The notes under the pieces: generated by a model
The model's database searches: none
What the model was told of the DNA's origin: nothing
The model's input: the letters and a program-made list of their open reading frames with translations, nothing else
Program-made: the position numbers and the translations under genes
DNA from: a virus
Length of the DNA: 64,000 bases
Virus record (IMG/VR): IMGVR_UViG_3300017593_000402
Span: 1-64,000 of that record
Reading direction: 5' to 3' (one strand)
Shown here: in pieces, positions 1-64,000 of the stretch
Numbering within the stretch: the first letter of the stretch is position 1
Layout of the letters: each line of letters begins with the position of its first letter

Positions 1-8
1 TCTTATAC

Positions 9-42
9 AGGTGCGGTTGCGTTTGCGACCGCAACCGCACCT
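9..42. terminator. GC-rich 13-bp perfect hairpin followed by a T-run (terminator-like or origin-associated)
   Basis: AGGTGCGGTTGCG (9-21) is the exact reverse complement of CGCAACCGCACCT (30-42); TTT follows. Confidence 0.55.
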
Positions 43-124
43 TTTCGAATTAAAGAAAAAAGTTCAAGTTTCAGTTCGTTTAGGAGTTGTTCAAGTTAGC
101 TTACCTCAGAAACAGCAGTACTAG

Positions 125-160
125 GGGCACTCCTAACAGGAACTATAACTCAAGCCGCGC
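125..160 (+). repeat. 36-bp direct repeat, copy 1
   Basis: GGGCACTCCTAACAGGAACTATAACTCAAGCCGCGC is identical to 1570-1605; both copies are followed shortly by CTTGGTTCA. Confidence 0.95.
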
Positions 161-273
161 CCCGCGCCTTGGTTCATAATAAGGTAGTTGTTGATCTTAG
201 CATGAATTGTTGTTAAGTAGAATAAACTCGCTGGGTTTGAACTAAGGATTATGTATGTGCTATAGGAGATGTT

Positions 274-1131
274 ATGATGTCGTCTGACATGATTGTAAAG
301 GTTCCTAAAGATTTTTTAGATGCATTTCCAGTCACAACTTCTCGGAAAGTGATCAAAGAAGGACTCTCTGAATTCGCAGGTTGGAGTGACCTTGAGAAAG
401 TAGAGATTATGAACTCCCGCATGTTCAGTGCGTTTGACTTACAAACGTTCCTGAGCATTCTTTTTGTGTTCACACAAGAAGAGGTGCTTGATCGAGAGTG
501 GGCGACTCAAGAGGGTCACTTCATTCCTACAAAGGTAACAGTTTGTCAATGGAGTACTTTTGTGAAGCGGTATCGAAAGAGAGAGTTCTATAGCGGGCCT
601 GAGATCTTCGAGAGTATCAAGAACGTCGCAAGTATAATGTACGTTTTGTCTTGGAAGAGTAGAGTAAAAGAAATTCGAAGACTTCTCTGGCATGCTGCTT
701 TGTATTACTATGATGGTGGTAAATATAATGAGGTTGATCTCTTACGAGGTAGAGGGCGGCATACTAAAAGACTTTCGGTTGGATTCGCTGTTGATGGAGA
801 TTTTTGGGAAGCTTGTCAGAAAGGGTTTCACATCAACATCGCTCCTATTCTTGATTTATCAAATCCGATGGCTATTTTGTTAGGAGTTTGGATCCAAGGA
901 CAAAAATACACTGCTATTAGAGAAGATCGTCTTATGCGGTATGTATTTCGAGATTTACCTATACGAGCCTCCCGTAAACGTGAGAGTATTTTTAGGGCAT
1001 TTGATTTGTTAAAGCGAACGGGCCTTATTACTAATTGGCATCATGATGACGAATTTGGTTACCATAAGTACTCCTGGCAGAAACCTGAGAGGTTCACATA
1101 TAACCCGGCCTGGCGGTACCCACCTACGTAG
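274..1131 (+). CDS. Putative plasmid-type replication initiator (RepA/TrfA-like winged-helix protein)
   Basis: 285 aa, GGAG RBS; layout recalls Rep initiators (FSAFDLQTFLSIL; INIAPILDLSNPMAILLGVW; RAFDLLKRTGLITNW); lies directly upstream of iteron-like repeats. Confidence 0.55.
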   Translation: MMSSDMIVKVPKDFLDAFPVTTSRKVIKEGLSEFAGWSDLEKVEIMNSRMFSAFDLQTFLSILFVFTQEEVLDREWATQEGHFIPTKVTVCQWSTFVKRYRKREFYSGPEIFESIKNVASIMYVLSWKSRVKEIRRLLWHAALYYYDGGKYNEVDLLRGRGRHTKRLSVGFAVDGDFWEACQKGFHINIAPILDLSNPMAILLGVWIQGQKYTAIREDRLMRYVFRDLPIRASRKRESIFRAFDLLKRTGLITNWHHDDEFGYHKYSWQKPERFTYNPAWRYPPT

Positions 1132-1334
1132 TTGACATCTCTTATCGTTTAGAAAGCTTTCGATGACCTCATAGCTATGGGGTTGCTTGAACACTGGTGG
1201 GTTGAAAAAGACTTGTTGAATAGGTACCGTTACCACTGGAGGAAAGTTGAAAGGTTCAAATTTAATGAGGGGTGGTGGCACGTGAGTTAGCAAAAATGTG
1301 GGGTGTAGTGGGGAACCGGGGACCAAAATCTTAA

Positions 1335-1418
1335 TCTACGTAAAACTGGCATGCCTTTACACAAAACCGGCAGGCTTCTACGTAAAACCGGCAGGCTTCT
1401 ACGTAAAACTGGCGATTT
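1335..1418 (+). repeat. Four tandem 21-bp iteron-like repeats (putative replication origin)
   Basis: TCTACGTAAAACTGGCATGCC / TTTACACAAAACCGGCAGGCT / TCTACGTAAAACCGGCAGGCT / TCTACGTAAAACTGGCGATTT; the 21-bp period is about 2 helical turns; AT-rich tract follows at about 1436-1492. Confidence 0.8.
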
Positions 1419-1493
1419 TTGCGCAGCTAACTCGTTGAACTTTTTGGTGATTTTGAGCGTATATAATATAACAAGATTTAACAATCTTGTACA

Positions 1494-1529
1494 AAGGACG
1501 CGGCGCGTCTGCTGCGCCGCCGCGTCCTT
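1494..1529. terminator. GC-rich 12-bp hairpin followed by CTTTT
   Basis: AAGGACGCGGCG (1494-1505) pairs with CGCCGCGTCCTT (1518-1529). Confidence 0.5.
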
Positions 1530-1569
1530 CTTTTGAGAAGAAAATGAACCTGCCAACCCAGAAGGGGAT

Positions 1570-1605
1570 GGGCACTCCTAACAGGAACTATAACTCAAGC
1601 CGCGC
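1570..1605 (+). repeat. 36-bp direct repeat, copy 2
   Basis: Identical to 125-160. Confidence 0.95.
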
Positions 1606-1887
1606 GCGCCCGGCTTGGTTCAAATTGTTGAAAAAGAGGCTAGTGTGTGTTAGTTGTTGGAGAAGTCTCTATAGTTGGGAAACCTGCGTACTTCCATCGC
1701 GAAATTTTCGCGAATTTGTGCAGAATCGCGCGTACCTTCAGCACTTAAATCGTGGGTACCTATCTAGGCTATATCAAACTATTGCTTAGGTATGTACCTG
1801 CGTAAAATTCGCGTAAAATAAGCGCATCTGAGCGTCTATTTTGTGAGGTCTCAGCTTTAGTAAGTACAGAAAAAAGGAGGTCCATTT

Positions 1888-2586
1888 ATGACTTGTAAGT
1901 TTTCCTTCGAAGTTCCTTTGAAAAGCCTTGAGCTTCAAGTTGAGTTTAGTGATTATATCTTCGCTATAGCTCCTTGGTTTGAAAATGAGACTTACCGTAA
2001 CTTCGTACACGAACACCGTTCTCAACTCCCTCTCTATCTGGACAACGGTGCTTATGAACAAGGAGCTTCTATTGACATTAAGAAGTACATAGAGCTCATC
2101 CAAACGTTACGCCCAGACGTAGTGGTTGCACCAGATGTGTATAGTGATAGTAAGGGTACCATTAAACTCACTCGTCAGTTTTTCAAACACTCACTTCCTG
2201 CGGATACTAAAGTTATGATTGTACCTCAAGGACACAGCATCATCGAGTGGACACGGTGTTTACGTATCCTTTATTCTGAGTTTGAGAACCGTTTTCATTT
2301 GGTTGGTATACCTCGAGTGATGTATCCTAACAGATTATTTCTGTCAGTTTATTCATTTAAGTTGACTTCTAAACCAGTTCACATTTTAGGGTGTCCTGAC
2401 CCTAGTGAGCTACCCGAAATTTTTGATTCGGGAGTACCTATTGAGTCATTGGATACTTCTTATCCAACACGTAAAGCGTTAGGAAAGGTAGGTCTGGATG
2501 ATCGGATCGATTTTTTTAATGATAGAGTTTCTTTTAAATCGATGCAGAAGGCAGTAGAAGAATTTTTTCAATTGATTCAAACTTGA
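1888..2586 (+). CDS. dpdA: TGT-fold DNA transglycosylase (DpdA-like, 7-deazaguanine insertion)
   Basis: Motifs YLDNGAYE, VVAPDV, IVPQG, VHILG, SLDTS; AAGGAGG RBS; directly upstream of queC. Confidence 0.7.
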   Translation: MTCKFSFEVPLKSLELQVEFSDYIFAIAPWFENETYRNFVHEHRSQLPLYLDNGAYEQGASIDIKKYIELIQTLRPDVVVAPDVYSDSKGTIKLTRQFFKHSLPADTKVMIVPQGHSIIEWTRCLRILYSEFENRFHLVGIPRVMYPNRLFLSVYSFKLTSKPVHILGCPDPSELPEIFDSGVPIESLDTSYPTRKALGKVGLDDRIDFFNDRVSFKSMQKAVEEFFQLIQT

Positions 2587-2615
2587 GCTCGTTTCCTTAG
2601 AAAGGAGGTTGTTAG

Positions 2616-3380
2616 ATGGAATGGACGATTTGTGAACGGCCTGCGGAAGTTTATGATATTGAACCAACGCAAAGAAGTGCTGTTGTGTTATCTTCTGGCG
2701 GCCTTGATTCTTCGAGTTTAATCTCGATGTTACTCAACCTAGGTTGGGACCTTACTTTGATTCACTTTGATTATGGTTCTACTCATCATGAAGCTGAATA
2801 TCACGCCTTCCTCCGGTTGGTTGAGCATTTTGGAATTGAGAAAGAGAGGGTTTATGTAGTTGATCTTTCGTCTCTGAAGCGATTGGTTTCTAAAGGAGTT
2901 GCGTTATTAGACGATCAAGTAGATGTACCAGAAGGGTACTATACCGAAGAAAGTATGCGTCAGACTGTAGTTCCTGGAAGGAATACGGTAATGATCTCCT
3001 ACGGACTCGCCCTTGCGGAGTCCTTAGGGAAGAAGTTCGTTGCTATCGCAGCTCATGAAGGTGACCATTTTATTTATCCTGATTGCAGAATTGACTACCT
3101 GAGGTATATGTCACAAACAATTTTTCTTGCTTCTGATAGGAAGGTAAAGTTATTAGCTCCTTTTGCCCATCTTGCGAAATGGGAAGTTGTTTCTGTCGGG
3201 AATAGATTTAATTGTCCGTTTGAGTTAACGTGGTCCTGTTATAAAGGGGAGCCACCAAAACATTGTGGCACCTGCGGTACTTGTGTTGAACGTGCTGAAG
3301 CTTTTCAGAAAGCAGGAGTTGAGGATCCTACTATCTACGATAAAGATCCTTGCTCTTTTCTTCGGAACAAGGAGGATTGA
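2616..3380 (+). CDS. queC: 7-cyano-7-deazaguanine (preQ0) synthase
   Basis: SGGLDS PP-loop, VPGRN, YPDCR, TWSCY, HCGTCGTCVER zinc site. Confidence 0.95.
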   Translation: MEWTICERPAEVYDIEPTQRSAVVLSSGGLDSSSLISMLLNLGWDLTLIHFDYGSTHHEAEYHAFLRLVEHFGIEKERVYVVDLSSLKRLVSKGVALLDDQVDVPEGYYTEESMRQTVVPGRNTVMISYGLALAESLGKKFVAIAAHEGDHFIYPDCRIDYLRYMSQTIFLASDRKVKLLAPFAHLAKWEVVSVGNRFNCPFELTWSCYKGEPPKHCGTCGTCVERAEAFQKAGVEDPTIYDKDPCSFLRNKED

Positions 3381-3382
3381 GG

Positions 3383-3544
3383 ATGATTGAGGTTCTTAAA
3401 CTAAAGCGTAAGGACAAACCTTGTGAGGTACCCGGTATGTTCGATTCTGTGTTAACGTTAGTTGTTAAGGGAAGTCGTTTTGAGGTATTGTGTTTAGAGA
3501 GAGCGATTTTTAAAGCACTACAAAAGTTAACCAAGAAGGTTTAA
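3383..3544 (+). CDS. Small hypothetical protein
   Basis: ATG 3383 with GGAGG upstream; fills the gap in the operon. Confidence 0.5.
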   Translation: MIEVLKLKRKDKPCEVPGMFDSVLTLVVKGSRFEVLCLERAIFKALQKLTKKV

Positions 3545-3563
3545 TTTTACCTAGGAGGCTCCC

Positions 3564-3830
3564 ATGCAAATTACAGTTTGTGATGTTTGCGGTACGCAAA
3601 AGGACGTGCAACGAGTTAGTTTTTCATATGACCGCCGTGCCGATGCTGCTGGATCCGTGGAAGATGTATATGAAACTTTTGATTTGTGTTGTAAATGTTA
3701 CCTGAAAGCTTTGAAAGCCGCCGTTAAGGAGGAGATCAGAAGGAAGCACCTTAACGAGTACTTGTTCAATAAGAATTTGATTGAGATCATTAGGATTCGA
3801 CAGGAAACTTCAGCTAAGAAATGGGAATAG
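3564..3830 (+). CDS. Zinc-binding hypothetical protein
   Basis: CDVC...CCKC; AGGAGG RBS. Confidence 0.7.
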   Translation: MQITVCDVCGTQKDVQRVSFSYDRRADAAGSVEDVYETFDLCCKCYLKALKAAVKEEIRRKHLNEYLFNKNLIEIIRIRQETSAKKWE

Positions 3831-3839
3831 GAGGTACAC

Positions 3840-4061
3840 ATGGCATTATTGGAGAATGTTCGTCATCCTAAACACTACACTCGTGGTAAGATTGAGGTAA
3901 TTGATTTTATTGAAGATCAAGGATTTGATTTCCTTGAGGGGAATGTAGTAAAATATCTTGCTAGGTATAAATGGAAAGGTGCTCCTTTAGAGGACCTAAA
4001 AAAGGCAGAGTTCTACCTTGAGCGCTTGATTAAGCGGGAAGAAGCGCGTCGTAGAGGTTGA
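3840..4061 (+). CDS. DUF3310 / T7 gp1.7-like nucleotide kinase family protein
   Basis: HPKHY...IEVIDFI...GNVVKYLARY..K...EDLKKAEFYL signature. Confidence 0.85.
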   Translation: MALLENVRHPKHYTRGKIEVIDFIEDQGFDFLEGNVVKYLARYKWKGAPLEDLKKAEFYLERLIKREEARRRG

Positions 4062-4081
4062 TCCTCCTCCTTTCCCCGGCC

Positions 4082-4137
4082 GCCGCCCACGGGTAAAGTA
4101 GCGCCTTAATTAGAGGTTGCGAAGGGCGGCTTTTTTC
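4082..4137 (+). terminator. Probable intrinsic terminator with a long structured loop
   Basis: GCCGCCC...GGGCGGC stem followed by TTTTTT. Confidence 0.5.
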
Positions 4138-4144
4138 TCGTGCT

Positions 4145-4393
4145 ATGCCAGCAACTAGAGATGTAGTTTTTTGTCCTAGGTGTGGTTATATAGTTGAGAA
4201 GTTTCCTACTTACCGATTAATCGGGTGGTATCGATTAACATATAGTATTTGCCCTTTCTGTCACTATTTTGGTAAGTTGAGAATTGGTAAAACGTGCTTT
4301 GACTTGTCTCACTTGTTTGAGTTTGTTTTCCTTCCACCGTCGTCCATTTTACGAAGAGTCCATCGTCGACTTTGTGGTACCGGAACCCTTTGA
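4145..4393 (+). CDS. Zinc-ribbon hypothetical protein
   Basis: CPRC...CPFC; weak RBS. Confidence 0.45.
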   Translation: MPATRDVVFCPRCGYIVEKFPTYRLIGWYRLTYSICPFCHYFGKLRIGKTCFDLSHLFEFVFLPPSSILRRVHRRLCGTGTL

Positions 4394-4481
4394 AACCTTT
4401 AGGAAAAATTTAGTTTTGCTCTTGCCCTTCTTTGCAGTTACTATGATAATGACTTCGTTAGCCTTGCGCAGGAGTGCTTAA

Positions 4482-5096
4482 ATGAATTTTAAACGCATAG
4501 CTCGTGTTAACGAAGAACTCGTTCAAGGCTTAGAGAATTTTTCCCTAGAGCGGCTGTTCTTCTCAGTTGGGTATAGTAACATTGTTGGTCTTTACACAGA
4601 TGGGAAGGAAGCAGCTTTTGGGCCTCTTGTTACTTGTGGCGTAGTAATTGATGTGCACCATACTCCCACAGCTTCTAAAGCGCCTTCCACCTTACGACAA
4701 ATGGTGACCCCTATAGTTGATACTGTAGCTGGAGATGAGATCAATCGTATTGGTAATGTAGATGAAGCTATTCGTAGATCAAAGTTAAGAGTAGTCGAGC
4801 AGTTGGTACAAGAGTATCCTTCCTTGATCGTTGTTTCGGATCCTCTAATTCCTGAATTACCCGCTGATTGCTTCCCCATACTTCGCGGTAGTATGTATGT
4901 TTACGTTCTTCGACTGGCTATGATATTGGCAAAGGAATTGCGTAAAGAAGCATTACTCTCATTGTTAAACGAGAACCCTGGGTGGCAAGTTTACGATTTA
5001 ACGTCAAATTTGGGGTTTCTCTCGAAGAAACATCGAGAAGCACTTCTTGAGTACGGAAGAACCCCCCAACATAGGTACTACGTAAAGGTTAGATAG
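4482..5096 (+). CDS. Ribonuclease HII-like protein with a divergent active site
   Basis: GPLVTCGV, ILAKELR, NLGFLSKKHREALLEYGRTPQHR are collinear with RNase HII; the canonical DEAGRG reads DGKEAA. Confidence 0.7.
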   Translation: MNFKRIARVNEELVQGLENFSLERLFFSVGYSNIVGLYTDGKEAAFGPLVTCGVVIDVHHTPTASKAPSTLRQMVTPIVDTVAGDEINRIGNVDEAIRRSKLRVVEQLVQEYPSLIVVSDPLIPELPADCFPILRGSMYVYVLRLAMILAKELRKEALLSLLNENPGWQVYDLTSNLGFLSKKHREALLEYGRTPQHRYYVKVR

Positions 5097-5097
5097 T

Positions 5098-5571
5098 ATG
5101 CGCGATAGAGTTGAGAATGCATTAGTTCAGCTACGTGAAAAAGTTTACTCTTTACTCAGTGTTGTTAGTAGCCCTCCGTCTGAGAACATAGTTGCTAAGC
5201 AGAATATGGACTTACAACTGTCTCCTGGACTACGTAAGGGGGGCGTTAATATCTTCCAATTTCAAAACGCTGTAATTGACAATAAGGTTGTAAACGTAGT
5301 TGTGGAGATTTTGCGGGATATTGATAGACTACGTGATATAGTACCTATAGAGTCGAGTATCGATTCGTACTTTGATAGTTTGATTGAAGAAGGTGTTACT
5401 TGGCGTGAGTTTGTTAAGAGAATGCAACGAGAGTTCATTCAAGCTTATCTACGAAAAGGGTTAACCATTACAGAGATAGCCAGAAGGTTAGGTATTCAGA
5501 GGACTTACCTCTCCCGAGTATTGACTGAGCTCGGTTTACGAGACGATATCCAACTAATTCGAAGGAGGTAG
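5098..5571 (+). CDS. Fis-type helix-turn-helix protein
   Basis: C-terminal REFIQAYL...ITEIARRLGIQRTYLSRVLTELGL. Confidence 0.7.
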   Translation: MRDRVENALVQLREKVYSLLSVVSSPPSENIVAKQNMDLQLSPGLRKGGVNIFQFQNAVIDNKVVNVVVEILRDIDRLRDIVPIESSIDSYFDSLIEEGVTWREFVKRMQREFIQAYLRKGLTITEIARRLGIQRTYLSRVLTELGLRDDIQLIRRR

Positions 5572-5574
5572 TGA

Positions 5575-7608
5575 ATGACGGACGTAATTACTGACTGGGA
5601 TGACTTCGAGCGTGCTCTAATTTATCAAAGATATTCTATTCGTCATCCAAAGACTTCCGAACGTTTGGAGAAGACTTATGAAGATATAATTGATAGAATT
5701 ACTAATTTCATCCTCTCGCGTAAGTACCCTGTCTCGAACGACCTATTATCAGAAGCGTTACAAATGGCACGTAATAGGAAGTTCACGTTTGCAACCCCCG
5801 TTTTAATGAATCTAGGTAACCCTTATACAAGAAGAGGCGGATTTTATTCTTGTTTCCCGTTAGGACCTATTCCCGATTCAACTAAGGACATCCTGCGTTA
5901 TATTGAAGCTTGCGCTAGCATCTTTCAGTATGCTGGTGGTGTTGGGTTAGACTTCTCTTCTCTGCGCCCAGAAGGAAGTGCTGTTGATCAAGCACAGGGA
6001 GTGAGTTCAGGCCCTGTTGGTTTCGTTCCTATGTTTGAAGCTACTTCAAAGAGTATTGCCGCAGGCGGTAAAAGACGAGGGGCAATGCTAGGTCAGCTTG
6101 ATTACAACCACCCAGACATTTTTAAGTATGTTCGGCTTAAGAGAGATCGGCGTGATTTATGGTCAATCAATATTTCTGTGAATGCCTTTGGCGATTTTTG
6201 GGAGCAGCGTGATCTGATTAAGGAGATCGCGTTAGGGATGTGGACTTCTGGTGACCCCGGGTTACTCTTCCCCGACGTACTTGCCGAGCATTCACCTTAT
6301 CCTCCTAAGCTCAAACCTCTTGTACGTTACGTGAATCCTTGTGCCGAGTATGCTTCACCTCCCTTCAGTGTTTGCCATCTTTTAACAGGTAACGCCCTTT
6401 CTGCAGAGTCAGTCTCGGATTTTGAGGCGTTGGGTTATTACATGACTCATATTGGGAACGCAATTTTGTATTTAACCTTGAAGCACAATATGGGCTTACC
6501 TAAGGAGCCAAAGTGGCTTTATCATAAGCTCCGAGAGCGAGTTGACCAGATTCACCCTGTTGGTATTGGTCTAACAGGAGTTGCAGAGTACCTCTTTAAG
6601 AAAGGATACAAGTACACTGATGTCGACAGAATTTCCGAGATGTACACCGCTCTTGCCCGCGGTTCACTTATTGCGTCGAATGAGTGGGCCCTCTCGACTA
6701 AAGTTGAGAAGGAGTGGGACCCGACGTACAAAGATGAACATCTTTCACTTGTTGGTTACACTAAGAGGAGCAGGAAATTTTGGAACACGACTACTCTATC
6801 TCAAGCGCCTACTGGTTCAGTATCTCAGTTCCTACGCTGTGTGTCTACGGGATTAGAGCCTCTTGAATCTTTTCAGGTTAAAAGGCAATTTCTTAATAGT
6901 GAAAATGAATTTCAGACCGTTATTCTTAAGTCTTCAGTGACTCCCTCCAATCCTACTACGCTACCTTTTATACCCCCTGAAGAGCAGATAAAGGTTGTTT
7001 CTACCGTTCAACAAATAAGTCATACATCAGCGAGTAAGACCATCAACGTCCCGAAGGAAACTACTGTTGAAGAGATAGAAGAGATTATCTACACAGCGCG
7101 AAAATATCGTCTTAAGGGGTTAACTGTGTACCGTAGAGGTTGTGCTTTGGAATCGATTGTTGAAGCAGACGAACCTGAAAGGGACGTGCTGATCGGACAA
7201 ACTTACAAGTTTAAAGGCCTGAATAATATCTACATCACGGTTAATAGATCAACATCTGGGAAGCCCATTGAGGTATTTGTGTCTACCGGTAAGAGTGGGA
7301 ATGTTGTTAATGGACTAGCTATGGGTTTAGGGAGACTTGTTTCTCTTGCTCTTAGGTCAGGAACCCGCCCTGAAGTGATTATGAAGTCTTTATCAGGTAT
7401 TGAAACAGGAGACTTCTATGTGAACAGTCGTGTTGGCCGTGTTACCTCAATCTGTGACGCCGTCGCTAAGGCTCTTAGTGATACTTTACAATCAAGTGGG
7501 AAGGTAGAAGAACTATTTGACTTATGTCCTAAGTGTCAGAATTACACTCTGACACGTAACGGACAAGGTTGTAAGAGTTGTTCTAGATGCGGTTATTCAA
7601 CTTGTTGA
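5575..7608 (+). CDS. nrdJ: Class II (B12-dependent) ribonucleotide reductase with C-terminal TSCPD/zinc ribbon
   Basis: SCF, GGVGLDFSSLRP, GGKRRGAM, NPCAEY, APTGS, SKTINVP, KGLTVYR; C-terminal CPKC...CSRCGYSTC; no nrdB in the window. Confidence 0.88.
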   Translation: MTDVITDWDDFERALIYQRYSIRHPKTSERLEKTYEDIIDRITNFILSRKYPVSNDLLSEALQMARNRKFTFATPVLMNLGNPYTRRGGFYSCFPLGPIPDSTKDILRYIEACASIFQYAGGVGLDFSSLRPEGSAVDQAQGVSSGPVGFVPMFEATSKSIAAGGKRRGAMLGQLDYNHPDIFKYVRLKRDRRDLWSINISVNAFGDFWEQRDLIKEIALGMWTSGDPGLLFPDVLAEHSPYPPKLKPLVRYVNPCAEYASPPFSVCHLLTGNALSAESVSDFEALGYYMTHIGNAILYLTLKHNMGLPKEPKWLYHKLRERVDQIHPVGIGLTGVAEYLFKKGYKYTDVDRISEMYTALARGSLIASNEWALSTKVEKEWDPTYKDEHLSLVGYTKRSRKFWNTTTLSQAPTGSVSQFLRCVSTGLEPLESFQVKRQFLNSENEFQTVILKSSVTPSNPTTLPFIPPEEQIKVVSTVQQISHTSASKTINVPKETTVEEIEEIIYTARKYRLKGLTVYRRGCALESIVEADEPERDVLIGQTYKFKGLNNIYITVNRSTSGKPIEVFVSTGKSGNVVNGLAMGLGRLVSLALRSGTRPEVIMKSLSGIETGDFYVNSRVGRVTSICDAVAKALSDTLQSSGKVEELFDLCPKCQNYTLTRNGQGCKSCSRCGYSTC

Positions 7609-7621
7609 CTATGTAAGGAGG

Positions 7622-8218
7622 TTGTTTATGATTCGTCTGTTGAGTAAGGAGGATGTTAAGGAAGAGTTTAGGGACCACGTTTCTCGGTTAGTTCGGTGTC
7701 CCGTTTTGAAACGAAACCACACTGCTTTGATGTGTTTCGCGTGCTCACGTAGGGCAACTTGTGAGGTTGCTAAAGAGGTTGGGATCGCCGATTTGGATGT
7801 TGATGATGTAGTGTACGATAGCGCTTTTTTCAAGAAAGCAACACTTTCTCGTAAACTCGAACTTGACACGTTAATCCCTGATAAGAGGAAAAAAGAGAAG
7901 AAGGAAGGGCAGAAGACCAGGAAAAAAGCTGATAAAAGCTCTCAACCTACTTCTGCGGAGAAAAAAGTTGACATTTCTAAAGATAAAGTTGAACATAACA
8001 GTAACTCTTTGTCGGATGAAAAAGGTAAGGTTAAAGGAGGTAATGCTATGAGAGGTAATAAGAAGAAAGAGATTTTGGAGTATTTGAAGGCACATCCTAA
8101 CGCGAAAGCAGGAGAGATACGAAAGGCCTGCGGCGTTTCCCATGTGTATGCGACCAAAGTATTGCAACAAGTACGTCAGAATCAACCACAAGACACTGAA
8201 AACCCTCCTCAAGGTTGA
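7622..8218 (+). CDS. Hypothetical protein with Cys-rich N-terminus, Lys-rich linker and C-terminal HTH
   Basis: AGGAGG RBS; EILEYLKAHPNAKAGEIRKACGVSHVYATKVL; in-frame internal start at 8048. Confidence 0.65.
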   Translation: MFMIRLLSKEDVKEEFRDHVSRLVRCPVLKRNHTALMCFACSRRATCEVAKEVGIADLDVDDVVYDSAFFKKATLSRKLELDTLIPDKRKKEKKEGQKTRKKADKSSQPTSAEKKVDISKDKVEHNSNSLSDEKGKVKGGNAMRGNKKKEILEYLKAHPNAKAGEIRKACGVSHVYATKVLQQVRQNQPQDTENPPQG

Positions 8219-8325
8219 TCGAGCAGTTTTTAAAGACGTTGACTTCGAAGAAACGGAGTAGGGGGTACTCTTTTGAAGTGGTCTTTGAAGAAGGAAGTAT
8301 TGTAGTGAGGAGGAGAAGACGGTGA
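8215..8325 (+). CDS. Possible 36-aa basic peptide absent from the ORF track
   Basis: TTG overlaps the upstream stop (TTGA) and its stop overlaps the next start (GTGA); MIEQFLKTLTSKKRSRGYSFEVVFEEGSIVVRRRRR. Confidence 0.35.
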   Translation: MIEQFLKTLTSKKRSRGYSFEVVFEEGSIVVRRRRR

Positions 8326-8939
8326 CAGAGCTTGATTTCCCTGATCTCAGTAAGGACCCGCCGTGCTTCTCCTCAGCCCAGCCTTGTACTAAGACTAATT
8401 GCTATTACTGGGAGCGTACTACTCCTGAGTACGGTAATTGTACAATCCGCGTCGCTAATCAAGGTCCACACAAGCTAGAGGAACTGGCCGAAATTCTCAA
8501 TCTCTCACGCGAACGAGTTCGACAGATCGAAGCTGTTGCTCTCCGTCACCTGGCGTGGGTTGCAACCAAACGTGGCTTAACTGAGAGGGTTATAAATATC
8601 ACTACGTCCACGTTAGGCAACGTTTGTTCATGGCCTCTACGCCCGTTTGATGTGATGGAATATCGTCGTAAAAGAGATCCTTCTGAGTTAGAGTTGATCG
8701 ACAAAGCTTTTTATTTAGGCGTTTTTTCTCACTTTCTTAAGAAGTCAGTGGTTCTACCTGTTGCTGAGTGCTGGGTTCTTGATAAAGTGGTAAGCGGGTT
8801 TGTTTGCTTATTGTGCCCAGAAAGACCTTATTGCCCCAGTACTTCCTTAGGCTCTTCTTCTCCTGAAGAGTATTTAACTGTTACTTCGTTTTCTGAGATG
8901 ATGAAGGAGATTAAGAAGGAGTTAGGGATAATTGCTTAG
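8322..8939 (+). CDS. Sigma70 region-4-like HTH protein with Cys clusters
   Basis: LEELAEILNLSRERVRQIEAVALRHL. Confidence 0.75.
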   Translation: MTELDFPDLSKDPPCFSSAQPCTKTNCYYWERTTPEYGNCTIRVANQGPHKLEELAEILNLSRERVRQIEAVALRHLAWVATKRGLTERVINITTSTLGNVCSWPLRPFDVMEYRRKRDPSELELIDKAFYLGVFSHFLKKSVVLPVAECWVLDKVVSGFVCLLCPERPYCPSTSLGSSSPEEYLTVTSFSEMMKEIKKELGIIA

Positions 8940-8953
8940 TCAGAAGGAGGTCA

Positions 8954-9727
8954 GTGATGTGGTTAATGTTGGACACACCTATACCTCACCTAGAGCTACT
9001 TACGCAGTTTGGGATTTCCCACCATTTAGTACTCTTCGACGTAATTACGCAAAGTAAGAAGTGTAAACGTTTTTATAAGAAAGTAGCTAAGAAAGGACAC
9101 TGGCTTACACTAGCTGGTGTGAGTGACTTCGATGATGTTTTACCTACCCTAAGGGAGTTAAAAGTTTCCGAGGTAGTTCTACCCTACGTTCCTAATGATA
9201 GGGAAGGGACTTTAAACGTCGTTTCTCAGTTTGTGAAAGAGGTTAGAAGTAACTCTCTGTTTGGGAATTTATCCCTTATGGGTGTACCTCAGGGAAAGAA
9301 TGCTACTGATTTTTTCCAGTGTTTAGTTTCTATGGCAGAGAATCCTTATATTAGTGTACTCGGTCTTAGTAAGACATCGGTAGTAACGGGTGTACTACCC
9401 ACTTATTCAGCGAGTTTGCGAGAGTTATTCGGGCGTTTTGCTGTTCTTGCGTTCCTTTGTGAGGAGTTTACCAACAGTAAGCCGGTACACATATTGGAGC
9501 TAGTTACTCCTGATGTAGAGATACCGTTTTATTTACGGCTCCCTTTTGTAAGAAGTTTTGACACTTCTTTCCCTTTTCGTCACTTCTCACCACCTGAACC
9601 TCAACAAGTGACTTCTAACGGTATTGTAGAGTGGTTAGATTACACTATCGAGCTAGAGAGTAAAGCACTTCGTCAGTGTTTAGTTTGGGTTGAGAAGTAC
9701 CTTTCACTTGAAGGGATTGAGGCGTAG
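8954..9727 (+). CDS. Second TGT/DpdA-like paralogue, probably non-catalytic
   Basis: Keeps GVPQG, KPVHIL and RSFDTS; LDNGAYE is replaced by LAGVSD and APDV by LPYV. Confidence 0.65.
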   Translation: MMWLMLDTPIPHLELLTQFGISHHLVLFDVITQSKKCKRFYKKVAKKGHWLTLAGVSDFDDVLPTLRELKVSEVVLPYVPNDREGTLNVVSQFVKEVRSNSLFGNLSLMGVPQGKNATDFFQCLVSMAENPYISVLGLSKTSVVTGVLPTYSASLRELFGRFAVLAFLCEEFTNSKPVHILELVTPDVEIPFYLRLPFVRSFDTSFPFRHFSPPEPQQVTSNGIVEWLDYTIELESKALRQCLVWVEKYLSLEGIEA

Positions 9728-9736
9728 GAGGGCCTC

Positions 9737-9952
9737 GTGAAGATAGTTGATGCTACGTGGACACCTTCCGCGAACTTGTTGTTGATTCGCTGCGGTTGCG
9801 GCAACGAATTTTGGCATCGGGCAGATCGCTGGCGTGTTAAGTGTCCCGCTTGTGGTTTTGTCTATCATTTAGCACCATTACGTTTAAGATGGAGAAGAGA
9901 GCATACTTTGCTCTCGAAGGAGGTTTCAGATGCGTATCGTTCATATGGCTGA
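9737..9952 (+). CDS. Zinc-ribbon protein
   Basis: CGCG...CPACG; AGGAGG RBS. Confidence 0.65.
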   Translation: MKIVDATWTPSANLLLIRCGCGNEFWHRADRWRVKCPACGFVYHLAPLRLRWRREHTLLSKEVSDAYRSYG

Positions 9953-10907
9953 TGCACACTTGGGGTTTAGTTCTTACGGTAAGTTTGATGGAAACAAGAA
10001 CATACGTGAGTACGACTTTTATCGAGCGTTTGTTACTGCTTGTGAGAAAGCCAGAGAGTTAAACCCTGATGTTGTAGTAATTGCTGGTGATTTGTTTCAC
10101 GTGAGAAGACCACCCGCGCAGGCTATAGCGGTAGCACAATCCGCTCTAGCTCTATTTGAGTGCCCTATAATTGTAGTAGCAGGAAATCACGACAACTCTA
10201 TTCATCGAGTCAGTTCACCCCTTGTTACGTTATCACTGTTACGAAACGTCGTGTTGTTTGAACAACCTTCACTTTATGAGGTTCGGGGATCTTACTTTTA
10301 CTGTGTTCCATATACGGAGTCTCCACCCAACTTCCTCGAGGCGGATTATCTTGTTGGGCATCTTCGAGACCGGCGTGTTCCTAAGTTCAAAGACTCTGCT
10401 ATCGAGGTCCCTGATAAATACAAAATCGCTATGTTAGGTGATCTTCACATGCCATTTGAAGTGTCCCAGAACACGTTTTATGCAGGAGCTTTGGAAAGGG
10501 TATCTTTTAATCAATTAGGAGTTCCCTGCGGGTTTACTTTTTATAGTGACGGAACTGCAAGGTCACGCACGTTTGTTGAGATTGAAACTCGTCCTTTCGT
10601 TGAACTAACGAAGCCCCCAGAAGATCTCGAGATGGTAAGAAATGCAGTTGTTAGATGCGTGATTCCTTCCTCTGCTTCTCTGGATTGGGTCAATCAGGTT
10701 AGAAAGGTCGCACTGCATGTTACAGTGCGAATCACTGATGAAGTTGATGTGAAGGATGACTTGGAACGTGATCTACCCATAGTAGGCTCTATTTTGGATT
10801 CGTTCCGTGAGTTTTGTCAGGCAAATAAAACTAAGTATTCACCAGCTGCTATTAAGTTAGCAATAGAGACTTTAGAGGAAAAATCATTAGGAGGGAAGTC
10901 GTCTTGA
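9930..10907 (+). CDS. sbcD: Mre11/SbcD-like metallophosphoesterase nuclease
   Basis: ADAHLG, AGDLFH, GNHD, LGDLH, YAGALERVSF. Confidence 0.88.
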   Translation: MRIVHMADAHLGFSSYGKFDGNKNIREYDFYRAFVTACEKARELNPDVVVIAGDLFHVRRPPAQAIAVAQSALALFECPIIVVAGNHDNSIHRVSSPLVTLSLLRNVVLFEQPSLYEVRGSYFYCVPYTESPPNFLEADYLVGHLRDRRVPKFKDSAIEVPDKYKIAMLGDLHMPFEVSQNTFYAGALERVSFNQLGVPCGFTFYSDGTARSRTFVEIETRPFVELTKPPEDLEMVRNAVVRCVIPSSASLDWVNQVRKVALHVTVRITDEVDVKDDLERDLPIVGSILDSFREFCQANKTKYSPAAIKLAIETLEEKSLGGKSS

Positions 10908-12304
10908 AGATATCAAATGTACGATTAGTGAATTTTAACTGTTATGAGGACTCTGAATTTACGTTCACTTCTGGCTTAAACGTTGTGGTGCTTCCTAATG
11001 GCGGTGGTAAGTCTTCATTGATTGAAGGGATTAGTTTTGCTATCTACGGGTCCAGAGTCCTTGACGAAAGTACAGAGTCTTATATTAGAGAGGGCTCAGT
11101 TGGAGCTTCTCTTGTTAAGTTAGAAGGAGAATTTCGAGGTGTTCCTTTCTCCTTGACACGTCACTTGAAACCTTCCCGTGTCAATTTTAAGTACGGCGAT
11201 GTTCAGATCAAGAAGTTAAACGAGCTTTCTGGTTTTTGGAGGGATAAGCTTGTTCCCGCGGCGCTTTTTAAGGCGACGATTTGTTGCAATCAGCGTGAGG
11301 CAGCACTACTTGCTCAAGCTAAACCTCCATTGCGAAGGAAGATGATTTCCGAGCTACTTCGCCTCGATGTAGTAACGGAGGCGATTAATTCGTTAACTTC
11401 TCCCGGAGTTCGTAGCGTATCTACTGTTTCTGAGGAACAGATTACTTCTCTTCAGAAGGAGTTAGATGAACTAGCGGCTGTTGACGTTTCCCGCGAGAAT
11501 TTTCATCGCGAACAATTGTACCTCTTAGAGCAAGAAGCTCGGGAGAAGCCGGATGTTGTAAGTGAACGGCAGAAGCTCACTCAGAGAATGACTACTTTGT
11601 CTTATTTGGTCGAGTTACTTACTAAAGTTAGTAACGTGCAGAGTACTAGTTGCCCCGTGTGTGGCTCTACTCAATTTGATCGTAGCGTGGTTCAGGGTAG
11701 ACTTACTCAGGTCCAGGAGGAATTAGCCAACGTTCGTAGTCAACTCGCACAGTTACCTATGGCAGTAACGTTAACAGAGGAACAGCGTCGCCGAATTGAT
11801 CGAAGCCTTACTGTAGAAGATCACAAGACTATGTTAGCTTTAATCGAGCGGAAGAAGGCTTGCGAGACTTCTCTTGCTAGTCTACTCGAACTCCGTGAAC
11901 AGTTGTTAAGAAGTCAAACAGTGTTGCAAGCTCGCGCTGCTCTTCGAGACTTTTTGGACAGTGTGTCTGTTCCTTTATTAAACTCGGTTTCTACACTAGC
12001 GTCGAAGTTACTGACTGGCTCACCATTTAGAGAAGTTACTCTTACACCATCTTTCGATTTAGTGGTAGATGGACGCCCTTTTGGCAAGTTATCGGTGGGT
12101 CAACGTGATTTTGTTGCTACTGTATTCCGTGTTGCTGTTTCCTATATCACTTCCGCGCTTCATGGCGTAGAACAGTTCCCTTTACTCCTCGACTCCATTG
12201 GGGATTCTTTGGATGAGACCTTCTTTAGTCTGTTGATGTCTTTGTTGTCTTCTGAAGTGGTTAAACTGTTCCCTCAGGTAATTCTAACAACACATCATGC
12301 GTGA
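10904..12304 (+). CDS. sbcC: Rad50/SbcC-like ATPase
   Basis: Walker A PNGGGKSS, CPVCG zinc hook, LSVGQ signature, atypical Walker B LLLDS, terminal TH. Confidence 0.85.
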   Translation: MKISNVRLVNFNCYEDSEFTFTSGLNVVVLPNGGGKSSLIEGISFAIYGSRVLDESTESYIREGSVGASLVKLEGEFRGVPFSLTRHLKPSRVNFKYGDVQIKKLNELSGFWRDKLVPAALFKATICCNQREAALLAQAKPPLRRKMISELLRLDVVTEAINSLTSPGVRSVSTVSEEQITSLQKELDELAAVDVSRENFHREQLYLLEQEAREKPDVVSERQKLTQRMTTLSYLVELLTKVSNVQSTSCPVCGSTQFDRSVVQGRLTQVQEELANVRSQLAQLPMAVTLTEEQRRRIDRSLTVEDHKTMLALIERKKACETSLASLLELREQLLRSQTVLQARAALRDFLDSVSVPLLNSVSTLASKLLTGSPFREVTLTPSFDLVVDGRPFGKLSVGQRDFVATVFRVAVSYITSALHGVEQFPLLLDSIGDSLDETFFSLLMSLLSSEVVKLFPQVILTTHHA

Positions 12305-13296
12305 TGTTACAGCGAGGTGAATTTTATTTGCTAAATTACGGAGCTAGGAGAGCTTATCAGATTGAGAACCCCTCTATGTGTAGGGGGTTTTTCAGTTTTG
12401 TCGACTCGCGCTGTCTTAGTTGTCCTTTCCACGTTGAGTGCGAGTCAATCGCACTGACGGAATTTGGTTACGCTGGGCGTCCTGAAACTCTTTTAAAGGA
12501 GTACTTTTATGCTATGCCCTTCTTTTATAAGGTTTTGTTACCTGAGAAAGTCTCGTACTTTTACCCTTATCTAGTTCCGAAACATCTTCCTTTTAAAATG
12601 CAACGTATAATAAGGCGACAGTTACGCGTTGTTTATAAGATGTACTTGTATCAAGATGTCCTGCGTTATTGGCGCGTCTTTGCTCTTAAAGAGGAAAATA
12701 TGATTAACTATTATTCTAAGTTACCCCAAGTCGTTCCTTACTTTGAATGGTTTTCGGACGATCAGGTTAAACGTATTTCGCTCACGTTGCGCTCTCTGAT
12801 CTCTCGAACGGGTAAGAATACCCCTTTCTGTGTCATTACTATTGAATCGTCTGGCTGGTTGTGTTACAACATTAAGGCTTTGATGGCGTTTAAGTATGCG
12901 CCAGATGCTTTTTATTGGATCGACCTTGCGGACCCCGAGAGCGAAGAGATCCGACAAGCTATGTCTTCTGTAGTTTCGGATGACTTAAGTAGGAACCAGA
13001 TCGAGTTCCCTTTATTGAAGATCTCGTGCGCTGTTGTTTGGTTAGTTTCACGACATTCATTTCTTCGTGTGCTGGCTTGGATTAAGCGGAATGAGAACTT
13101 TGTGAAGTACGTAGTTGTTTTGTTCAACGATTTTCGTTATTTTAAACTATTACAGTGTGTTATGTTCCCATTGATGTTTTCAGCTAGTACTAGTCAGAGT
13201 CACTATTCTTACATGGCCCTTTTCAAGGTGGTTAGGAAAGGAAAGTCGTTAGAGATACGAGGAGATGCACTAAAGGAGGTTTTTAATGAAAGTTAG
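12301..13296 (+). CDS. Hypothetical protein
   Basis: 331-aa ORF translationally coupled on both sides; N-terminal Cys cluster. Confidence 0.7.
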   Translation: MMLQRGEFYLLNYGARRAYQIENPSMCRGFFSFVDSRCLSCPFHVECESIALTEFGYAGRPETLLKEYFYAMPFFYKVLLPEKVSYFYPYLVPKHLPFKMQRIIRRQLRVVYKMYLYQDVLRYWRVFALKEENMINYYSKLPQVVPYFEWFSDDQVKRISLTLRSLISRTGKNTPFCVITIESSGWLCYNIKALMAFKYAPDAFYWIDLADPESEEIRQAMSSVVSDDLSRNQIEFPLLKISCAVVWLVSRHSFLRVLAWIKRNENFVKYVVVLFNDFRYFKLLQCVMFPLMFSASTSQSHYSYMALFKVVRKGKSLEIRGDALKEVFNES

Positions 13297-14626
13297 AGTT
13301 AAGGGCCCGCTTGCTGAGGTAATAGAAGCTTCTGAAGTTGAGAAGGACTTAGTTAAGAGCGCACTTTCATTTCCTGTTTCTTCAATGAGGATTAAGTATG
13401 AACCTCATAAGGGACGGCACGTTTCGTGGTCCTCCGATAAGAAGGAGTATTTCTTTGAGAATCGTTATTTCCCGTCTCCCTTTCTGAGTTTGTTCCCTTC
13501 TTCCATCAAGTTGGAAGTTGAAGATGATACTACTGAATGTACTCCTCTCTCTTTAGATGACCTTCCTTACGAGCTTAAACCATTTCAGCGAACTGCGCTA
13601 GATAACATTCTTTCCAAGCGATCAGCTCTTGTAGTGGGCCCTACATCGATTGGTAAGACTTACTTGATCGGAGCCCTTGTTTATGCTTTCCGCAATTCTA
13701 AAGTCTTGATCCTTGTCCATAACAAGGGCCTCGCTAAACAGAATTATGAACGACTACGGGACTGGATGCCTCAACTAGAGTTCGGGCGCGTTTTTGGAGG
13801 ACGAAAAGAGTTCGATAGTCAGATAGTAGTTGCTACATTTCAGAGCTTACGTTCTCTTCCTTTTAAGGCTGATGTGGTACTAGTAGATGAGTGTGTCCAT
13901 GCGCTAGCACCTAGTTATATTCAGACTCTGATGCATACAGAAGCGCCTCGTTGGTATGGATTTACAGCGACTCCTTCTGGTCGGAGCGATCGACTTGATG
14001 AGAAATTGAGAGTTCTCTTTGGGGACCGGGTTGATGTGGCAGATCTTTCTGTGGGTTTGAAGGAGAAGTTGTTGTGCCCTGTTGATTTTTACGTTCTAAA
14101 GTATTCAAACAAGCGTTATCCCGTACCTGGTTGGCGCTTACAAGACAGTAATTGGATCTATCAGCAGTTCGTAGCTTTAGATCAGGATCGTAACGCTTTG
14201 ATTAAATTACTGTGTGATTTAGAGCTCCAACGTACACAGAAAGTAGTTTTGGTCTTAGTTCATCGAATGAACCATTTAGAGCAGTTAAAGAGTTTGATAC
14301 CTGGGAGTTTGACTGTGAGTTATAAGTCCAGGTTGGAAGAAAGGGAGGCAGCTAGGAAGTTAGAAAGAGGTGTTTTGGTTGCCACTCGTGTTATTGAGGA
14401 AGGCGTTGATAATCACTCGATTTATTCGATAATAAATGCGGCATGTGTGAGATCTCAGATTGCTATAATTCAACGAATTGGACGTGGTCTTCGATTTGAA
14501 GAGGGTAAACGACTAGCTTTTTTTGATATATGGGACCAGTTCCCTCCTGTTCTCCGATCACAAGGTAATTTCAGAATTGCTTTGTATAAAAGGTTTGGAG
14601 ATGTTCACGTACTTGACCCAGCTTGA
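13286..14626 (+). CDS. Superfamily 2 helicase (UvsW/XPB-like)
   Basis: GPTSIGKT, VDECVH, FTATP, EGVD, QRIGRGLR. Confidence 0.9.
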   Translation: MKVRVKGPLAEVIEASEVEKDLVKSALSFPVSSMRIKYEPHKGRHVSWSSDKKEYFFENRYFPSPFLSLFPSSIKLEVEDDTTECTPLSLDDLPYELKPFQRTALDNILSKRSALVVGPTSIGKTYLIGALVYAFRNSKVLILVHNKGLAKQNYERLRDWMPQLEFGRVFGGRKEFDSQIVVATFQSLRSLPFKADVVLVDECVHALAPSYIQTLMHTEAPRWYGFTATPSGRSDRLDEKLRVLFGDRVDVADLSVGLKEKLLCPVDFYVLKYSNKRYPVPGWRLQDSNWIYQQFVALDQDRNALIKLLCDLELQRTQKVVLVLVHRMNHLEQLKSLIPGSLTVSYKSRLEEREAARKLERGVLVATRVIEEGVDNHSIYSIINAACVRSQIAIIQRIGRGLRFEEGKRLAFFDIWDQFPPVLRSQGNFRIALYKRFGDVHVLDPA

Positions 14627-14897
14627 GCTCCAGGACCTAGCTGCAGACCTAGTTTTTGTATTGAGAAGAGTTTATCCCCGCTTTGGTATAGAGTTATTTG
14701 ACAACCTTAAGTCTGTTAAGCAGTTAATGCGGTTGAATAATTATTTGAAAGAGTATGGTATACGACAGTTGGCCCCTCGTTATTTCGAGGAGATAATTCG
14801 AGAGACTTCCTTCAGTGACTGGAGGTTGATTTTGCAGTACGCTTCTCGTAAAAGTTCCGTTGTTGGGTTCTTCCGACGTGTTATGGAGGTAGTATGA
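14601..14897 (+). CDS. Hypothetical protein
   Basis: ATG 14601; stop overlaps the dnaB start (ATGA). Confidence 0.55.
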   Translation: MFTYLTQLELQDLAADLVFVLRRVYPRFGIELFDNLKSVKQLMRLNNYLKEYGIRQLAPRYFEEIIRETSFSDWRLILQYASRKSSVVGFFRRVMEVV

Positions 14898-16276
14898 AGG
14901 AAGTTTGGGTCCTTGTTTATTTCGTTACGGTACGAGATGTTGAGCTGCTCCTGATGGTTGAGGAACAAGATTTTGTTCAGCCGGTTTACCAATTCCTTTT
15001 CCGAGCGATCCGAGATTTGATTCTTCAGTATAAGACCCTACCACACCCTGAAGTGGTCTTGAACGCCTTTAAGGAGATATCTCAGCAGAAGTTAACCCCA
15101 GAAGAGTTGCAGCTGGCTTCTGAGTTTTTTACTGAGTGGTCTGAGTGTACTTGGCAAGAAGGAGATAGGAAGTACATTGCTGAAGAAATTCTTAAGTGGG
15201 TTAAATTCAGACGTGCTCAAAGGTATCTGCAAAAAGCTTCCCAGTTACTCACAAAGGGTAAAGTTGATCAACTTCCCTCTCTATTTAAGAATCTGGCAAT
15301 CTTAGAGAAGTCTACTGGCGTGCTTGATTTGAGTGACGACATTTCAAAGAGGATCGAGCACTGGCAATCACTTCGTCAACGTTTGGGAGTTCCTACTCCT
15401 TTTGAACTTGGGACTTTTCGGTTTGTCTTGCCTGGAGAGGTTGCTCTTATCATTGCGCCACCTAAAGTGGGAAAGTCTTATTTATTGAACTGGATCGGAG
15501 CGCATGCACTTGTGGTAGGGAAGGTTAAGGTTATTCATTTTACTTTAGAAATGCCCGCTATTGAGGTCGCTATGCGGTACGACCTTACCTTAGTGAATCA
15601 GTTTGGGCAGTCCCCGCTCCGGATTTCCGAGGAGAATTACGCGAAGAATGCTACTTTAATAGAACGCTATCTAAAGTATTTTTTACGACCTCCAGCAGCT
15701 CTTAAGTTAGTAGATATTCCTTCTAAGAGAGCCTCGTTCTCAGCGATTGAGGCGAAGTATGATCAGTTGTGTGATGTAATTGGTGACTCTTTTGATTTAG
15801 TTCTGATTGATTATGCGAATTTGATTAAATCTGAGAACATCTCAGATCGTTCAAGGTTGTATGCAGTAGGGACGGATGTATTTGAATGGTTACACGATTT
15901 TGCTAAAGAGAAAAATGTTGCTTTGTGGACAATTGCGCGAACTACTAGAGAAGCTATGAAGATGCAGGAAGCAAATCGGTTAAAGAGCGGACTTAAAGAG
16001 AGAATTAAGGGTTCACAGATTGGACATAGTTATGCGATTATTTATGATTGTGATCACGTTATTACTATGTCTGACCTAACTCAGTTTACCGAGTCGGCAG
16101 TTCTTGCCAGTCGGATTTTTGATATCTCTCTTGACTATTCAAGAAGGTGCTCATCCTATTACGGATGCCAGGTCGAGCTTCATTATCCTACGGCTACTTT
16201 TTACTGTCCCCCTATTACTAAAATTGATAAGGCTAAGATACCCCGGTCCTTTCCGGAGAGTAGAAATGACTACTGA
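14894..16276 (+). CDS. dnaB: DnaB-like replicative helicase
   Basis: APPKVGKS, FTLEM, LIDYANLI, DCDHVI; next to the primase. Confidence 0.85.
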   Translation: MKEVWVLVYFVTVRDVELLLMVEEQDFVQPVYQFLFRAIRDLILQYKTLPHPEVVLNAFKEISQQKLTPEELQLASEFFTEWSECTWQEGDRKYIAEEILKWVKFRRAQRYLQKASQLLTKGKVDQLPSLFKNLAILEKSTGVLDLSDDISKRIEHWQSLRQRLGVPTPFELGTFRFVLPGEVALIIAPPKVGKSYLLNWIGAHALVVGKVKVIHFTLEMPAIEVAMRYDLTLVNQFGQSPLRISEENYAKNATLIERYLKYFLRPPAALKLVDIPSKRASFSAIEAKYDQLCDVIGDSFDLVLIDYANLIKSENISDRSRLYAVGTDVFEWLHDFAKEKNVALWTIARTTREAMKMQEANRLKSGLKERIKGSQIGHSYAIIYDCDHVITMSDLTQFTESAVLASRIFDISLDYSRRCSSYYGCQVELHYPTATFYCPPITKIDKAKIPRSFPESRNDY

Positions 16277-17087
16277 ATGGGAACGATACTATTGCCCTTT
16301 TTGCCATTATAGAGGAAAGTCTCCTGATGTAAAAGGGAAGTTGTATGTAAATTGGGCAGCTAAACGCTATCTTTGTTTTCGATGTGGTAGTAAAGGTCGT
16401 TCATCTGAGTTGGACCGAAAGTCTTTAGTTCCTTACCGAGGATTTCTGAGTTCGGGACACACTGACTCTTCTTCAACTTGGGATCCTCGTAGGTTTGTTG
16501 AGTATAGTTTGACAGAGGTTCGAGATCAATTCCCCGAAGTTTATCGTCTTCTTGAGAGGAAACACGCACTCGATCGTTTTCAGAAGGTGAACTTAGTTTT
16601 CTTTACTCAGGGTTATGGTTTAGTGATTCCTATAGATCAGGATAATTTTCAGATTCGCCTGTTTTCTAGTGCACCTGACGCACCGAAGTATTTGACTAAG
16701 AAGGGATTCCGTAAGAACGGGGTTTTGCTAGGTGCTGATAAGCTAGTTGGAGACTTTGCGATTTTTGTTGAAGGTATTTTTGATTATTATCGTTTGGAAG
16801 GTTTGGCCGTTTGTGTTTTTGGACACTTTATTTCTTCGTCTGTAACTAACCAACTCTTAGCAAAGGGGGTTAGGAAGTTCCTTGTATTTTGGGATGATGA
16901 TTCGTGGGAAGAATCAGTGAGAGCAGCTGTAGAACTCTATCAGACCTACTTAGTGAAGACTTACGCCGTTTTCTGTTTAGACGGATCTCCTTCAGATACT
17001 TCTCAACTGTGGGACTCCCCGTGTTTGGAGGTGACCTCGGGTTCTTTTATGAGTTTAAGAGAATTTGTGTATAAGGAGGTAGCATGA
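16266..17087 (+). CDS. DNA primase (zinc finger + TOPRIM)
   Basis: CPFC...CFRCG; VEGIFD; WDDD; ATG 16266 preferred over the track start. Confidence 0.85.
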   Translation: MTTEWERYYCPFCHYRGKSPDVKGKLYVNWAAKRYLCFRCGSKGRSSELDRKSLVPYRGFLSSGHTDSSSTWDPRRFVEYSLTEVRDQFPEVYRLLERKHALDRFQKVNLVFFTQGYGLVIPIDQDNFQIRLFSSAPDAPKYLTKKGFRKNGVLLGADKLVGDFAIFVEGIFDYYRLEGLAVCVFGHFISSSVTNQLLAKGVRKFLVFWDDDSWEESVRAAVELYQTYLVKTYAVFCLDGSPSDTSQLWDSPCLEVTSGSFMSLREFVYKEVA

Positions 17088-17908
17088 GCGTTCCTGATGT
17101 ACAATCACGAAGTGAAGGATTTCCTAAAGTTTACTTACCTTGGGTAGGAGTCGAGGGTATCCGGTACCCTGTTTACGTTTACTACCCTCTTACTGAAATA
17201 TTTATGCAAACACTTGGAAGTTTTAATGTGTATTGTTCTTTAAACCCGGAAGTGAAAGGCGTTCATATGTCGCGTTTTTACGAGGTAATTCAGGACGTCT
17301 TTTCTGAGAAGAAGTTGTTAACCCAAAACGTTTCCGACACGTTAGGTGCAGTTACAGGTCGATTAGAGAACGAGAATGCACGAGTAGAGGTATCTTTTAC
17401 TTATTTAGTTTCTACTACTGCTCCTGTGAGTGAGATCGATCAGTTTCTACCCGTTGAAGTTAAAGTTACAGGTATTAGGATGAAAGGGTACCCTGATTAT
17501 ATACTGATAAGTGTTGACGTTCCTTACACGTCATTATGTCCTTGTAGTAAGGAAATTTCTCAGTTTGGAGCGCATAATCAGCGATCAGTTGCCTCTGTCA
17601 CAGTTACCACTCCCCCCAACAACGAGGTCCTGTTTGAAGATTTAGTGGGTGTGGTCGAAAATGGCGCTAGCGCGCCAATCAGGGAATGCTTGAAGCGGGT
17701 TGATGAGAAATACGTAACAGAGCGTGCTTATTTGAACCCTGTTTTTGTAGAGGATATGGTTCGGTTGATTGGTCTTGAACTCGAAAAGCGTGCGCTCCCT
17801 TACCTGATTAAAGTTACTCATTTCGAGAGTATTCATGCACACAACGCTGTCGCGTTTGCTTGGTCATCGGATTTTAATTTTGCGCTGTTTAACTATTTAG
17901 GTAACTGA
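17084..17908 (+). CDS. folE2: GTP cyclohydrolase IB
   Basis: KGVHMSRF, TSLCPCSKEIS, GAHNQRS, LKRVDE, FVEDMVR, ESIHAHNA. Confidence 0.93.
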   Translation: MSVPDVQSRSEGFPKVYLPWVGVEGIRYPVYVYYPLTEIFMQTLGSFNVYCSLNPEVKGVHMSRFYEVIQDVFSEKKLLTQNVSDTLGAVTGRLENENARVEVSFTYLVSTTAPVSEIDQFLPVEVKVTGIRMKGYPDYILISVDVPYTSLCPCSKEISQFGAHNQRSVASVTVTTPPNNEVLFEDLVGVVENGASAPIRECLKRVDEKYVTERAYLNPVFVEDMVRLIGLELEKRALPYLIKVTHFESIHAHNAVAFAWSSDFNFALFNYLGN

Positions 17909-17922
17909 AAGGAGGTTAGGTA

Positions 17923-18381
17923 ATGTTGTTTCCAGAGGATATTTTGATTGAGGCCCTTGATAAGATTTACGTCCCTCGTAGAGGTGAGCAGTTCTCCGCC
18001 GGCTACGATTTGGTTACTCACACGGTATCCCCTTCGCTTGGTGATTCCCCCGGAGATTACTTAATCCCTAGTCAAGCAACAGTTAAGTTGCACTGCGGCT
18101 TTCGCATGGCTTTACCAAGAAACTACTTTGCCTTAATTGTACCAAGGTCTTCCTGGCGACGACAGGGTTTACTGTGTTTATCTGTTTACGATCCTGGTTA
18201 CCTCGACTTTGTTGAGCCTTTTGTGACTAACCTTTCTGACAGTGCTTTAGTAGTACACACTGGTGAGCGAGTCCTCCAAATGCTGATCCTACCACTAGAG
18301 CGTTTGGAGTTAGTGACAGTCGATGCGTTGCCCGCTTCTTTACACAATCGGGGCGGTGGCGCTGGTTCTACTGGCAAATAA
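17923..18381 (+). CDS. dut: Trimeric dUTPase
   Basis: SAGYDL, PRSS, DPGY, GERVLQ, RGGGAGSTG. Confidence 0.9.
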   Translation: MLFPEDILIEALDKIYVPRRGEQFSAGYDLVTHTVSPSLGDSPGDYLIPSQATVKLHCGFRMALPRNYFALIVPRSSWRRQGLLCLSVYDPGYLDFVEPFVTNLSDSALVVHTGERVLQMLILPLERLELVTVDALPASLHNRGGGAGSTGK

Positions 18382-18408
18382 TTAACCGTAACTGAGGAGG
18401 TTATTGAG

Positions 18409-21400
18409 ATGGAGTTGCATACACACATTCTTGAGTATTGCCGTGCCTGTCCTCTATATCGGAATTCCCTTAGGTTTGTTCCTCCGGAAGGGAGTGTTCA
18501 CGCACCTATTTGTATAGTTGGGCAGAGCCCGGGTATTAATGAGTTCTTTGAAGGAAGGCCGTTTGTTGGAAAGTCAGGAGAAGAGATAGCCAAGTTTCTC
18601 ATTCCTATCCTTGGTACTAGACCTCCAACCTTTGATAAGTTTTTAGAAACCCGTGGAGAACATTTATACATTACTAATGCTTGTGTTTGTGAGGTCTTAA
18701 CTCCTGTTCCTAAAGTGAAGAGGACTTTCTGTTATGACAGACTTCATACGGAACTTCGACGCATTTCCCCAAGATTGATCGTTACATTTGGTGGACAAGC
18801 TCTTGAGTATGTAACTAGAGGTGAGCTTACTTCTATTCTGTCCGCTAGGGGGTTCCTACTCCGTACTGAAGTAGGACCTGTGTTACCCACAATTCATCCG
18901 GCGGGTGTAATGAGACAGCCCGAGCTTCGATGGCTGTTCGAGGCTGATATGAGAAAGTTGGCCAGAATTGTTGAAGGGGCTTACTCAGAACCTTCTCCGT
19001 TGATTTTCCAGATCAATACCCTTGGAGCACTTGAGGAGTTGACAAGGTTGGTAGAGTCACTCCCAGAAGACACACTGATGTCATTCGATTTGGAGACGAC
19101 CGATACGAACCCGTTTAGATCGTCGATCATTTGTCTCTCCCTCTCTTTTGAAGATTGGGTTGGGTATACTATTCCAATGGATGACCCGATTGTTGTTCCT
19201 TACATCAAGCGTATTCTTGCGTCTCGATGCCGTAAAGTGGCCCAGAATTGCAAGTTTGACCTCCGGTTCCTGAAGAGGAACGGGTTCTGTGTAACTAACA
19301 TGTACTTCGATACCATGATTGCTCAGCACGTGTTGAACGAGAACCTCCCTGCTGACTTGAATACGCTTATTACACTGTATTTGGATTACCCAAAGTACGA
19401 CCGAGAGTTAGAGAAGTTCAAGAAGGAGCATAAGATTAAGTCATATGCAGAAATTCCGCAAGAAATATTGTTCAAGTACGCAACTCATGACGCCATTGTG
19501 ACAAGGATGATTGCCCTAAAGCAAATTGAGGAAATACGAGAGAAAGGGTACGAGGAGCTGTACTGGAAAGTTGAGTTCCCGGTACAACTCGCTTTGGTCG
19601 ATGTTGAATTAACAGGGATCCTTGTTGATAAGAAACGAGTAGACGAATTAACGAAGCGTGTGGTGTCCGAGATTCAACAGAACGAACAACAGCTTTTTCA
19701 AGCAGTGGGTTATGAGTTCAATTACAAATCTTTTAAACAGTTGACTAAGGCGTTGTATACTGATTTGAAGTTTCCTATAGTGAAGAGGTCCCCGACAGGA
19801 AACGCATCGGCTGATGAGGGAACCTTACAGAAGCTGAAGTCTAAAGTAGGCTCTGATCCCAAGAAGTCCGCTGTAATTACTTCGTTGCTCAAACTCAGAG
19901 CCCGTCAAAAGTTACTCTCTACTTACCTTTCTGGAGGTAAAGGAGGGATTTGGAAGTTTGTTGAAAATGATGGGAGAGTACACCCAGATTTTAAAGTTAC
20001 CGGTACTGTGACCGGTAGATTAAGTGCTGCAGACCCTCCTATTCAGACAATTCCTAAATCCGCAGTTAGATCTATTTTCACTGTACCTAAGGGGTACAAG
20101 TTCATAGAGGCAGATTTGAACAGTGCTGAATTGTATGCTCTCGCGTGGTATGCAAGGTGTAAGACCATGCTCGACCAGTTAAACTCGGGTGAAGATTTTC
20201 ATATTCAAACGGCAGAGCGGATATTTAAGAAAAAGGTTAAGAAAGGAGATATTGAACGGAAACTGGCAAAGTTTGCCGTTTATGGTATCAGCTACGGCCG
20301 CGGGGCGCGTAGCATGGCTGATCAGTTCAAGCTTTCACTAGAAGAGGCACAAAGAATCGTTGACTCGTTGTTTGAAGCCTATCCTGAGATTCCAACGTTT
20401 TTGGACTACGCCGTACAAACCGCTCGGGAGCAGCGAGAACTTCGAAATGTTTTTGGAAGGACGCGCATCTTTCCTCGAGATTGTGCGTTTATGCCTGTGT
20501 GGGAAAGACAAGCCCTGAATTTTCTTCCGCAATGCGTGTGTAAGGGTTCTCTTGTTCTAACAGAGTATGGTTACATACCGGTTGAAGAGTGTGACGGAGT
20601 TAGAGTTTTTGACAGCAAGGAGTTCACTCCTGCCGTTCTACAAGGACCTCGTTGGAAGGAAGAAGTAGAGATTACTACTTCTTTTGGACCACCACTATAC
20701 GCAAGCGGCGATCATCGCGTGTTAGTACTAACAAAGGACGGGATTCAAGAACGGTTTGTCCGAGATTTGCAAAAAGGGGAGCTGTTAGTAGTTCCTGAGG
20801 TGAATACCCTGAATAATAAATTGAAGGAGCTAGAAGATTCATTTTTGCCTAAAGTTAATACTGTGAAAGGGAATGTTTCTTTTTATAAACCTGTTCTAGT
20901 AAAGAGAGACGCGCTTCCTAAGATCAGAAAGAGAGGTTTGAAAGGAGGGTCTCCGCTTCCTGAAACGGCTTACTTGTACCTTTCTAAGGTTTTCCGACAT
21001 CTACCTTCTCGAGGCCTTTCTGAGACAGAACAAGTTCAACTTCGTAGACTGATACAGGAGAAGAGTTTATCATATGACCATGCTCGAGAGTTGTATACAA
21101 GGTTTAGGTCTCTGTTTAGTCCCGAGGAACGAAACGAACTCGATCTTTTCTTCAAGTCCACCTTTTTCGAAGTTACTCAAGTTAGGAGTACAGGCCGGGT
21201 TGTAGAGATGTACGATTTAACCGTACAAGGCCCGCGACCCTACTACGTGTGCCAAGGTTATTTGGTTCATAATAGTACTGTCGCAGATCATACTAATCAG
21301 ACGCTTTGGATGCTCCAAATGATTTTTAACGAACGCGGGCTAGATGCGAGAGTGATAATCCAACTTCATGATGCTATAATGGTGGAAGTTCATGAGAGTG

Positions 21401-21531
21401 TTTTGGATGAAGTTGTTGGTTTAATTCAGGAGTTGTACACGCGCCCTGTGGCTAATACAGATTTAGTGATCCCGGTTGAAATTGAAGTTGGGGATTGTTG
21501 GAAAGGAGGTGATCATTTGTTTGAAGAGTAG
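18409..21531 (+). CDS. polA: Family A DNA polymerase with N-terminal family-4 UDG-like domain and 3'-5' exonuclease; contains an intein
   Basis: GQSPG..E...GRPFVGKSG and IHPA (UDG); FDLETT, NCKFD, YATHDA (exo); TGRLS, ADLNSAEL, KFAVYGISYG, LHDA (PolA). Confidence 0.93.
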   Translation: MELHTHILEYCRACPLYRNSLRFVPPEGSVHAPICIVGQSPGINEFFEGRPFVGKSGEEIAKFLIPILGTRPPTFDKFLETRGEHLYITNACVCEVLTPVPKVKRTFCYDRLHTELRRISPRLIVTFGGQALEYVTRGELTSILSARGFLLRTEVGPVLPTIHPAGVMRQPELRWLFEADMRKLARIVEGAYSEPSPLIFQINTLGALEELTRLVESLPEDTLMSFDLETTDTNPFRSSIICLSLSFEDWVGYTIPMDDPIVVPYIKRILASRCRKVAQNCKFDLRFLKRNGFCVTNMYFDTMIAQHVLNENLPADLNTLITLYLDYPKYDRELEKFKKEHKIKSYAEIPQEILFKYATHDAIVTRMIALKQIEEIREKGYEELYWKVEFPVQLALVDVELTGILVDKKRVDELTKRVVSEIQQNEQQLFQAVGYEFNYKSFKQLTKALYTDLKFPIVKRSPTGNASADEGTLQKLKSKVGSDPKKSAVITSLLKLRARQKLLSTYLSGGKGGIWKFVENDGRVHPDFKVTGTVTGRLSAADPPIQTIPKSAVRSIFTVPKGYKFIEADLNSAELYALAWYARCKTMLDQLNSGEDFHIQTAERIFKKKVKKGDIERKLAKFAVYGISYGRGARSMADQFKLSLEEAQRIVDSLFEAYPEIPTFLDYAVQTAREQRELRNVFGRTRIFPRDCAFMPVWERQALNFLPQCVCKGSLVLTEYGYIPVEECDGVRVFDSKEFTPAVLQGPRWKEEVEITTSFGPPLYASGDHRVLVLTKDGIQERFVRDLQKGELLVVPEVNTLNNKLKELEDSFLPKVNTVKGNVSFYKPVLVKRDALPKIRKRGLKGGSPLPETAYLYLSKVFRHLPSRGLSETEQVQLRRLIQEKSLSYDHARELYTRFRSLFSPEERNELDLFFKSTFFEVTQVRSTGRVVEMYDLTVQGPRPYYVCQGYLVHNSTVADHTNQTLWMLQMIFNERGLDARVIIQLHDAIMVEVHESVLDEVVGLIQELYTRPVANTDLVIPVEIEVGDCWKGGDHLFEE
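20533..21273 (+). mobile_element. Intein in PolA (247 aa, no evident intact LAGLIDADG)
   Basis: NFLPQ|CVCKGSLV...SGDHRV...MYDLTV...YLVHN|STVAD; removal restores the PolA motif NFLPQSTVAD. Confidence 0.9.
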
Positions 21532-21600
21532 TTTAGGCTTTTTCCTAGAAGAAGTACAATAGATGGTCGATGTTAATTTTTTTACAAAAGGAGGTTTGTT

Positions 21601-22464
21601 ATGCCAGTTGATCTCGCTAAAATTAAGAATGATCTTGCTAAGTTTAGCTCTGGGAATTTTTGGAAACCTAAAACAGGGAAGAATTATATTAGGATTTTAC
21701 CGCCCTACCGTGAGGACATTCCAGTGTACTACTACGCCGTTCGATTACATTGGGTGAGTAGTAGATATGTCCTTTGTACAGGAGATGGTTGTATTGTATG
21801 TTCAATGTTGCAAGACTCGGCCTTTGCGATGGTACTGAAGGATAAGGTTCAAACAATGAACAAGTTCCTCGTGAACATGATTGACTTAGAGAACCCTTCA
21901 GCAGGTGTTCAAGTGTGGAGTATGCCTGTTACAGTATGGCGTTCGCTGAATCAGTACTTTCTAGATCCTAAGTGGGGTGACCTAACTGATGTGAATCAGG
22001 GAAGAAATATCACCATAGTTCGTGAAGGCACTGGGGCTAAGGATACTAAATACCAAGTGTATCCGGATCCTGAACCAACTCCGGTTGACCCGACCTTCTT
22101 GTCTGGCCTTAAGGACCTGAGCACGATCTTTGAGGAGATACCGTTTGAGGAGATAGCTGAGTTACTTCAAAACGAGAATGTGAGACTGACTCCGGCTTCT
22201 GTTGGTCAAAGTCTCCCTACGCCTGGTTCTACTCCTCCGTGGGAAGGAACCCCGGGTAGTCAACAGCCGGTTACACCTTCTACTCAGTCATCTACTCCTA
22301 ATCCGCAGCCAGCGCCTAGCGCTCCCCCTCAATCACCTCCGCCTGATCAACCAGCTCAGGCTAGCCCTGCAGTAGAGACACCATCTTCTGATAAGAGTTC
22401 TTCGGGCCAGCAATTTGATCCTCAGAAAATGCAAGCTTTGCTCAATAAGTTGATGAATAAATAG
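21601..22464 (+). CDS. Single-stranded DNA-binding protein (gp32-like) with Pro/Gln-rich tail
   Basis: FWKPKTGKNYIRILP, H..C....C..C, GDLTD...GRNITIVREGTG..TKY; between polA and recA. Confidence 0.75.
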   Translation: MPVDLAKIKNDLAKFSSGNFWKPKTGKNYIRILPPYREDIPVYYYAVRLHWVSSRYVLCTGDGCIVCSMLQDSAFAMVLKDKVQTMNKFLVNMIDLENPSAGVQVWSMPVTVWRSLNQYFLDPKWGDLTDVNQGRNITIVREGTGAKDTKYQVYPDPEPTPVDPTFLSGLKDLSTIFEEIPFEEIAELLQNENVRLTPASVGQSLPTPGSTPPWEGTPGSQQPVTPSTQSSTPNPQPAPSAPPQSPPPDQPAQASPAVETPSSDKSSSGQQFDPQKMQALLNKLMNK

Positions 22465-22470
22465 AGTCAC

Positions 22471-22501
22471 TGGTAGGGGAGTAGAATATACTCTCCTACC
22501 A
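22471..22501 (+). terminator. Intergenic hairpin between ssb and recA
   Basis: TGGTAGGGGAGTA / TACTCTCCTACCA stem with one G-U pair; weak U-tract. Confidence 0.45.
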
Positions 22502-22523
22502 TTCTGTTAATGGGAGGTAGGAG

Positions 22524-23651
22524 ATGGAATGGTTAGAAGCTGCTAGAAAGTCACTCAAGTGTGCGACTTCTACTCTAGATACAATTTCTCAAGACGAACG
22601 AGGTTATCTTCCTTCAGGGGTGTTACCCCTTGATTATGTAACAGGAGCTCCTGGATTCCCTTTAGGTAGAGTTGTAGAGATTTTTGGTCTTGAGTCAGTA
22701 GGGAAATCTGCTATTGTAGCAGCACTTCTTGGCTCTGCCCATGTACTAGAAGGGACCGCTGTCCTCGCTGATACAGAGCACGCTTACACTAATGATTGGG
22801 CGAGGCTCTTCTGCGTCTCTCCAGAGAAACTGCTCGTTGTGAACCCTGAACACGTCCAAGAAGCCGTTGAGACATTTAAGACTCTTTGTACTCTTTTCAA
22901 AAAGCACCCCGCACCCCCACCACGTATATTTGCGTGGGATTCTATCGCAGCCACTCCTGTCCTTGAGGAAATAGACGATGATCTTTCAGATAAGGCCGCA
23001 GGCCTTCACGCACGGCTCCTTTCGAAAGGACTTCGTCAACTAACGACCGCTTTGGAAGATTTGAATATTTTGTTTGTTGCAACCAATCAGCAAAAGGAAA
23101 AGATCAGTATTTGGGGTGCTAGTGGAGTTTCGAAGATTGGTGGTCACGCGTTTGATTTTCACAGTTGCCTTCAACTACAATTGAAGCGAGTAAGTTTAAT
23201 TCCTCATCCTGAGAGGAAAAATGAGGTAGTAGGAATGAAACTGTCTGTGACGGCGGTTAAGAATAAGATTTACCGTCCCTACTTGACCGCTCCGGTCACC
23301 TATTATTTTGACTCTGGTTTTGACGATACCGAGTTTGTTACTTGGTTCGCGAAGGAGACGGGTATTCTCAAGGATTTGGGTGGAGGTGGTTGGAAAGAGT
23401 TCAAAGGTGAAAAATTTCAAGGTACACCTCCGGTTGAGATTTTTTCAGAGATTGAGAAGTTGGTGGTAGAGACCTACTACGGGCCTCTTGCTAACACGGT
23501 TCTTCAACTTCGTAATCTTCGAACCAATCAAGTTCTGCTTTCACCTAAGTGGAGGAAGGGCGATGTTTCCCACGAAGACGGAGTCCAGACAGCTTTACCT
23601 GGAGAAGAGAGTTCTTCAGATACTTCATCCGACGCTAGTTCGGAGTACTGA
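22524..23651 (+). CDS. recA: RecA/UvsX-like recombinase
   Basis: GRVVEIFGLESVGKS, DTEHA, WDSIAA, TNQ, GGHAFDF, KNKI. Confidence 0.9.
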   Translation: MEWLEAARKSLKCATSTLDTISQDERGYLPSGVLPLDYVTGAPGFPLGRVVEIFGLESVGKSAIVAALLGSAHVLEGTAVLADTEHAYTNDWARLFCVSPEKLLVVNPEHVQEAVETFKTLCTLFKKHPAPPPRIFAWDSIAATPVLEEIDDDLSDKAAGLHARLLSKGLRQLTTALEDLNILFVATNQQKEKISIWGASGVSKIGGHAFDFHSCLQLQLKRVSLIPHPERKNEVVGMKLSVTAVKNKIYRPYLTAPVTYYFDSGFDDTEFVTWFAKETGILKDLGGGGWKEFKGEKFQGTPPVEIFSEIEKLVVETYYGPLANTVLQLRNLRTNQVLLSPKWRKGDVSHEDGVQTALPGEESSSDTSSDASSEY

Positions 23652-24006
23652 TTATTACTCGTTGAAAGGGTATTTACTTGGGGATGAGAGGTATTTTGAC
23701 GTTCCTTTAGTTCGCCCGGGGCTGCTGTTTTGTCGTTACCTCAAGCTCTCTCTGAACCAATTACTCAAGAGGGGGTTTACCCCAGAGCTGCGCGAATTCA
23801 TTCAAGAGTGTCATCAGCTCTCTGGTGGTGATGCTTTTTACATACTGACCCGTAAAGAGGGGAGTAACATTTTCTTAATCACTCCGATAGATAACTTGCA
23901 AACACGCGTTCAACCATATTTGTTCATCAACGGATATTTCTTGTGTGAGTTTACTAACTTTGCCTCTCATGTGGTTTTAGGAGGTGCTTATGCTGCGAGT
24001 AAGTGA
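23563..24006 (+). CDS. Hypothetical protein, possibly a degenerate Holliday junction resolvase
   Basis: GGAGG RBS; position after recA; loose resemblance to the Hjc layout without a clear E-x-K. Confidence 0.4.
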   Translation: MFPTKTESRQLYLEKRVLQILHPTLVRSTDYYSLKGYLLGDERYFDVPLVRPGLLFCRYLKLSLNQLLKRGFTPELREFIQECHQLSGGDAFYILTRKEGSNIFLITPIDNLQTRVQPYLFINGYFLCEFTNFASHVVLGGAYAASK

Positions 24007-24670
24007 GGTTTTTGAGAGCATCCAGGGTGAAGGTCCTTATGTTGGAGTCCCTGCCCATTTTGTGCGCCTACAAGGCTGCAATCTTGTTAATCTGCCGTGT
24101 GGCCCTTGTCGGATGTGTGATACGAGTTATGCTATTCCCATAAAAACTTCGCCTTCACTGTGTGCAGAAGGAGATTTTCTGCGATTATTGAAGAGTAAGA
24201 GACTGCCACTTCTTGTGATTACGGGTGGAGAGCCGTTACTTCAACAACGGGAATTGGTGCAATACCTGTCCAGAGTTCCTTCAGAGTTATTGCCAAAGTT
24301 AAACGTTGAGACTAACGGGACCATTCCTCCTAGTAGGGAATGGGCGAAGTTTGATACTCTTTTTTCAGTTAGTCCGAAGTTACACACTTCATCCTATCTT
24401 AACTTAACGTCTTTTCGAGGGTTTAAAAAGATACTTAAGGTTGTGTATAATAAGAAGGTTGATGATTACACTTTTGCGCAGTTTGTGTTCAAGTGCGCTT
24501 CCCAGCTCGGAATTGCTTCGGAAGAAGATATTTACGTAATGCCTGAGTCTCGAACTAGGGATTCTTACGTAGAACAAGGTCTCGCGTGTTTTGAGTTTTG
24601 CATGAAGTACGGGTTTAGGTTTGGTACCCGTGAACACTTAGTTCTTTTTAATGGAGTTGCGGGAAAGTGA
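23990..24670 (+). CDS. queE: 7-carboxy-7-deazaguanine synthase (radical SAM)
   Basis: EVFESIQGEG, RLQGCNL...CRMCDT, ITGGEP, ETNGT, SVSPK. Confidence 0.92.
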   Translation: MLRVSEVFESIQGEGPYVGVPAHFVRLQGCNLVNLPCGPCRMCDTSYAIPIKTSPSLCAEGDFLRLLKSKRLPLLVITGGEPLLQQRELVQYLSRVPSELLPKLNVETNGTIPPSREWAKFDTLFSVSPKLHTSSYLNLTSFRGFKKILKVVYNKKVDDYTFAQFVFKCASQLGIASEEDIYVMPESRTRDSYVEQGLACFEFCMKYGFRFGTREHLVLFNGVAGK

Positions 24671-25050
24671 GGTCGAAGTTCATGTTTAAGGGTATGTTTA
24701 CCTTAATGAGCGGCGTGTTGTTGTCTCCTTATTGCGCCAGTCAAATGGTGATTTTGGTTTGTCTGGTGATTGTGGAACTAGTCCTAAGTGTGTACTTGTC
24801 TTTGAAGTATCGGCGGTTTGATAGTCACATACTTCTTAGGACGTGTTGTAAATTCTTACTCTACTTCGGAGTCATTTTGACTGCAGTTGGAATCGACTCC
24901 TACTTCGGGTTTCGGAGGATTTTAGTACAGGGGTTTCTACTCCCTTTCTTGTCCGTGACAGAAGCCCTTGAAGTGTTCAGGCAAGCAACTGAATTAAAGT
25001 GGTTTGAGAGGAGATTTCCGCGTTTCTCTTATTGGGTTAGACATGGATGA
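24667..25050 (+). CDS. Holin-like membrane protein (phage holin 4-like)
   Basis: Three hydrophobic segments; K.LLY...I..A..ID and TE..E pattern. Confidence 0.5.
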   Translation: MRSKFMFKGMFTLMSGVLLSPYCASQMVILVCLVIVELVLSVYLSLKYRRFDSHILLRTCCKFLLYFGVILTAVGIDSYFGFRRILVQGFLLPFLSVTEALEVFRQATELKWFERRFPRFSYWVRHG

Positions 25051-25363
25051 GGAGTATAGTGGTGAGAATTTATATGGCTTGTTGGACGCAGTGATGTCCC
25101 GCTTACATCGGGATTTAAATGGCCCCCGCGACAGCGGAAAAGATGGTTGGGATCTTTGTTGTAAGGCCCTACTGTGGTTTATGTTTAGCGAGGGAGTTTT
25201 ATCTTTTCCGCGACGTAATAAAGCGGATGAGTTCTTTAGGTACCTGTTTAAGAAGGTAGTGAACACGTCACGGAAGTTTGCTCTTAATGAGGACTTGATT
25301 TGTTTGGGCCTTTTTGCGCTGAAGAAGCAGTTTGAACAGAAAGGAGAATCGAATGAAGTTTAG
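25043..25363 (+). CDS. Hypothetical protein
   Basis: ORF overlapping both neighbours in the operon. Confidence 0.5.
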   Translation: MDEEYSGENLYGLLDAVMSRLHRDLNGPRDSGKDGWDLCCKALLWFMFSEGVLSFPRRNKADEFFRYLFKKVVNTSRKFALNEDLICLGLFALKKQFEQKGESNEV

Positions 25364-26336
25364 TATTTACACGCACGGAGATTTTGACGGTTTGGTGTCA
25401 GGTGCAATTGGATATAATTTTTGTAAGGAAGTTGGTTTAAGTTTGGATAAGATTACTTTTGTTGAGTATTCGACTTATCCTCCTGAAGTTTGGGATTCCT
25501 ATCGGTTTGACCCTATTGTTAATGTGGTAACTGACTTTCCATATAGTCGTGCTCTTCCTTCTTCTGACTTCTTTATTTGGGCTGATCATCACCAGGAAAG
25601 GTTTGTTCCAGACTCTTCCGAAATAACTCGGGGAGTTTGCTTTTATGACTCCGACGCCCCTTCCTGTGCTAGAGTTCTTGAACCTTTAGCTAAGTTGAAC
25701 CCTCTGTTGGAGTCTCTAGTACCTTGGGCTGATATGGTTGATAGTGCTCGCTACGAATCTGCTGAACAAGCCGTCTTAATGAAGGACCCGCCGTTAAGAG
25801 TTGCTGTTGCTATGTCTCAAACGTTCAACGATGATGTTTTCAGAGCCGAGTTGCTGAAAATGATATGTCAAGTTCCTCCCGACCAGATACTCTCCCATCC
25901 GAAAGTAGACGATGCTTATCGACGGTATACTTGGAAGCAAGAGAGGTCTATAGATTTCTTACAAAAGAATTTGGTCCTTTATGAAGACAAAGACGTCTTA
26001 GTAGGGATATGTTCCTTTGTTGGTTATAAGTTTTCCTCTCGGTATGCCGCTTTCTTGGTTCAACCGAATTTAGACTTTTTAATACACATTCGTAGTATTC
26101 CTCCTTGGGATTCACCTGCAGTCAGCCTGTCGGTCTCTTATAACCCGTGGAAGGAGTTTGATTGTGTAATACCTTTACACGAGATTCTTCGTGATGTTTA
26201 CGACGGTGATTCGGGAGGTCATGTTCGTGTTGCCGCTGCGGTTTTACCCAATGCTCAAGCTGCTATGGAGCTAGCGCGGAAGTTGGCTCAGGTTGTATGT
26301 ACACGTCTTACTACTGCGCGTGAAAAAGTCACTTGA
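25353..26336 (+). CDS. DHH/DHHA1-family phosphoesterase
   Basis: HGDFDGLVS, TDF, ADHH, GGHVRVAA. Confidence 0.85.
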   Translation: MKFSIYTHGDFDGLVSGAIGYNFCKEVGLSLDKITFVEYSTYPPEVWDSYRFDPIVNVVTDFPYSRALPSSDFFIWADHHQERFVPDSSEITRGVCFYDSDAPSCARVLEPLAKLNPLLESLVPWADMVDSARYESAEQAVLMKDPPLRVAVAMSQTFNDDVFRAELLKMICQVPPDQILSHPKVDDAYRRYTWKQERSIDFLQKNLVLYEDKDVLVGICSFVGYKFSSRYAAFLVQPNLDFLIHIRSIPPWDSPAVSLSVSYNPWKEFDCVIPLHEILRDVYDGDSGGHVRVAAAVLPNAQAAMELARKLAQVVCTRLTTAREKVT

Positions 26337-26361
26337 CTTTGGCCATTTGTGAGGGTAAATT
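26333..26361 (+). promoter_or_regulatory. Sigma70-like promoter upstream of khpA
   Basis: TTGACT-17 bp-TAAATT. Confidence 0.5.
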
Positions 26362-26408
26362 TTCTCTTGTTGAATGTTCAGTTCAGTTTAGTTTTAAGGA
26401 GGTAGGTT

Positions 26409-26675
26409 ATGAGTAATACTGATAAAGTGAAAGAGTTAACCGAACTTGTCACTCAACTGGTTAAGGCTTTGGTGGACGACCCGGATACTGTAACCGTTGA
26501 GACTTACAAAGGGGATTCAATTGTGTTGTTTACGGTTAAAGCTGACTCTCCTAAGACGCTCTCGTTTCTAATTGGGAAGAAAGGAAGCACGGTGTCTGCG
26601 ATGAGACATCTTGTTCGGTGCTTAGGAGCTCGGTTGGATCTTAAGACTGTCTTTGAGGTGTCTAGTCTTAAGTAA
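26409..26675 (+). CDS. khpA: KH-domain RNA-binding protein KhpA (UPF0109/YlqC)
   Basis: LVKALVDDPD.V.V...LIGKKGSTVSAMRHLV; GxxG KH loop; 88 aa; AAGGAGGT RBS. Confidence 0.85.
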   Translation: MSNTDKVKELTELVTQLVKALVDDPDTVTVETYKGDSIVLFTVKADSPKTLSFLIGKKGSTVSAMRHLVRCLGARLDLKTVFEVSSLK

Positions 26676-27666
26676 TTTTATGTACCTCGAGCATGTTGTA
26701 GCTTTTTGCTGTTTGTAGGATAGTTCTGATGGTGTTAACTGGAGCTGTGGTTTTGTTTTGTATTGTTGAGCTGTAAAGACGTACTCTTACCCTCTTTCCC
26801 TCGTTGTCTATGTAAACACTTACGTTGTAACAAGCTACTGCTACTACGTCGCCCTTGTTCAAGTAAAGTTCGGAGTTGTGACTTCTTCCTACTAGTTCGA
26901 GATCTCCTTTCTCGTTTGCAGCTCCTAGGTCGTAGTTATAGACACCTTTTGTCTTTGTGGGGATCCTGTTAATAACTTTGAGCGCGAATTCTATATACCG
27001 TTTAAACTTGATGAATGTTAAATTATGTGCATCTTGTTTAGTTGGTTTGAGTATTGCTCCTTCAAAGTGTCTGATTTTACAGAACTTGCGGACGTTCTTG
27101 TCGACCTCTGAGAGAGACCTTGCTCGCTCGTAAGGGACCCTGTTTAGGGGTGTATCTATAGGAGTTAGTTCTGAGGGGATGGGAAGTGCCTTGAGTTCTT
27201 CTAGGCGCTCCAGTGTTGTTTGATGAGAGATATCTTTATTGTCTATGTAGAGACAATCGAAAAGAGTCAATACCGCGTGAACGTTGTTGCGAGTTTTCCT
27301 TCTCCTATGGATTAAACCAATGGTAATTCCTCGTGGTTGGTGCTTTTTGTTTACGTAAGTTTCCAGTTCGCCCTCTGCGACAAGGTTGTTACAGGGGAGG
27401 TTCTTTAGGGCTTCTATGATTGGATTTGGTAGTTGTAATGGATTGCCTTGGTCACTGTACGCTTTAATGGAGTTACCTTCTTTACTAATTTGGATGTAGA
27501 GACCATCGTACTTGGGTTCAACAATGAAATCGAGCCGTGCTCCGTATTTTTTACGTATGAATGATAACAGTTCGCGCGTGTTAATTTTCTTCACGTTGAA
27601 GATGAAAGCTACATAGTCGTGTTGACGCCCGTTGAACTTTCCTGGTGTTATTTTTTTCGCTAACAT
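26668..27666 (-). CDS. Minimal ATP-dependent DNA ligase
   Basis: EPKYDG, EGEL, FDCLY, EGAILK, IKFK; AAGGAGG RBS on the minus strand. Confidence 0.88.
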   Translation of the reverse strand: MLAKKITPGKFNGRQHDYVAFIFNVKKINTRELLSFIRKKYGARLDFIVEPKYDGLYIQISKEGNSIKAYSDQGNPLQLPNPIIEALKNLPCNNLVAEGELETYVNKKHQPRGITIGLIHRRRKTRNNVHAVLTLFDCLYIDNKDISHQTTLERLEELKALPIPSELTPIDTPLNRVPYERARSLSEVDKNVRKFCKIRHFEGAILKPTKQDAHNLTFIKFKRYIEFALKVINRIPTKTKGVYNYDLGAANEKGDLELVGRSHNSELYLNKGDVVAVACYNVSVYIDNEGKRVRVRLYSSTIQNKTTAPVNTIRTILQTAKSYNMLEVHKIT

Positions 27667-27724
27667 TGAGCCTCCTTGATTAGTGTTCTTAGTTGAGGTT
27701 AACTCCTTTTTTTGTTAGAGGCAA

Positions 27725-28516
27725 GTGAGGTTTGTGATGGATAGGACAATCTCTATAGTAATTGGTTATGAACATCATGAGCGACGTCTTCCTTTACTTC
27801 TTAAGTGTCTTTCCTCTCTCCAAGACATCGAGCAAATTTGCATCGTTGAGTCTGGTCCTTTTAAAGCACTAACTCGTAATGTGTTATCTCCTGTTTTAGC
27901 TGAGGATACTGAGTTGAAGTACTTGAAGATTTACACATCGACCCCGTACAACAGGGCCTGGAACTTCAACATTGGAGTTCGTCATCTTTCGACTTGTGAT
28001 ATAGTTGTTCTAATTGATGCTGATTTGGTCTTTCCTCCCGACTTCTCACGTATTGTACGTGAGCAGGTTACTTCCAAGGACTATGTCGGTCCTGCCTGGA
28101 ACTGTATTGTGTACTTGAGTGAAAAGGATACTCTTCGGTCACTCTCGCTCCCAAGGTATGAAGTAGAAATTACGTCTCCGTCTCGGGCTTGTCGCCCTTC
28201 TAAGGCAGGTGCTGCCGGAGGAGCCTTTGTGTGCTATCGTGATACTTACTTCGATTTTCAGGGTATGGACGAGAGGTTCTTTGGAAGGACGAGTGAAGAC
28301 AACGCTCACTGGGCTAAGTTAGAGGTCCTAGGTTACAAGGTGAGGCCTCTCCCTGTAACTCTCTATCACTTGTATCATCCTATCAACCCTGTAATTGCAT
28401 CAAATCGTAGTGAAGTCTTTGACATGTTAAATTGGTCTAAAGAGAGGTGGTTGGAAGAGATAAACTCTAAAGGTAACTGGGGGTCGATTGATGGATTCAT
28501 TGTTAAACCTATCTAA
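27725..28516 (+). CDS. Glycosyltransferase (GT-A, GT2/GT7 C-terminal-like)
   Basis: YNRAWNFNIG, IDADL, GMDERFFGRTSED, HLYHP. Confidence 0.85.
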   Translation: MRFVMDRTISIVIGYEHHERRLPLLLKCLSSLQDIEQICIVESGPFKALTRNVLSPVLAEDTELKYLKIYTSTPYNRAWNFNIGVRHLSTCDIVVLIDADLVFPPDFSRIVREQVTSKDYVGPAWNCIVYLSEKDTLRSLSLPRYEVEITSPSRACRPSKAGAAGGAFVCYRDTYFDFQGMDERFFGRTSEDNAHWAKLEVLGYKVRPLPVTLYHLYHPINPVIASNRSEVFDMLNWSKERWLEEINSKGNWGSIDGFIVKPI

Positions 28517-29306
28517 GACTTGTTATCTATTTTGGTTGGTAAGAGGTGATGTACCTTTATATGTTACTGTAAGTGTGTCTTCTTTATGTGCAGTGGCTGG
28601 ATTTGATGAAGTAATTATGTGTTTGGATGTTTCTGAGGTAGACATGCCGTTTGAGTTCGTTCGAGAAACTTATTTCCCGGAGGTAACCCAAGTTGTAACT
28701 CCTCAAGAGTTCTTTGAGAAAGAGGCATTTTCTATTTATTCGAGTTTGCACGGTCGTTATGAGGTAGTTAATAAAGCCGATTTTTTTCGAATTTACGCAT
28801 TGTACCGGTTTGGGGGTTTTTATTGCGATACAGATACGCTGGCTCTTCGTCCATTTCAACCCCTTGTAACTGGTTCTTCCTATATTTCTTCTGAAGACGG
28901 CTCTCATTTAAGCAACGGTATTCTTTTTACGGAGAAAGGGCACAAGGCTTTGGAGTTTATGTATAAGAATTTTACTAACCGGTGGCAGCCCAATACTTTT
29001 AATTTAGTAGGGTCTCAATGGTTTACTGAACTAGAAGAGTACTTCCTAGTTGATTGGAATAGGAATCATCATTACTACATTAGTTGGCAGGAATGGAAGA
29101 AACTGTTTTCTCCTTTCTCTGGAGAGGTTGAGGATTTGTTTACGCGAGAGGTATTCTCTGTGCATTTATGGGGTACCACGCTTCGTCGAAACAACTTTTA
29201 TCTCTCGCCGGATTATGTACGTGAGCGCCCTTCAACCCTTTTTTCGAAGATCGTGCAGTTTCTTTCACAGAAGGATTCCGTAATTTGCAAGGAGTTGTGC
29301 CAATGA
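28488..29306 (+). CDS. Glycosyltransferase (GT32/OCH1-like DXD)
   Basis: KADFFRIYALYRFGGFYCDTD, SNG, VHLWG. Confidence 0.85.
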   Translation: MMDSLLNLSKTCYLFWLVRGDVPLYVTVSVSSLCAVAGFDEVIMCLDVSEVDMPFEFVRETYFPEVTQVVTPQEFFEKEAFSIYSSLHGRYEVVNKADFFRIYALYRFGGFYCDTDTLALRPFQPLVTGSSYISSEDGSHLSNGILFTEKGHKALEFMYKNFTNRWQPNTFNLVGSQWFTELEEYFLVDWNRNHHYYISWQEWKKLFSPFSGEVEDLFTREVFSVHLWGTTLRRNNFYLSPDYVRERPSTLFSKIVQFLSQKDSVICKELCQ

Positions 29307-29833
29307 GCGTTCTTGAACGATTGTCCCCGGATAATCGCCTCTTTGGTATTCCGATTCAACACTCATTTGCGTCACTCTATATCTTGGATCTAGTTTTTGA
29401 CCAGTTTGATTTTGCTCAGGTTGTTGAGTTGGGTACTTATAGAGGTGCTCTTTCAACTTTTCTGTGGCTAGAGTGTCAAGTTCGAGGTCACCGTTTCTTG
29501 TCGGTTGATCGCGCTGATAAGAGAGTCACGGATTTATTTCCTTTCTTAAGAGGTGATATTTTTGAATGTCAACGGACTAAGTTGAGAATTTTTGAGTTTT
29601 TAGGGCAGGCGCCCTCTTTCTTGTACTGTGACGATGGGAATAAACCACGTGAGATTCAGGTTTACGCACCTGTCCTTCCCCCGAGAAGTGTACTCGGTGT
29701 ACATGATTGGGGCACAGAAATCTCTGAGAAAGATGTTTCGTTTTTGGCTGACTTGAGTTTTCATCCGATTGATGACATAAATTGTTTAAGCACGGAACTC
29801 CACACGTTGCAACAGTTTTGGGTTCGAAGATAA
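29303..29833 (+). CDS. Class I SAM-dependent methyltransferase-like (CmcI/Methyltransf_24-like)
   Basis: VVELGTYRG, YCDDGNK, VHDW. Confidence 0.7.
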   Translation: MSVLERLSPDNRLFGIPIQHSFASLYILDLVFDQFDFAQVVELGTYRGALSTFLWLECQVRGHRFLSVDRADKRVTDLFPFLRGDIFECQRTKLRIFEFLGQAPSFLYCDDGNKPREIQVYAPVLPPRSVLGVHDWGTEISEKDVSFLADLSFHPIDDINCLSTELHTLQQFWVRR

Positions 29834-30093
29834 TGTCTCCTGAGTTTGTTCACGATTTTCGGAACGGGATTAGTTGTATTGCTGGGATTATCCTTAGAAT
29901 TAACCGAAAACAGGAAAGTATCCTTGCTGCACAGGAAGAGTTGTCTCAGTTATTTTGCGAGCTTCGGCTCCAGTTACTTCGTGTTCTTTCAGCTTTGGAA
30001 CGTTCCGTTGATAGCTTTGAAGAAGTGCATGGAGGTCAAAATGCCCTCAAGCAATCCGTTCGCGATCACGAAAATCTTGACAGAAGTTCTTGA
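29833..30093 (+). CDS. Small helical protein with a HisKA H-box-like motif
   Basis: ATG coupled to the upstream stop (TAATG); FVHDFRNGISCIAG followed by an amphipathic helix. Confidence 0.5.
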   Translation: MSPEFVHDFRNGISCIAGIILRINRKQESILAAQEELSQLFCELRLQLLRVLSALERSVDSFEEVHGGQNALKQSVRDHENLDRSS

Positions 30094-30610
30094 TTTGAAA
30101 CCTCAAAGTATTTTGGATATTGGTCCGGGTTTCGGTAAGTGGGGTGTACTCTTTAGGGAGTACTTGGATGTTTGGAATTGGAGGGTGTTTCCTCCTGAGT
30201 GGAAAGTTCGAATTGATTGTATCGAAGCTTATTCCAAGTACATCTCTCCTTTACACGAGTACATTTACAACAAAGTAATAGTTCAGGACGTTCGATCCAT
30301 TTCTTGGGAGTCTTTCCCTACTTATGATCTCATATGTTTGTTCGATGTTATTGAGCATATGAGCAAACTCGAGGGCTACGATCTGTTACACACCTTGCTC
30401 CGGAAGGTTACTAAAGCAGTGTTTGTTTCAACACCATTGCCAGAGGATTTCTCTTCCTTTCCTCACGGAAGATGGGAAGATGATTATGAAGGACATAAGG
30501 AAGCTTGGTCTCCGGTAGAGTTTGTTGAAAATTTTGGCGCCGAAATAGTGATGTGTGACGGTGGTAAAAGAGGGTTCCGGACTTTTCTCGCGAAGATTAT
30601 GATACGATAG
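30041..30610 (+). CDS. Class I SAM-dependent methyltransferase
   Basis: ILDIGPGFGKWG, YDLICLFDVIEHM, VSTP; GGAGG RBS before ATG 30041. Confidence 0.85.
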   Translation: MPSSNPFAITKILTEVLDLKPQSILDIGPGFGKWGVLFREYLDVWNWRVFPPEWKVRIDCIEAYSKYISPLHEYIYNKVIVQDVRSISWESFPTYDLICLFDVIEHMSKLEGYDLLHTLLRKVTKAVFVSTPLPEDFSSFPHGRWEDDYEGHKEAWSPVEFVENFGAEIVMCDGGKRGFRTFLAKIMIR

Positions 30611-30621
30611 GAGGCTTTTTT

Positions 30622-31761
30622 ATGGAACTCGTAGAGTTTAAGGGTCGTAAAGGAATTTGGATTACTTACAAGGGCCGCAAGATCTTTATCCCTGAGGAAA
30701 GAATTCATCAACGAGAGTTGGGGTCACGTTCCCGTCTTGATCCAAAGATGAAAGTCCTCGGAGGTATCACTTTAGCAACTTTAGCCGCTTACTTTTTAAA
30801 ACCCGGTACGCCCATTTCTGAACTTTTTCGCAATAAAAGGTTTGTCGTGATCGCTAAACACCCAAATCCCACTCCCTCAATGAGAGAGAAGTTTTATGAC
30901 ATGATCACGTCGGCAATAATGGGGATGCGTGTAGTTCGTCCCAAAGCGGGCGCTAAACTTCCCAAAACTGCAGGCGTTGTTCATACCTGGTCGAAAGAAG
31001 CCTTTAAGATGAAACTTCCTAAGATTCAAGACTATGACTTGATGTCTGCTATTGACGATAAAGCGGTATTTCCAAAGCTGTTCAAGGACGACCCTAAAAT
31101 TGTTCCTCAAACCTTCTTACTTCGTGAGTTTCACAGTCTTGAATCCGCACGCTATGCGTTCCAACGTGCTGGGAAGGGATTTGTGATTAAACCGCGCATT
31201 GGCTCACTTTCGAAGGAACTCCCTACTCATGAGTGGAGTGACAAACGTTTGATGAAATATATTGAACAGCACGGTGGTCCTAATAATGTGATCATACAAG
31301 AAATGTTACCTTTTAGAAATGAGTTTCGTGTTCACTATGTGAATGGGAAGGTTTACTCTATTACACATCGTCGTTTTCCTGATCCTTTCCGTAAAATTTA
31401 CAATAAAATCTTTTATCGATTCGGAATGGAGGGTGGTTCTTCTATTCCAGTGCTCAACCCTGTGAAACGTAAACGACTTAAGGAGTTTGTGACTCAAGCT
31501 ATGAAACTATATGAGAAGAACGCCCATGTAGGGTTTGACATCGTCGAATTACCTGACGGTTCCTTCCGATTTATTGAAGGAAACCCTGTTCCAGGTAGTT
31601 TAATGAACCCTGTTATTGCCAGGAAGTTACACAAGACTGTCACTGGAGTATGGACTAATGACTTACGCGCCGTTGCTCTAGCTGGAGGCGCGGCGGGTTT
31701 ATGGTGGGCAGGAGAAGGAGTTTCCGAAGTACGGAAGAAGGAGAAGCAGCTGTGGGTGTAG
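30622..31761 (+). CDS. ATP-grasp (RimK-like) protein with N-terminal WITxxGR motif and hydrophobic segments
   Basis: DDKA, VPQT, FVIKPRIGS, IIQEML, EFRVH, GFDIV, FIEGNPVPG. Confidence 0.8.
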   Translation: MELVEFKGRKGIWITYKGRKIFIPEERIHQRELGSRSRLDPKMKVLGGITLATLAAYFLKPGTPISELFRNKRFVVIAKHPNPTPSMREKFYDMITSAIMGMRVVRPKAGAKLPKTAGVVHTWSKEAFKMKLPKIQDYDLMSAIDDKAVFPKLFKDDPKIVPQTFLLREFHSLESARYAFQRAGKGFVIKPRIGSLSKELPTHEWSDKRLMKYIEQHGGPNNVIIQEMLPFRNEFRVHYVNGKVYSITHRRFPDPFRKIYNKIFYRFGMEGGSSIPVLNPVKRKRLKEFVTQAMKLYEKNAHVGFDIVELPDGSFRFIEGNPVPGSLMNPVIARKLHKTVTGVWTNDLRAVALAGGAAGLWWAGEGVSEVRKKEKQLWV

Positions 31762-32135
31762 GAAAACACGTGTTGATTGACGTGTTTGAGGTGCCTTTTG
31801 AAGTTTTAGATAATGAGAAGTTGGTTCTTCAGTGTTTGATTCGGGCCGCTAGTAAGGCCGGCGCAACCATACTTCATTCATTCGTTCATCATTTTGAACC
31901 TCACGGGGTAAGTTGTGTGGTTGTGATCTCTGAGTCTCACTTTTCTATCCATACTTGGCCTGAACGACTTTACGCGGCCGTTGATTTGTTCACTTGCGGC
32001 GATTCCGTTGATTTAGATGTAGCGGTTCAGGAGATTCTTCAGTTTCTTAAAGGTAATCCTAAAGTTTTAGTCTTGGAGAGGGGGGATGTACATGATCGCC
32101 GATTGGGGACTTCACCTGATTTTAGATTTGTATGA
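31752..32135 (+). CDS. speD: S-adenosylmethionine decarboxylase proenzyme (class 1B)
   Basis: GKHVLID, FEPHGVS, ISESHFSIHTWPE, AAVDLFTCG. Confidence 0.9.
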   Translation: MGVGKHVLIDVFEVPFEVLDNEKLVLQCLIRAASKAGATILHSFVHHFEPHGVSCVVVISESHFSIHTWPERLYAAVDLFTCGDSVDLDVAVQEILQFLKGNPKVLVLERGDVHDRRLGTSPDFRFV

Positions 32136-32463
32136 TTGTGATGAGTTCCTTATTTCTAGTAAGGGCAAACTTAGGGAATTCGTATTCGAACTTTGTGATA
32201 TTCTTGATGTGAAAAGGTACGGTGACCCTATAATTGAGTGGTTTGGTAACGGCCCTTCTGAAGGATACACTCTTGTTCAGTTAATAGAGACGTCTCTGGT
32301 ATCAGGACATTTTGCTCCTTCTAGCCGGACTGCTTACATTGATGTGTTTAGTTGTAAATTTTTTGACCCGATTAAGGTTCAGGAGTACATTGGAGGTTTC
32401 TTTAAAGCTAAGAAGGTTGATTCTACCCTTCTTGAAAGGGGGTCGAAGTTACGTGAAGTATAA
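32092..32463 (+). CDS. Second SAM decarboxylase-like pyruvoyl proenzyme
   Basis: GLHLILD, GYTLVQLIETSLVSGHF, YIDVFSCK. Confidence 0.8.
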   Translation: MIADWGLHLILDLYDCDEFLISSKGKLREFVFELCDILDVKRYGDPIIEWFGNGPSEGYTLVQLIETSLVSGHFAPSSRTAYIDVFSCKFFDPIKVQEYIGGFFKAKKVDSTLLERGSKLREV

Positions 32464-33652
32464 GATAACATTTCTGGGTTCTAAGGGTATGATTGAGGAA
32501 AGTTCCCCTCATCACAAACTGAGAACAGGTATTGTAGTCGAGACTCGCAGAGCGCGTTTCCAAATTGACTGTGGTGAAGAGGAGTTCTTTGATAACCTTA
32601 AGGACGTGGATTTTTTGTATGTAAGTCATTGTTATGATGAGAAGACTGAAGTTTTTACTAATCGTGGCTGGAAGAGGTTTACTGAGTTAAGTAGTTCGGA
32701 TTACGTCGCGACATTGGATGAGGACGATCGATTAGTGTTTGAGAAGCCTATAGATTATATTGAGCAAGATTACACTGGGTTAATGTATTACTTGAGTACG
32801 GATTTTTTGAATATGATGGTGACTCCTAATCACAATTTGTATATTTCGGAGAACTTTGATGACCCTTCCTTTTCTCTTATCCCTGCCGCGAGGTGTTTTG
32901 GGCGCCCTAAGATGTTTACGTGCTCTTTTAAATGTGAACAACACGATACTTCTCTGGCACAAGCAGTTTTTTCTGACAGTCGTTCCTCTACCGCTAAGTC
33001 AGTAACCTCCGGTAGTCAAGAGTCCTGGGTTCCTTACGACGGGAAAGTTTACTGTGTTACTTTACCCGAGTACACTAGGCATATACTGTTGACTCGCCGT
33101 GAGGGTAAAGTGTGCTTTTCCGGGAACTCACACCCAGATCATGTAAGTGGCTTAAAACACAAGGAAATTCCGACGACGTTGGTGTCTACGTCGCTCGTTC
33201 GACGTCAATTAGTCCGTAATTGGAAGGTCACTCCTACTCTTTTTTCTTCACTTCCTTTTGAGTACGAAGATGTGTCGTTAAAAGCTGTTTCTTGTTTTCA
33301 CTCTATTCGATGTCCTATGTGGGGTGTTGTAATAAATAACGAATTGGGTATCTTTACGGATGTTATACGACCACGTGCTGGCTGGGGGATTCTCAAGGGA
33401 CTCCGAGTTTACATTGGTGATGGCTCCGCGATTAACCATCCCATAATCCGCGTTAAGGAAAAGGGAGGAGAACCGTTCGGGCACACTTGTATGAAATCTC
33501 AACTCCGATATGCTTCTCAATTGAATTGGCAAACAGTTGTTTTTACTCATCTTGGCCGCCAGCCTGTTTTGAAAGGTGATGAGAGAGTGAGAGAAATTCT
33601 CGGTGTGGAGGATTTAATTATTGCGAAGGATGGACTTACAATCGAAGTTTGA
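32453..33652 (+). CDS. Metallo-beta-lactamase-fold hydrolase containing an intein
   Basis: ITFLGS, IDCG, spliced SHSHPDH (HxHxDH), HS, FTD, GH, FTHLG, AKDG; GTG 32453. Confidence 0.85.
   Translation: MKYKITFLGSKGMIEESSPHHKLRTGIVVETRRARFQIDCGEEEFFDNLKDVDFLYVSHCYDEKTEVFTNRGWKRFTELSSSDYVATLDEDDRLVFEKPIDYIEQDYTGLMYYLSTDFLNMMVTPNHNLYISENFDDPSFSLIPAARCFGRPKMFTCSFKCEQHDTSLAQAVFSDSRSSTAKSVTSGSQESWVPYDGKVYCVTLPEYTRHILLTRREGKVCFSGNSHPDHVSGLKHKEIPTTLVSTSLVRRQLVRNWKVTPTLFSSLPFEYEDVSLKAVSCFHSIRCPMWGVVINNELGIFTDVIRPRAGWGILKGLRVYIGDGSAINHPIIRVKEKGGEPFGHTCMKSQLRYASQLNWQTVVFTHLGRQPVLKGDERVREILGVEDLIIAKDGLTIEV
32630..33127 (+). mobile_element. Mini-intein (166 aa) inside the HxHxDH motif
   Basis: VSH|CYDEKTEVFTNRGWK...VTPNH...VYCVT...CFSGN|SHPDH. 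Confidence 0.88.
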
Positions 33653-33860
33653 GTCAGAGGTGCCGAAGTACAGACATCGAACACGAAAACGTAGAATTCC
33701 TGTTTACTATCGACTTAGAAGGGAGTACCGAAGTAGGGTACCGTGGTTTCGTGAGTGGGCCGTTCTAAAACGTTATGTCACCGTGGATGATGCTGAAAAA
33801 GCTGTTAAGGTCTTGAACGCTAAGGATAAGTGGTTTGAATATAGTTTAGATCCTTATTAA
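33621..33860 (+). CDS. Small basic hypothetical protein
   Basis: Arg-rich ORF filling an operon gap. Confidence 0.5.
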   Translation: MRRMDLQSKFESEVPKYRHRTRKRRIPVYYRLRREYRSRVPWFREWAVLKRYVTVDDAEKAVKVLNAKDKWFEYSLDPY

Positions 33861-33870
33861 GGAGATTGGC

Positions 33871-34869
33871 GTGAAATTTAGAGTCCCTCCTGAGTGGATT
33901 GAGAAATGGATTACCAAGGGCGGACGTAGAGTTCCGATTATTAAAAAGGAGTTCCGCCAAGCTTTCTTGTGGACTTTCGCCTTTGCCAGGAAGTCTCCTC
34001 TTCGAGTTGTTGACTCCCGGTCTATTAATGAAACGCTAGAAGGGGCGGGCTTCGAGACTTTTAGGTTTCTCGAGAACGTTGCAGCGCCTCATCCCGAAGT
34101 CCGCAGGAAAGTCCTTCCTCAGGCTGATGCATTTTTGAATTTTTTTATTGGGAGTGCTGAGAGTGAAAGAGCATTTCGTAATGTAAGTTTATCCTTTCAT
34201 CGTTATACGTCGTCTGCTCCAATAGGGTGTTATGTTGATGCCTATATTCTTAGGTCGACGGGGAAAATTGAAAGAGAGCTCACACAACAGTGCCTTGAAC
34301 AATTTTCCGCAAATGATCGTGTCCATCTCAGACACGTTCTGGGAATTACTCTTCCTAAGGTTCAAAGGGTTCCTTCTGAGGTTAAGGATCTTGCTGAGTA
34401 CGCGTTTCCGCAAGGATCGGGGGCTATTAGTATGCTAGTGTACTCCCCTAGGCGGCGTGATGTTCCTTATGATCTTACTTTTCTCCATGAATGCGGTCAT
34501 TTTGTTCAGAGTCAGCTTGCTACTCGGGCTCCTGATTATTATGTAGAATTTGGTCGAAGTGTTTATGCTCCTTACCTTCAGAGAGTTTTGCCTGAAGCTG
34601 TACAGCTCTTTCAGCAAGCTACTAAGCATTATGGTTCGGTACGCCCTTCAGTTAGGCGTAATTTTGTGAGGTTGCAGTTTTATCGGGCTTTAATGGACGA
34701 CCCTTTTAACACGTCCGTGATATCAATTCCCAGCCTTCAAAGTCCAGAAGAGGGCTTTTCTGAGGCTTTTTCGCTTTTTGCACATTCAAATCTTCAGCAT
34801 CGTAGGTTTCTTAGACTTAAGTGGCCTGAGGCACGTGACTATTTTGCTACTTTGGAAGGAGTACTGTGA
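33871..34869 (+). CDS. Zincin-like metallopeptidase with N-terminal WITxxGR motif
   Basis: FLHECGH (34486-34500) and downstream SLQSPEEGFSEAF; AAGGAG RBS. Confidence 0.75.
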   Translation: MKFRVPPEWIEKWITKGGRRVPIIKKEFRQAFLWTFAFARKSPLRVVDSRSINETLEGAGFETFRFLENVAAPHPEVRRKVLPQADAFLNFFIGSAESERAFRNVSLSFHRYTSSAPIGCYVDAYILRSTGKIERELTQQCLEQFSANDRVHLRHVLGITLPKVQRVPSEVKDLAEYAFPQGSGAISMLVYSPRRRDVPYDLTFLHECGHFVQSQLATRAPDYYVEFGRSVYAPYLQRVLPEAVQLFQQATKHYGSVRPSVRRNFVRLQFYRALMDDPFNTSVISIPSLQSPEEGFSEAFSLFAHSNLQHRRFLRLKWPEARDYFATLEGVL

Positions 34870-35108
34870 TGACTGAATTCGACCCAATTCGGTGGCTGTC
34901 CAAGTATCGAGCAAAACATCTCGGAGAAGATCACTTCTCCCTGTGCTCTTTTTGTAAACATTTCCGTGAGGATTGTACTTGTGTAGCGTTTCCCAAAGGA
35001 ATTCCAGGAAAGTACTTGTTCTTTGATGTCTATCACCTTGAGAAAGATCCTTCTCAGAAAGGGGATGCTGTATTTGAATTGTCTTCTCGTTTTGTGAAGG
35101 AGAAGTAA
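34866..35108 (+). CDS. Small Cys/His protein (CxxCxH...CxAFPxGIP), candidate partner or immunity protein
   Basis: CSFCKHF...CVAFPKGIP...H; start overlaps the zincin stop. Confidence 0.65.
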   Translation: MMTEFDPIRWLSKYRAKHLGEDHFSLCSFCKHFREDCTCVAFPKGIPGKYLFFDVYHLEKDPSQKGDAVFELSSRFVKEK

Positions 35109-35110
35109 CT

Positions 35111-36079
35111 ATGCTGAAGATTTTATATATTTGTAAAGACTTTACTAACTGGATTGGACATGGACATCTAGCCTTTAAGAAAGCTCTTGCTAAAGTTGCT
35201 GATGTTACTTTTCATCACAAGCCCTGTCACGTACCTACGCTATTGAAGGAGCTCGCTGACAAAGGGAAAACTTTTGATCTACTCATGTTGGGTGAAGCTC
35301 CTCCAGTAACTCCTCCTTTGACAGGGCTAGCTGAGATTAAGCTTCCTAAGGTAGTTCACTATTGGGATGTTCATGCTTATCAGAGAGATCGGCTCCTGTT
35401 TATCAAGGAGAATAAAATCGACTTTGTGGTAGTAAAGTTTAAAGAAGGGACGCTCAAGTTGTTTCCTCGACTCCTTGATGTAGTTCCTTGTGAGTGGTTA
35501 CCTATTGGAGTTGACACTCACGTGTTTAAGAAATGGTCTCAAACGAAGACCATAGACATCTTACTAACCGGAGCTATTCTCCCTGATGTTTATCCTATGA
35601 GAACATCTTATTTACGTACGTTTAAGGGGTACCCTGGTTTTGTACACGTCCCTCATCCTGGTTATGGTCACTTTGATTCACGAACTGCGATTGTTCATGA
35701 TACCTACGCGAAGCTTTTGAACTCAGCTAAAGTTTGCCCTACTTGTGGTAGTATCTACAATTACTCCATTCAGAAGTTCTTCGAGATTCCCGCGTCTTTT
35801 TCTCTTTTGGCAGCTCCACCTATTAACGACATTGTAGAACTTGGGTACGTTCCAGATAAACACTTTTTGCCCGTCTCACCAACTTCCTTTGAGGATAAAA
35901 TTCTCTCAGTGTTAAGGGACGAAGACCGCTTAGTTGAGATTACGACACGAGGGTATAGATTAGTTCGTAAGTTCCACAGTGTCGATGTGAGAGCAAAGCA
36001 GTTTGTTAACTTGATGTGTAGAGCTGTATTGGGCGTTAAGCAGCCATTTGATGGGTTAAGGGAGTTTTCTCTGAGGTGA
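35111..36079 (+). CDS. GT-B glycosyltransferase (CgeB-like)
   Basis: DVH, YPMR, HPGY, YAKLLNSAK, KFFEIPA, GYRLVRKFHS. Confidence 0.8.
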   Translation: MLKILYICKDFTNWIGHGHLAFKKALAKVADVTFHHKPCHVPTLLKELADKGKTFDLLMLGEAPPVTPPLTGLAEIKLPKVVHYWDVHAYQRDRLLFIKENKIDFVVVKFKEGTLKLFPRLLDVVPCEWLPIGVDTHVFKKWSQTKTIDILLTGAILPDVYPMRTSYLRTFKGYPGFVHVPHPGYGHFDSRTAIVHDTYAKLLNSAKVCPTCGSIYNYSIQKFFEIPASFSLLAAPPINDIVELGYVPDKHFLPVSPTSFEDKILSVLRDEDRLVEITTRGYRLVRKFHSVDVRAKQFVNLMCRAVLGVKQPFDGLREFSLR

Positions 36080-37152
36080 GAATCGCAATTCTAGGGGCAG
36101 ACGGCTACTTAGGTTTTGCACTTTCACATCATTTGCTTAGAGAAGGGCACTCTGTACTAGGCGTTGACAATTTAAAGCGGGAGTCTTTAGTAGAGGCGAC
36201 CTCCTCTTATTCGATTATTCGTCACTCTTTTGAGTCCTTAAAAGATTTACAGACTGTTGAGTTAGATGTTACAGATTCCGCTGCCTTACGTGACCGATTG
36301 GAGAAGTTTGAGCCTGATTTGATTGTCGACTTATCCCGGTTATACAGCCCAGCCCTTTTTCAGCAGCGAGACCAATTGCTTTGTGTTACTAACCTTTACA
36401 ACACCATTTCGGTTGTAAATACACTAGCTTCGTCCGCTTTACGTAACGTTCCTTTATTTGTGGTAACCGATCTAAACTCCTATTATCCCTCACAACTACC
36501 GGTTCCAGAAGGTCCGTTATTGATTCACCACAATGAGCTTGAGGATTTTTTACCTTTTCCATTGAAAGGGGACTCTCTTAATCAGTGTACTGAAGCCTTT
36601 GTTCAAATTTTCTTAACATATGCTCGTAACCACTTAAAACTCAAGTTAGTCGATCTCCGTGTAGGTTCTGTGTATGGTGTGTATCCAAGTGAGGAACCAC
36701 TTCATCGATTGCACGTTGACAAGTTTCATAGTACCGTCATTAACTACTATTGCGCCCGAGGCGTCCGTCAAGGGATCGTAAATGTGCCTCAGGAGGGTTA
36801 CTATACTATTATCTCGTTGAATCAATTTGTTGAGAGTTTTACTTACTTGTTGACTAAGAAGGTGGACAAACCCATTGTTCATTTGTTCGATCGGCTGGTC
36901 AGCTTTCAGGATTTGATTTATAAGATAAAACATGTTTTTGCGGAGGATTTTGGGTATAGACTACGAATTGGGTTCTTTCGTACTAAAACATTTGAGTTTA
37001 CTTGGCCACAGTTTGTCCACATTGAAAGGGAACTCTTGAGTGATTGTTTCTTAAGTGATACAATTGAGCTTGAGGATGATTTGAGAACGTTGATCGATGT
37101 GTGCTTCAGGAATAAGAAGAAAATCACTTCGTTACCTCGTTCTTTGTGGTAG
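36076..37152 (+). CDS. UDP-sulfoquinovose synthase (SqdB/Agl3)-like SDR with altered catalytic residues
   Basis: GADGYLG, VDNL.R, FEPD, DFLPFP, DLRVGSVYGV, STVIN are collinear with SqdB; YHLSK position reads NQCTE. Confidence 0.7.
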   Translation: MRIAILGADGYLGFALSHHLLREGHSVLGVDNLKRESLVEATSSYSIIRHSFESLKDLQTVELDVTDSAALRDRLEKFEPDLIVDLSRLYSPALFQQRDQLLCVTNLYNTISVVNTLASSALRNVPLFVVTDLNSYYPSQLPVPEGPLLIHHNELEDFLPFPLKGDSLNQCTEAFVQIFLTYARNHLKLKLVDLRVGSVYGVYPSEEPLHRLHVDKFHSTVINYYCARGVRQGIVNVPQEGYYTIISLNQFVESFTYLLTKKVDKPIVHLFDRLVSFQDLIYKIKHVFAEDFGYRLRIGFFRTKTFEFTWPQFVHIERELLSDCFLSDTIELEDDLRTLIDVCFRNKKKITSLPRSLW

Positions 37153-37163
37153 GAGGAAAGAGT

Positions 37164-38051
37164 ATGAGAGTCCTAATCTTGGACGATGAGGCGCCAGTAA
37201 GGGACTTTTTTAAGTCTTTCCTCGAGAGTAGTTTTGACAATTGTGAGTGTTATACTTGCGGTTCAGTTCAAGAGTTTAAGAAGTTAAATACTGAAGTCAA
37301 TCCCGATTTCTACATCCTTGACGTTGTCCTACTCAATGGGCAAGTGTTCTCAGCGGTGGACCAGTTTGACCCTGCACGGGCGATACTTGTGACAGGTTAC
37401 GATTCGGATAGAGTTCGTAAAATCGCCCGCGTATATGGGTTTCACGGGGTTCTTCCCAAGCCTGTAAATGGAGACGTGTTGAAAAGTATGCTGGATTCTT
37501 TGGTATTGAGGGTGAGCCCCCGCTTACGGTCTAGAGTTCAGGATTTAATGGGCGTTTTCCCGAAACTGTTTGAAGTTCTTGCAAAGAGTTTGGTTAGTGG
37601 GCAGAAAGTGCAAGAATGTGTTGAGATAGTTGGTAAAGCTCTTAACGCAACAGTGATAGTTTCCCCATTTGAACAAGGTGGTATGATTAGTTTCCCTTTG
37701 TTTGCATACTTTAAAGAGGGCGAACCTAAAATGCCCCGACGATTTAAGTTACCTAAAGGTTGGTTTGATCAGTTGTTGAACGGGAAATTTGTTACCTGTT
37801 TCGAACAGGGACTCGACGAGCTTGGCATCGATGTTAAGAGGGCTTTAGCATTTCCTATCAAGGGCGAAGGTATAGGTCAATGGGGTTTCTTCTTGACTTA
37901 TGATGATAAGGATGCTCCTTATTCTCAAGAGGAAATTACGTTCGTGAAGTGTGTTACGGATATTCTTGCTCTTGCATTACTCCGGCTACGTCATAATACT
38001 ACTCTCGAGACTGTGCTTCGCAACGCCATTACGAAGGTGAGTGCTTTTTGA
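37164..38051 (+). CDS. Response-regulator receiver domain fused to a GAF-like domain
   Basis: ILDDE, ILDV, VTGY, LPKP; C-terminal LAFPI...WGFF....YSQEEITFVKCVTDILALAL. Confidence 0.8.
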   Translation: MRVLILDDEAPVRDFFKSFLESSFDNCECYTCGSVQEFKKLNTEVNPDFYILDVVLLNGQVFSAVDQFDPARAILVTGYDSDRVRKIARVYGFHGVLPKPVNGDVLKSMLDSLVLRVSPRLRSRVQDLMGVFPKLFEVLAKSLVSGQKVQECVEIVGKALNATVIVSPFEQGGMISFPLFAYFKEGEPKMPRRFKLPKGWFDQLLNGKFVTCFEQGLDELGIDVKRALAFPIKGEGIGQWGFFLTYDDKDAPYSQEEITFVKCVTDILALALLRLRHNTTLETVLRNAITKVSAF

Positions 38052-38340
38052 AGTAACGGTGGACTTAAGGAATCTCTCTACAGTCGAAGAATTGTTGGTT
38101 GAACTAGTACGAGGGAATACGTCTGCCACGGAGAAGTTAGTTGAGCGGGTGACTGTGATTGAACGTAAGGCAGAAAGTCTGTGTGAAAATCAAACTTCTG
38201 TTGTGTCGAGTGTGACTGAAGTTAAACTCCGAGTAGATGATATTTGGCGTATTTTACGGAGTTTGTTCATTAAAGTTATCCTAGTTTGTGGCTCCGTTTG
38301 TGCGATTAGTTTCGTGTTAGGATATCTTTTAAAAGGATAG
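38041..38340 (+). CDS. Coiled-coil protein with a C-terminal transmembrane segment
   Basis: Heptad pattern followed by VILVCGSVCAISFVLGYLL. Confidence 0.55.
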   Translation: MLFEVTVDLRNLSTVEELLVELVRGNTSATEKLVERVTVIERKAESLCENQTSVVSSVTEVKLRVDDIWRILRSLFIKVILVCGSVCAISFVLGYLLKG

Positions 38341-38342
38341 GA

Positions 38343-39134
38343 TTACATCTCCGTGATCTTGAAAGAGACCTTCCGCAGTGTTAGATCGTACACCGGAATA
38401 CAGTTTTGGTGTACTCCCCCCTTTAGCGCTTTAATCTCTGGCCTCTCTTCTACCGGGAACATTCTCTGTAGTCTAATATAAAGAGGAACGAAGTAGTAAA
38501 TAGGTATTTTGGGTATTAAGAAGAGATGATATGCAGGTGCGTAGTGTATAAAGTTTTTGATAAGTGTCTGTTTTTCGGGTAAGTCGTTGACTATTTTGTG
38601 AAGATCAATGGAAATTGGGTTGGTATAGTTTTTAGGGTACATAGGCGCGTACTTCCTACTCAAGACCGGCGGTGTGAGCTCTAAATTGTAGATGGGAGCG
38701 AACGTTGAGAAAGGTGTTCCGTAGTATGCGTTTGACCAGTGAACATAAGTTGGTAGAAATTTTTCGAGGACTTGTTTGGTCACTCTGGCGATTGGGTCTT
38801 CTTCAATCTTGAGAGGAGTGAAGACCATAAAATCGAGATCGTGCGGTGTTCCGTAGAAGACTGATCCTGTTACGATCACGTAGGGGTTTTTGATCTGGAA
38901 AGGTAACATCCTGTTCAAACTTCTTTTTACTTTATGAGCGTTTACCCCTCTCTTACGCAGTTCTCTGACTATTAAGCTGTCGAGTTTCATAAGCTGCGAT
39001 AGAGTCAAACCCCCGACTTTCCCTCCTTTTTTTCGGGCCTTTTTAATCAGGGCTACTACAATTGAGTGCTTAAAAAGCAGGTCTTTAGTAGGGATTTTTG
39101 ATAAATCGGCCCCTAAAAGCTGAGTTACTTTCAT
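38343..39134 (-). CDS. Nucleotidyltransferase-like protein with repeated PxYxLxL motifs
   Basis: VTGS..YG.PHDLD (Pol-beta GS/DxD); ATG 39134 with AAGGAG RBS; repeats PIYNLEL, PAYHLFL, PVYDLTL. Confidence 0.6.
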   Translation of the reverse strand: MKVTQLLGADLSKIPTKDLLFKHSIVVALIKKARKKGGKVGGLTLSQLMKLDSLIVRELRKRGVNAHKVKRSLNRMLPFQIKNPYVIVTGSVFYGTPHDLDFMVFTPLKIEEDPIARVTKQVLEKFLPTYVHWSNAYYGTPFSTFAPIYNLELTPPVLSRKYAPMYPKNYTNPISIDLHKIVNDLPEKQTLIKNFIHYAPAYHLFLIPKIPIYYFVPLYIRLQRMFPVEERPEIKALKGGVHQNCIPVYDLTLRKVSFKITEM

Positions 39135-39143
39135 ACTTACTCC

Positions 39144-39172
39144 TTGCACTAGTTGGTTGGTTCTAGTATAAA
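39144..39172 (+). promoter_or_regulatory. Sigma70-like promoter for the portal operon
   Basis: TTGCAC-17 bp-TATAAA; similar TTGCAC-18 bp-TAAGCT at 45884-45913. Confidence 0.5.
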
Positions 39173-39212
39173 GGTAAGGAGACGCCGAGTCAACCCGTAG
39201 AGGAGGAAGACT

Positions 39213-42200
39213 GTGGAGAGACAACTTGAGAAGAAGGAGAAGGAACAACAGGTTAAGGAGCGATTAGTTGGAGAGACTTCGATCACTGCAGGAACTTTCG
39301 CAAGTTTGGTTACTTCTCTTTCCGCCTCGCAACTCCGTCAAATCTATAAAGAGACTAATGTTGTGAGGCGGTGTGTTGACCATATTGCGAGTTCTGTTGC
39401 GGACCTTCCGCGAGAGTATGATGTAAAGTTTGGTTTGAAGAAAAGTGAAGTAATCGATCTTATTTTTGTGCGCGAGACTATAACTGGAGAGACTTTTCGA
39501 GATGTGTTAATCGCTTTGACAGTGGATTTGTTGGTGTTGAACAAAGGTGTGTTAGTACCTTTGAAGACATTTGGCGGAAGGTTAACCGGATTTACGGCAC
39601 GCGATGCAGCCACTTTTTCTCCAGTGTATGAGAAAGACGGCAGGCTTCGTGGGTTCATTCAACAAGTCGGCTTGGGTAAGGTGTATAAGTTTCGCCCAGA
39701 TGAGTTAGTGTACATTCAACTTATTCCTAAAACTTACACTGCTACTGGAGGGTCTATCTTAGAGTCTCTTACTTATGAAGTTACGAGCTTGTTAAAGAAC
39801 TTAGTGAAAAGCGATCCTGAATCTAGGAAGCCTATCGGGACATTTATTTTTCCGGAGAGTTTGGACGAGGCAGTTGTTAATAGGTTTCAAGAGGACTTAA
39901 CCTCGTTAGTATCTGGAGGTAAAGTGAAAATCCCCGTGGTATGGGGCGCTGGTAAAGGGGAGTGGATCGAGTTGGTTAAACAATTTGACATTCAGATGGT
40001 TGCTACGTTCTTGGATCGCTTAGATTGGCTAGTTCGGAGCGCTTTTGGATTTGTGCCTCCTGGAAGTAGTTTACTTCAGTCACGACCTAACGAAGATTTG
40101 ATGTATTCTACCTTAGTCCCTGTGGTTGCTCGGGCGATCCAGAATCGACTGAATCGGTTTCTTAAACCTTATGGAGTTACTTTTAGTTTTAAGATTCCTC
40201 CTGCACACTCGTTGCAACGTATTATTGAAGGGACTAAGTCAGGGTTGATCTCACCTAATGAGGCCCGTCAGTTTATGTACTTACCACCGGTTAAAGGCGG
40301 CGATCAGTTGTCAGTTATGCAGCCTCAAGGTTTAACTCCTGTAGGGAAGAGTGGGCAACAATCTCCTGTGGTACCTCTCTCGGACGCTAAACAAGATACA
40401 GATATTACTCGCTCGCTTTCTATAGAAGAAGTGAAACAGCTTAGGAATCTCTCTCTTTTGTCCGATGAGAAGGTAGCACGGTTTGTTCTTAGGAGAATTA
40501 AGTTGCTGAAATCGATGCAAGAGGAGTTAAGAGAGGCAGTTCTGGATTATCGTTCTTCTTTTGAAGAGAAGGTGATGTTGCGTCAGGATACCCCTGCTTT
40601 ACCTTCTTATGTGCCTTTCTTACTACGAGTAGAAGGGATCATTGATAATTATGAGGCCCAGTCGATTGCGCTGGGTTATGAACGCGTGCTCCAGTTTTGG
40701 AACAGACGCGAGTTCGATAAGGATCTGATTGACGCTGAGATTGCTGAACACGATCGACGACTTCGTCGAGAGTCTATTCGGAGTTGGAAAGAGCGTTTAG
40801 ATTCTATTCACAATGAAGCAAAAAGAGGTGAGTGGGATCAAGTTAAAAAAGATCTTGACAATTTTATACGCGCGATTATTGCCGCCGCAGGGTTTGTCAC
40901 TTTGTTTGCGAATCTCCCTCTTGTACTTGTGTCTAAGTTTTTTGAGGAGACACAAGGAGTGCTCTTACGCTGGGTGGGCATATCTGATGATGTTACATGT
41001 TATGATGAAGCAACTAAAGTGTTGACGGATCGGGGGTGGAAGTTCTTTAAGGATTTGGATGGTACGGAGAGGTTGTTGAGTATTAACCCTGATGATTTGA
41101 CTCAGGTTGAGTGGCTTAAACCTGTTGCCTATCAGACGTTTGAGTACGATGGTGAGATGATTCATTTCGAGGGCTATCAAACGGATCTACTCGTGACACC
41201 TGATCATCAGTGTTTTGTGTATGATAATGGAAGACTTCGGAAAGTTCGCGCAGGAGAGCTGACTCAATTTGCGAAGGTTTCTTTCTACCATGGTGTTCCC
41301 GTCGATGTTGCTGACGTGTCTAGTATTTCCTGTAGTGAAGCAGAAGTTCGCCTTTCTTACTACAAGGGGAAGGTCTACGACGTGACTCTTCCTAAATGGC
41401 ACACTCTTTACATCATGCGCAATGGGAAGTGTATGTGGAGTGGTAATTGCGAAGACTGTGCAGCTCTTCAAGGGCGCGTTTTTAAACCATCCACGCTTGA
41501 ACTGCTTCAAACTTGGCCCGGTTATGGTGTGCGTTGTGGCCATAACTGTAGGTGTGCCCTTGAACCTGTTTCTAATATTACGCAAGCAAGTGTTAACGAG
41601 TGGATCGGTAAAGTTATCAAGTTTAGGAATTTGCACGTCCCTCTAAAGGAAGCAGCGCTTGTTTATTCTGACGTAATCGAACATATCGATAAGAAGATCG
41701 CAGAAGCTCTCAAAAAGAACCCTCACTTACGGGAGCCTTCGTACGTTGCTTTATTTAAGGAAATCCGATTGCGCGAGACTTTAACCCAACCTAAATACGA
41801 TGCTATACGAAATATACTCGAAATCCCCGCCTCTTTTACTGAGGAGCAGATTCGTTCAGCTTTTGTCGATGCAGTCGCCCTGAACGTCCTGTTACGTCAG
41901 AACTTTCAGTATCCTAGCTCACCTTTCGTCTCTGAGATAATGTCTATAATGGAGCGGGCCAGGAAAGTGCTTTGGAACGAGCAATTAAGTAAGCTTTTAC
42001 CTTCAGAGTTGAAAGAGTCTTGGTTGGAAGGTGATTTCGCTCCTTTTGAGAAATTGTCACTTAAGCTGTTTGATATTCCAGTTAAGGCTTACTTTGATCC
42101 CAGAGAGTTTTTTACTTACATGTTCCGGGCGTCCATTTTTAGCCCTCATCGAGAGGATATAGTAGGGATGCCCGCTTTTCGAGAACTCCTGGCAACCCAT

Positions 42201-43481
42201 GTGTGGTCCCCAACTACTTATGAGAATTGGCTTAACCGTGTTTATAAGGCCCGTTCCGCCCCTTGGCGGGCCACGTTAACTCCTGATAGAGTACTTACTC
42301 GACTGGAATACGTTGACTCAGAGTTCCGTGATAGATTGGTAGAAATCCTTAAGAGTTATCCGATGTTACGAGTTCCATCTTTTTGGGATGGGTTGAAGGG
42401 AATTAAGTTGTCAGATGTATCTCGCTACGACGCGTCTTATAGTTTGGAGGGGACCTATGATGAGTTTGTGAAGTCCTTTGTTGGTTCTATCTTGACTACG
42501 GGGGATACATTTCAGTTCCTCCACGAGCTAGGCCATCATGTGTTTGAGCGTCATTTTACCGCGCGCTCTACACTAAGAGACGCGTTTGCTTATGTGTACC
42601 GTGAACGAGTTTTGATCCCGTTTTACGAGCAAGTTTTACCTTATTTGACTGAAAAGGAAGCTCAAAAGTTCATGGGGTACATGAACGAGATGCTTGATGC
42701 AAGTGAGAAGAGAACTCTTGGGAGCTTTTTCTTAGGGTCTCGAGACGTATTTAGAGAGGAAATTTTTAAGCCTATTTATCCTAAGTTACAAGAGGTGATG
42801 CGGAACTGGGCACTTCCGATGCGACTGTACTCATTACAGAGCATCGACGAATCCTTTGCCGAGTTGTTTGCCACTTATATACGTAACCCATCGGTGTTGT
42901 ACTTCAGTGACCCCGAGTTGTACTTGTTTATGGAATCGCTCTTGCAGAACCTTGCTGTACGTCCAGAAACTTTGATAAGTAAGCACCCTATGTGGAAACG
43001 TGTTTTTGAGGCCCTTTCACGTATAGGTTTAACACGGAGTCAGATAAAGCAACTTCTTCCGAACCTTCTGTGGGCACATATTAGAGAAGATGTTGGGTTT
43101 GAGGAGTTGATAGCGTTGTTCGAGAGCGCTGCTACTGCAGAGGGCGAAGACTTACGGAAGAAGATAAAAGATATTGTCGAGCGCTTTTTCAAAGCGCCTG
43201 AGAAGAAGAAAATGCCTAGTTCTGAGCCGAAACCCAAAGAGATTAGGAAGCCTCGTAAGGCACCTTCTCTTCCCGAAAAGACTCTAGTAACTCTAAAGGA
43301 TGTGCGCGAAGTTCTTGAGAAGACTTTGAAGCTCGAAGGTAGAGACTTAGAGGTTTTTATGGACAAGATTGTTTCGGTTGTAGCTGAAGGTAAGATGAGT
43401 ATGATTGATGTGTATGAGAAATTGACTTCTTTCAAGACTAAAAAGGAGGCTTTGAAGTGGCTAGCCGGTTTGAAGAAGTAA
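39213..43481 (+). CDS. Portal protein fused to a MuF (gp7-like) domain, an intein and a zincin metallopeptidase domain
   Basis: Portal: VRRCVDHIASSVADLP, GLISPNEARQFMYLPPVKGGD; MuF: DDVT-CEDC..L.G...CGHNCRC; HELGH at 42522-42536 and ESFAELF. Confidence 0.85.
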   Translation: MERQLEKKEKEQQVKERLVGETSITAGTFASLVTSLSASQLRQIYKETNVVRRCVDHIASSVADLPREYDVKFGLKKSEVIDLIFVRETITGETFRDVLIALTVDLLVLNKGVLVPLKTFGGRLTGFTARDAATFSPVYEKDGRLRGFIQQVGLGKVYKFRPDELVYIQLIPKTYTATGGSILESLTYEVTSLLKNLVKSDPESRKPIGTFIFPESLDEAVVNRFQEDLTSLVSGGKVKIPVVWGAGKGEWIELVKQFDIQMVATFLDRLDWLVRSAFGFVPPGSSLLQSRPNEDLMYSTLVPVVARAIQNRLNRFLKPYGVTFSFKIPPAHSLQRIIEGTKSGLISPNEARQFMYLPPVKGGDQLSVMQPQGLTPVGKSGQQSPVVPLSDAKQDTDITRSLSIEEVKQLRNLSLLSDEKVARFVLRRIKLLKSMQEELREAVLDYRSSFEEKVMLRQDTPALPSYVPFLLRVEGIIDNYEAQSIALGYERVLQFWNRREFDKDLIDAEIAEHDRRLRRESIRSWKERLDSIHNEAKRGEWDQVKKDLDNFIRAIIAAAGFVTLFANLPLVLVSKFFEETQGVLLRWVGISDDVTCYDEATKVLTDRGWKFFKDLDGTERLLSINPDDLTQVEWLKPVAYQTFEYDGEMIHFEGYQTDLLVTPDHQCFVYDNGRLRKVRAGELTQFAKVSFYHGVPVDVADVSSISCSEAEVRLSYYKGKVYDVTLPKWHTLYIMRNGKCMWSGNCEDCAALQGRVFKPSTLELLQTWPGYGVRCGHNCRCALEPVSNITQASVNEWIGKVIKFRNLHVPLKEAALVYSDVIEHIDKKIAEALKKNPHLREPSYVALFKEIRLRETLTQPKYDAIRNILEIPASFTEEQIRSAFVDAVALNVLLRQNFQYPSSPFVSEIMSIMERARKVLWNEQLSKLLPSELKESWLEGDFAPFEKLSLKLFDIPVKAYFDPREFFTYMFRASIFSPHREDIVGMPAFRELLATHVWSPTTYENWLNRVYKARSAPWRATLTPDRVLTRLEYVDSEFRDRLVEILKSYPMLRVPSFWDGLKGIKLSDVSRYDASYSLEGTYDEFVKSFVGSILTTGDTFQFLHELGHHVFERHFTARSTLRDAFAYVYRERVLIPFYEQVLPYLTEKEAQKFMGYMNEMLDASEKRTLGSFFLGSRDVFREEIFKPIYPKLQEVMRNWALPMRLYSLQSIDESFAELFATYIRNPSVLYFSDPELYLFMESLLQNLAVRPETLISKHPMWKRVFEALSRIGLTRSQIKQLLPNLLWAHIREDVGFEELIALFESAATAEGEDLRKKIKDIVERFFKAPEKKKMPSSEPKPKEIRKPRKAPSLPEKTLVTLKDVREVLEKTLKLEGRDLEVFMDKIVSVVAEGKMSMIDVYEKLTSFKTKKEALKWLAGLKK
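40998..41447 (+). mobile_element. Mini-intein (150 aa) in the MuF domain
   Basis: DDVT|CYDEATKVLTDRGWK...VTPDH...VYDVT...MWSGN|CEDC. Confidence 0.88.
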
Positions 43482-44113
43482 AAACTGAATTGGGTTATAT
43501 CGTTGATAAGGAAGGTACCCTTGTAGGGACGTGGTTGTGGAAAGAAGGGAATATGACTGTGAGCACAAAGAACAAAGCTCTACAAGAGGTACTATCTCGA
43601 GGGGTACAGTTAGTAGAGCGTGTATTTGATCGAGGGGAGATTCAGCTTAGCTATTCCCCCCCAACAGTTCGAGTAGTAAAGTTTACCCCTGTTGAACTCA
43701 GTTCGATTCTTGCGCCTGATTTCTACTGTATTACAGCTGAGGAGCGAAAGAAAGGAGTATCTTTACCTGCTAATACTGGCAGACACTCTCGCACGTTTAA
43801 ACAAGTTCACCGGGGTTATGTCCTCGAACGATTAAAAGGGCGTGATATCACCATAGGAATTTGGTTTTATTCCCCGGGAGGAATTGTATGTCAGACTAAT
43901 AGCAGGACGTTTGATAGGGAGTTCCACGAGGTTAAAAAGAAGTTAACAAGGACAGTGTTTACACGGGATGGGGTAAGGGAGGTTCCTCTTCCATTTAACG
44001 AGGCTACTTATTTTGATGTTAACTTGAAACTTCCCTCACGGTATTTTCTGGTACCTAGTTGGGGAATTGAAACCTCAGAGAAGGAGAAGTTCGAGGATGT
44101 CAAAGAAACTTGA
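43457..44113 (+). CDS. Hypothetical protein with two internal repeats
   Basis: GYIVDKEGTLVGTWLW...STKNK versus GYVLERLKGRDITIGIWFY...QTNSR; AAGGAGG RBS. Confidence 0.65.
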   Translation: MASRFEEVKTELGYIVDKEGTLVGTWLWKEGNMTVSTKNKALQEVLSRGVQLVERVFDRGEIQLSYSPPTVRVVKFTPVELSSILAPDFYCITAEERKKGVSLPANTGRHSRTFKQVHRGYVLERLKGRDITIGIWFYSPGGIVCQTNSRTFDREFHEVKKKLTRTVFTRDGVREVPLPFNEATYFDVNLKLPSRYFLVPSWGIETSEKEKFEDVKET

Positions 44114-44462
44114 AGATTTTCTTGATCACTCGTTAGACGATTTAGAGTCTCCTCCGGTCTTGGGGTTGGGTAAAGCTGCCTCTGAGGACTTACCTAAGCA
44201 GGAGGACATTCCATCTGAGGTTGGTTCGCCTGAACAGGAAGCGATTGATACAATTGCTGAGAGGATAATAGAAGAGTTACGCGGTAATGAAAGCATTAGG
44301 CCGAAGAATTGGAGTGACGTTCTCCGTGGTTTGGAATTAGTATTAAAGTTTAAGCATGAGTTACACGGCAAGCACAAGAAAGGAGAACAGGACCTCGCAT
44401 ACCAAGCTCTTCAGGAGTTTAAGGAAGTGGTAGATGCCTTCTCGAGATTTGAGTCAAAGTAA
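44097..44462 (+). CDS. Putative terminase small subunit
   Basis: Short acidic/helical ORF overlapping the terL start. Confidence 0.45.
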   Translation: MSKKLEDFLDHSLDDLESPPVLGLGKAASEDLPKQEDIPSEVGSPEQEAIDTIAERIIEELRGNESIRPKNWSDVLRGLELVLKFKHELHGKHKKGEQDLAYQALQEFKEVVDAFSRFESK

Positions 44463-45879
44463 GTTCCACATTTCGTTAAAGAAGCTTCGTACTATTTGCC
44501 AAAATAGTTTCCTTCACTACTTGATCTTCGTTTTTGGGTTTCCAGTGTCGGCAATGCATCGAGAGTGGATTGACGCTCTTATGAAGTGTTCTCGAGTTGT
44601 GATTGCTGCTCCTCGGGCCCACTCTAAAACTACCATAGTTTCTATTGCGTATTCGACGTGGTTGATTGGGCGTAACCCCAATATAAGGATTAAGATCATA
44701 ACTAACTCTATTGACAAGGGTAGAGAGATTTTAGCCGCAGTTTCGAGTACTCTTCTTTTTAATAAAAGGTACCAGTTTGTTTTTCCTGAGATTAGACCCG
44801 CAAAGACACGTTATTGGACGAAGGATAGATTGTATGTGGAGCGTTCTTTGGTTCTTCGTGATCCTACGATCGAAGCAAGAAGTGTTCTATCTACAGGGGC
44901 CGGAGGTAGGTCAGATGTGATAATTGGAGATGACATGGTTGATAATTTGAACTGCGTTACTGAAGGTTTGCGGAGAAAAGTAAAGGAAGCTTTCTATGAT
45001 ACTTGGATGAATACTCTCGAACCACAAGGGAACCAAGCGGTAGTTGTTGGTACTATTTGGCATGAAGACGATCTGCTCTCTGAATTGCTCAGGAATAAAG
45101 ACTGGGAGTTTCGTAAAGTTTGGGCGATAAATGATAACTTTGACCCTCTATGGCCCCAAGTGTGGTCGCGAGAGAAGCTTTATAAGAAGTGGAAGGAAAA
45201 CCCTTTGGCTTTCGATAAAGGCTTTCGCCATCGTCCAACACGTGTAGATACTGCTCTTTTCCCGCCATCTTCATTTAAACAACGGTCTGATTGGCCTCTT
45301 TCTCCAGGGTCTAATCCTCCTGAGTATAACGATGTGGATCCTTCTCTTATCAAGTGTTACTTTGGGGTGGATATTTCAGCTGGACATGGAGATGATTTTT
45401 CGGTGATTTTTGTGGTGCGGGTGAATGCTGAAACTCTAATTCGGTGGCCTGTTGAAATAGCTCGGTTGAAGCAACCAGCTCCTGATGTGACCCGCAAGCT
45501 CATTCGGATGTACAAGCAGTACCAACCCGAAGTGATTATGATTGAGTCAAACGCTACTCAGTCTATGATGCAAGATTGGATTTCTGAAGTAAGTAAATTA
45601 CCTCTAAAACCGTATTACACAGGCGTTCAAAAGCACTTGATTTCGGTAGGGATCCCTTCTCTTAGAGTGGAACTTGATAATAATATGTGGATGATCCCTT
45701 CTTGGGATCACCCTCTTGAGTGTAGTTGTTCTTGGTGCCAATGGAAAAGAGAGGTACTGTCGTATCCTTATAGTAAGAAAGACGACACTGTTTTTGCTTG
45801 GTGGTTTAGTCGTGAAGCAATTAGGCTTTTCCTAGAAGGAAAGCGAGTAGGCCGCGGATATGCTGTCGTAGAACTCTGA
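44434..45879 (+). CDS. terL: Terminase large subunit
   Basis: APRAHSKTT, GGRSDVIIGDD, GTIWHEDDL, PLWP, GVDIS...DDFS, IESNA, DDTV. Confidence 0.92.
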   Translation: MPSRDLSQSKFHISLKKLRTICQNSFLHYLIFVFGFPVSAMHREWIDALMKCSRVVIAAPRAHSKTTIVSIAYSTWLIGRNPNIRIKIITNSIDKGREILAAVSSTLLFNKRYQFVFPEIRPAKTRYWTKDRLYVERSLVLRDPTIEARSVLSTGAGGRSDVIIGDDMVDNLNCVTEGLRRKVKEAFYDTWMNTLEPQGNQAVVVGTIWHEDDLLSELLRNKDWEFRKVWAINDNFDPLWPQVWSREKLYKKWKENPLAFDKGFRHRPTRVDTALFPPSSFKQRSDWPLSPGSNPPEYNDVDPSLIKCYFGVDISAGHGDDFSVIFVVRVNAETLIRWPVEIARLKQPAPDVTRKLIRMYKQYQPEVIMIESNATQSMMQDWISEVSKLPLKPYYTGVQKHLISVGIPSLRVELDNNMWMIPSWDHPLECSCSWCQWKREVLSYPYSKKDDTVFAWWFSREAIRLFLEGKRVGRGYAVVEL

Positions 45880-45941
45880 CGTCTTGCACTTTTCTGTGTT
45901 ATCCTAGTAAGCTTTTCTTAAGATGTTAGGGGGATTAAGGT

Positions 45942-46832
45942 GTGGGAGAGAATATCTCGGTAACTTCCTATACTTTTAAGAAGTACCTCAGCCCTTTTTT
46001 AGTTTGGTGTGAAGGTAAATTCGACTACATTCTTCACGTTCATTGGGCTAGCGTCCTCCACGGAGACTTGCGAATGGGTTACTGTGGCGACCCCAATAAC
46101 GTGATTGGAGTTACCTTGTTCATTTACAAGCAAGGTGCTGTCAAACGCCGCCCCAATGGACCGAAGGGTTGGACAGAGTTCTTGAAAGTTGTTCGAGACC
46201 CTAAGAACTTCAAACTAAACTTCAAAACAGGAGAAATTCAGGGCCAGCGCAGCTTAGCGGCAACTGTTAAGTTACCGGAAGCTAAGGCATGGATGAGAGT
46301 GAAAAAGTACATCTCTCCTCCAGGCACTATTGGCGCTCGAGTTTTGCGCAAATGGTGGTCCTATATGACGATTGTTGATAAAGGTAAAGTGGAACATTTA
46401 ACTCGGAAACTGGACGAGTTTGAGTTTTACTTTACTGAGGGTAAGGCTTTTAGAGGACGGTACATTCTTCGACCTTTTGGTAAGAACTTTACCTTCTTTA
46501 CTGCCAGTGCCCGACCCGTACTTGTTGGGACGACCCAGAAGCTGGAAGAGGGTAAGGAAATTAGTGGTTTTCTTTGGATTAAAGCAAAGAACCAGACCCC
46601 GTATGTTCTTTCTACACGAGCTGTAAAGAAACGATTTATTTCCCCTGTGCATTTTAGTGGGCTGCCCCAGGCACTGAAGGAGAGAATTCCAAGAGCTTTT
46701 CAGTATTGGACTATAGAGTCAAAAGCGAAACGTTTAAAGGTGCGGGATAGTTTGGTGTTAGCTCTGAAGAGCCAGAGACAGTATCAGTACTTGGAAGAGG
46801 GGGCTTGGCATAAGGTCAGTTTGAAAGTGTGA
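45942..46832 (+). CDS. LigD 3'-phosphoesterase (PE)-like protein
   Basis: HVHWASVLHGDLRM matches the H...LHxDxR motif; IVDKGKVE...FRGRYILR matches the PE C-terminal pattern. Confidence 0.6.
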   Translation: MGENISVTSYTFKKYLSPFLVWCEGKFDYILHVHWASVLHGDLRMGYCGDPNNVIGVTLFIYKQGAVKRRPNGPKGWTEFLKVVRDPKNFKLNFKTGEIQGQRSLAATVKLPEAKAWMRVKKYISPPGTIGARVLRKWWSYMTIVDKGKVEHLTRKLDEFEFYFTEGKAFRGRYILRPFGKNFTFFTASARPVLVGTTQKLEEGKEISGFLWIKAKNQTPYVLSTRAVKKRFISPVHFSGLPQALKERIPRAFQYWTIESKAKRLKVRDSLVLALKSQRQYQYLEEGAWHKVSLKV

Positions 46833-46909
46833 CCGTGGACCCCTTGCCCAAATTTAGGTTCCCTGTGACTTTATTATGGAAAAAATTTGGAACAGGAAGG
46901 AGGTGCAAG

Positions 46910-48055
46910 ATGAGGTTTGAGAACGGCTTGTTTCAGTTAAATCCAGAATTCATTCGCGCTCCAGCTGAGGTTTCCGAGAAGATTGCTAATCCGGGGGAGT
47001 TGGTGATCGCAGGTTATGCTACAACTTATGATAAAGGTTTGGATAATGCTGTCATATCTAGGAAGGCATTGTCTAACGCTGCTGAGGACCTGAAGAAGAG
47101 AAGCACAGTGTTGTTCAATCATGATCAAAATCGCCCTATTGGCCGCATTCATGAGGTGAAGTTGGATAATAAGGGGTTGTTTACAATTGCTGTAATTGAT
47201 AAGACAGAGCAAGAGATTCAGGAGAAGATCAAATCAGGAACGTTGAACAAGTTCTCGATCCGCGGACGGATTTTAGCTTCTCATGAAGAGTGGGATGAGA
47301 ATACTGGAAGGTCCACGTCAGTTGTTGATAACTTGAAGTTGCTTGAGGTATCTGTTGTTTCCGTACCTGCTGTTGATGAAGCAGAGATTCAATCGTGGTA
47401 TGTACAAAGGAGTGCGAGCGATAATGACTTCGTCCCCTTACAAAGGGATGTTAATTCAGAACAAGGAGGTGACAAAATGAGTGATAAGGAAATGAAAGAG
47501 CTAGAGGAGCAGGAGCTTGAGGAGAAGGAAGAGGAAGCTCTTGAAGAAGAGGAAGGAACTGAGGAGTTGATTGAGGCAGTGGAATCCAGTCAGCTTGAAC
47601 TGTTACTAGACCTTGATGAGCGTGTTTCTGCGTTGGTTGAGCGGGCGGACGAACTTCTTAAGGCCGCGAATTTAGATGCTGTTATGAAGAAGTTGGATGA
47701 GGCGATGGAGATGCTTAAGAAGATTTTGGACAAGTTGGAAAAATATCCTTACCCCTATCCTTATCCCTACCCTGCAAAAAAGTCTGCAGAGATTGAAGAG
47801 AGTGTAGAGGAGCTCGATCTTGAAGAGAATGCGGAGGAGCCGATGCAAGAAGTGCTCGAAAGTGTTCGGGCTCTTACTGATGAAGTTAAGGAGTTGAAGG
47901 AAACTGTAGTTGTTCGTGGCGAGAGGTCTGAAGAGGCTCCCGAGGATGCAATCCGGCAGTTTCTCGAGTCGGAAGAGTACAAAAACGCAGATCCTTCTGA
48001 GAAGATGAGGATGCTGTGGGATTTCACAGAAAAGTATAAAGGAGGTGAAAAGTAA
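46910..48055 (+). CDS. HK97-type prohead protease with C-terminal acidic scaffold
   Basis: IAGYATT, VLFNHD..RPIG, KFSIRG, LLEVSVVSVPA; Glu-rich tail; AGGAGGTG RBS. Confidence 0.9.
   Translation: MRFENGLFQLNPEFIRAPAEVSEKIANPGELVIAGYATTYDKGLDNAVISRKALSNAAEDLKKRSTVLFNHDQNRPIGRIHEVKLDNKGLFTIAVIDKTEQEIQEKIKSGTLNKFSIRGRILASHEEWDENTGRSTSVVDNLKLLEVSVVSVPAVDEAEIQSWYVQRSASDNDFVPLQRDVNSEQGGDKMSDKEMKELEEQELEEKEEEALEEEEGTEELIEAVESSQLELLLDLDERVSALVERADELLKAANLDAVMKKLDEAMEMLKKILDKLEKYPYPYPYPYPAKKSAEIEESVEELDLEENAEEPMQEVLESVRALTDEVKELKETVVVRGERSEEAPEDAIRQFLESEEYKNADPSEKMRMLWDFTEKYKGGEK
47477..48055 (+). CDS. Nested in-frame scaffolding protein (internal start)
   Basis: AAGGAGGTG RBS then in-frame ATG 47477 (MSDKEMKELEE...), at the protease/scaffold boundary. 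Confidence 0.6.
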   Translation: MSDKEMKELEEQELEEKEEEALEEEEGTEELIEAVESSQLELLLDLDERVSALVERADELLKAANLDAVMKKLDEAMEMLKKILDKLEKYPYPYPYPYPAKKSAEIEESVEELDLEENAEEPMQEVLESVRALTDEVKELKETVVVRGERSEEAPEDAIRQFLESEEYKNADPSEKMRMLWDFTEKYKGGEK

Positions 48056-49005
48056 TGTTGAATCCTATATCTGAACTTCGAAGGGCATTAGCAGAGAATA
48101 CTGGTGGCGGTTATGAAGGTATCGCTGATATCCTGCCGAAGGAAGTTGATAAGATCATCACCCAGATGGTCGAGCACCTTAACCCGCTGAGACAGAATAT
48201 ACCTAGGAAACCCGGTTCTGGTGCAGGGGTTTACATCAATCGTAGAACCCCTGGTGCTGCTAAGGCTGCGTTCTATGCTGATACTGATTCTTTTGATGAA
48301 GAAACCGGTACTTATGAACAGGTCGAGTTCCTTTATAAGACTATCGGAACACAAGGGAAGGTTACTCGTAAGGCGCGCGCTATCGGTTCTAAGTACGTTG
48401 ATATTCTAACAGCTGAGATGGAGGCGAAGGCAGAGGATTTCAAAGATAAAGAGGAGTATGCTATTTGTTGGGGAGACTCCAGCGCCAACGCTAAGGAGTT
48501 TGACGGACTGTACAAGCTGTGCGATTCCTCGAATATTATTCCTGCTGGGTCCGACAACACAGGTGGTGATTTAACTCTGGCACTGCTGGATCAGGCTTTG
48601 GACGCCATTCGTGGTATGCCCAGTTTGATCGTATGTTCAAAGAGGACCCGTAGAAGGATTAGGGCATTGCTCCAGGCACAGCAAAGGTTCATTAACATGG
48701 TGAAGGTGAAAGGTGGATTTGAGGTTTTGAGTTATAACGAGGTTCCTATTTTGGTTAGCAACCAGATTCCGGATACTCAGCAGGTGAGTGCTAGCGGTGC
48801 TACAATTACTTCTCTCACAGGAGGTAATTTGAGTACTCTGTTTGTAGTTGATACAAGCAAAGTATTCGTCTCTGAGTTGACCCCGCTAACCGTTCAACCG
48901 CTGGCTAAGGAAAGTAGTCAGTATGATAAGTTTGATATCTTCGCTGATGAGGTGTTGGTAGCCAGAGATCCTCAAGCAATTTCGTGCATTGTAGGTATCA
49001 GGTAA
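48055..49005 (+). CDS. Major capsid protein (HK97 fold)
   Basis: 316 aa after protease/scaffold; EEYAICWGD...EFDGL; strong RBS; terminator follows. Confidence 0.88.
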   Translation: MLNPISELRRALAENTGGGYEGIADILPKEVDKIITQMVEHLNPLRQNIPRKPGSGAGVYINRRTPGAAKAAFYADTDSFDEETGTYEQVEFLYKTIGTQGKVTRKARAIGSKYVDILTAEMEAKAEDFKDKEEYAICWGDSSANAKEFDGLYKLCDSSNIIPAGSDNTGGDLTLALLDQALDAIRGMPSLIVCSKRTRRRIRALLQAQQRFINMVKVKGGFEVLSYNEVPILVSNQIPDTQQVSASGATITSLTGGNLSTLFVVDTSKVFVSELTPLTVQPLAKESSQYDKFDIFADEVLVARDPQAISCIVGIR

Positions 49006-49028
49006 TTAGTTCAGTTAAGAAGTAGTAT

Positions 49029-49063
49029 AAAAACCCTCAACGTGTTGACGTTGGGGGTTTTTT
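49029..49063 (+). terminator. Rho-independent terminator after the capsid gene
   Basis: AAAACCCTCAACGT-GTTG-ACGTTGGGGGTTTT followed by TT. Confidence 0.85.
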
Positions 49064-49153
49064 GTTGCTTCTTAACTAGTTGGTACTTGCTTTTCTGTGG
49101 GAAAGTCGGTAAAAACTTACTATAAGTACTTGTGGTGTAATGAGGAGGTTGTT

Positions 49154-49522
49154 GTGATAGAGTTAGAATATAAAGGGCCTTATGAGGGTGAATATTGGGA
49201 GATGCCCACGTATAGGGAGTTAGTTCGAGTTTATAAGGGGCGGTGTAAGGTGAAGTATGAAGACACCGCACAAACTTTGGAGATGCACGGGTTTGTTCGA
49301 GTTACCAAAAGTGAACCGGTTAAGAAGGTCGAAGTGTCTGTAGATACTACTCCGGCTCCTCTCCCAGAGTCGAGTCGAGAGCGCAAAGTGATTGAAATGT
49401 ATAGAGACGGAAATGCTTCGGTCTCGATGATTTCTAAAACTTTGCGAATGAGTAAGAAGAAAGTTGAGGCGATTCTCGAGACTTACAAAGCTTGCTTAAA
49501 CGAAGGAGACAGGAATGTTTAA
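49154..49522 (+). CDS. Hypothetical protein with C-terminal HTH
   Basis: GAGGAGG RBS before GTG; SVSMISKTLRMSKKKVEAIL. Confidence 0.6.
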   Translation: MIELEYKGPYEGEYWEMPTYRELVRVYKGRCKVKYEDTAQTLEMHGFVRVTKSEPVKKVEVSVDTTPAPLPESSRERKVIEMYRDGNASVSMISKTLRMSKKKVEAILETYKACLNEGDRNV

Positions 49523-50330
49523 ACAAGTTTACACCGGGAGTGAGATAAGGCTGCAGTTTGATTTCGTTGTAGGAGGTCAAACTGTCCTTGTTTCACAACC
49601 TCAGGCAGATGTTTTCGATCCTTTTGGAAATAAAGTGGATGTAGTTGATCTTGTTTTTTCTGGCGGACATTATTTGACTTATTGGACTACTCCTTCTGCT
49701 ACGTTAGGGTCCTACGTTGCAATCGGCCGAGGAAAGTATGGTTATGAAGACCTTCTAGCCAATTCTCAAGTCAGGTTCGATGTCGTTTCGTCGTTGACTA
49801 CTGAGCTTGTTACATTAGATGAAGTAAAAGAGTATTTGCACGTAGATGATTTTTCTGAAGATCCCTTTCTCAGAGCCCTCCTTTTGGCTGCCTCGTCCGC
49901 GATTTTGGCGTATACACAGTTGAAATTAGGTTCTGTTAGTGAAACAGAGCGCTGTTTCTTGTCGGGAGCTACTCAGTATGGACTGAGATACTTTCCCATT
50001 TCTGAAATCACTGAGATTAAGCTCGACAGTGTGGATTTGGTTGAGGATACTGATTATTTTGTAGAACTGTCCACAGGTCTTATTAAGTTTTTCGTACCAC
50101 AAACTGGTTTCTTTGAATGTACTTACACTTTTGGACTTTCCCAAATCCCTTCTCCGGTTAAACTCGCCTGTTTGAAGCTCGTTGCCGCTCTTTATAACCT
50201 GCGGGAATCTGAAGGTTTTTCCAGTCGCCGTTTATTGAGTAACGTTGAGAACTACTTGAGAGACGCGAAGATGGATGTAATGACTGAAGTTAGGAGTTTA
50301 CTCGCTCCGTATAAACGTAAATTAGTTTAG
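49515..50330 (+). CDS. Head-tail connector (gp6-like) with N-terminal extension
   Basis: LVTLDEVKEYLHVD...D..L..LL.AAS; IPSPVKLACLKLVAALYNLRE; LLAPYKR. Confidence 0.8.
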   Translation: MFKQVYTGSEIRLQFDFVVGGQTVLVSQPQADVFDPFGNKVDVVDLVFSGGHYLTYWTTPSATLGSYVAIGRGKYGYEDLLANSQVRFDVVSSLTTELVTLDEVKEYLHVDDFSEDPFLRALLLAASSAILAYTQLKLGSVSETERCFLSGATQYGLRYFPISEITEIKLDSVDLVEDTDYFVELSTGLIKFFVPQTGFFECTYTFGLSQIPSPVKLACLKLVAALYNLRESEGFSSRRLLSNVENYLRDAKMDVMTEVRSLLAPYKRKLV

Positions 50331-50349
50331 TTACAGGAAGGAGGTTGTT

Positions 50350-52242
50350 ATGATTACCGCTGTAACGTTTACGTCGGAAGATGTAGTCGCGTTTTTGAAC
50401 ACTACACTACCTTTTCACATTGAGGGCATTCCTTTAGTTGTAGTTGGACAGGATCAACGAGATCTTACCAAAGTCTTGAACTGTCGTACTTATGAAGGGG
50501 GAAAGACTTTTGGTAGGAAGTTACTTGCTGGATTAGAGAAGGTCGAAACGGAGTATTTTGTTTTTGTACACCCAAAGGCGGCTCTCTCTAATTTAGACTT
50601 CCTTGGTGAGGCTTTGAAAGTTCTTTCTTCCCCTGAAGTTGGTTTTGTAGTTCCTGGACTTCCTAAGGGTGTGGGACCACAGAGCTATAAGAGGAAAGAC
50701 AGAGGAGCATTAGCTCGGATTGCCCCTTGGTGTTTCGCGTTCAGAACAGAGGAGGCTATTACTCTGTTTGAGAAAGCTCTGAAGGTGTTTCAAGACGAGC
50801 GAATTGTTCAGCTTGTATGTTATGAGCTGATGAAGCAAGGTCGTTTTAGCTATGTACTCCCAATGTACACTTTGGATATGGAAGAGGATTTTAGTGATCT
50901 GAAACTTGACGCGAGGTTCAGAACTCAACCGTTGGAGCCAGTATTAATCTATCAATATCGCCGGTTGAAGGACATCCCCTCTACTGCGAAATCTTTGTTC
51001 AAGGATGTCATTGTTTGCACTCCTTTAGACGTTCCTGAAATTGATCAGGGAAAGTTGATTTTTGTTCTGAGAGAGGGTGAGGATTTTGCCGATATTTTTA
51101 CCCTTGAGCAATTGCAAAGGATGTGTGACAATCCTGATCCGTTTGTTTTCGCGTACCAATTTCCTGTACTACGGACTTGGTCGGATAATCGATATTTGAA
51201 AGATCAAGTTACTTGGGAAATTAGGGCTTTTGCTTCCTTTGAAAAGATTGCCCCGCGTATTTTGATTAATCCTTACTACGGGCAACAGCTTCCTTATGAA
51301 GGCCTACGCCCAGTTAATGTGCCCATTATCAAGAAGGTTAATGACTTACCCGACAATTGTTCTATTGCGAGACTTCGTACTCCTACCTTGACTATTGCAA
51401 CGATTATGAAGGACGAAATGAAAAACCTCCCCACGTATTTGGGCACTGCTCTTCCTTTTGCTCAACAGGTGATTTTGGTAGACACCGGTTCTCAAGATGA
51501 ATCTCTGTCTTTTGCAAAGCGCTTTGGAGCTGAGGTGTTAGAGACTAAATTAGATAAAGACTTCTCTAAAGCGCGGAATTTGTACTTACAGAGGGCGAAC
51601 GGCACTTGGCTCCTTCAACAGGACCTGGACGAAATTGTTGACTATAAGCAGATTTACGCAGTGATGTTGGAAACACCTGAGAATACAGACGCGGTCCAGC
51701 TTCAGGTGCACAATTTAACTCCGCAAGAGGGGACGGTCATCTATCAAGATGCCATTCGTTTGGTTAAGAACCCACGAACTTGGTACTACTCAAATCGGGT
51801 TCACGAGACGTTTGAACGCTGCGCTACTGAGGAGAACCGTGTTGTATCACGAGTTAATGATGTAGTGATTTACCACCTAGGATTTCTGTCCCCACGCATG
51901 AAAGAGAAACTCTCTTTTTATCGAGAGTTGATCAACATGCAGTTAGAGGAGGAACCGGAAAACCCCTTACCGTATTTTAATCTCGCGCTCGATCTGTTGA
52001 ACGAGTATGAAGAGCATCCTGAAAATTTGGACGTAGCGCTCAAACTCCTCCTTCAAGCAACTTCTCTCCATCCGAGTTTTGCCCTTGCACAGTACGAAGT
52101 TTCGAGAGTATATTGTCAAAAAGCACTCGAGGCAATTGAGAGGACCCTCGAAGTTGTGCCACCTCAACATCCTATGGTGAATGCTATTAAGAAGGTTTAC
52201 GGACCTTTGAAAGAGTACACCAAAAGGTATATTGTGAGATGA
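50350..52242 (+). CDS. Multi-domain GT2 glycosyltransferase with C-terminal TPR
   Basis: IMKDE, VDTGSQD, DFSKARN, DLDE, RVHE, IYHLGF; TPR-like PENPLPYFNLA. Confidence 0.85.
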   Translation: MITAVTFTSEDVVAFLNTTLPFHIEGIPLVVVGQDQRDLTKVLNCRTYEGGKTFGRKLLAGLEKVETEYFVFVHPKAALSNLDFLGEALKVLSSPEVGFVVPGLPKGVGPQSYKRKDRGALARIAPWCFAFRTEEAITLFEKALKVFQDERIVQLVCYELMKQGRFSYVLPMYTLDMEEDFSDLKLDARFRTQPLEPVLIYQYRRLKDIPSTAKSLFKDVIVCTPLDVPEIDQGKLIFVLREGEDFADIFTLEQLQRMCDNPDPFVFAYQFPVLRTWSDNRYLKDQVTWEIRAFASFEKIAPRILINPYYGQQLPYEGLRPVNVPIIKKVNDLPDNCSIARLRTPTLTIATIMKDEMKNLPTYLGTALPFAQQVILVDTGSQDESLSFAKRFGAEVLETKLDKDFSKARNLYLQRANGTWLLQQDLDEIVDYKQIYAVMLETPENTDAVQLQVHNLTPQEGTVIYQDAIRLVKNPRTWYYSNRVHETFERCATEENRVVSRVNDVVIYHLGFLSPRMKEKLSFYRELINMQLEEEPENPLPYFNLALDLLNEYEEHPENLDVALKLLLQATSLHPSFALAQYEVSRVYCQKALEAIERTLEVVPPQHPMVNAIKKVYGPLKEYTKRYIVR

Positions 52243-52820
52243 CCAATCTCGTTGGCTTTCATTACAGACAGCGTGTTTACACGGTTCGTCGGTATACCAC
52301 TTGTGTTACAGTGGAGTTATCTTGCAAAAGAGGAGTTCCTACTGCTTTGAACATTTCGCAAATACATCCTGAAGCTACGTTGCGATTGACCTGGTTAGGA
52401 GATACACCGAGCGTGTTGTGCACGTTAGTCGGGGCCTCTGTAACTGAAACTCTTACTTTAACTAAGTTTAGCGCGTCTCTTACGTCAAATAAGTTTCCTG
52501 GGCTGGAGTACGTTACGTGTACTCAGGATGGTTCCCTTTCGATTTATACCACCGAAGAAGTTGGTCTTGACATAGGACAAGTCACCGGCGCGGTTTATAC
52601 TACTAGAAGGGCTATAGGAACGGATGAGTTTGGTCGTGTTACGTTAGTCTCTTCGAGTGTAATGGTGTGTTTACCCGGAGTTGAAATTCGCTCTGACGAT
52701 GTACTGATTGACCAAGAAACGAACGAGACTTTTTCTGTAGTAGAGGCACAGCAAGCTTTTGATCGAAGAGGTAGATTGCATCATTGGGAACTTGATGTTG
52801 TACGGATAAGAGAACGATGA
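52239..52820 (+). CDS. Putative head-closure/stopper protein
   Basis: Position in the neck module; C-terminal HHWEL motif. Confidence 0.5.
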   Translation: MTNLVGFHYRQRVYTVRRYTTCVTVELSCKRGVPTALNISQIHPEATLRLTWLGDTPSVLCTLVGASVTETLTLTKFSASLTSNKFPGLEYVTCTQDGSLSIYTTEEVGLDIGQVTGAVYTTRRAIGTDEFGRVTLVSSSVMVCLPGVEIRSDDVLIDQETNETFSVVEAQQAFDRRGRLHHWELDVVRIRER

Positions 52821-53194
52821 GACTGTTAATTCGATTACCTTCTGTTTCGAAGATTTACGATGACCTTGAGAGAAGGAAGCAAAAGTCCATCGATGTGATA
52901 TTTGAGGAGGTTATTCGACTCGTTAGTGGTGAACCTCTTTCTAACGAGGAGTTACGCAGACGAGGACATCCTTACTCAAGGCGACGTCCTACTAACTTGT
53001 CCCCTTTGGTTCATATTCGTACTGGACGTTTAAAGGCTTCGATTCGTAAGAATCGCGACGGAATTGCTTTTGACACTGGTAAAGCACCCCATCTAAAATA
53101 TGTGACTAAAGGTACAAGGCGGATGATCCCTCGAGACTTTATTGCGGCTGCTCTCCAAAGGGCTTCAGATCGATTGAGGGAGATTTGGGAGTAG
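52817..53194 (+). CDS. HK97 gp10-like neck/tail-completion protein
   Basis: RTGRLKASI...YVTKGTRRMIPRDFI. Confidence 0.75.
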   Translation: MRLLIRLPSVSKIYDDLERRKQKSIDVIFEEVIRLVSGEPLSNEELRRRGHPYSRRRPTNLSPLVHIRTGRLKASIRKNRDGIAFDTGKAPHLKYVTKGTRRMIPRDFIAAALQRASDRLREIWE

Positions 53195-53200
53195 GATAGT

Positions 53201-53629
53201 ATGATTTATTTGCACGAAGTTCAGTCGGATTTGAGTAGTAAGATTGAGTCCGTTTTGACGGATTTGGATCAAACGTATAATTTGGGGTTGATTAGAGCTC
53301 CGGTGATAGTTTCCTCCTTACCAGAGGATCGCGTTACTCCTTCTACTTACTTGAAAATGGAAGAGGTTTCAAGTCAAGAGAAGGTTTTCTTTCGGTGTAC
53401 TGGAACGTTACTCGTTGAGTTATCTTTTGAGATAGGTGAAGATGTGGCTTCGAGCCTGATCCGGAAGTTAGGTAATAAGTTGCAAGATCAATTGGAGCGA
53501 AGAAATAATACTACCCATACCTACTATTCAGGTAGTGTTAAAAGAGTCACGTGGTCTCTTCCTAAGGAAGAGATGGTTAGAACAATTAAAGTTGAGTTCG
53601 AGGTACAAGGCATTGAGCAACCAATCTAG
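53201..53629 (+). CDS. Putative tail terminator
   Basis: 142 aa between gp10-like and tail tube genes. Confidence 0.5.
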   Translation: MIYLHEVQSDLSSKIESVLTDLDQTYNLGLIRAPVIVSSLPEDRVTPSTYLKMEEVSSQEKVFFRCTGTLLVELSFEIGEDVASSLIRKLGNKLQDQLERRNNTTHTYYSGSVKRVTWSLPKEEMVRTIKVEFEVQGIEQPI

Positions 53630-53849
53630 TGCTTGGAAGTGCTCAAGTTGTGGGGCCGTCCTAGGTTACCTGGATGGTACAGACATCTTGCGTATCAAGT
53701 ATAAGGACTTATACTTTTACGTAAATGTTATAAGAGGAGCTTCGTTGATAAAGTGTTTGTGTCGTAAGTGTGGTAAAGTTAATGAAGTTATGGCGAAAGC
53801 GATGAAGATGAGTGAACCTGCTGTGATCGAACTGGAGAAGTACTTGTAG
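53613..53849 (+). CDS. Mu Com-like zinc-ribbon protein
   Basis: WKCSSCGAVLG...IKCLCRKCGKVNEV; TTG start with GAGGT RBS. Confidence 0.55.
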   Translation: MSNQSSAWKCSSCGAVLGYLDGTDILRIKYKDLYFYVNVIRGASLIKCLCRKCGKVNEVMAKAMKMSEPAVIELEKYL

Positions 53850-53900
53850 TGAGTTAGGTTGTTGAGGTACACACTTAATTTGAGGAGGTGAGAATTGTAA

Positions 53901-53945
53901 ATGAACACACCAACTTATAACACCAAAAGATTGAGTTTCGGGCCT
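53901..53945 (+). CDS. Major tail tube protein, exon 1 (MNTPTYNTKRLSFGP)
   Basis: Strong GAGGAGGTG RBS; unspliced frame stops two codons later; joins exon 2 in frame. Confidence 0.8.
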
Positions 53946-55134
53946 AAGTGACACTGGGCCCGTAAAACCTCTGCTGATCAACGGGGAAACACAATGGTAT
54001 CCACTCAGCTAAATGAGATTTTAGATGGATTAATTTTCAGTGATGGGCATATTGCTTATTGTAAGGCTGGTGACTATAGGTTCGAGTTGGGGACGACCAA
54101 GCGTTTGTACGCAGAGCAAGTTTGTAACCTTCTTCGTCCTGTTATTTCCTGTTCTATTAGAGAACAAGTACGTATTGGATTTGGGAAGAAATTTATCTCT
54201 TACAGAGTTGTTGGATATAAAGCTCCTGTTATGAAGAATCTTCACTATCGTTGGTATGATGATAAAAAGAAAAAGCTTCCCAAAGATTTTAGATGGACGC
54301 CTACTACTTTGAACGTTGCTTATTGTGGTGATGGTACTGTTATTGAGAATAGCCCGACTATGTGCTTAAATAGTTGGGCGGTTCCCGAGGTGAAAGAGAT
54401 AGTTAGGTGCTTTGAAGAGTTGGGCTTGTATGGGACGGTTGTCCAAACCCCAACAGGACCGATTTTTAGGTTACATCAAGATTGTGCCCTAGATTTCTTC
54501 GAGTACATAGGAGACCCACTAATTCCGTTTCACTCTTATAAGTGGATTACCGTTGTCAACCCCCAGCAAGCAGTTCGCGCGACTCTGTGGGACGATGACC
54601 TAGCTCAAAAGGTTGCGAGGTGTATTAAGAAGATTATGATTTTACGCGTTTGGGGAGGTTCGAAGGAACGGCGGTACTTGTCGTACTTTCCTGAGTTAGT
54701 CGTAATGGTTAATGATAAAGACGTTAAAGATGCCCTTCAGAGAATCAGAACTTCAAGGAAGAAAGGTGAGGTTGTAGTTAGAGGTCGACAAGCGAAACGT
54801 GTTTTAGAAAGGGTCCATTTGTTTCTTCCGGACGATAAACGAATGTTAGCTACAATTGCGTTAGCTTTGCCTCTTGGGCGGAGGAAGAAAGATTTGAAGG
54901 AAGTTCTATATCAGTTTTTCTGGACGAAATTTAATGAATTAAATCCGCCCGAGAGAAGACGGGGACCCAAAAGAGAGTTGAATAGCGAACTGCGGCTGCA
55001 GAGACTGAGCGTAGAGGACACTAACCTCTTTCAGGATCTGGTTAGTGTATACGACAGTCCGACCCCTACGGTGACGTAGGGAAGTAGTTGTACTACTTGC
55101 CCGAAAGGGTCAAGAAAAATAACAGGTTAAAGCG
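53946..55134 (+). mobile_element. Group I self-splicing intron (1189 nt)
   Basis: P1 with U53945-G53956 wobble; P3, P5, P6a, P7, P8 and P9 (GTGA tetraloop) pairings; terminal G55134; P10 with exon 2. Confidence 0.88.
53994..55079 (+). CDS. Intron-encoded LAGLIDADG homing endonuclease/maturase
   Basis: ILDGLIFSDGHI and VAYCGDGT motifs; lies entirely within the intron. Confidence 0.8.
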   Translation: MVSTQLNEILDGLIFSDGHIAYCKAGDYRFELGTTKRLYAEQVCNLLRPVISCSIREQVRIGFGKKFISYRVVGYKAPVMKNLHYRWYDDKKKKLPKDFRWTPTTLNVAYCGDGTVIENSPTMCLNSWAVPEVKEIVRCFEELGLYGTVVQTPTGPIFRLHQDCALDFFEYIGDPLIPFHSYKWITVVNPQQAVRATLWDDDLAQKVARCIKKIMILRVWGGSKERRYLSYFPELVVMVNDKDVKDALQRIRTSRKKGEVVVRGRQAKRVLERVHLFLPDDKRMLATIALALPLGRRKKDLKEVLYQFFWTKFNELNPPERRRGPKRELNSELRLQRLSVEDTNLFQDLVSVYDSPTPTVT

Positions 55135-55638
55135 GGTGTGCTTTATATTGGAAGCGCCGGCCAAACACCTACTATTGATATAGGCGCTGTTAAGACTGGA
55201 GCAACTCTAACATTTACTCGAGATAAACTCGAGGTTAAACAGGGTTCTCCCGAGAAGTTGATCAAACAGTGGGTTGTTACTGAGACAGTTAAACTAGATG
55301 TTGTTGGTCATGAATGGAATCTTGAGAATTTGAGGTATGCTATTGGTTGTGGTATCATTCAAACTTCGGGAAATGAGAAGACGATGGATTTCGGCGGAGA
55401 TATGGAAGTTACTGAAGCGTCGCTGAAGTTCGTTCACCAGATGCCTGCTGGAGGAACTGTGGAAATTGATATTTGGAGAGCTCAGTCCGCAGGAGAACTC
55501 TCGATCGAGTTTGGGAACGATCCACACGAATTCCCTTACTCGTTCGTTGCTCTGGATGCCGATACTGCTTGGGATGGCACTACCTTGGATGAGAGGGGAA
55601 GGTTGTGCCGAATTAGGTTAATCGGTGACTTCTCCTAA
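55135..55638 (+). CDS. Major tail tube protein, exon 2 (spliced product 182 aa)
   Basis: GVLYIGSAGQTPTIDIGAVKTGA...; precedes chaperones and tape measure; no RBS before GTG 55138. Confidence 0.8.
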   Translation, partial: GVLYIGSAGQTPTIDIGAVKTGATLTFTRDKLEVKQGSPEKLIKQWVVTETVKLDVVGHEWNLENLRYAIGCGIIQTSGNEKTMDFGGDMEVTEASLKFVHQMPAGGTVEIDIWRAQSAGELSIEFGNDPHEFPYSFVALDADTAWDGTTLDERGRLCRIRLIGDFS

Positions 55639-55691
55639 TTTTAGGTTAACTTAGTTAGTACAATTTAGACGCCCCAGGAGGTGCATTTATT

Positions 55692-56090
55692 ATGAAAGCT
55701 TTTGAAGAGTACATTGAAGGAGCTCGTGAAGTTACCTTAAGCAATGGGAACACGGTTGAGATTCCTCCGCTTACTTGGGGGAAGGAACTTAGGCTCTACA
55801 ACATTCTAACTAAGGTCTTTTCTAAGCTTTCCGTTAGTACTGATGCAGAAGGCAATCCTCAGTTCGATGAGTCCCAAGTCTACGCGTTCATGACCGCCTT
55901 TGCTAATGACGTGTCTGAGATTGCATCGATTATTTTCAACAAAGACAAGAAGTGGGTTGAAAATAATCTGACCTCAAAGGATATGGTAGAGTTTATCGTC
56001 CCTTTGTCGCTTCACATTTTCGGAAAGCTAAATCTCGGACTAACCAACGCGGTAACGAAGTTGGCAGAAGAGGCGGGGGAGACCCCATAG
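55692..56090 (+). CDS. Tail assembly chaperone (G-like)
   Basis: Between tail tube and tape measure; AGGAGGTG RBS; slippery site near its end. Confidence 0.75.
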   Translation: MKAFEEYIEGAREVTLSNGNTVEIPPLTWGKELRLYNILTKVFSKLSVSTDAEGNPQFDESQVYAFMTAFANDVSEIASIIFNKDKKWVENNLTSKDMVEFIVPLSLHIFGKLNLGLTNAVTKLAEEAGETP

Positions 56091-56353
56091 AGAAGACCAT
56101 AGCGCAGGTAGTCGACTTCTTGTGCTCTCAGTATGGATGGACTCCTGACCAGGTTTTCGCCTTGACAAGGCCCACGATTGAGGGTTTACTAGAAGAAGCG
56201 AGAGAACGACTCCACGCTCAGTATCGTTTCTATGCTTCTCTAGTAGGCGCAGAACTTCGTGATGATTACGTTCGGCCAGATAGTGATGATCCACGTACCT
56301 TGTTGAAGAAAGTGCGAGATATTGGAGTCGATTTTGAGGTGGTTGGTGGGTAA
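56075..56353 (+). CDS. Tail assembly chaperone -1 frameshift extension (GT-like)
   Basis: G GGG GAG at 56075-56081; -1 frame is open (GDPIEKTIAQVVDFLCSQYGWTPDQVFALT...). Confidence 0.7.
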   Translation, partial: GGDPIEKTIAQVVDFLCSQYGWTPDQVFALTRPTIEGLLEEARERLHAQYRFYASLVGAELRDDYVRPDSDDPRTLLKKVRDIGVDFEVVGG

Positions 56354-56358
56354 AGAAT

Positions 56359-59300
56359 ATGGCCGAAGAGTATATAGTAGAAATAGGTGTTGAGAATAAG
56401 GAGGAGTTAGAAAAACTCCGTACCCAAGTCGCGAAAACCGCTGAGTCTGTCCAAACCCTTTCTGAAACTGTACGTAAGCTCGCTGAAAGTCAACGACAAT
56501 TAGTTGAGTCGATTCGTAATACCGCCCGGAGTACCCAAGCTTCTGTTAAGTCCACCCAAAGTGCTTCGAAGGCCACTTCACAGTACGCCTCCTCTGTTCT
56601 CACGTTAAGGACTGCGTTTATTGCTATTGCCTCTGCAGCTGGGTTGGTAACTGCAGCGATTAACTCTAAAAAGATCTCGATGAGCTTAGCGAATAAGTTG
56701 TACGTACTTTATACGCGCTCAGCCCAAAGCGCTGCTCGAGCAGTCACCTCATTTGCAGTACAGCATCGCTTCCTTGGTACCGTTTTGACGCAAACCGTTC
56801 ATATACTTTCCACTACAACTTCTGCTTGGATTACTTGGGCAAAAGGATCAATCCCTGCTACTGCCGCAATGAAACAGTCTTTAAATTCTGTGCGAGATGC
56901 GCTCAGAGTGTTGTTCACCGAGTTTCGCAGGGGACCTTTTACTTGGATAGCTTCTCAGTTTACGCACGTTGCAGAAGTTGGTAAGTCTGCGTTCGTTTCT
57001 ATTGCTGTTTATGCTGTAAGGGCAGCTACTAGGTTAGTTGAGTTCTTGACTCCTGCTGTTGCTACGGTAACGCGCTTGTTTTTGAAGTTGAGCGATTCTC
57101 TTACTCCAGTAAGGGAAGCTCTTTCTCGTCTGTTTGTTAGACTGAGAATTCCAGACGCCTTTACTAAGCTAACCGAAGTTTTTACCAGGCTTAAAGTGAT
57201 AATCGTTGATGTCGCGGATGTTATCTCTACTAAGTTTGTGTCTGGACTTCGTGTCGTAGCCGACCTCTGGAAAGGCTTACTCCGACTTGCTTATTCCCTA
57301 CGTGATCGTGTAGCCCAGATCGGGAGTGTGGTGAAGTCTAAGTTAGCCGGCAAGATAGGACTGACCGCTAGTTTTGCGTTTTTAGGTACTGTATTGGATA
57401 AGGTGCGAGACAAGATCTTGCAGCTCGGGGCTCGTATTAACGAATCCCTAGGTGGTGAGGCCGTTTCTATAGGCGCGAAGTTATCTAAACCTTTTGTGGC
57501 GATGATGGGGAGTTTGACCATTCTTTCCGGGAAACTGTTGCGTTTCTTTCCCTTGACTAAGAAGTTAGGCTCTACACTAACTACGTTGGGGTACTCCCTC
57601 GCTTCTGTGTCCTCGTTTTCGCGGTCGTGGTCTATGGTAATGTCCCATTTGGATAAGACATTACCTGGAGTCAACGACCGATTACGCAGAGTTACTCGCG
57701 GTTTCTCAGAGTTGACCGGTAAGATTAACATACAAACGGCCGCGCTTCCTAGATTGATCAAGGCACTTGGGGAAGTCACCTTTCACTACCTTATGATATT
57801 CAAGTTTAATGTTAGTCTAGCTCACGGATTCGAGCTCTTGGGTGAGAAGCTCTCTTACTTTGGTGAAGCCATGCTCGAGCACTTCTCCGAATCGTATAGA
57901 GTCAGTTCTGAGATGATTCGCACGCAGGTTGATTTGAACCGAGCGGTTCGGAGGTATGCTGAGTTGACCGGCGATGCTTCTATGAGTGCAAAAGATTGGC
58001 TCCAGTGGTCCGACAGACTTGCTCTTTCTGCAGGTAAAAACGTTTCAGAGATGCGCCGGGTTACCGGTGCTCTGTTGGATTTTGCGGCTTTGTATAAGTT
58101 GAACCAAAAGGAGACGAAGCGATTCATTTCTTTGATGACAGACGTTTCGAGTTTCTTGGGCAAAGATGTGTTCGAGACCTTGCAACATGTCCACGGTGCG
58201 TTGGCTGGGTTAACTAATTCAGCCATGATTTTGGGCATTAACATAGACCACCTCAGAGAGAAGACTAAGTTTTACGAAGAACAACTCCGGAAAGAAGGCA
58301 CCGAAACTGGAAAGTCCGTCAAACAAAAAGCGAGGATGCTCGCTCTTATACAGGAGTTGAGTTACTTACAGGGTGTTAACAATAGGTTGATGGAAACAGG
58401 GTATGGTATTCTGAGACGTTATCGCGTTTCTCAAGAACTTCTCGCGGCCCAAACTGGAAATTATGTAACTCCTATTTTGAATGCTTATTACAAAATTTTG
58501 ACCCGAATTAACGAGGTCATGGCTCAGCCCGGGATTGGAGGTTTTATCACTACGATGAAGGCCGCTGGTGCCGCCTCACTTGATTTGCTAGGACGTTTTG
58601 TAAAACTCGGAGCGCAGTTGTTTGTATTGATTGAGACTGTACATTTAGTTGAAAAGGCGTTAACAGCACTAAACGCAGCCTTTGACGTCTTTGGGATGAC
58701 TCAGAGAACAGCTCTTGCTCCTCTATTCGTGATGAGAGATGGTATGGTCAAAACTAGTTTTACTGCCTCGTCACTAAGCAAAGTTCTCAAGAGGTTAAGC
58801 GTTTACATTGGTACTACCTTTGTAAACTTCTTCAAAAACGGTGCCAAGGCTGTTAAAGGCCTTGTTGTAGAGTTAAGAACTGCGATCTCCACATTAATGG
58901 CGACTAAAGTTCCCAAGGCCATTTTTGGCCCAGCTCTAGCATCTGCTATGGTTCCAGAAAGGGGTGTGATTAGGAAAGCTCTGGCTGCTAGTAAGTTGAT
59001 GCAAGCGACTTTTATGGCCGAAGGGTTGGTGCTGGCGAAGAAGGTAACTCCTATGGTACAGAAGCACGCTAAACAGGTTCGAGATTTGTACTTAATTACT
59101 CATGACGTCGCCGGAGCTCAACGGGAGTGGGCTAATACCATAATTACGTTTACTGGGGCGGCCGGGGGTTTGTCTAAAGTATGGTACACTTTCTTAGGTG
59201 TCGTTACAAAAGTTAAAGGTGCCGTGTTAAAACTCATTAACATATTCAAAGGCTTTGCCAAGATTTTTGGGATTATTTTGATCGTCATTCCCGCGGTGTA

Positions 59301-62300
59301 TAAAGCCTTCAAAGAAGCGCTTATCCCGGCTTTTAAGGAAACTTTTGGGGAGTCCGAAACTTTTCGGGCCGCGGTTTCTGCACTAGGGAAAGTTTTGGGT
59401 TGGTTAGGAAAAATCATTGTACAGATTGTTACTGGCCCCGTTAAGCTGTTTGCGACGGGAATCGCTGGGACTGCAGGTGTTATTTCGTATGCACTGGGAT
59501 TGATTATTAAGTACAGGGGCGTTCTTCTCCGCTTAACAGGACCTTTCTATTTACTCGGGAAGTCCGTCTTTAATGTGGGGAAGTGGTTCGGTATTTGGGG
59601 TAAGTCTGTTGACTCCTTGAACAAGAAACTTGACAGTGCTGGCGAGACTTTGATCAAGTTTGGAGAACGGTCTGCAGATAATGCTCGAGCTATAATTGGG
59701 CTGAACAAGGTACTACAGACTAACATCGATCGTACTGCGCGGTTGCGAAAGGAACTTGCTGAAGGAATGAAGAGACGACAAGAGGAACTGGGACTGAACC
59801 TTTCGTCTGCTAAGTCGTTGGAGCGAGTTGTTAACGCTATTCAGGAGTATCGAGATGCCTACCAAGAGTTCCTCGAAGTTCAAGATGAGATTGAGAAAGG
59901 TAGGACGACTGAGGGTAAGCAGTTAGAAGATGCAGAGGCTTTACATAGGAGAAGTACCGAAGCGGTTCAGGAGCTTTCGAAGGCGCGTTCCGCTCTTGCA
60001 GAGAATTTGAAGAAGCAGTTTGAAATTACAGGAGCCCAGATTAAGGAAACTAAAACGTTGGTAAGTTTGTACTCAAAGTACACTAAAGCTATTGGCGACG
60101 TTTCGACTGGACAAGTAGTTACTCTCAAAACTGGGCAAGCTATTTCACGGATTTGGCAAGGCTTAAATCAGATTACACAGGGAAACTTAAGTGGGATTAA
60201 GACAACCGCAGAAGCGTACAACTCGTTAGCAGGTATACTTCGTGATATGGCCTCTAAAGCTAGCCCTTCACTACGGGCCGCGTTGGTAGCAGAAGCTAAG
60301 TCTTATGAGAAGCAAGCTGGTATACTAACTAAGGTAATGGAGAGGACCAAAGGGAAGGTCAAAATTGATGAAAAATTAATCGAGACTTCCTTCAAAGTCT
60401 CCGCTGCCCAACGTGCTGTGAATGACGAATTACAAAGGCACCAAGCAATTTTGACTTACTTACATAAATCGATTTCCGATACAACTGAGGGACTGGGTCA
60501 GTTCGCGAATGTGTATTCTAAAGATGTAACAGTCTCGGCCGAAACTGCCGCCCGTGTACAGCTCGCTTTAGCGAAGATCTCCGAAGTAGGTGCTCGTCGC
60601 TACGAAGAAGCTATCAATGGTAATATAGACTCTCTTAAAGTGTACCGGAACTATCTTGAAACAATTCAGAAGTCCCAGAACGACGAATTTGCCACTCTTG
60701 TTAAGGACGCAAAGGGGAGACAGCTCCTGAATGCTTACTTGGAAGCACAGATTCGAACCGTTGATAACTTGATAAAGTCTTATGAGAGTGAGTCTCAAGT
60801 TCATGTAACTTTATCGGCTCGTATAAAAGCACGACTCGCTACTTTGAAGGCGCAGAATAAGGTAACAACGGAAACTCTGAAGCTTCGGAAACTTCTACTT
60901 GACCTTTGGAAGTCTGAGTTTAACCTCCATTCTCGGTTAAACGCCCTTACGTTACAGGGGTTGACTACAAGAGAAAAGAGAGCCCAAGCAGAACAGTATC
61001 TTAGCGAGGCTTTACAACAAAGTATCGAGCAGTATAGCAGAGCAGGACTTTCTCTCAAAGCCTTTGATGATTACGAGAAAGGGGCTATTTCAACTACTAC
61101 AGCCGTTAGACAGGCTCTGGTGCAATTACAAGGTCGTACCGACTTGTTAAGTAGGGCTATTAAGGAAACCCTCTTAGAAGCTCTGTCTCGTGCTACATCT
61201 CAACAGCGTGAGTATGCGGCTATGACGATCCAAAGTGCGAGGCGGATTAAAGAACTCGAGAAAGTAATTCACCCTGTTTATACTACTTTTGGGAATTACT
61301 CGAATCTGATCGCTGATTTGGTTAATCGTTCTCGTGACCTAGCAAAGCAGACAGGGATTTCGGCCCTCGCCTTTGATTCCTCTACGGTTACTGTGAGTGA
61401 ACTGGCTTCTTATCTCGCCCTTTTAAGCGCACATCAAGTTGATTACAACAATGTTTCAAAAGAGACCGCTCAAGAAGTTACCTCTCTAGTTGAGAAGTTA
61501 CTCGAGCTGACCAGAGTTGATGTCCCCCAATGGGGGTCAAGCTTAGCTAATGTATTTGAGAGCTTACAAGGGAAGACTAAGGATTTCATTTCAGCGAATG
61601 ATTACCTCAAACCCGCTCTCCTGAACGCTATCTTTGGATTTAGGGGGTTGGTTGACAGAGTCCGTGAGCTTGATGCTAACCTCGCTCCTGTTATACAAAG
61701 CGTGTTAGACAGCGCTTCGGCGATGTATGAAGCTAAGAGTTCTTCTTCGGCTTATAGTGAGGGGTTGAGTAAAATCACGAGTTTGGAAGAGCAAGTACGT
61801 ACCGCCCTTAGTAGCGTACTCCCTCATTTAAACGCGCAAGTTCAGGCTTTAGCTAAAGGGAAAGTGCAAACTGCTGACATGATCGCGAAGACTCAAGATT
61901 ATGCTAGGATCGTTTCAATACTGGTTTCCCAGTTAAACACATTGACTGATGCTGAGGAACGTTTGCGAGAAAGCCGCCGTAAGAATTTGGAGTTGAGTTC
62001 CTCTTTGGTATTTTCCACTCAGCAACTTCATGAGAATGTGTCCGAGCTCGCTAACATTGCTGTACAAGATCTGATTCAACAGTACCGACGAGCGGGTGTG
62101 GTACTGAGTGAATCGCAGAAACAAGCACTGGAGGACATAACAAGGACTATTACAGGTTACACAGAGTTAACTGAGTTGGCTCGTAGACGAGTTGATACTT
62201 TTACGAAGTTCGTGGACGCTAAGCTGGCCGAACAAACACGCGCTTGGTCGCGCAATAAGGATGAAGTTGAAGCTTTTGCTAATGGCTTGAGGACTATTGG

Positions 62301-62976
62301 CGAGAGTGCAATGCAAGGAATCTTGAAGAACTATGCTGAGATTGGGGCGAAGATCGAGGAAATGGGCGGGTTCTTTGGCGCCCTCGGACAAATGACTCAA
62401 GAGGCTGTTGCGAGGACCGCTGCGAGCGCGTTTGATGAGTTGAACAGGGCAATAATTGATTCTATAGTATACGGAAAGCGATTTCAGATGAACTGGCAGG
62501 AAATTTTGAGAAGCTTTACGGCAGGTCTTGCTCAGGCAATGCTACAGTTGTTAGAATTTAAACTAGCTATGATGGCGCTGCAGGCGATGGGAATTCGAGT
62601 TCCTATGATGAGACGTGGGGGTTTGGTTCCTTTAAGGAGGCAGGCCGGCGGCCCGGTACCTGGGCAAGGACGTGGAGATAGCGTCCCCGCTTTACTAGAA
62701 CCAGGAGAATATGTTGTTCCAAGGCCTGTGGTAGAAAAAATAGGAGTTTCGTTCTTTGACGCGCTACGTAAAGGTGTTGTACCTCCGACGATAACACCTT
62801 TTCATTACCAAGCGGGAGGCTTGGTTACGCCGATGCAACAACAAACGCAGGAACCGAAGGTAACGGTTGTGACTATTTTCGATGAGAAGGAGCTTAATAA
62901 GTATTATAGCTCTCCCACTTATGGCAGGGTTGTTGCGAACAATGTAGGTGAGAGAATCGCGAGGAGGACTAGCTAA
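56359..62976 (+). CDS. Tape measure protein
   Basis: 2205 aa, helical and Ala/Leu-rich; C-terminal GGPVPGQGRGDSVPALLEPGEYVV. Confidence 0.92.
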   Translation: MAEEYIVEIGVENKEELEKLRTQVAKTAESVQTLSETVRKLAESQRQLVESIRNTARSTQASVKSTQSASKATSQYASSVLTLRTAFIAIASAAGLVTAAINSKKISMSLANKLYVLYTRSAQSAARAVTSFAVQHRFLGTVLTQTVHILSTTTSAWITWAKGSIPATAAMKQSLNSVRDALRVLFTEFRRGPFTWIASQFTHVAEVGKSAFVSIAVYAVRAATRLVEFLTPAVATVTRLFLKLSDSLTPVREALSRLFVRLRIPDAFTKLTEVFTRLKVIIVDVADVISTKFVSGLRVVADLWKGLLRLAYSLRDRVAQIGSVVKSKLAGKIGLTASFAFLGTVLDKVRDKILQLGARINESLGGEAVSIGAKLSKPFVAMMGSLTILSGKLLRFFPLTKKLGSTLTTLGYSLASVSSFSRSWSMVMSHLDKTLPGVNDRLRRVTRGFSELTGKINIQTAALPRLIKALGEVTFHYLMIFKFNVSLAHGFELLGEKLSYFGEAMLEHFSESYRVSSEMIRTQVDLNRAVRRYAELTGDASMSAKDWLQWSDRLALSAGKNVSEMRRVTGALLDFAALYKLNQKETKRFISLMTDVSSFLGKDVFETLQHVHGALAGLTNSAMILGINIDHLREKTKFYEEQLRKEGTETGKSVKQKARMLALIQELSYLQGVNNRLMETGYGILRRYRVSQELLAAQTGNYVTPILNAYYKILTRINEVMAQPGIGGFITTMKAAGAASLDLLGRFVKLGAQLFVLIETVHLVEKALTALNAAFDVFGMTQRTALAPLFVMRDGMVKTSFTASSLSKVLKRLSVYIGTTFVNFFKNGAKAVKGLVVELRTAISTLMATKVPKAIFGPALASAMVPERGVIRKALAASKLMQATFMAEGLVLAKKVTPMVQKHAKQVRDLYLITHDVAGAQREWANTIITFTGAAGGLSKVWYTFLGVVTKVKGAVLKLINIFKGFAKIFGIILIVIPAVYKAFKEALIPAFKETFGESETFRAAVSALGKVLGWLGKIIVQIVTGPVKLFATGIAGTAGVISYALGLIIKYRGVLLRLTGPFYLLGKSVFNVGKWFGIWGKSVDSLNKKLDSAGETLIKFGERSADNARAIIGLNKVLQTNIDRTARLRKELAEGMKRRQEELGLNLSSAKSLERVVNAIQEYRDAYQEFLEVQDEIEKGRTTEGKQLEDAEALHRRSTEAVQELSKARSALAENLKKQFEITGAQIKETKTLVSLYSKYTKAIGDVSTGQVVTLKTGQAISRIWQGLNQITQGNLSGIKTTAEAYNSLAGILRDMASKASPSLRAALVAEAKSYEKQAGILTKVMERTKGKVKIDEKLIETSFKVSAAQRAVNDELQRHQAILTYLHKSISDTTEGLGQFANVYSKDVTVSAETAARVQLALAKISEVGARRYEEAINGNIDSLKVYRNYLETIQKSQNDEFATLVKDAKGRQLLNAYLEAQIRTVDNLIKSYESESQVHVTLSARIKARLATLKAQNKVTTETLKLRKLLLDLWKSEFNLHSRLNALTLQGLTTREKRAQAEQYLSEALQQSIEQYSRAGLSLKAFDDYEKGAISTTTAVRQALVQLQGRTDLLSRAIKETLLEALSRATSQQREYAAMTIQSARRIKELEKVIHPVYTTFGNYSNLIADLVNRSRDLAKQTGISALAFDSSTVTVSELASYLALLSAHQVDYNNVSKETAQEVTSLVEKLLELTRVDVPQWGSSLANVFESLQGKTKDFISANDYLKPALLNAIFGFRGLVDRVRELDANLAPVIQSVLDSASAMYEAKSSSSAYSEGLSKITSLEEQVRTALSSVLPHLNAQVQALAKGKVQTADMIAKTQDYARIVSILVSQLNTLTDAEERLRESRRKNLELSSSLVFSTQQLHENVSELANIAVQDLIQQYRRAGVVLSESQKQALEDITRTITGYTELTELARRRVDTFTKFVDAKLAEQTRAWSRNKDEVEAFANGLRTIGESAMQGILKNYAEIGAKIEEMGGFFGALGQMTQEAVARTAASAFDELNRAIIDSIVYGKRFQMNWQEILRSFTAGLAQAMLQLLEFKLAMMALQAMGIRVPMMRRGGLVPLRRQAGGPVPGQGRGDSVPALLEPGEYVVPRPVVEKIGVSFFDALRKGVVPPTITPFHYQAGGLVTPMQQQTQEPKVTVVTIFDEKELNKYYSSPTYGRVVANNVGERIARRTS

Positions 62977-63950
62977 TGGCTTTTAGAAAAACGTCTGGAA
63001 CTGTATCTTCGCTGTCGGATTTATTTGCTCGAATTAGGACTTTCTTTGTTGGCTCTCTCGGATGGACACAAGTTCACTCAGGAACTCAAATGGGGAGTGC
63101 TTACTACTTTTATCATAGTACAGGAGAGGCTGGAAATAAAGACATTTACATTGGTGTTAGATCTTTCCGGCGCAGTAGCACTTTGTGCGGCTTTCAGTTT
63201 ACAGCTTGTACAGATATAAACACGTCGGAGGATTTCGATAGTCAGCCGGGGGGTTTTGGAACTCCAGACTGTTGTTGCTGCCAGTTTGTAAGGTATCCTA
63301 TCTTAAGCGCTGTTGATGATGGGACGTCGATGGCGTATTGGTTTATTGGGGATAAGGATTTTGCATTTCTTTTGTTTAGAATTGGTTCTAAATATTTATC
63401 AGCTTACGTGGGGTTGATTAATTCGTACTGGAGTGATTACCCTTTACCATTAGTAGTTCTTGGTTCTTTAACCTTCGACCCCTATCTTAGATTTGGCTGT
63501 ACTAGCGTTTGTTGGCGTGATCGTCAGCTTGCAATCCCGTATCGCCGGAATCTGGGGAGTGGTGAAGGTTATGACGCCTTTTTCGGTTGCTGTGGTTCCT
63601 GGCTTCGAAATTGCGGAAATACTGAGTGGTTTCGCCGCTTTGTAACTAATTGTGTAGATAGTTATAATAACTGTGAATTTCTAAGCCATACTAATTCTTG
63701 TTGGTGGTTGGTTACTTACTTCTATTGCCAATCGTATTCGACCCGGTCTCAAGGGCACGTTTTATTTCCTATTTATGTCGGGAGCCCAGAGATTGACCTA
63801 CTCGGTGAGTTGAAATATGTTTACTATTCATACTTTTATGGTAATGTACCGTCTGAGTCTACTATTTACGTTGGGGGCGACCCTTACTTGGTTTTTGTAA
63901 GTACTTATGGAGAAGACTCCGTTTCAATAGCAATAAGGGATTACGAATAA
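62976..63950 (+). CDS. Cys-rich tail protein
   Basis: Coupled to the tape measure stop (TAATG); CCCC tract. Confidence 0.6.
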   Translation: MAFRKTSGTVSSLSDLFARIRTFFVGSLGWTQVHSGTQMGSAYYFYHSTGEAGNKDIYIGVRSFRRSSTLCGFQFTACTDINTSEDFDSQPGGFGTPDCCCCQFVRYPILSAVDDGTSMAYWFIGDKDFAFLLFRIGSKYLSAYVGLINSYWSDYPLPLVVLGSLTFDPYLRFGCTSVCWRDRQLAIPYRRNLGSGEGYDAFFGCCGSWLRNCGNTEWFRRFVTNCVDSYNNCEFLSHTNSCWWLVTYFYCQSYSTRSQGHVLFPIYVGSPEIDLLGELKYVYYSYFYGNVPSESTIYVGGDPYLVFVSTYGEDSVSIAIRDYE

Positions 63951-64000
63951 TGGCATATCATATAGAACACTTAACTGATATAAACGGGCCTCAAGCGTTA
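63950..64000 (+). CDS. Start of next tail gene (truncated by the window)
   Basis: TAATG coupling; MAYHIEHLTDINGPQAL is open to the end of the window. Confidence 0.5.
   Translation, partial: MAYHIEHLTDINGPQAL

Follow-up and report, generated by a model that had tools for sequence, protein, structure and literature searches.

The described system closest to the locus reported here is orf142 of Staphylococcus phage Twort, likewise a tail-tube gene, in which three group I introns are inserted. Splicing of the Twort introns was reportedly shown by Landthaler and Shub in 1999. Group I introns of the SPO1 and SP82 DNA polymerase genes bear HNH endonucleases (I-HmuI and I-HmuII) and reportedly compete, while organellar group I introns carry LAGLIDADG ORFs overlapping the ribozyme core. 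Two published accounts (PMC11878797, PMC2504315) describe introns in virion genes of phages, those for tail tubes included, and one of them places introns in both the tail-tube and the tape-measure genes of prophages from the Bacillus cereus group (B. weihenstephanensis KBAB4 and B. cereus B4264; PMC2504315). A virion gene is thus a less odd location than the original prediction for the present locus had implied: an intron-split tail-tube gene is an arrangement already known, and the group I mechanism is unchanged.

The window (the whole 64,000-nt stretch of viral DNA analysed) very probably contains, at positions 53946-55134, a mobile group I intron that interrupts the major tail gene of a siphovirus-type phage known from hydrothermal-vent metagenomes. 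The interrupted gene had been taken for the major tail tube, and this identification is upheld by a siphophage tail-tube fold and by a position between a putative terminator gene and the chaperone and tape-measure genes. The structural model of the uninterrupted homologue P0003 (pLDDT 81.5) has 27 Foldseek matches in the PDB with E <= 0.001, of which the best are tail-tube proteins of siphophages (9n71_A, E 1.1e-8), and its BFVD matches are major tail proteins; in the predicted fold, residues 17-22 make up the first strand. Neighbouring genes encode a neck/tail-completion protein, a tail chaperone and a tape measure of 2205 aa, and the assignment of the tail terminator is weak (PF20765, E 0.083). 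The parts of the gene and the insert are as follows.

53882-53888, + strand: RBS GAGGAGG of the tail-tube gene, read directly, with ATG 53901 located 12 nt on
53901-53945, + strand: exon 1, 15 codons (MNTPTYNTKRLSFGP), 14 of whose 15 residues equal residues 1-15 of uninterrupted P0003
53946-55134, + strand: putative group I intron of 1189 nt (first base A53946, terminal base G55134), delimited by alignment with intron-less DNA and by P1 and P10
53949-53951, + strand: in-frame TGA in the P1 loop, expected to halt ribosomes coming from exon 1
55135-55638, + strand: exon 2, 167 codons plus TAA (GVLYIGSAGQTP...)

Without splicing, translation from ATG 53901 yields only MNTPTYNTKRLSFGPK; a stop codon follows after two codons of the insert, and the frame of exon 2 does not match that of exon 1. 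Removal of the 1189-nt insert joins CCT|GGT and restores the frame exactly: with T53945 joined to G55135, 15 and 167 codons make a 182-aa protein whose junction reads ...LSFGP|GVLYIG... and for which the predicted tryptic peptide across the junction is LSFGPGVLYIGSAGQTPTIDIGAVK. The strong start giving a short peptide, the downstream frame devoid of RBS, and every coordinate of the original prediction were recovered in our reading of the sequence. The database call of the exon 2 frame (P0001) starts at GTG 55138, which is in frame and might conceivably serve as the start of a 166-aa protein made from unspliced RNA; no GGAGG-like site was found upstream of this GTG, only an AGG about 12 nt before it. 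A scan of positions 53400-55800 returned seven promoter-like sequences (2.8 expected) and one terminator-like sequence (2.2 expected), none with a meaningful placement.

Uninterrupted homologues display the predicted junction. Two of the six homologue hits (P0003 and P0005, both 182 aa, the length predicted for the spliced product) span the query fully and read ...KRLSFGPGVLYIG... without a break. At the DNA level, L002, L003 and L004 align with exon 1 through CCT and with exon 2 from GGT, so that the junction agrees codon for codon with uninterrupted genes, and tblastn maps residues 1-15 upstream and residues 16-182 downstream of the insert. Exon 1 differs from L002 by eight synonymous codons and one non-synonymous codon out of 15, and SFGPG is kept in homologues down to 45% identity; from these comparisons, exon 1 is judged to be under selection. 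Searching the INPHARED phage collection with exon 2 (tblastn) and with positions 53600-55700 (blastn) gave no match. No RNA run was present among the six runs listed with the sequence, and in the contigs of four DNA runs none joins across the intron and no near-identical intron-less allele was seen.

The insert can be folded into the helices of a group I core, the pairings of which were verified by script.

53940-53946 / 53955-53961, + strand: P1, 7 pairs, with the wobble U53945.G53956 at the splice site
53951-53961, + strand: internal guide sequence, ACACU (P10, exon 2) then GGGCCC (P1, exon 1)
53951-53955 / 55135-55139: P10, ACACU with GGUGU, 5 pairs
53968-53974 / 55011-55017, + strand: P3, CCUCUGC with GUAGAGG, 7 pairs
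53975-53990, + strand: J3/4, 5' strand of P4 (GGGG, 53983-53986) and J4/5, family-conserved UGAUCAACGGGGAAAC
53983-53986 / 54561-54564: P4, only 4 pairs
53997-54004, + strand: 5' strand of P5, GUAUCCAC, partner 54542-54550, 8 pairs with one bulged U
54559-54578, + strand: 3' strand of P4 (CCCC in 54560-54564), conserved AGCAAG and 5' strand of P6, GCAGUUCGC (54570-54578)
54985-54993, + strand: 3' strand of P6, GCGAACUGC, 9 perfect pairs with 54570-54578
55000-55009, + strand: R element AGAGACUGAG, holding the 5' strand of P7 (G55001, bulged A55002, 55003-55007)
55003-55007 / 55055-55059: P7, plus G55001-C55060, with A55002 bulged
55018-55048, + strand: P8 hairpin, 55018-55026 with 55040-55048, 9 pairs and a 13-nt loop
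55052-55060, + strand: S element CGACAGUCC, holding the 3' strand of P7
55064-55070 / 55075-55081, + strand: P9, with a GUGA (GNRA) loop
55083-55088 / 55092-55097, + strand: P9.1
55099-55102 / 55107-55110, + strand: P9.2, with a GAAA loop
55120-55134, + strand: 3' tail, with a UAACA motif (55120-55124) and terminal G55134

All group I pairings proposed beforehand (P1, P10, P3, P7, P8, P9 and the terminal G) are present, and the reservation expressed about an imperfect P4 was fair, given its four pairs. The homologous introns of L014 and L050 guided the placement of the P4-P6 domain. The strands of this domain are far apart because coding sequence occupies both loops (L5 and L6), and nine extra bases lie between the 3' strands of P5 and P4. 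The UGAUCAACGGGGAAAC element recurs in L014 and L050; its GGGG (53983-53986) is also located 7 nt upstream of the endonuclease ATG. Similarly, a 12-nt sequence of the region joining the 3' strand of P4 to P6, ACCCCCAGCAAG, is identical in L014 and has the near-identical counterpart CCCUCAGCAAG in L050, other family members being alike in this respect. At corresponding positions, L014 has P6 strands GGUGGACUU/AAGUCCACC and, for P5, a simple hairpin (AUCC-UUUU-GGAU). The L011, L014 and L050 introns also end in UAACA, a few bases and G. Finally, the 3' 140 nt fold at -47.3 kcal/mol, a stability that no shuffle out of 200 attained (z = -3.36), and their minimum-energy structure recovers P7, P8, P9 and two more hairpins.

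Comparison with the homologous intron of L011 and L014 shows that P3, P6, P8, P9 and P9.1 are kept with different sequences. For example, P3 is CCCCUUC/GAAGGGG in these relatives, with two positions altered on both strands, and P9 (CCCUCAA-GCAA-UUGAGGG) and P9.1 (GGUAGC/GCUACC) of L014 both covary with those of the window. The guide sequence of L011 and L014 is altered to fit a splice site 4-5 nt downstream. One group I rule is broken in these relatives, as their reading frame requires a 5' splice site with a G-C pair or else a final base other than G; some members of this ribozyme family depart from the textbook. A MAFFT alignment of 3' cores was rejected, as P8 of L014 came out of register in it and exon sequence of L017-L019 was matched with P9. 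Covariation was therefore taken from explicit helix tables and from RNAalifold on 65 sequences, where 12 of the 19 pairs show compensation; in the aligned P8, between 16 and 35 of the 65 sequences are altered on both sides of a given pair. The R element is invariant in this alignment because that pattern selected the sequences.

On the expectation in the original prediction that covariance models should detect the intron, the outcome is divided: no RF00028 match reaches gathering, and a weak, partial match of 13.7 bits is present. At gathering score, the Rfam library, RF00028 included, gave no hit in the 64-kb window, and at E <= 10 positions 53850-55250 gave no group I hit and five chance-level ones, the best being a Bacilli-1 RNA over P9/P9.1 (18.6 bits vs a gathering score of 55.6). 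The 13.7 bits (E 0.21; gathering at 50 bits) were obtained with the 181 nt of the 3' core alone, positions 54960-55081 aligning to RF00028 positions 97-253 (P7, 3' strand of P3, P8, 3' strand of P7, and P9). ORF-poor relatives score higher, with full-length alignments: 44.7 bits (E 3e-8) for L081 and 27.8 bits (E 2.1e-5) for L050. Elsewhere in the record, a 19-bit RF00028 match at 66190-66439 on the - strand has no group I features by eye and was discarded.

Most of the insert is coding sequence.

53994-55079, + strand: intron ORF, 361 aa, predicted LAGLIDADG homing endonuclease (PF03161, phrog_11023)
54015-54467, + strand: LAGLIDADG_2 domain coding sequence within loop L5 (six-frame search, 48 bits, E 1.1e-13)
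54579-54962, + strand: loop L6, coding for the C-terminal domain of the endonuclease, which in L014 has its homologue in a stand-alone L6 ORF

The ORF, which makes up 1086 of the 1189 inserted bases, matches PF03161 at 45.9 bits (cut-off 25; E 7.7e-12) and phrog_11023 with E 3.5e-20. With coding inserts of 537 nt in L5 and about 400 nt in L6, it covers P5, P6, P7 and P8, the 3' strands of P4, P6, P3 and P7, and half of P9, so that NPQQAV, LQRLS and DSP in the protein are translations of the P4'/P6 region, R and S, respectively; the endonuclease homologue P0008 retains these core-helix overlaps. Pfam returned nothing above cut-off for the C-terminal domain. Its structural model, confident over residues 1-128, has as top listed Foldseek matches almost exclusively single-domain LAGLIDADG enzymes (best E 4.5e-3), which suggests a LAGLIDADG-like fold; a ResT/TelK match (E 0.0069) was taken as chance. 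In LAGLIDADG enzymes, each LAGLIDADG helix is expected to end in an acidic residue; read by eye, ...LIFSDGHI... and ...AYCGDGT... contain Asp, and the LAGLIDADG-like helix of the C-terminal domain ends in Lys. In the 137-kb record, we found neither a second LAGLIDADG_2 gene nor a homologue of the L010 HNH protein. By analogy with known intron endonucleases, the enzyme would cut intron-less alleles around ...TTCGGNCCT|GGNGT....

Relatives and the window together carry introns at five sites of the tail-tube gene, all within its first 75 codons. These belong to two ribozyme families: the LAGLIDADG family at three sites, and the HNH family (L010, L013, L014 and L005, with an HNH_3 ORF between the two strands of P7) at two. 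L014 also has a homologous LAGLIDADG-family insert without a LAGLIDADG domain. Among relatives, the endonuclease domain occupies different loops of one ribozyme, one intron has been copied to another site at a distance of 48 nt, and guide sequences have been retuned site by site in the vent-phage clade, where every insertion site whose 5' exon is visible follows ...CCU or ...AGU. The endonuclease linker of L017, when searched for the 3' strands of P5 and P4 and for P6, offered just 6-nt complements. In a single study, the window's allele predominates in four runs, and near-identical phages in the same samples have a different interruption at this place; HNH-type and LAGLIDADG-type alleles co-occur in these samples, and at least one recombinant is without the mini-exon between two introns.

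Beyond the tail-tube gene, the core pattern AGAGACUGAG...CGACAGUCC occurs in 108 IMG/VR viral-contig stretches, and most of the 80 that were fetched show by eye the layout P6 / R / P3' / P8 / S / P9. The 54 downstream ORFs picked by rule include at least 21 major capsid proteins, about five ribonucleotide reductases and one major tail protein. RF00028 covers none of 20 family motif sites at gathering, and one of 13 at E <= 0.01. With more doubt than confidence, we propose that the window's intron is a member of a large family, under-detected by standard screens, that favours the genes of the most abundant virion proteins. If true, such introns would spread to new sites by guide-sequence matching (reverse splicing) in addition to homing, and would compete over one gene.

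The hypothesis of a decayed intron, spliced so poorly that the gene is broken or that a 166-aa tube lacking the first 16 residues is made from GTG 55138, appears improbable. The weak P4, the long inserts and the lack of a gathering-level RF00028 match would fit decay, as would the database gene calls beginning at GTG 55138 (P0001) and the case of L005, whose related interruption has lost 16 codons and for which the one splice derived by hand would be out of frame, in a contig that exists nonetheless. However, exon 1 retains its RBS, ATG and conserved peptide with mostly synonymous changes, while GTG 55138 is devoid of RBS; P1 and P10, like the terminal G, are intact and match the present exons, the endonuclease ORF is open over 361 aa, the allele predominates in the four runs mentioned above, and the predicted fold has its first strand at residues 17-22.

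The share of the insert taken by the ORF could instead point to a free-standing homing endonuclease gene that split the tail-tube gene into two translated pieces assembling without splicing, and phage genes split by intervening endonucleases do exist (T4-like phage literature). We consider this even less probable than decay, as the N-terminal piece would be merely 16 aa and the second piece lacks an RBS, while the insert bears a full set of covarying group I helices, its ends follow the U/terminal-G rule, its guide pairs with both exons, and the homologous insert of L014 does without the LAGLIDADG domain. LAGLIDADG endonucleases are also found in inteins, but TGA 53949 and the different frame of exon 2 lead us to reject an intein; a group II intron is at odds with the absence of a reverse transcriptase and of any Rfam group II match, and with insert ends (AAGUG...AGCG) that differ from the group II consensus. 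Both of these are so improbable as to be negligible. A group I intron splitting the tail-tube gene is supported, as judged from sequence comparisons, and synthesis of the tail-tube protein would presumably depend on its splicing.

Under the group I reading, the late transcript would carry the intron, and ribosomes starting at ATG 53901 would halt at TGA 53949 in the P1 loop. The RNA would adopt the group I core (P1, P10, the P3-P7-P8 pseudoknot, P4-P6, and P9 to P9.2), in which free guanosine would attack after U53945, held as a U.G pair by the guide GGGCCC, while the guide ACACU would position exon 2 for joining after G55134; the spliced mRNA would then encode the 182-aa tube subunit. The long coding inserts in L5 and L6 and the core-overlapping ORF could hinder folding, and splicing may therefore be slow or need a protein helper. 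By analogy with other intron endonucleases, cleavage of an intron-less allele would be followed by repair copying the intron in.

Gene callers give a 166-aa form from the GTG, and forms of 156-157 aa in relatives (P0001, P0002, P0004), while the true tail-tube product is very likely of 182 aa. With its default threshold, Rfam fails to report the intron, and mis-called virion genes may for this reason be frequent among uncultured phages. Given a tape measure of 2205 aa, each virion presumably takes very many copies of the tube subunit, whose supply would rely on late RNA splicing. With ribozymes of two families and endonucleases of two families at five sites in a short part of one gene, these phages provide a compact natural system for intron movement, competition and decay.

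Twort is a myovirus, whereas here the subunit is of siphovirus type, splicing is predicted, and the window has one intron while relatives have five sites and two ribozyme families. In the Bacillus prophage tail-tube intron, early intron stops end translation in P1/P2, as here (PMC2504315); the Bacillus introns differ in having a Firmicute host, and the ribozyme of the window is unrelated to them by sequence, as no phage-collection match was obtained by blastn or tblastn. The second tail-tube intron family has an HNH_3 ORF, like the HNH-bearing introns of SPO1 and SP82, and the presence of HNH and LAGLIDADG alleles in the same samples resembles the competing intron alleles reported for these phages. 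Finally, as in organellar introns, the endonuclease frame runs through the core helices, but, unlike in organellar introns, the phage ORF stands apart from the upstream exon instead of being fused with it, and the LAGLIDADG_2 domain is encoded in L5 and a domain with a predicted LAGLIDADG-like fold in L6.

The interrupted gene was assigned through a structure model of P0003, an uninterrupted homologue of its protein (pLDDT 81.5, from a 14-sequence alignment). Among PDB structures this model resembles siphophage tail-tube proteins, with 27 matches at E <= 0.001, the best being 9n71_A at 1.1e-8 and the SPR, JBD30, YSD1, and Bxb1 proteins also being matched; in BFVD it resembles major tail proteins. 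This identifies the split gene as that of the major tail (tail-tube) protein. The virus record is 137,043 bp long in IMG/VR, the window being its first 64 kb, and the DNA runs containing the window sequence are labeled as hydrothermal-vent metagenomes. Around the insertion, the genes run from a neck/tail-completion gene (phrog_5) through a candidate tail terminator (weak PF20765 match, E 0.083) and the split gene to a tail assembly chaperone (phrog_1442) and then a 2205-aa ORF in the tape-measure position. The frames of the split gene are:

53882-53888, + strand: ribosome-binding site GAGGAGG, ahead of ATG 53901
From ATG 53901: exon-1 frame, reading MNTPTYNTKRLSFGPK, with stop TGA 53949
53994-55079: intron ORF, 361 aa
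GTG 55138 to 55638: downstream frame, 166 aa, without a comparable ribosome-binding site

The 166-aa frame lacks its start, as it matches phrog_2175 only from profile position 25 on. Nearby, the putative tail-terminator gene is overlapped at its end by an ORF of 104 aa (53535-53849, + strand) that has two CxxC pairs (CSSCGA..., CRKCGK); this ORF is conserved in position in the related locus L005 (82 aa) and weakly matches phrog_5516. Two short ORFs at 55692-56353, one of 132 aa (the phrog_1442 chaperone) and one of 77 aa, precede the tape-measure gene and could form a chaperone pair. The 2205 aa of the tape-measure ORF itself (56359-62976) imply that the tail is very long.

A search of 5.8 billion proteins returned six relatives of the tail-tube protein, two of which (P0003 and P0005) are unbroken 182-aa proteins of the form MN.P.Y.TKRLSFGPGVLYIG.... 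At the DNA level, alignment of the window to the intron-less loci L002-L004 breaks off after ...GGNCCT and resumes at GGNGT..., and tblastn places residues 1-15 at 53901-53945 and residues 16-182 from 55135 on. Since T53945 | G55135 is the sole cut yielding Pro-Gly-Val, the intron spans 53946-55134. The in-frame junction of the original prediction, with its 182-aa product, is confirmed by proteins and DNA alike, uninterrupted relatives having an exon-1 equivalent continuous with exon 2. Exon 1 is still read as protein, as its 15 codons differ from those of L002 by eight synonymous changes and a single non-synonymous one.

All helices originally proposed for the ribozyme were located in the sequence by script. 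P4-P6 are recognizable only through comparison with relatives and were placed using the homologous intron of locus L014 (about 620 nt), in which P5 is a plain hairpin and P6 is preceded by the string ACCCCCAGCAAG; window positions 54559-54570 are identical to these 12 bases. They run into GCAGUUCGC (54570-54578), which pairs perfectly with GCGAACUGC (54985-54993), directly 5' of the R element, the conserved core stretch bearing the P7 5' strand.

53940-53946 / 53955-53961: P1, with wobble U53945.G53956
53951-53955 / 55135-55139: P10
53968-53974 / 55011-55017: P3
GGGG 53983-53986 / CCCC 54561-54564: P4, placed by comparison with L014
53997-54004 / 54542-54550: P5, placed by comparison with L014
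54570-54578 / 54985-54993: P6, placed by comparison with L014
G55001 and 55003-55007 / 55055-55060: P7, A55002 bulged
55018-55026 / 55040-55048: P8
55064-55070 / 55075-55081: P9, GUGA loop
55083-55088 / 55092-55097: P9.1
55099-55102 / 55107-55110: P9.2, GAAA loop
G55134: terminal intron base

The 3' 140 nt alone fold into P7, P8, P9, P9.1, and P9.2 (z = -3.36; none of 200 shuffles was equally stable). Between the window and L011/L014, P3 (at two positions), P6 (over the whole helix), P8, P9, and P9.1 have changed and yet remain paired, and the guide sequence GGGCCC has become GCUCCUGG, which fits a splice site 4-5 nt deeper in the gene.

A group I covariance-model match had also been anticipated, and was obtained only in part. 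RF00028, the Rfam model, found nothing in the window at gathering score, and searching 1401 nt around the intron gave no hit even at E <= 10; on 181 nt alone, it scored 13.7 bits (E 0.21), aligning 54960-55081 to P7, P3', P8, P7', and P9. Rather than counting against the intron, this weak result seems to reflect a gap in what the model covers. In IMG/VR, 108 stretches contain the core pattern AGAGACTGAG-N(25-55)-CGACAGTCC, and most of the 80 that were fetched display, by eye and in this order, a P6 hairpin, AGCUGC, R, P3', a P8 hairpin, the S element (which contains the P7 3' strand), GAnC, and a P9 hairpin (L097 resembles a chance match). At gathering score RF00028 covers none of 20 such sites, though it detects four other introns in the same loci, and at E <= 0.01 it covers one of 13 (L081, 44.7 bits, E 3e-8). 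L050, a member without an ORF, reaches 27.8 bits (E 2.1e-5) across the full model and has in common with the window a UGAU.AA.GGGGAA element and the ...CAGCAAG-P6-AGCUGC string. RNAalifold was run on the window, L014, and a non-redundant set of 63 loci (65 sequences in total, without L071, L097, and L101) and returned 19 pairs, 12 of them with compensatory changes; each of the five P8 pairs has both sides changed in 16 to 35 sequences. The alignment is partly circular at the 19 pattern bases and not elsewhere, P7 being invariant because the pattern served to select the sequences. Just beyond the window, RF00028 also gives a weak match (19 bits, E 9.9e-4) at G000:C1:66190-66439 (-) (L030); long ORFs are absent from the surrounding ~2 kb, and no group I features were seen there by eye.

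The intron ORF matches LAGLIDADG_2 (PF03161, 45.9 bits; phrog_11023, E 3.5e-20) and is the only such gene in the whole record. The N-terminal domain is encoded within loop L5; from there the frame crosses P5', P4', and P6, the second domain lies in L6, and the last ~38 residues span P6', P7, P3', P8, P7', and half of P9. In a model of the C-terminal 166 residues, 1-128 are confident and 129-166 are not; the top PDB matches listed by Foldseek for this domain are almost all LAGLIDADG enzymes (I-MsoI and I-CreI among them), albeit weak (best E 4.5e-3, TM ~0.5). The overlap between ORF and ribozyme is conserved, as P0008, a 46% identical homologue, retains NPQ(Q/E)AV, LQRLS, and CDSP, the translations of P4'/P6, R, and S. 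The position of the endonuclease module varies: L014 has the second domain only, as a stand-alone L6 ORF, and L011 has this L6 ORF plus a LAGLIDADG module inside the P9.2 loop in a single 465-aa frame. A further gene call, P0009 (278 aa, JGI), opens with a tail-tube exon-1 peptide, NVPSYDTSRISLGPS, and then runs twice through the intron-derived motifs DPQQAV, LQRLS, and CDSP; it probably represents a further tail-tube gene in which introns of this ribozyme family stand in tandem.

Three tail-tube protein scans, read by scripted tblastn and from the DNA, gave 24 distinct loci (four refetched loci being counted once). The gene is uninterrupted in 15 (L020-L022, L024-L029, L006-L009, L015, and L016), including every distant locus, and interrupted in eight; L012, whose contig begins at residue 34, was left unclassified.

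Interrupted tail-tube genes in related loci
L011: window-type ribozyme, 4-5 nt 3' of the window's site
L014: as L011, with a second intron after codon 27
L013: intron after codon 27 only
L010: two introns separated by a mini-exon of 16 codons, one without an ORF inside codon 11 and an HNH-bearing copy after codon 27
L005 (= L023): codon-11 intron 5' end fused to codon-27 intron 3' end, mini-exon lost
L017-L019: window-type ribozyme (same R and S, without P9) with LAGLIDADG ORF, ending just before EWNL (~residue 75)

The window-type homologues lie at L011:1502-3002 and L014:1574-2203, where the frame demands either a G-C pair replacing U.G at the 5' splice site or a terminal U replacing G. L017-L019 represent a fifth insertion site in the gene; their intron (L017:1-907, L018:1-120, L019:700-1010) ends 5 nt before ...EWNLDNL, the 5' halves falling outside the contigs. 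The codon-11 and codon-27 introns (L010:1-965, L013:2349-2997, L014:2235-2883, L005:3329-3993) are a different ribozyme family, which encodes HNH_3 proteins; RF00028 scores the two L010 introns at 55.4 bits (E 8.4e-12) and 41 bits (E 1.8e-7). Their guides fit the exons (GCCUGA/UCGGGC with P10 AGCUC/GAGCU; GCCUACA/UGUGGGC; CCCUAC/GUGGGG). The L010 copies, 48 nt apart and each after GCCU, look like one intron copied to a second site fitting its guide sequence. In L005 (3299-4000), where the missing mini-exon is SFGPGVLYIGSAGQTP, the splice derived by hand would not preserve the frame, so L005 may have a broken tail-tube gene or one that starts at GTG 3992.

One phage population has two intron alleles that occur side by side in the same samples, as contigs 99% identical to the window bear an HNH-type interruption in place of 53927-55170. 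They diverge after 53926 into the codon-11 intron 5' end and rejoin at 55171 or 55174, after the 3' end of the HNH-type intron. This form is found in DNA runs X1 and X4, which also contain the window's form, and in X5; the Lys-Arg-Leu codons just 5' of the break differ synonymously between the two. No intron-skipping contig was present among the run contigs matched to the window.

To identify host genes of the window's ribozyme family, we took for each fetched locus (L032-L111, IMG/VR) the longest stop-to-stop frame of at least 90 aa starting -20 to +250 nt from the S element, giving 63 frames, or 54 once those duplicating another locus were dropped. At least 21 of the 54 encode major capsid proteins by blastp clustering. 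PHROG matches, whose family counts overlap, comprise major head families (phrog_267, 9; 1357, 7; 283, 6; 9953, 5; 14242, 4; 1328, 2), ribonucleotide reductase (phrog_367, 4; 84, 1; 3844, 1), one major tail protein (phrog_807), and many endonuclease families, these being the introns' own ORFs. A first set of 10 ORFs, chosen by hand, was biased and was kept out of separate counting; for five of its nine members with a PHROG match, the match begins at profile position 4-42, which places the intron near the gene's 5' end, as in the window. Tandem RF00028 matches lie beside the family motif just 5' of capsid genes at L072:2698-4096 (-) (three matches and the motif within 1.4 kb), L096:3632-4778, and L085:333-2159, which look like capsid genes with several introns.

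Judged by its sequence, the insert in this tail-tube gene is a mobile group I intron that encodes a LAGLIDADG endonuclease, and junction, helices, and tail-tube fold all uphold the original prediction. Such an arrangement is of a known type, to which the window adds another example. In published work, Twort orf142 is a tail-tube protein gene, and the question is raised of why introns colonize mostly DNA-metabolism genes (PMC11878797); Bacillus cereus-group prophages carry an intron in the tail-tube gene, tape-measure and terminase genes also have introns, early stop codons occur in P1/P2, and the hit list includes the Tuc2009 major head protein and the JCL1032 tape-measure gene (PMC2504315). 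A terminase intron is described as well (PMC4599081), and among 139 curated genomes of jumbo gut phages, 136 contain group I introns (2513 in total), for example in terL, nrdD, and polymerase genes (PMC12880540). The available portions of PMC6669764, PMC10914365, and PMC11835236 added nothing on virion-gene introns, and no survey of a capsid-biased ribozyme family was found among the open-access article texts searched. Beyond these known cases, the interest of the present one lies in the many insertion sites, the two families, the co-existing alleles, and a capsid-leaning ribozyme family that is under-detected by Rfam.
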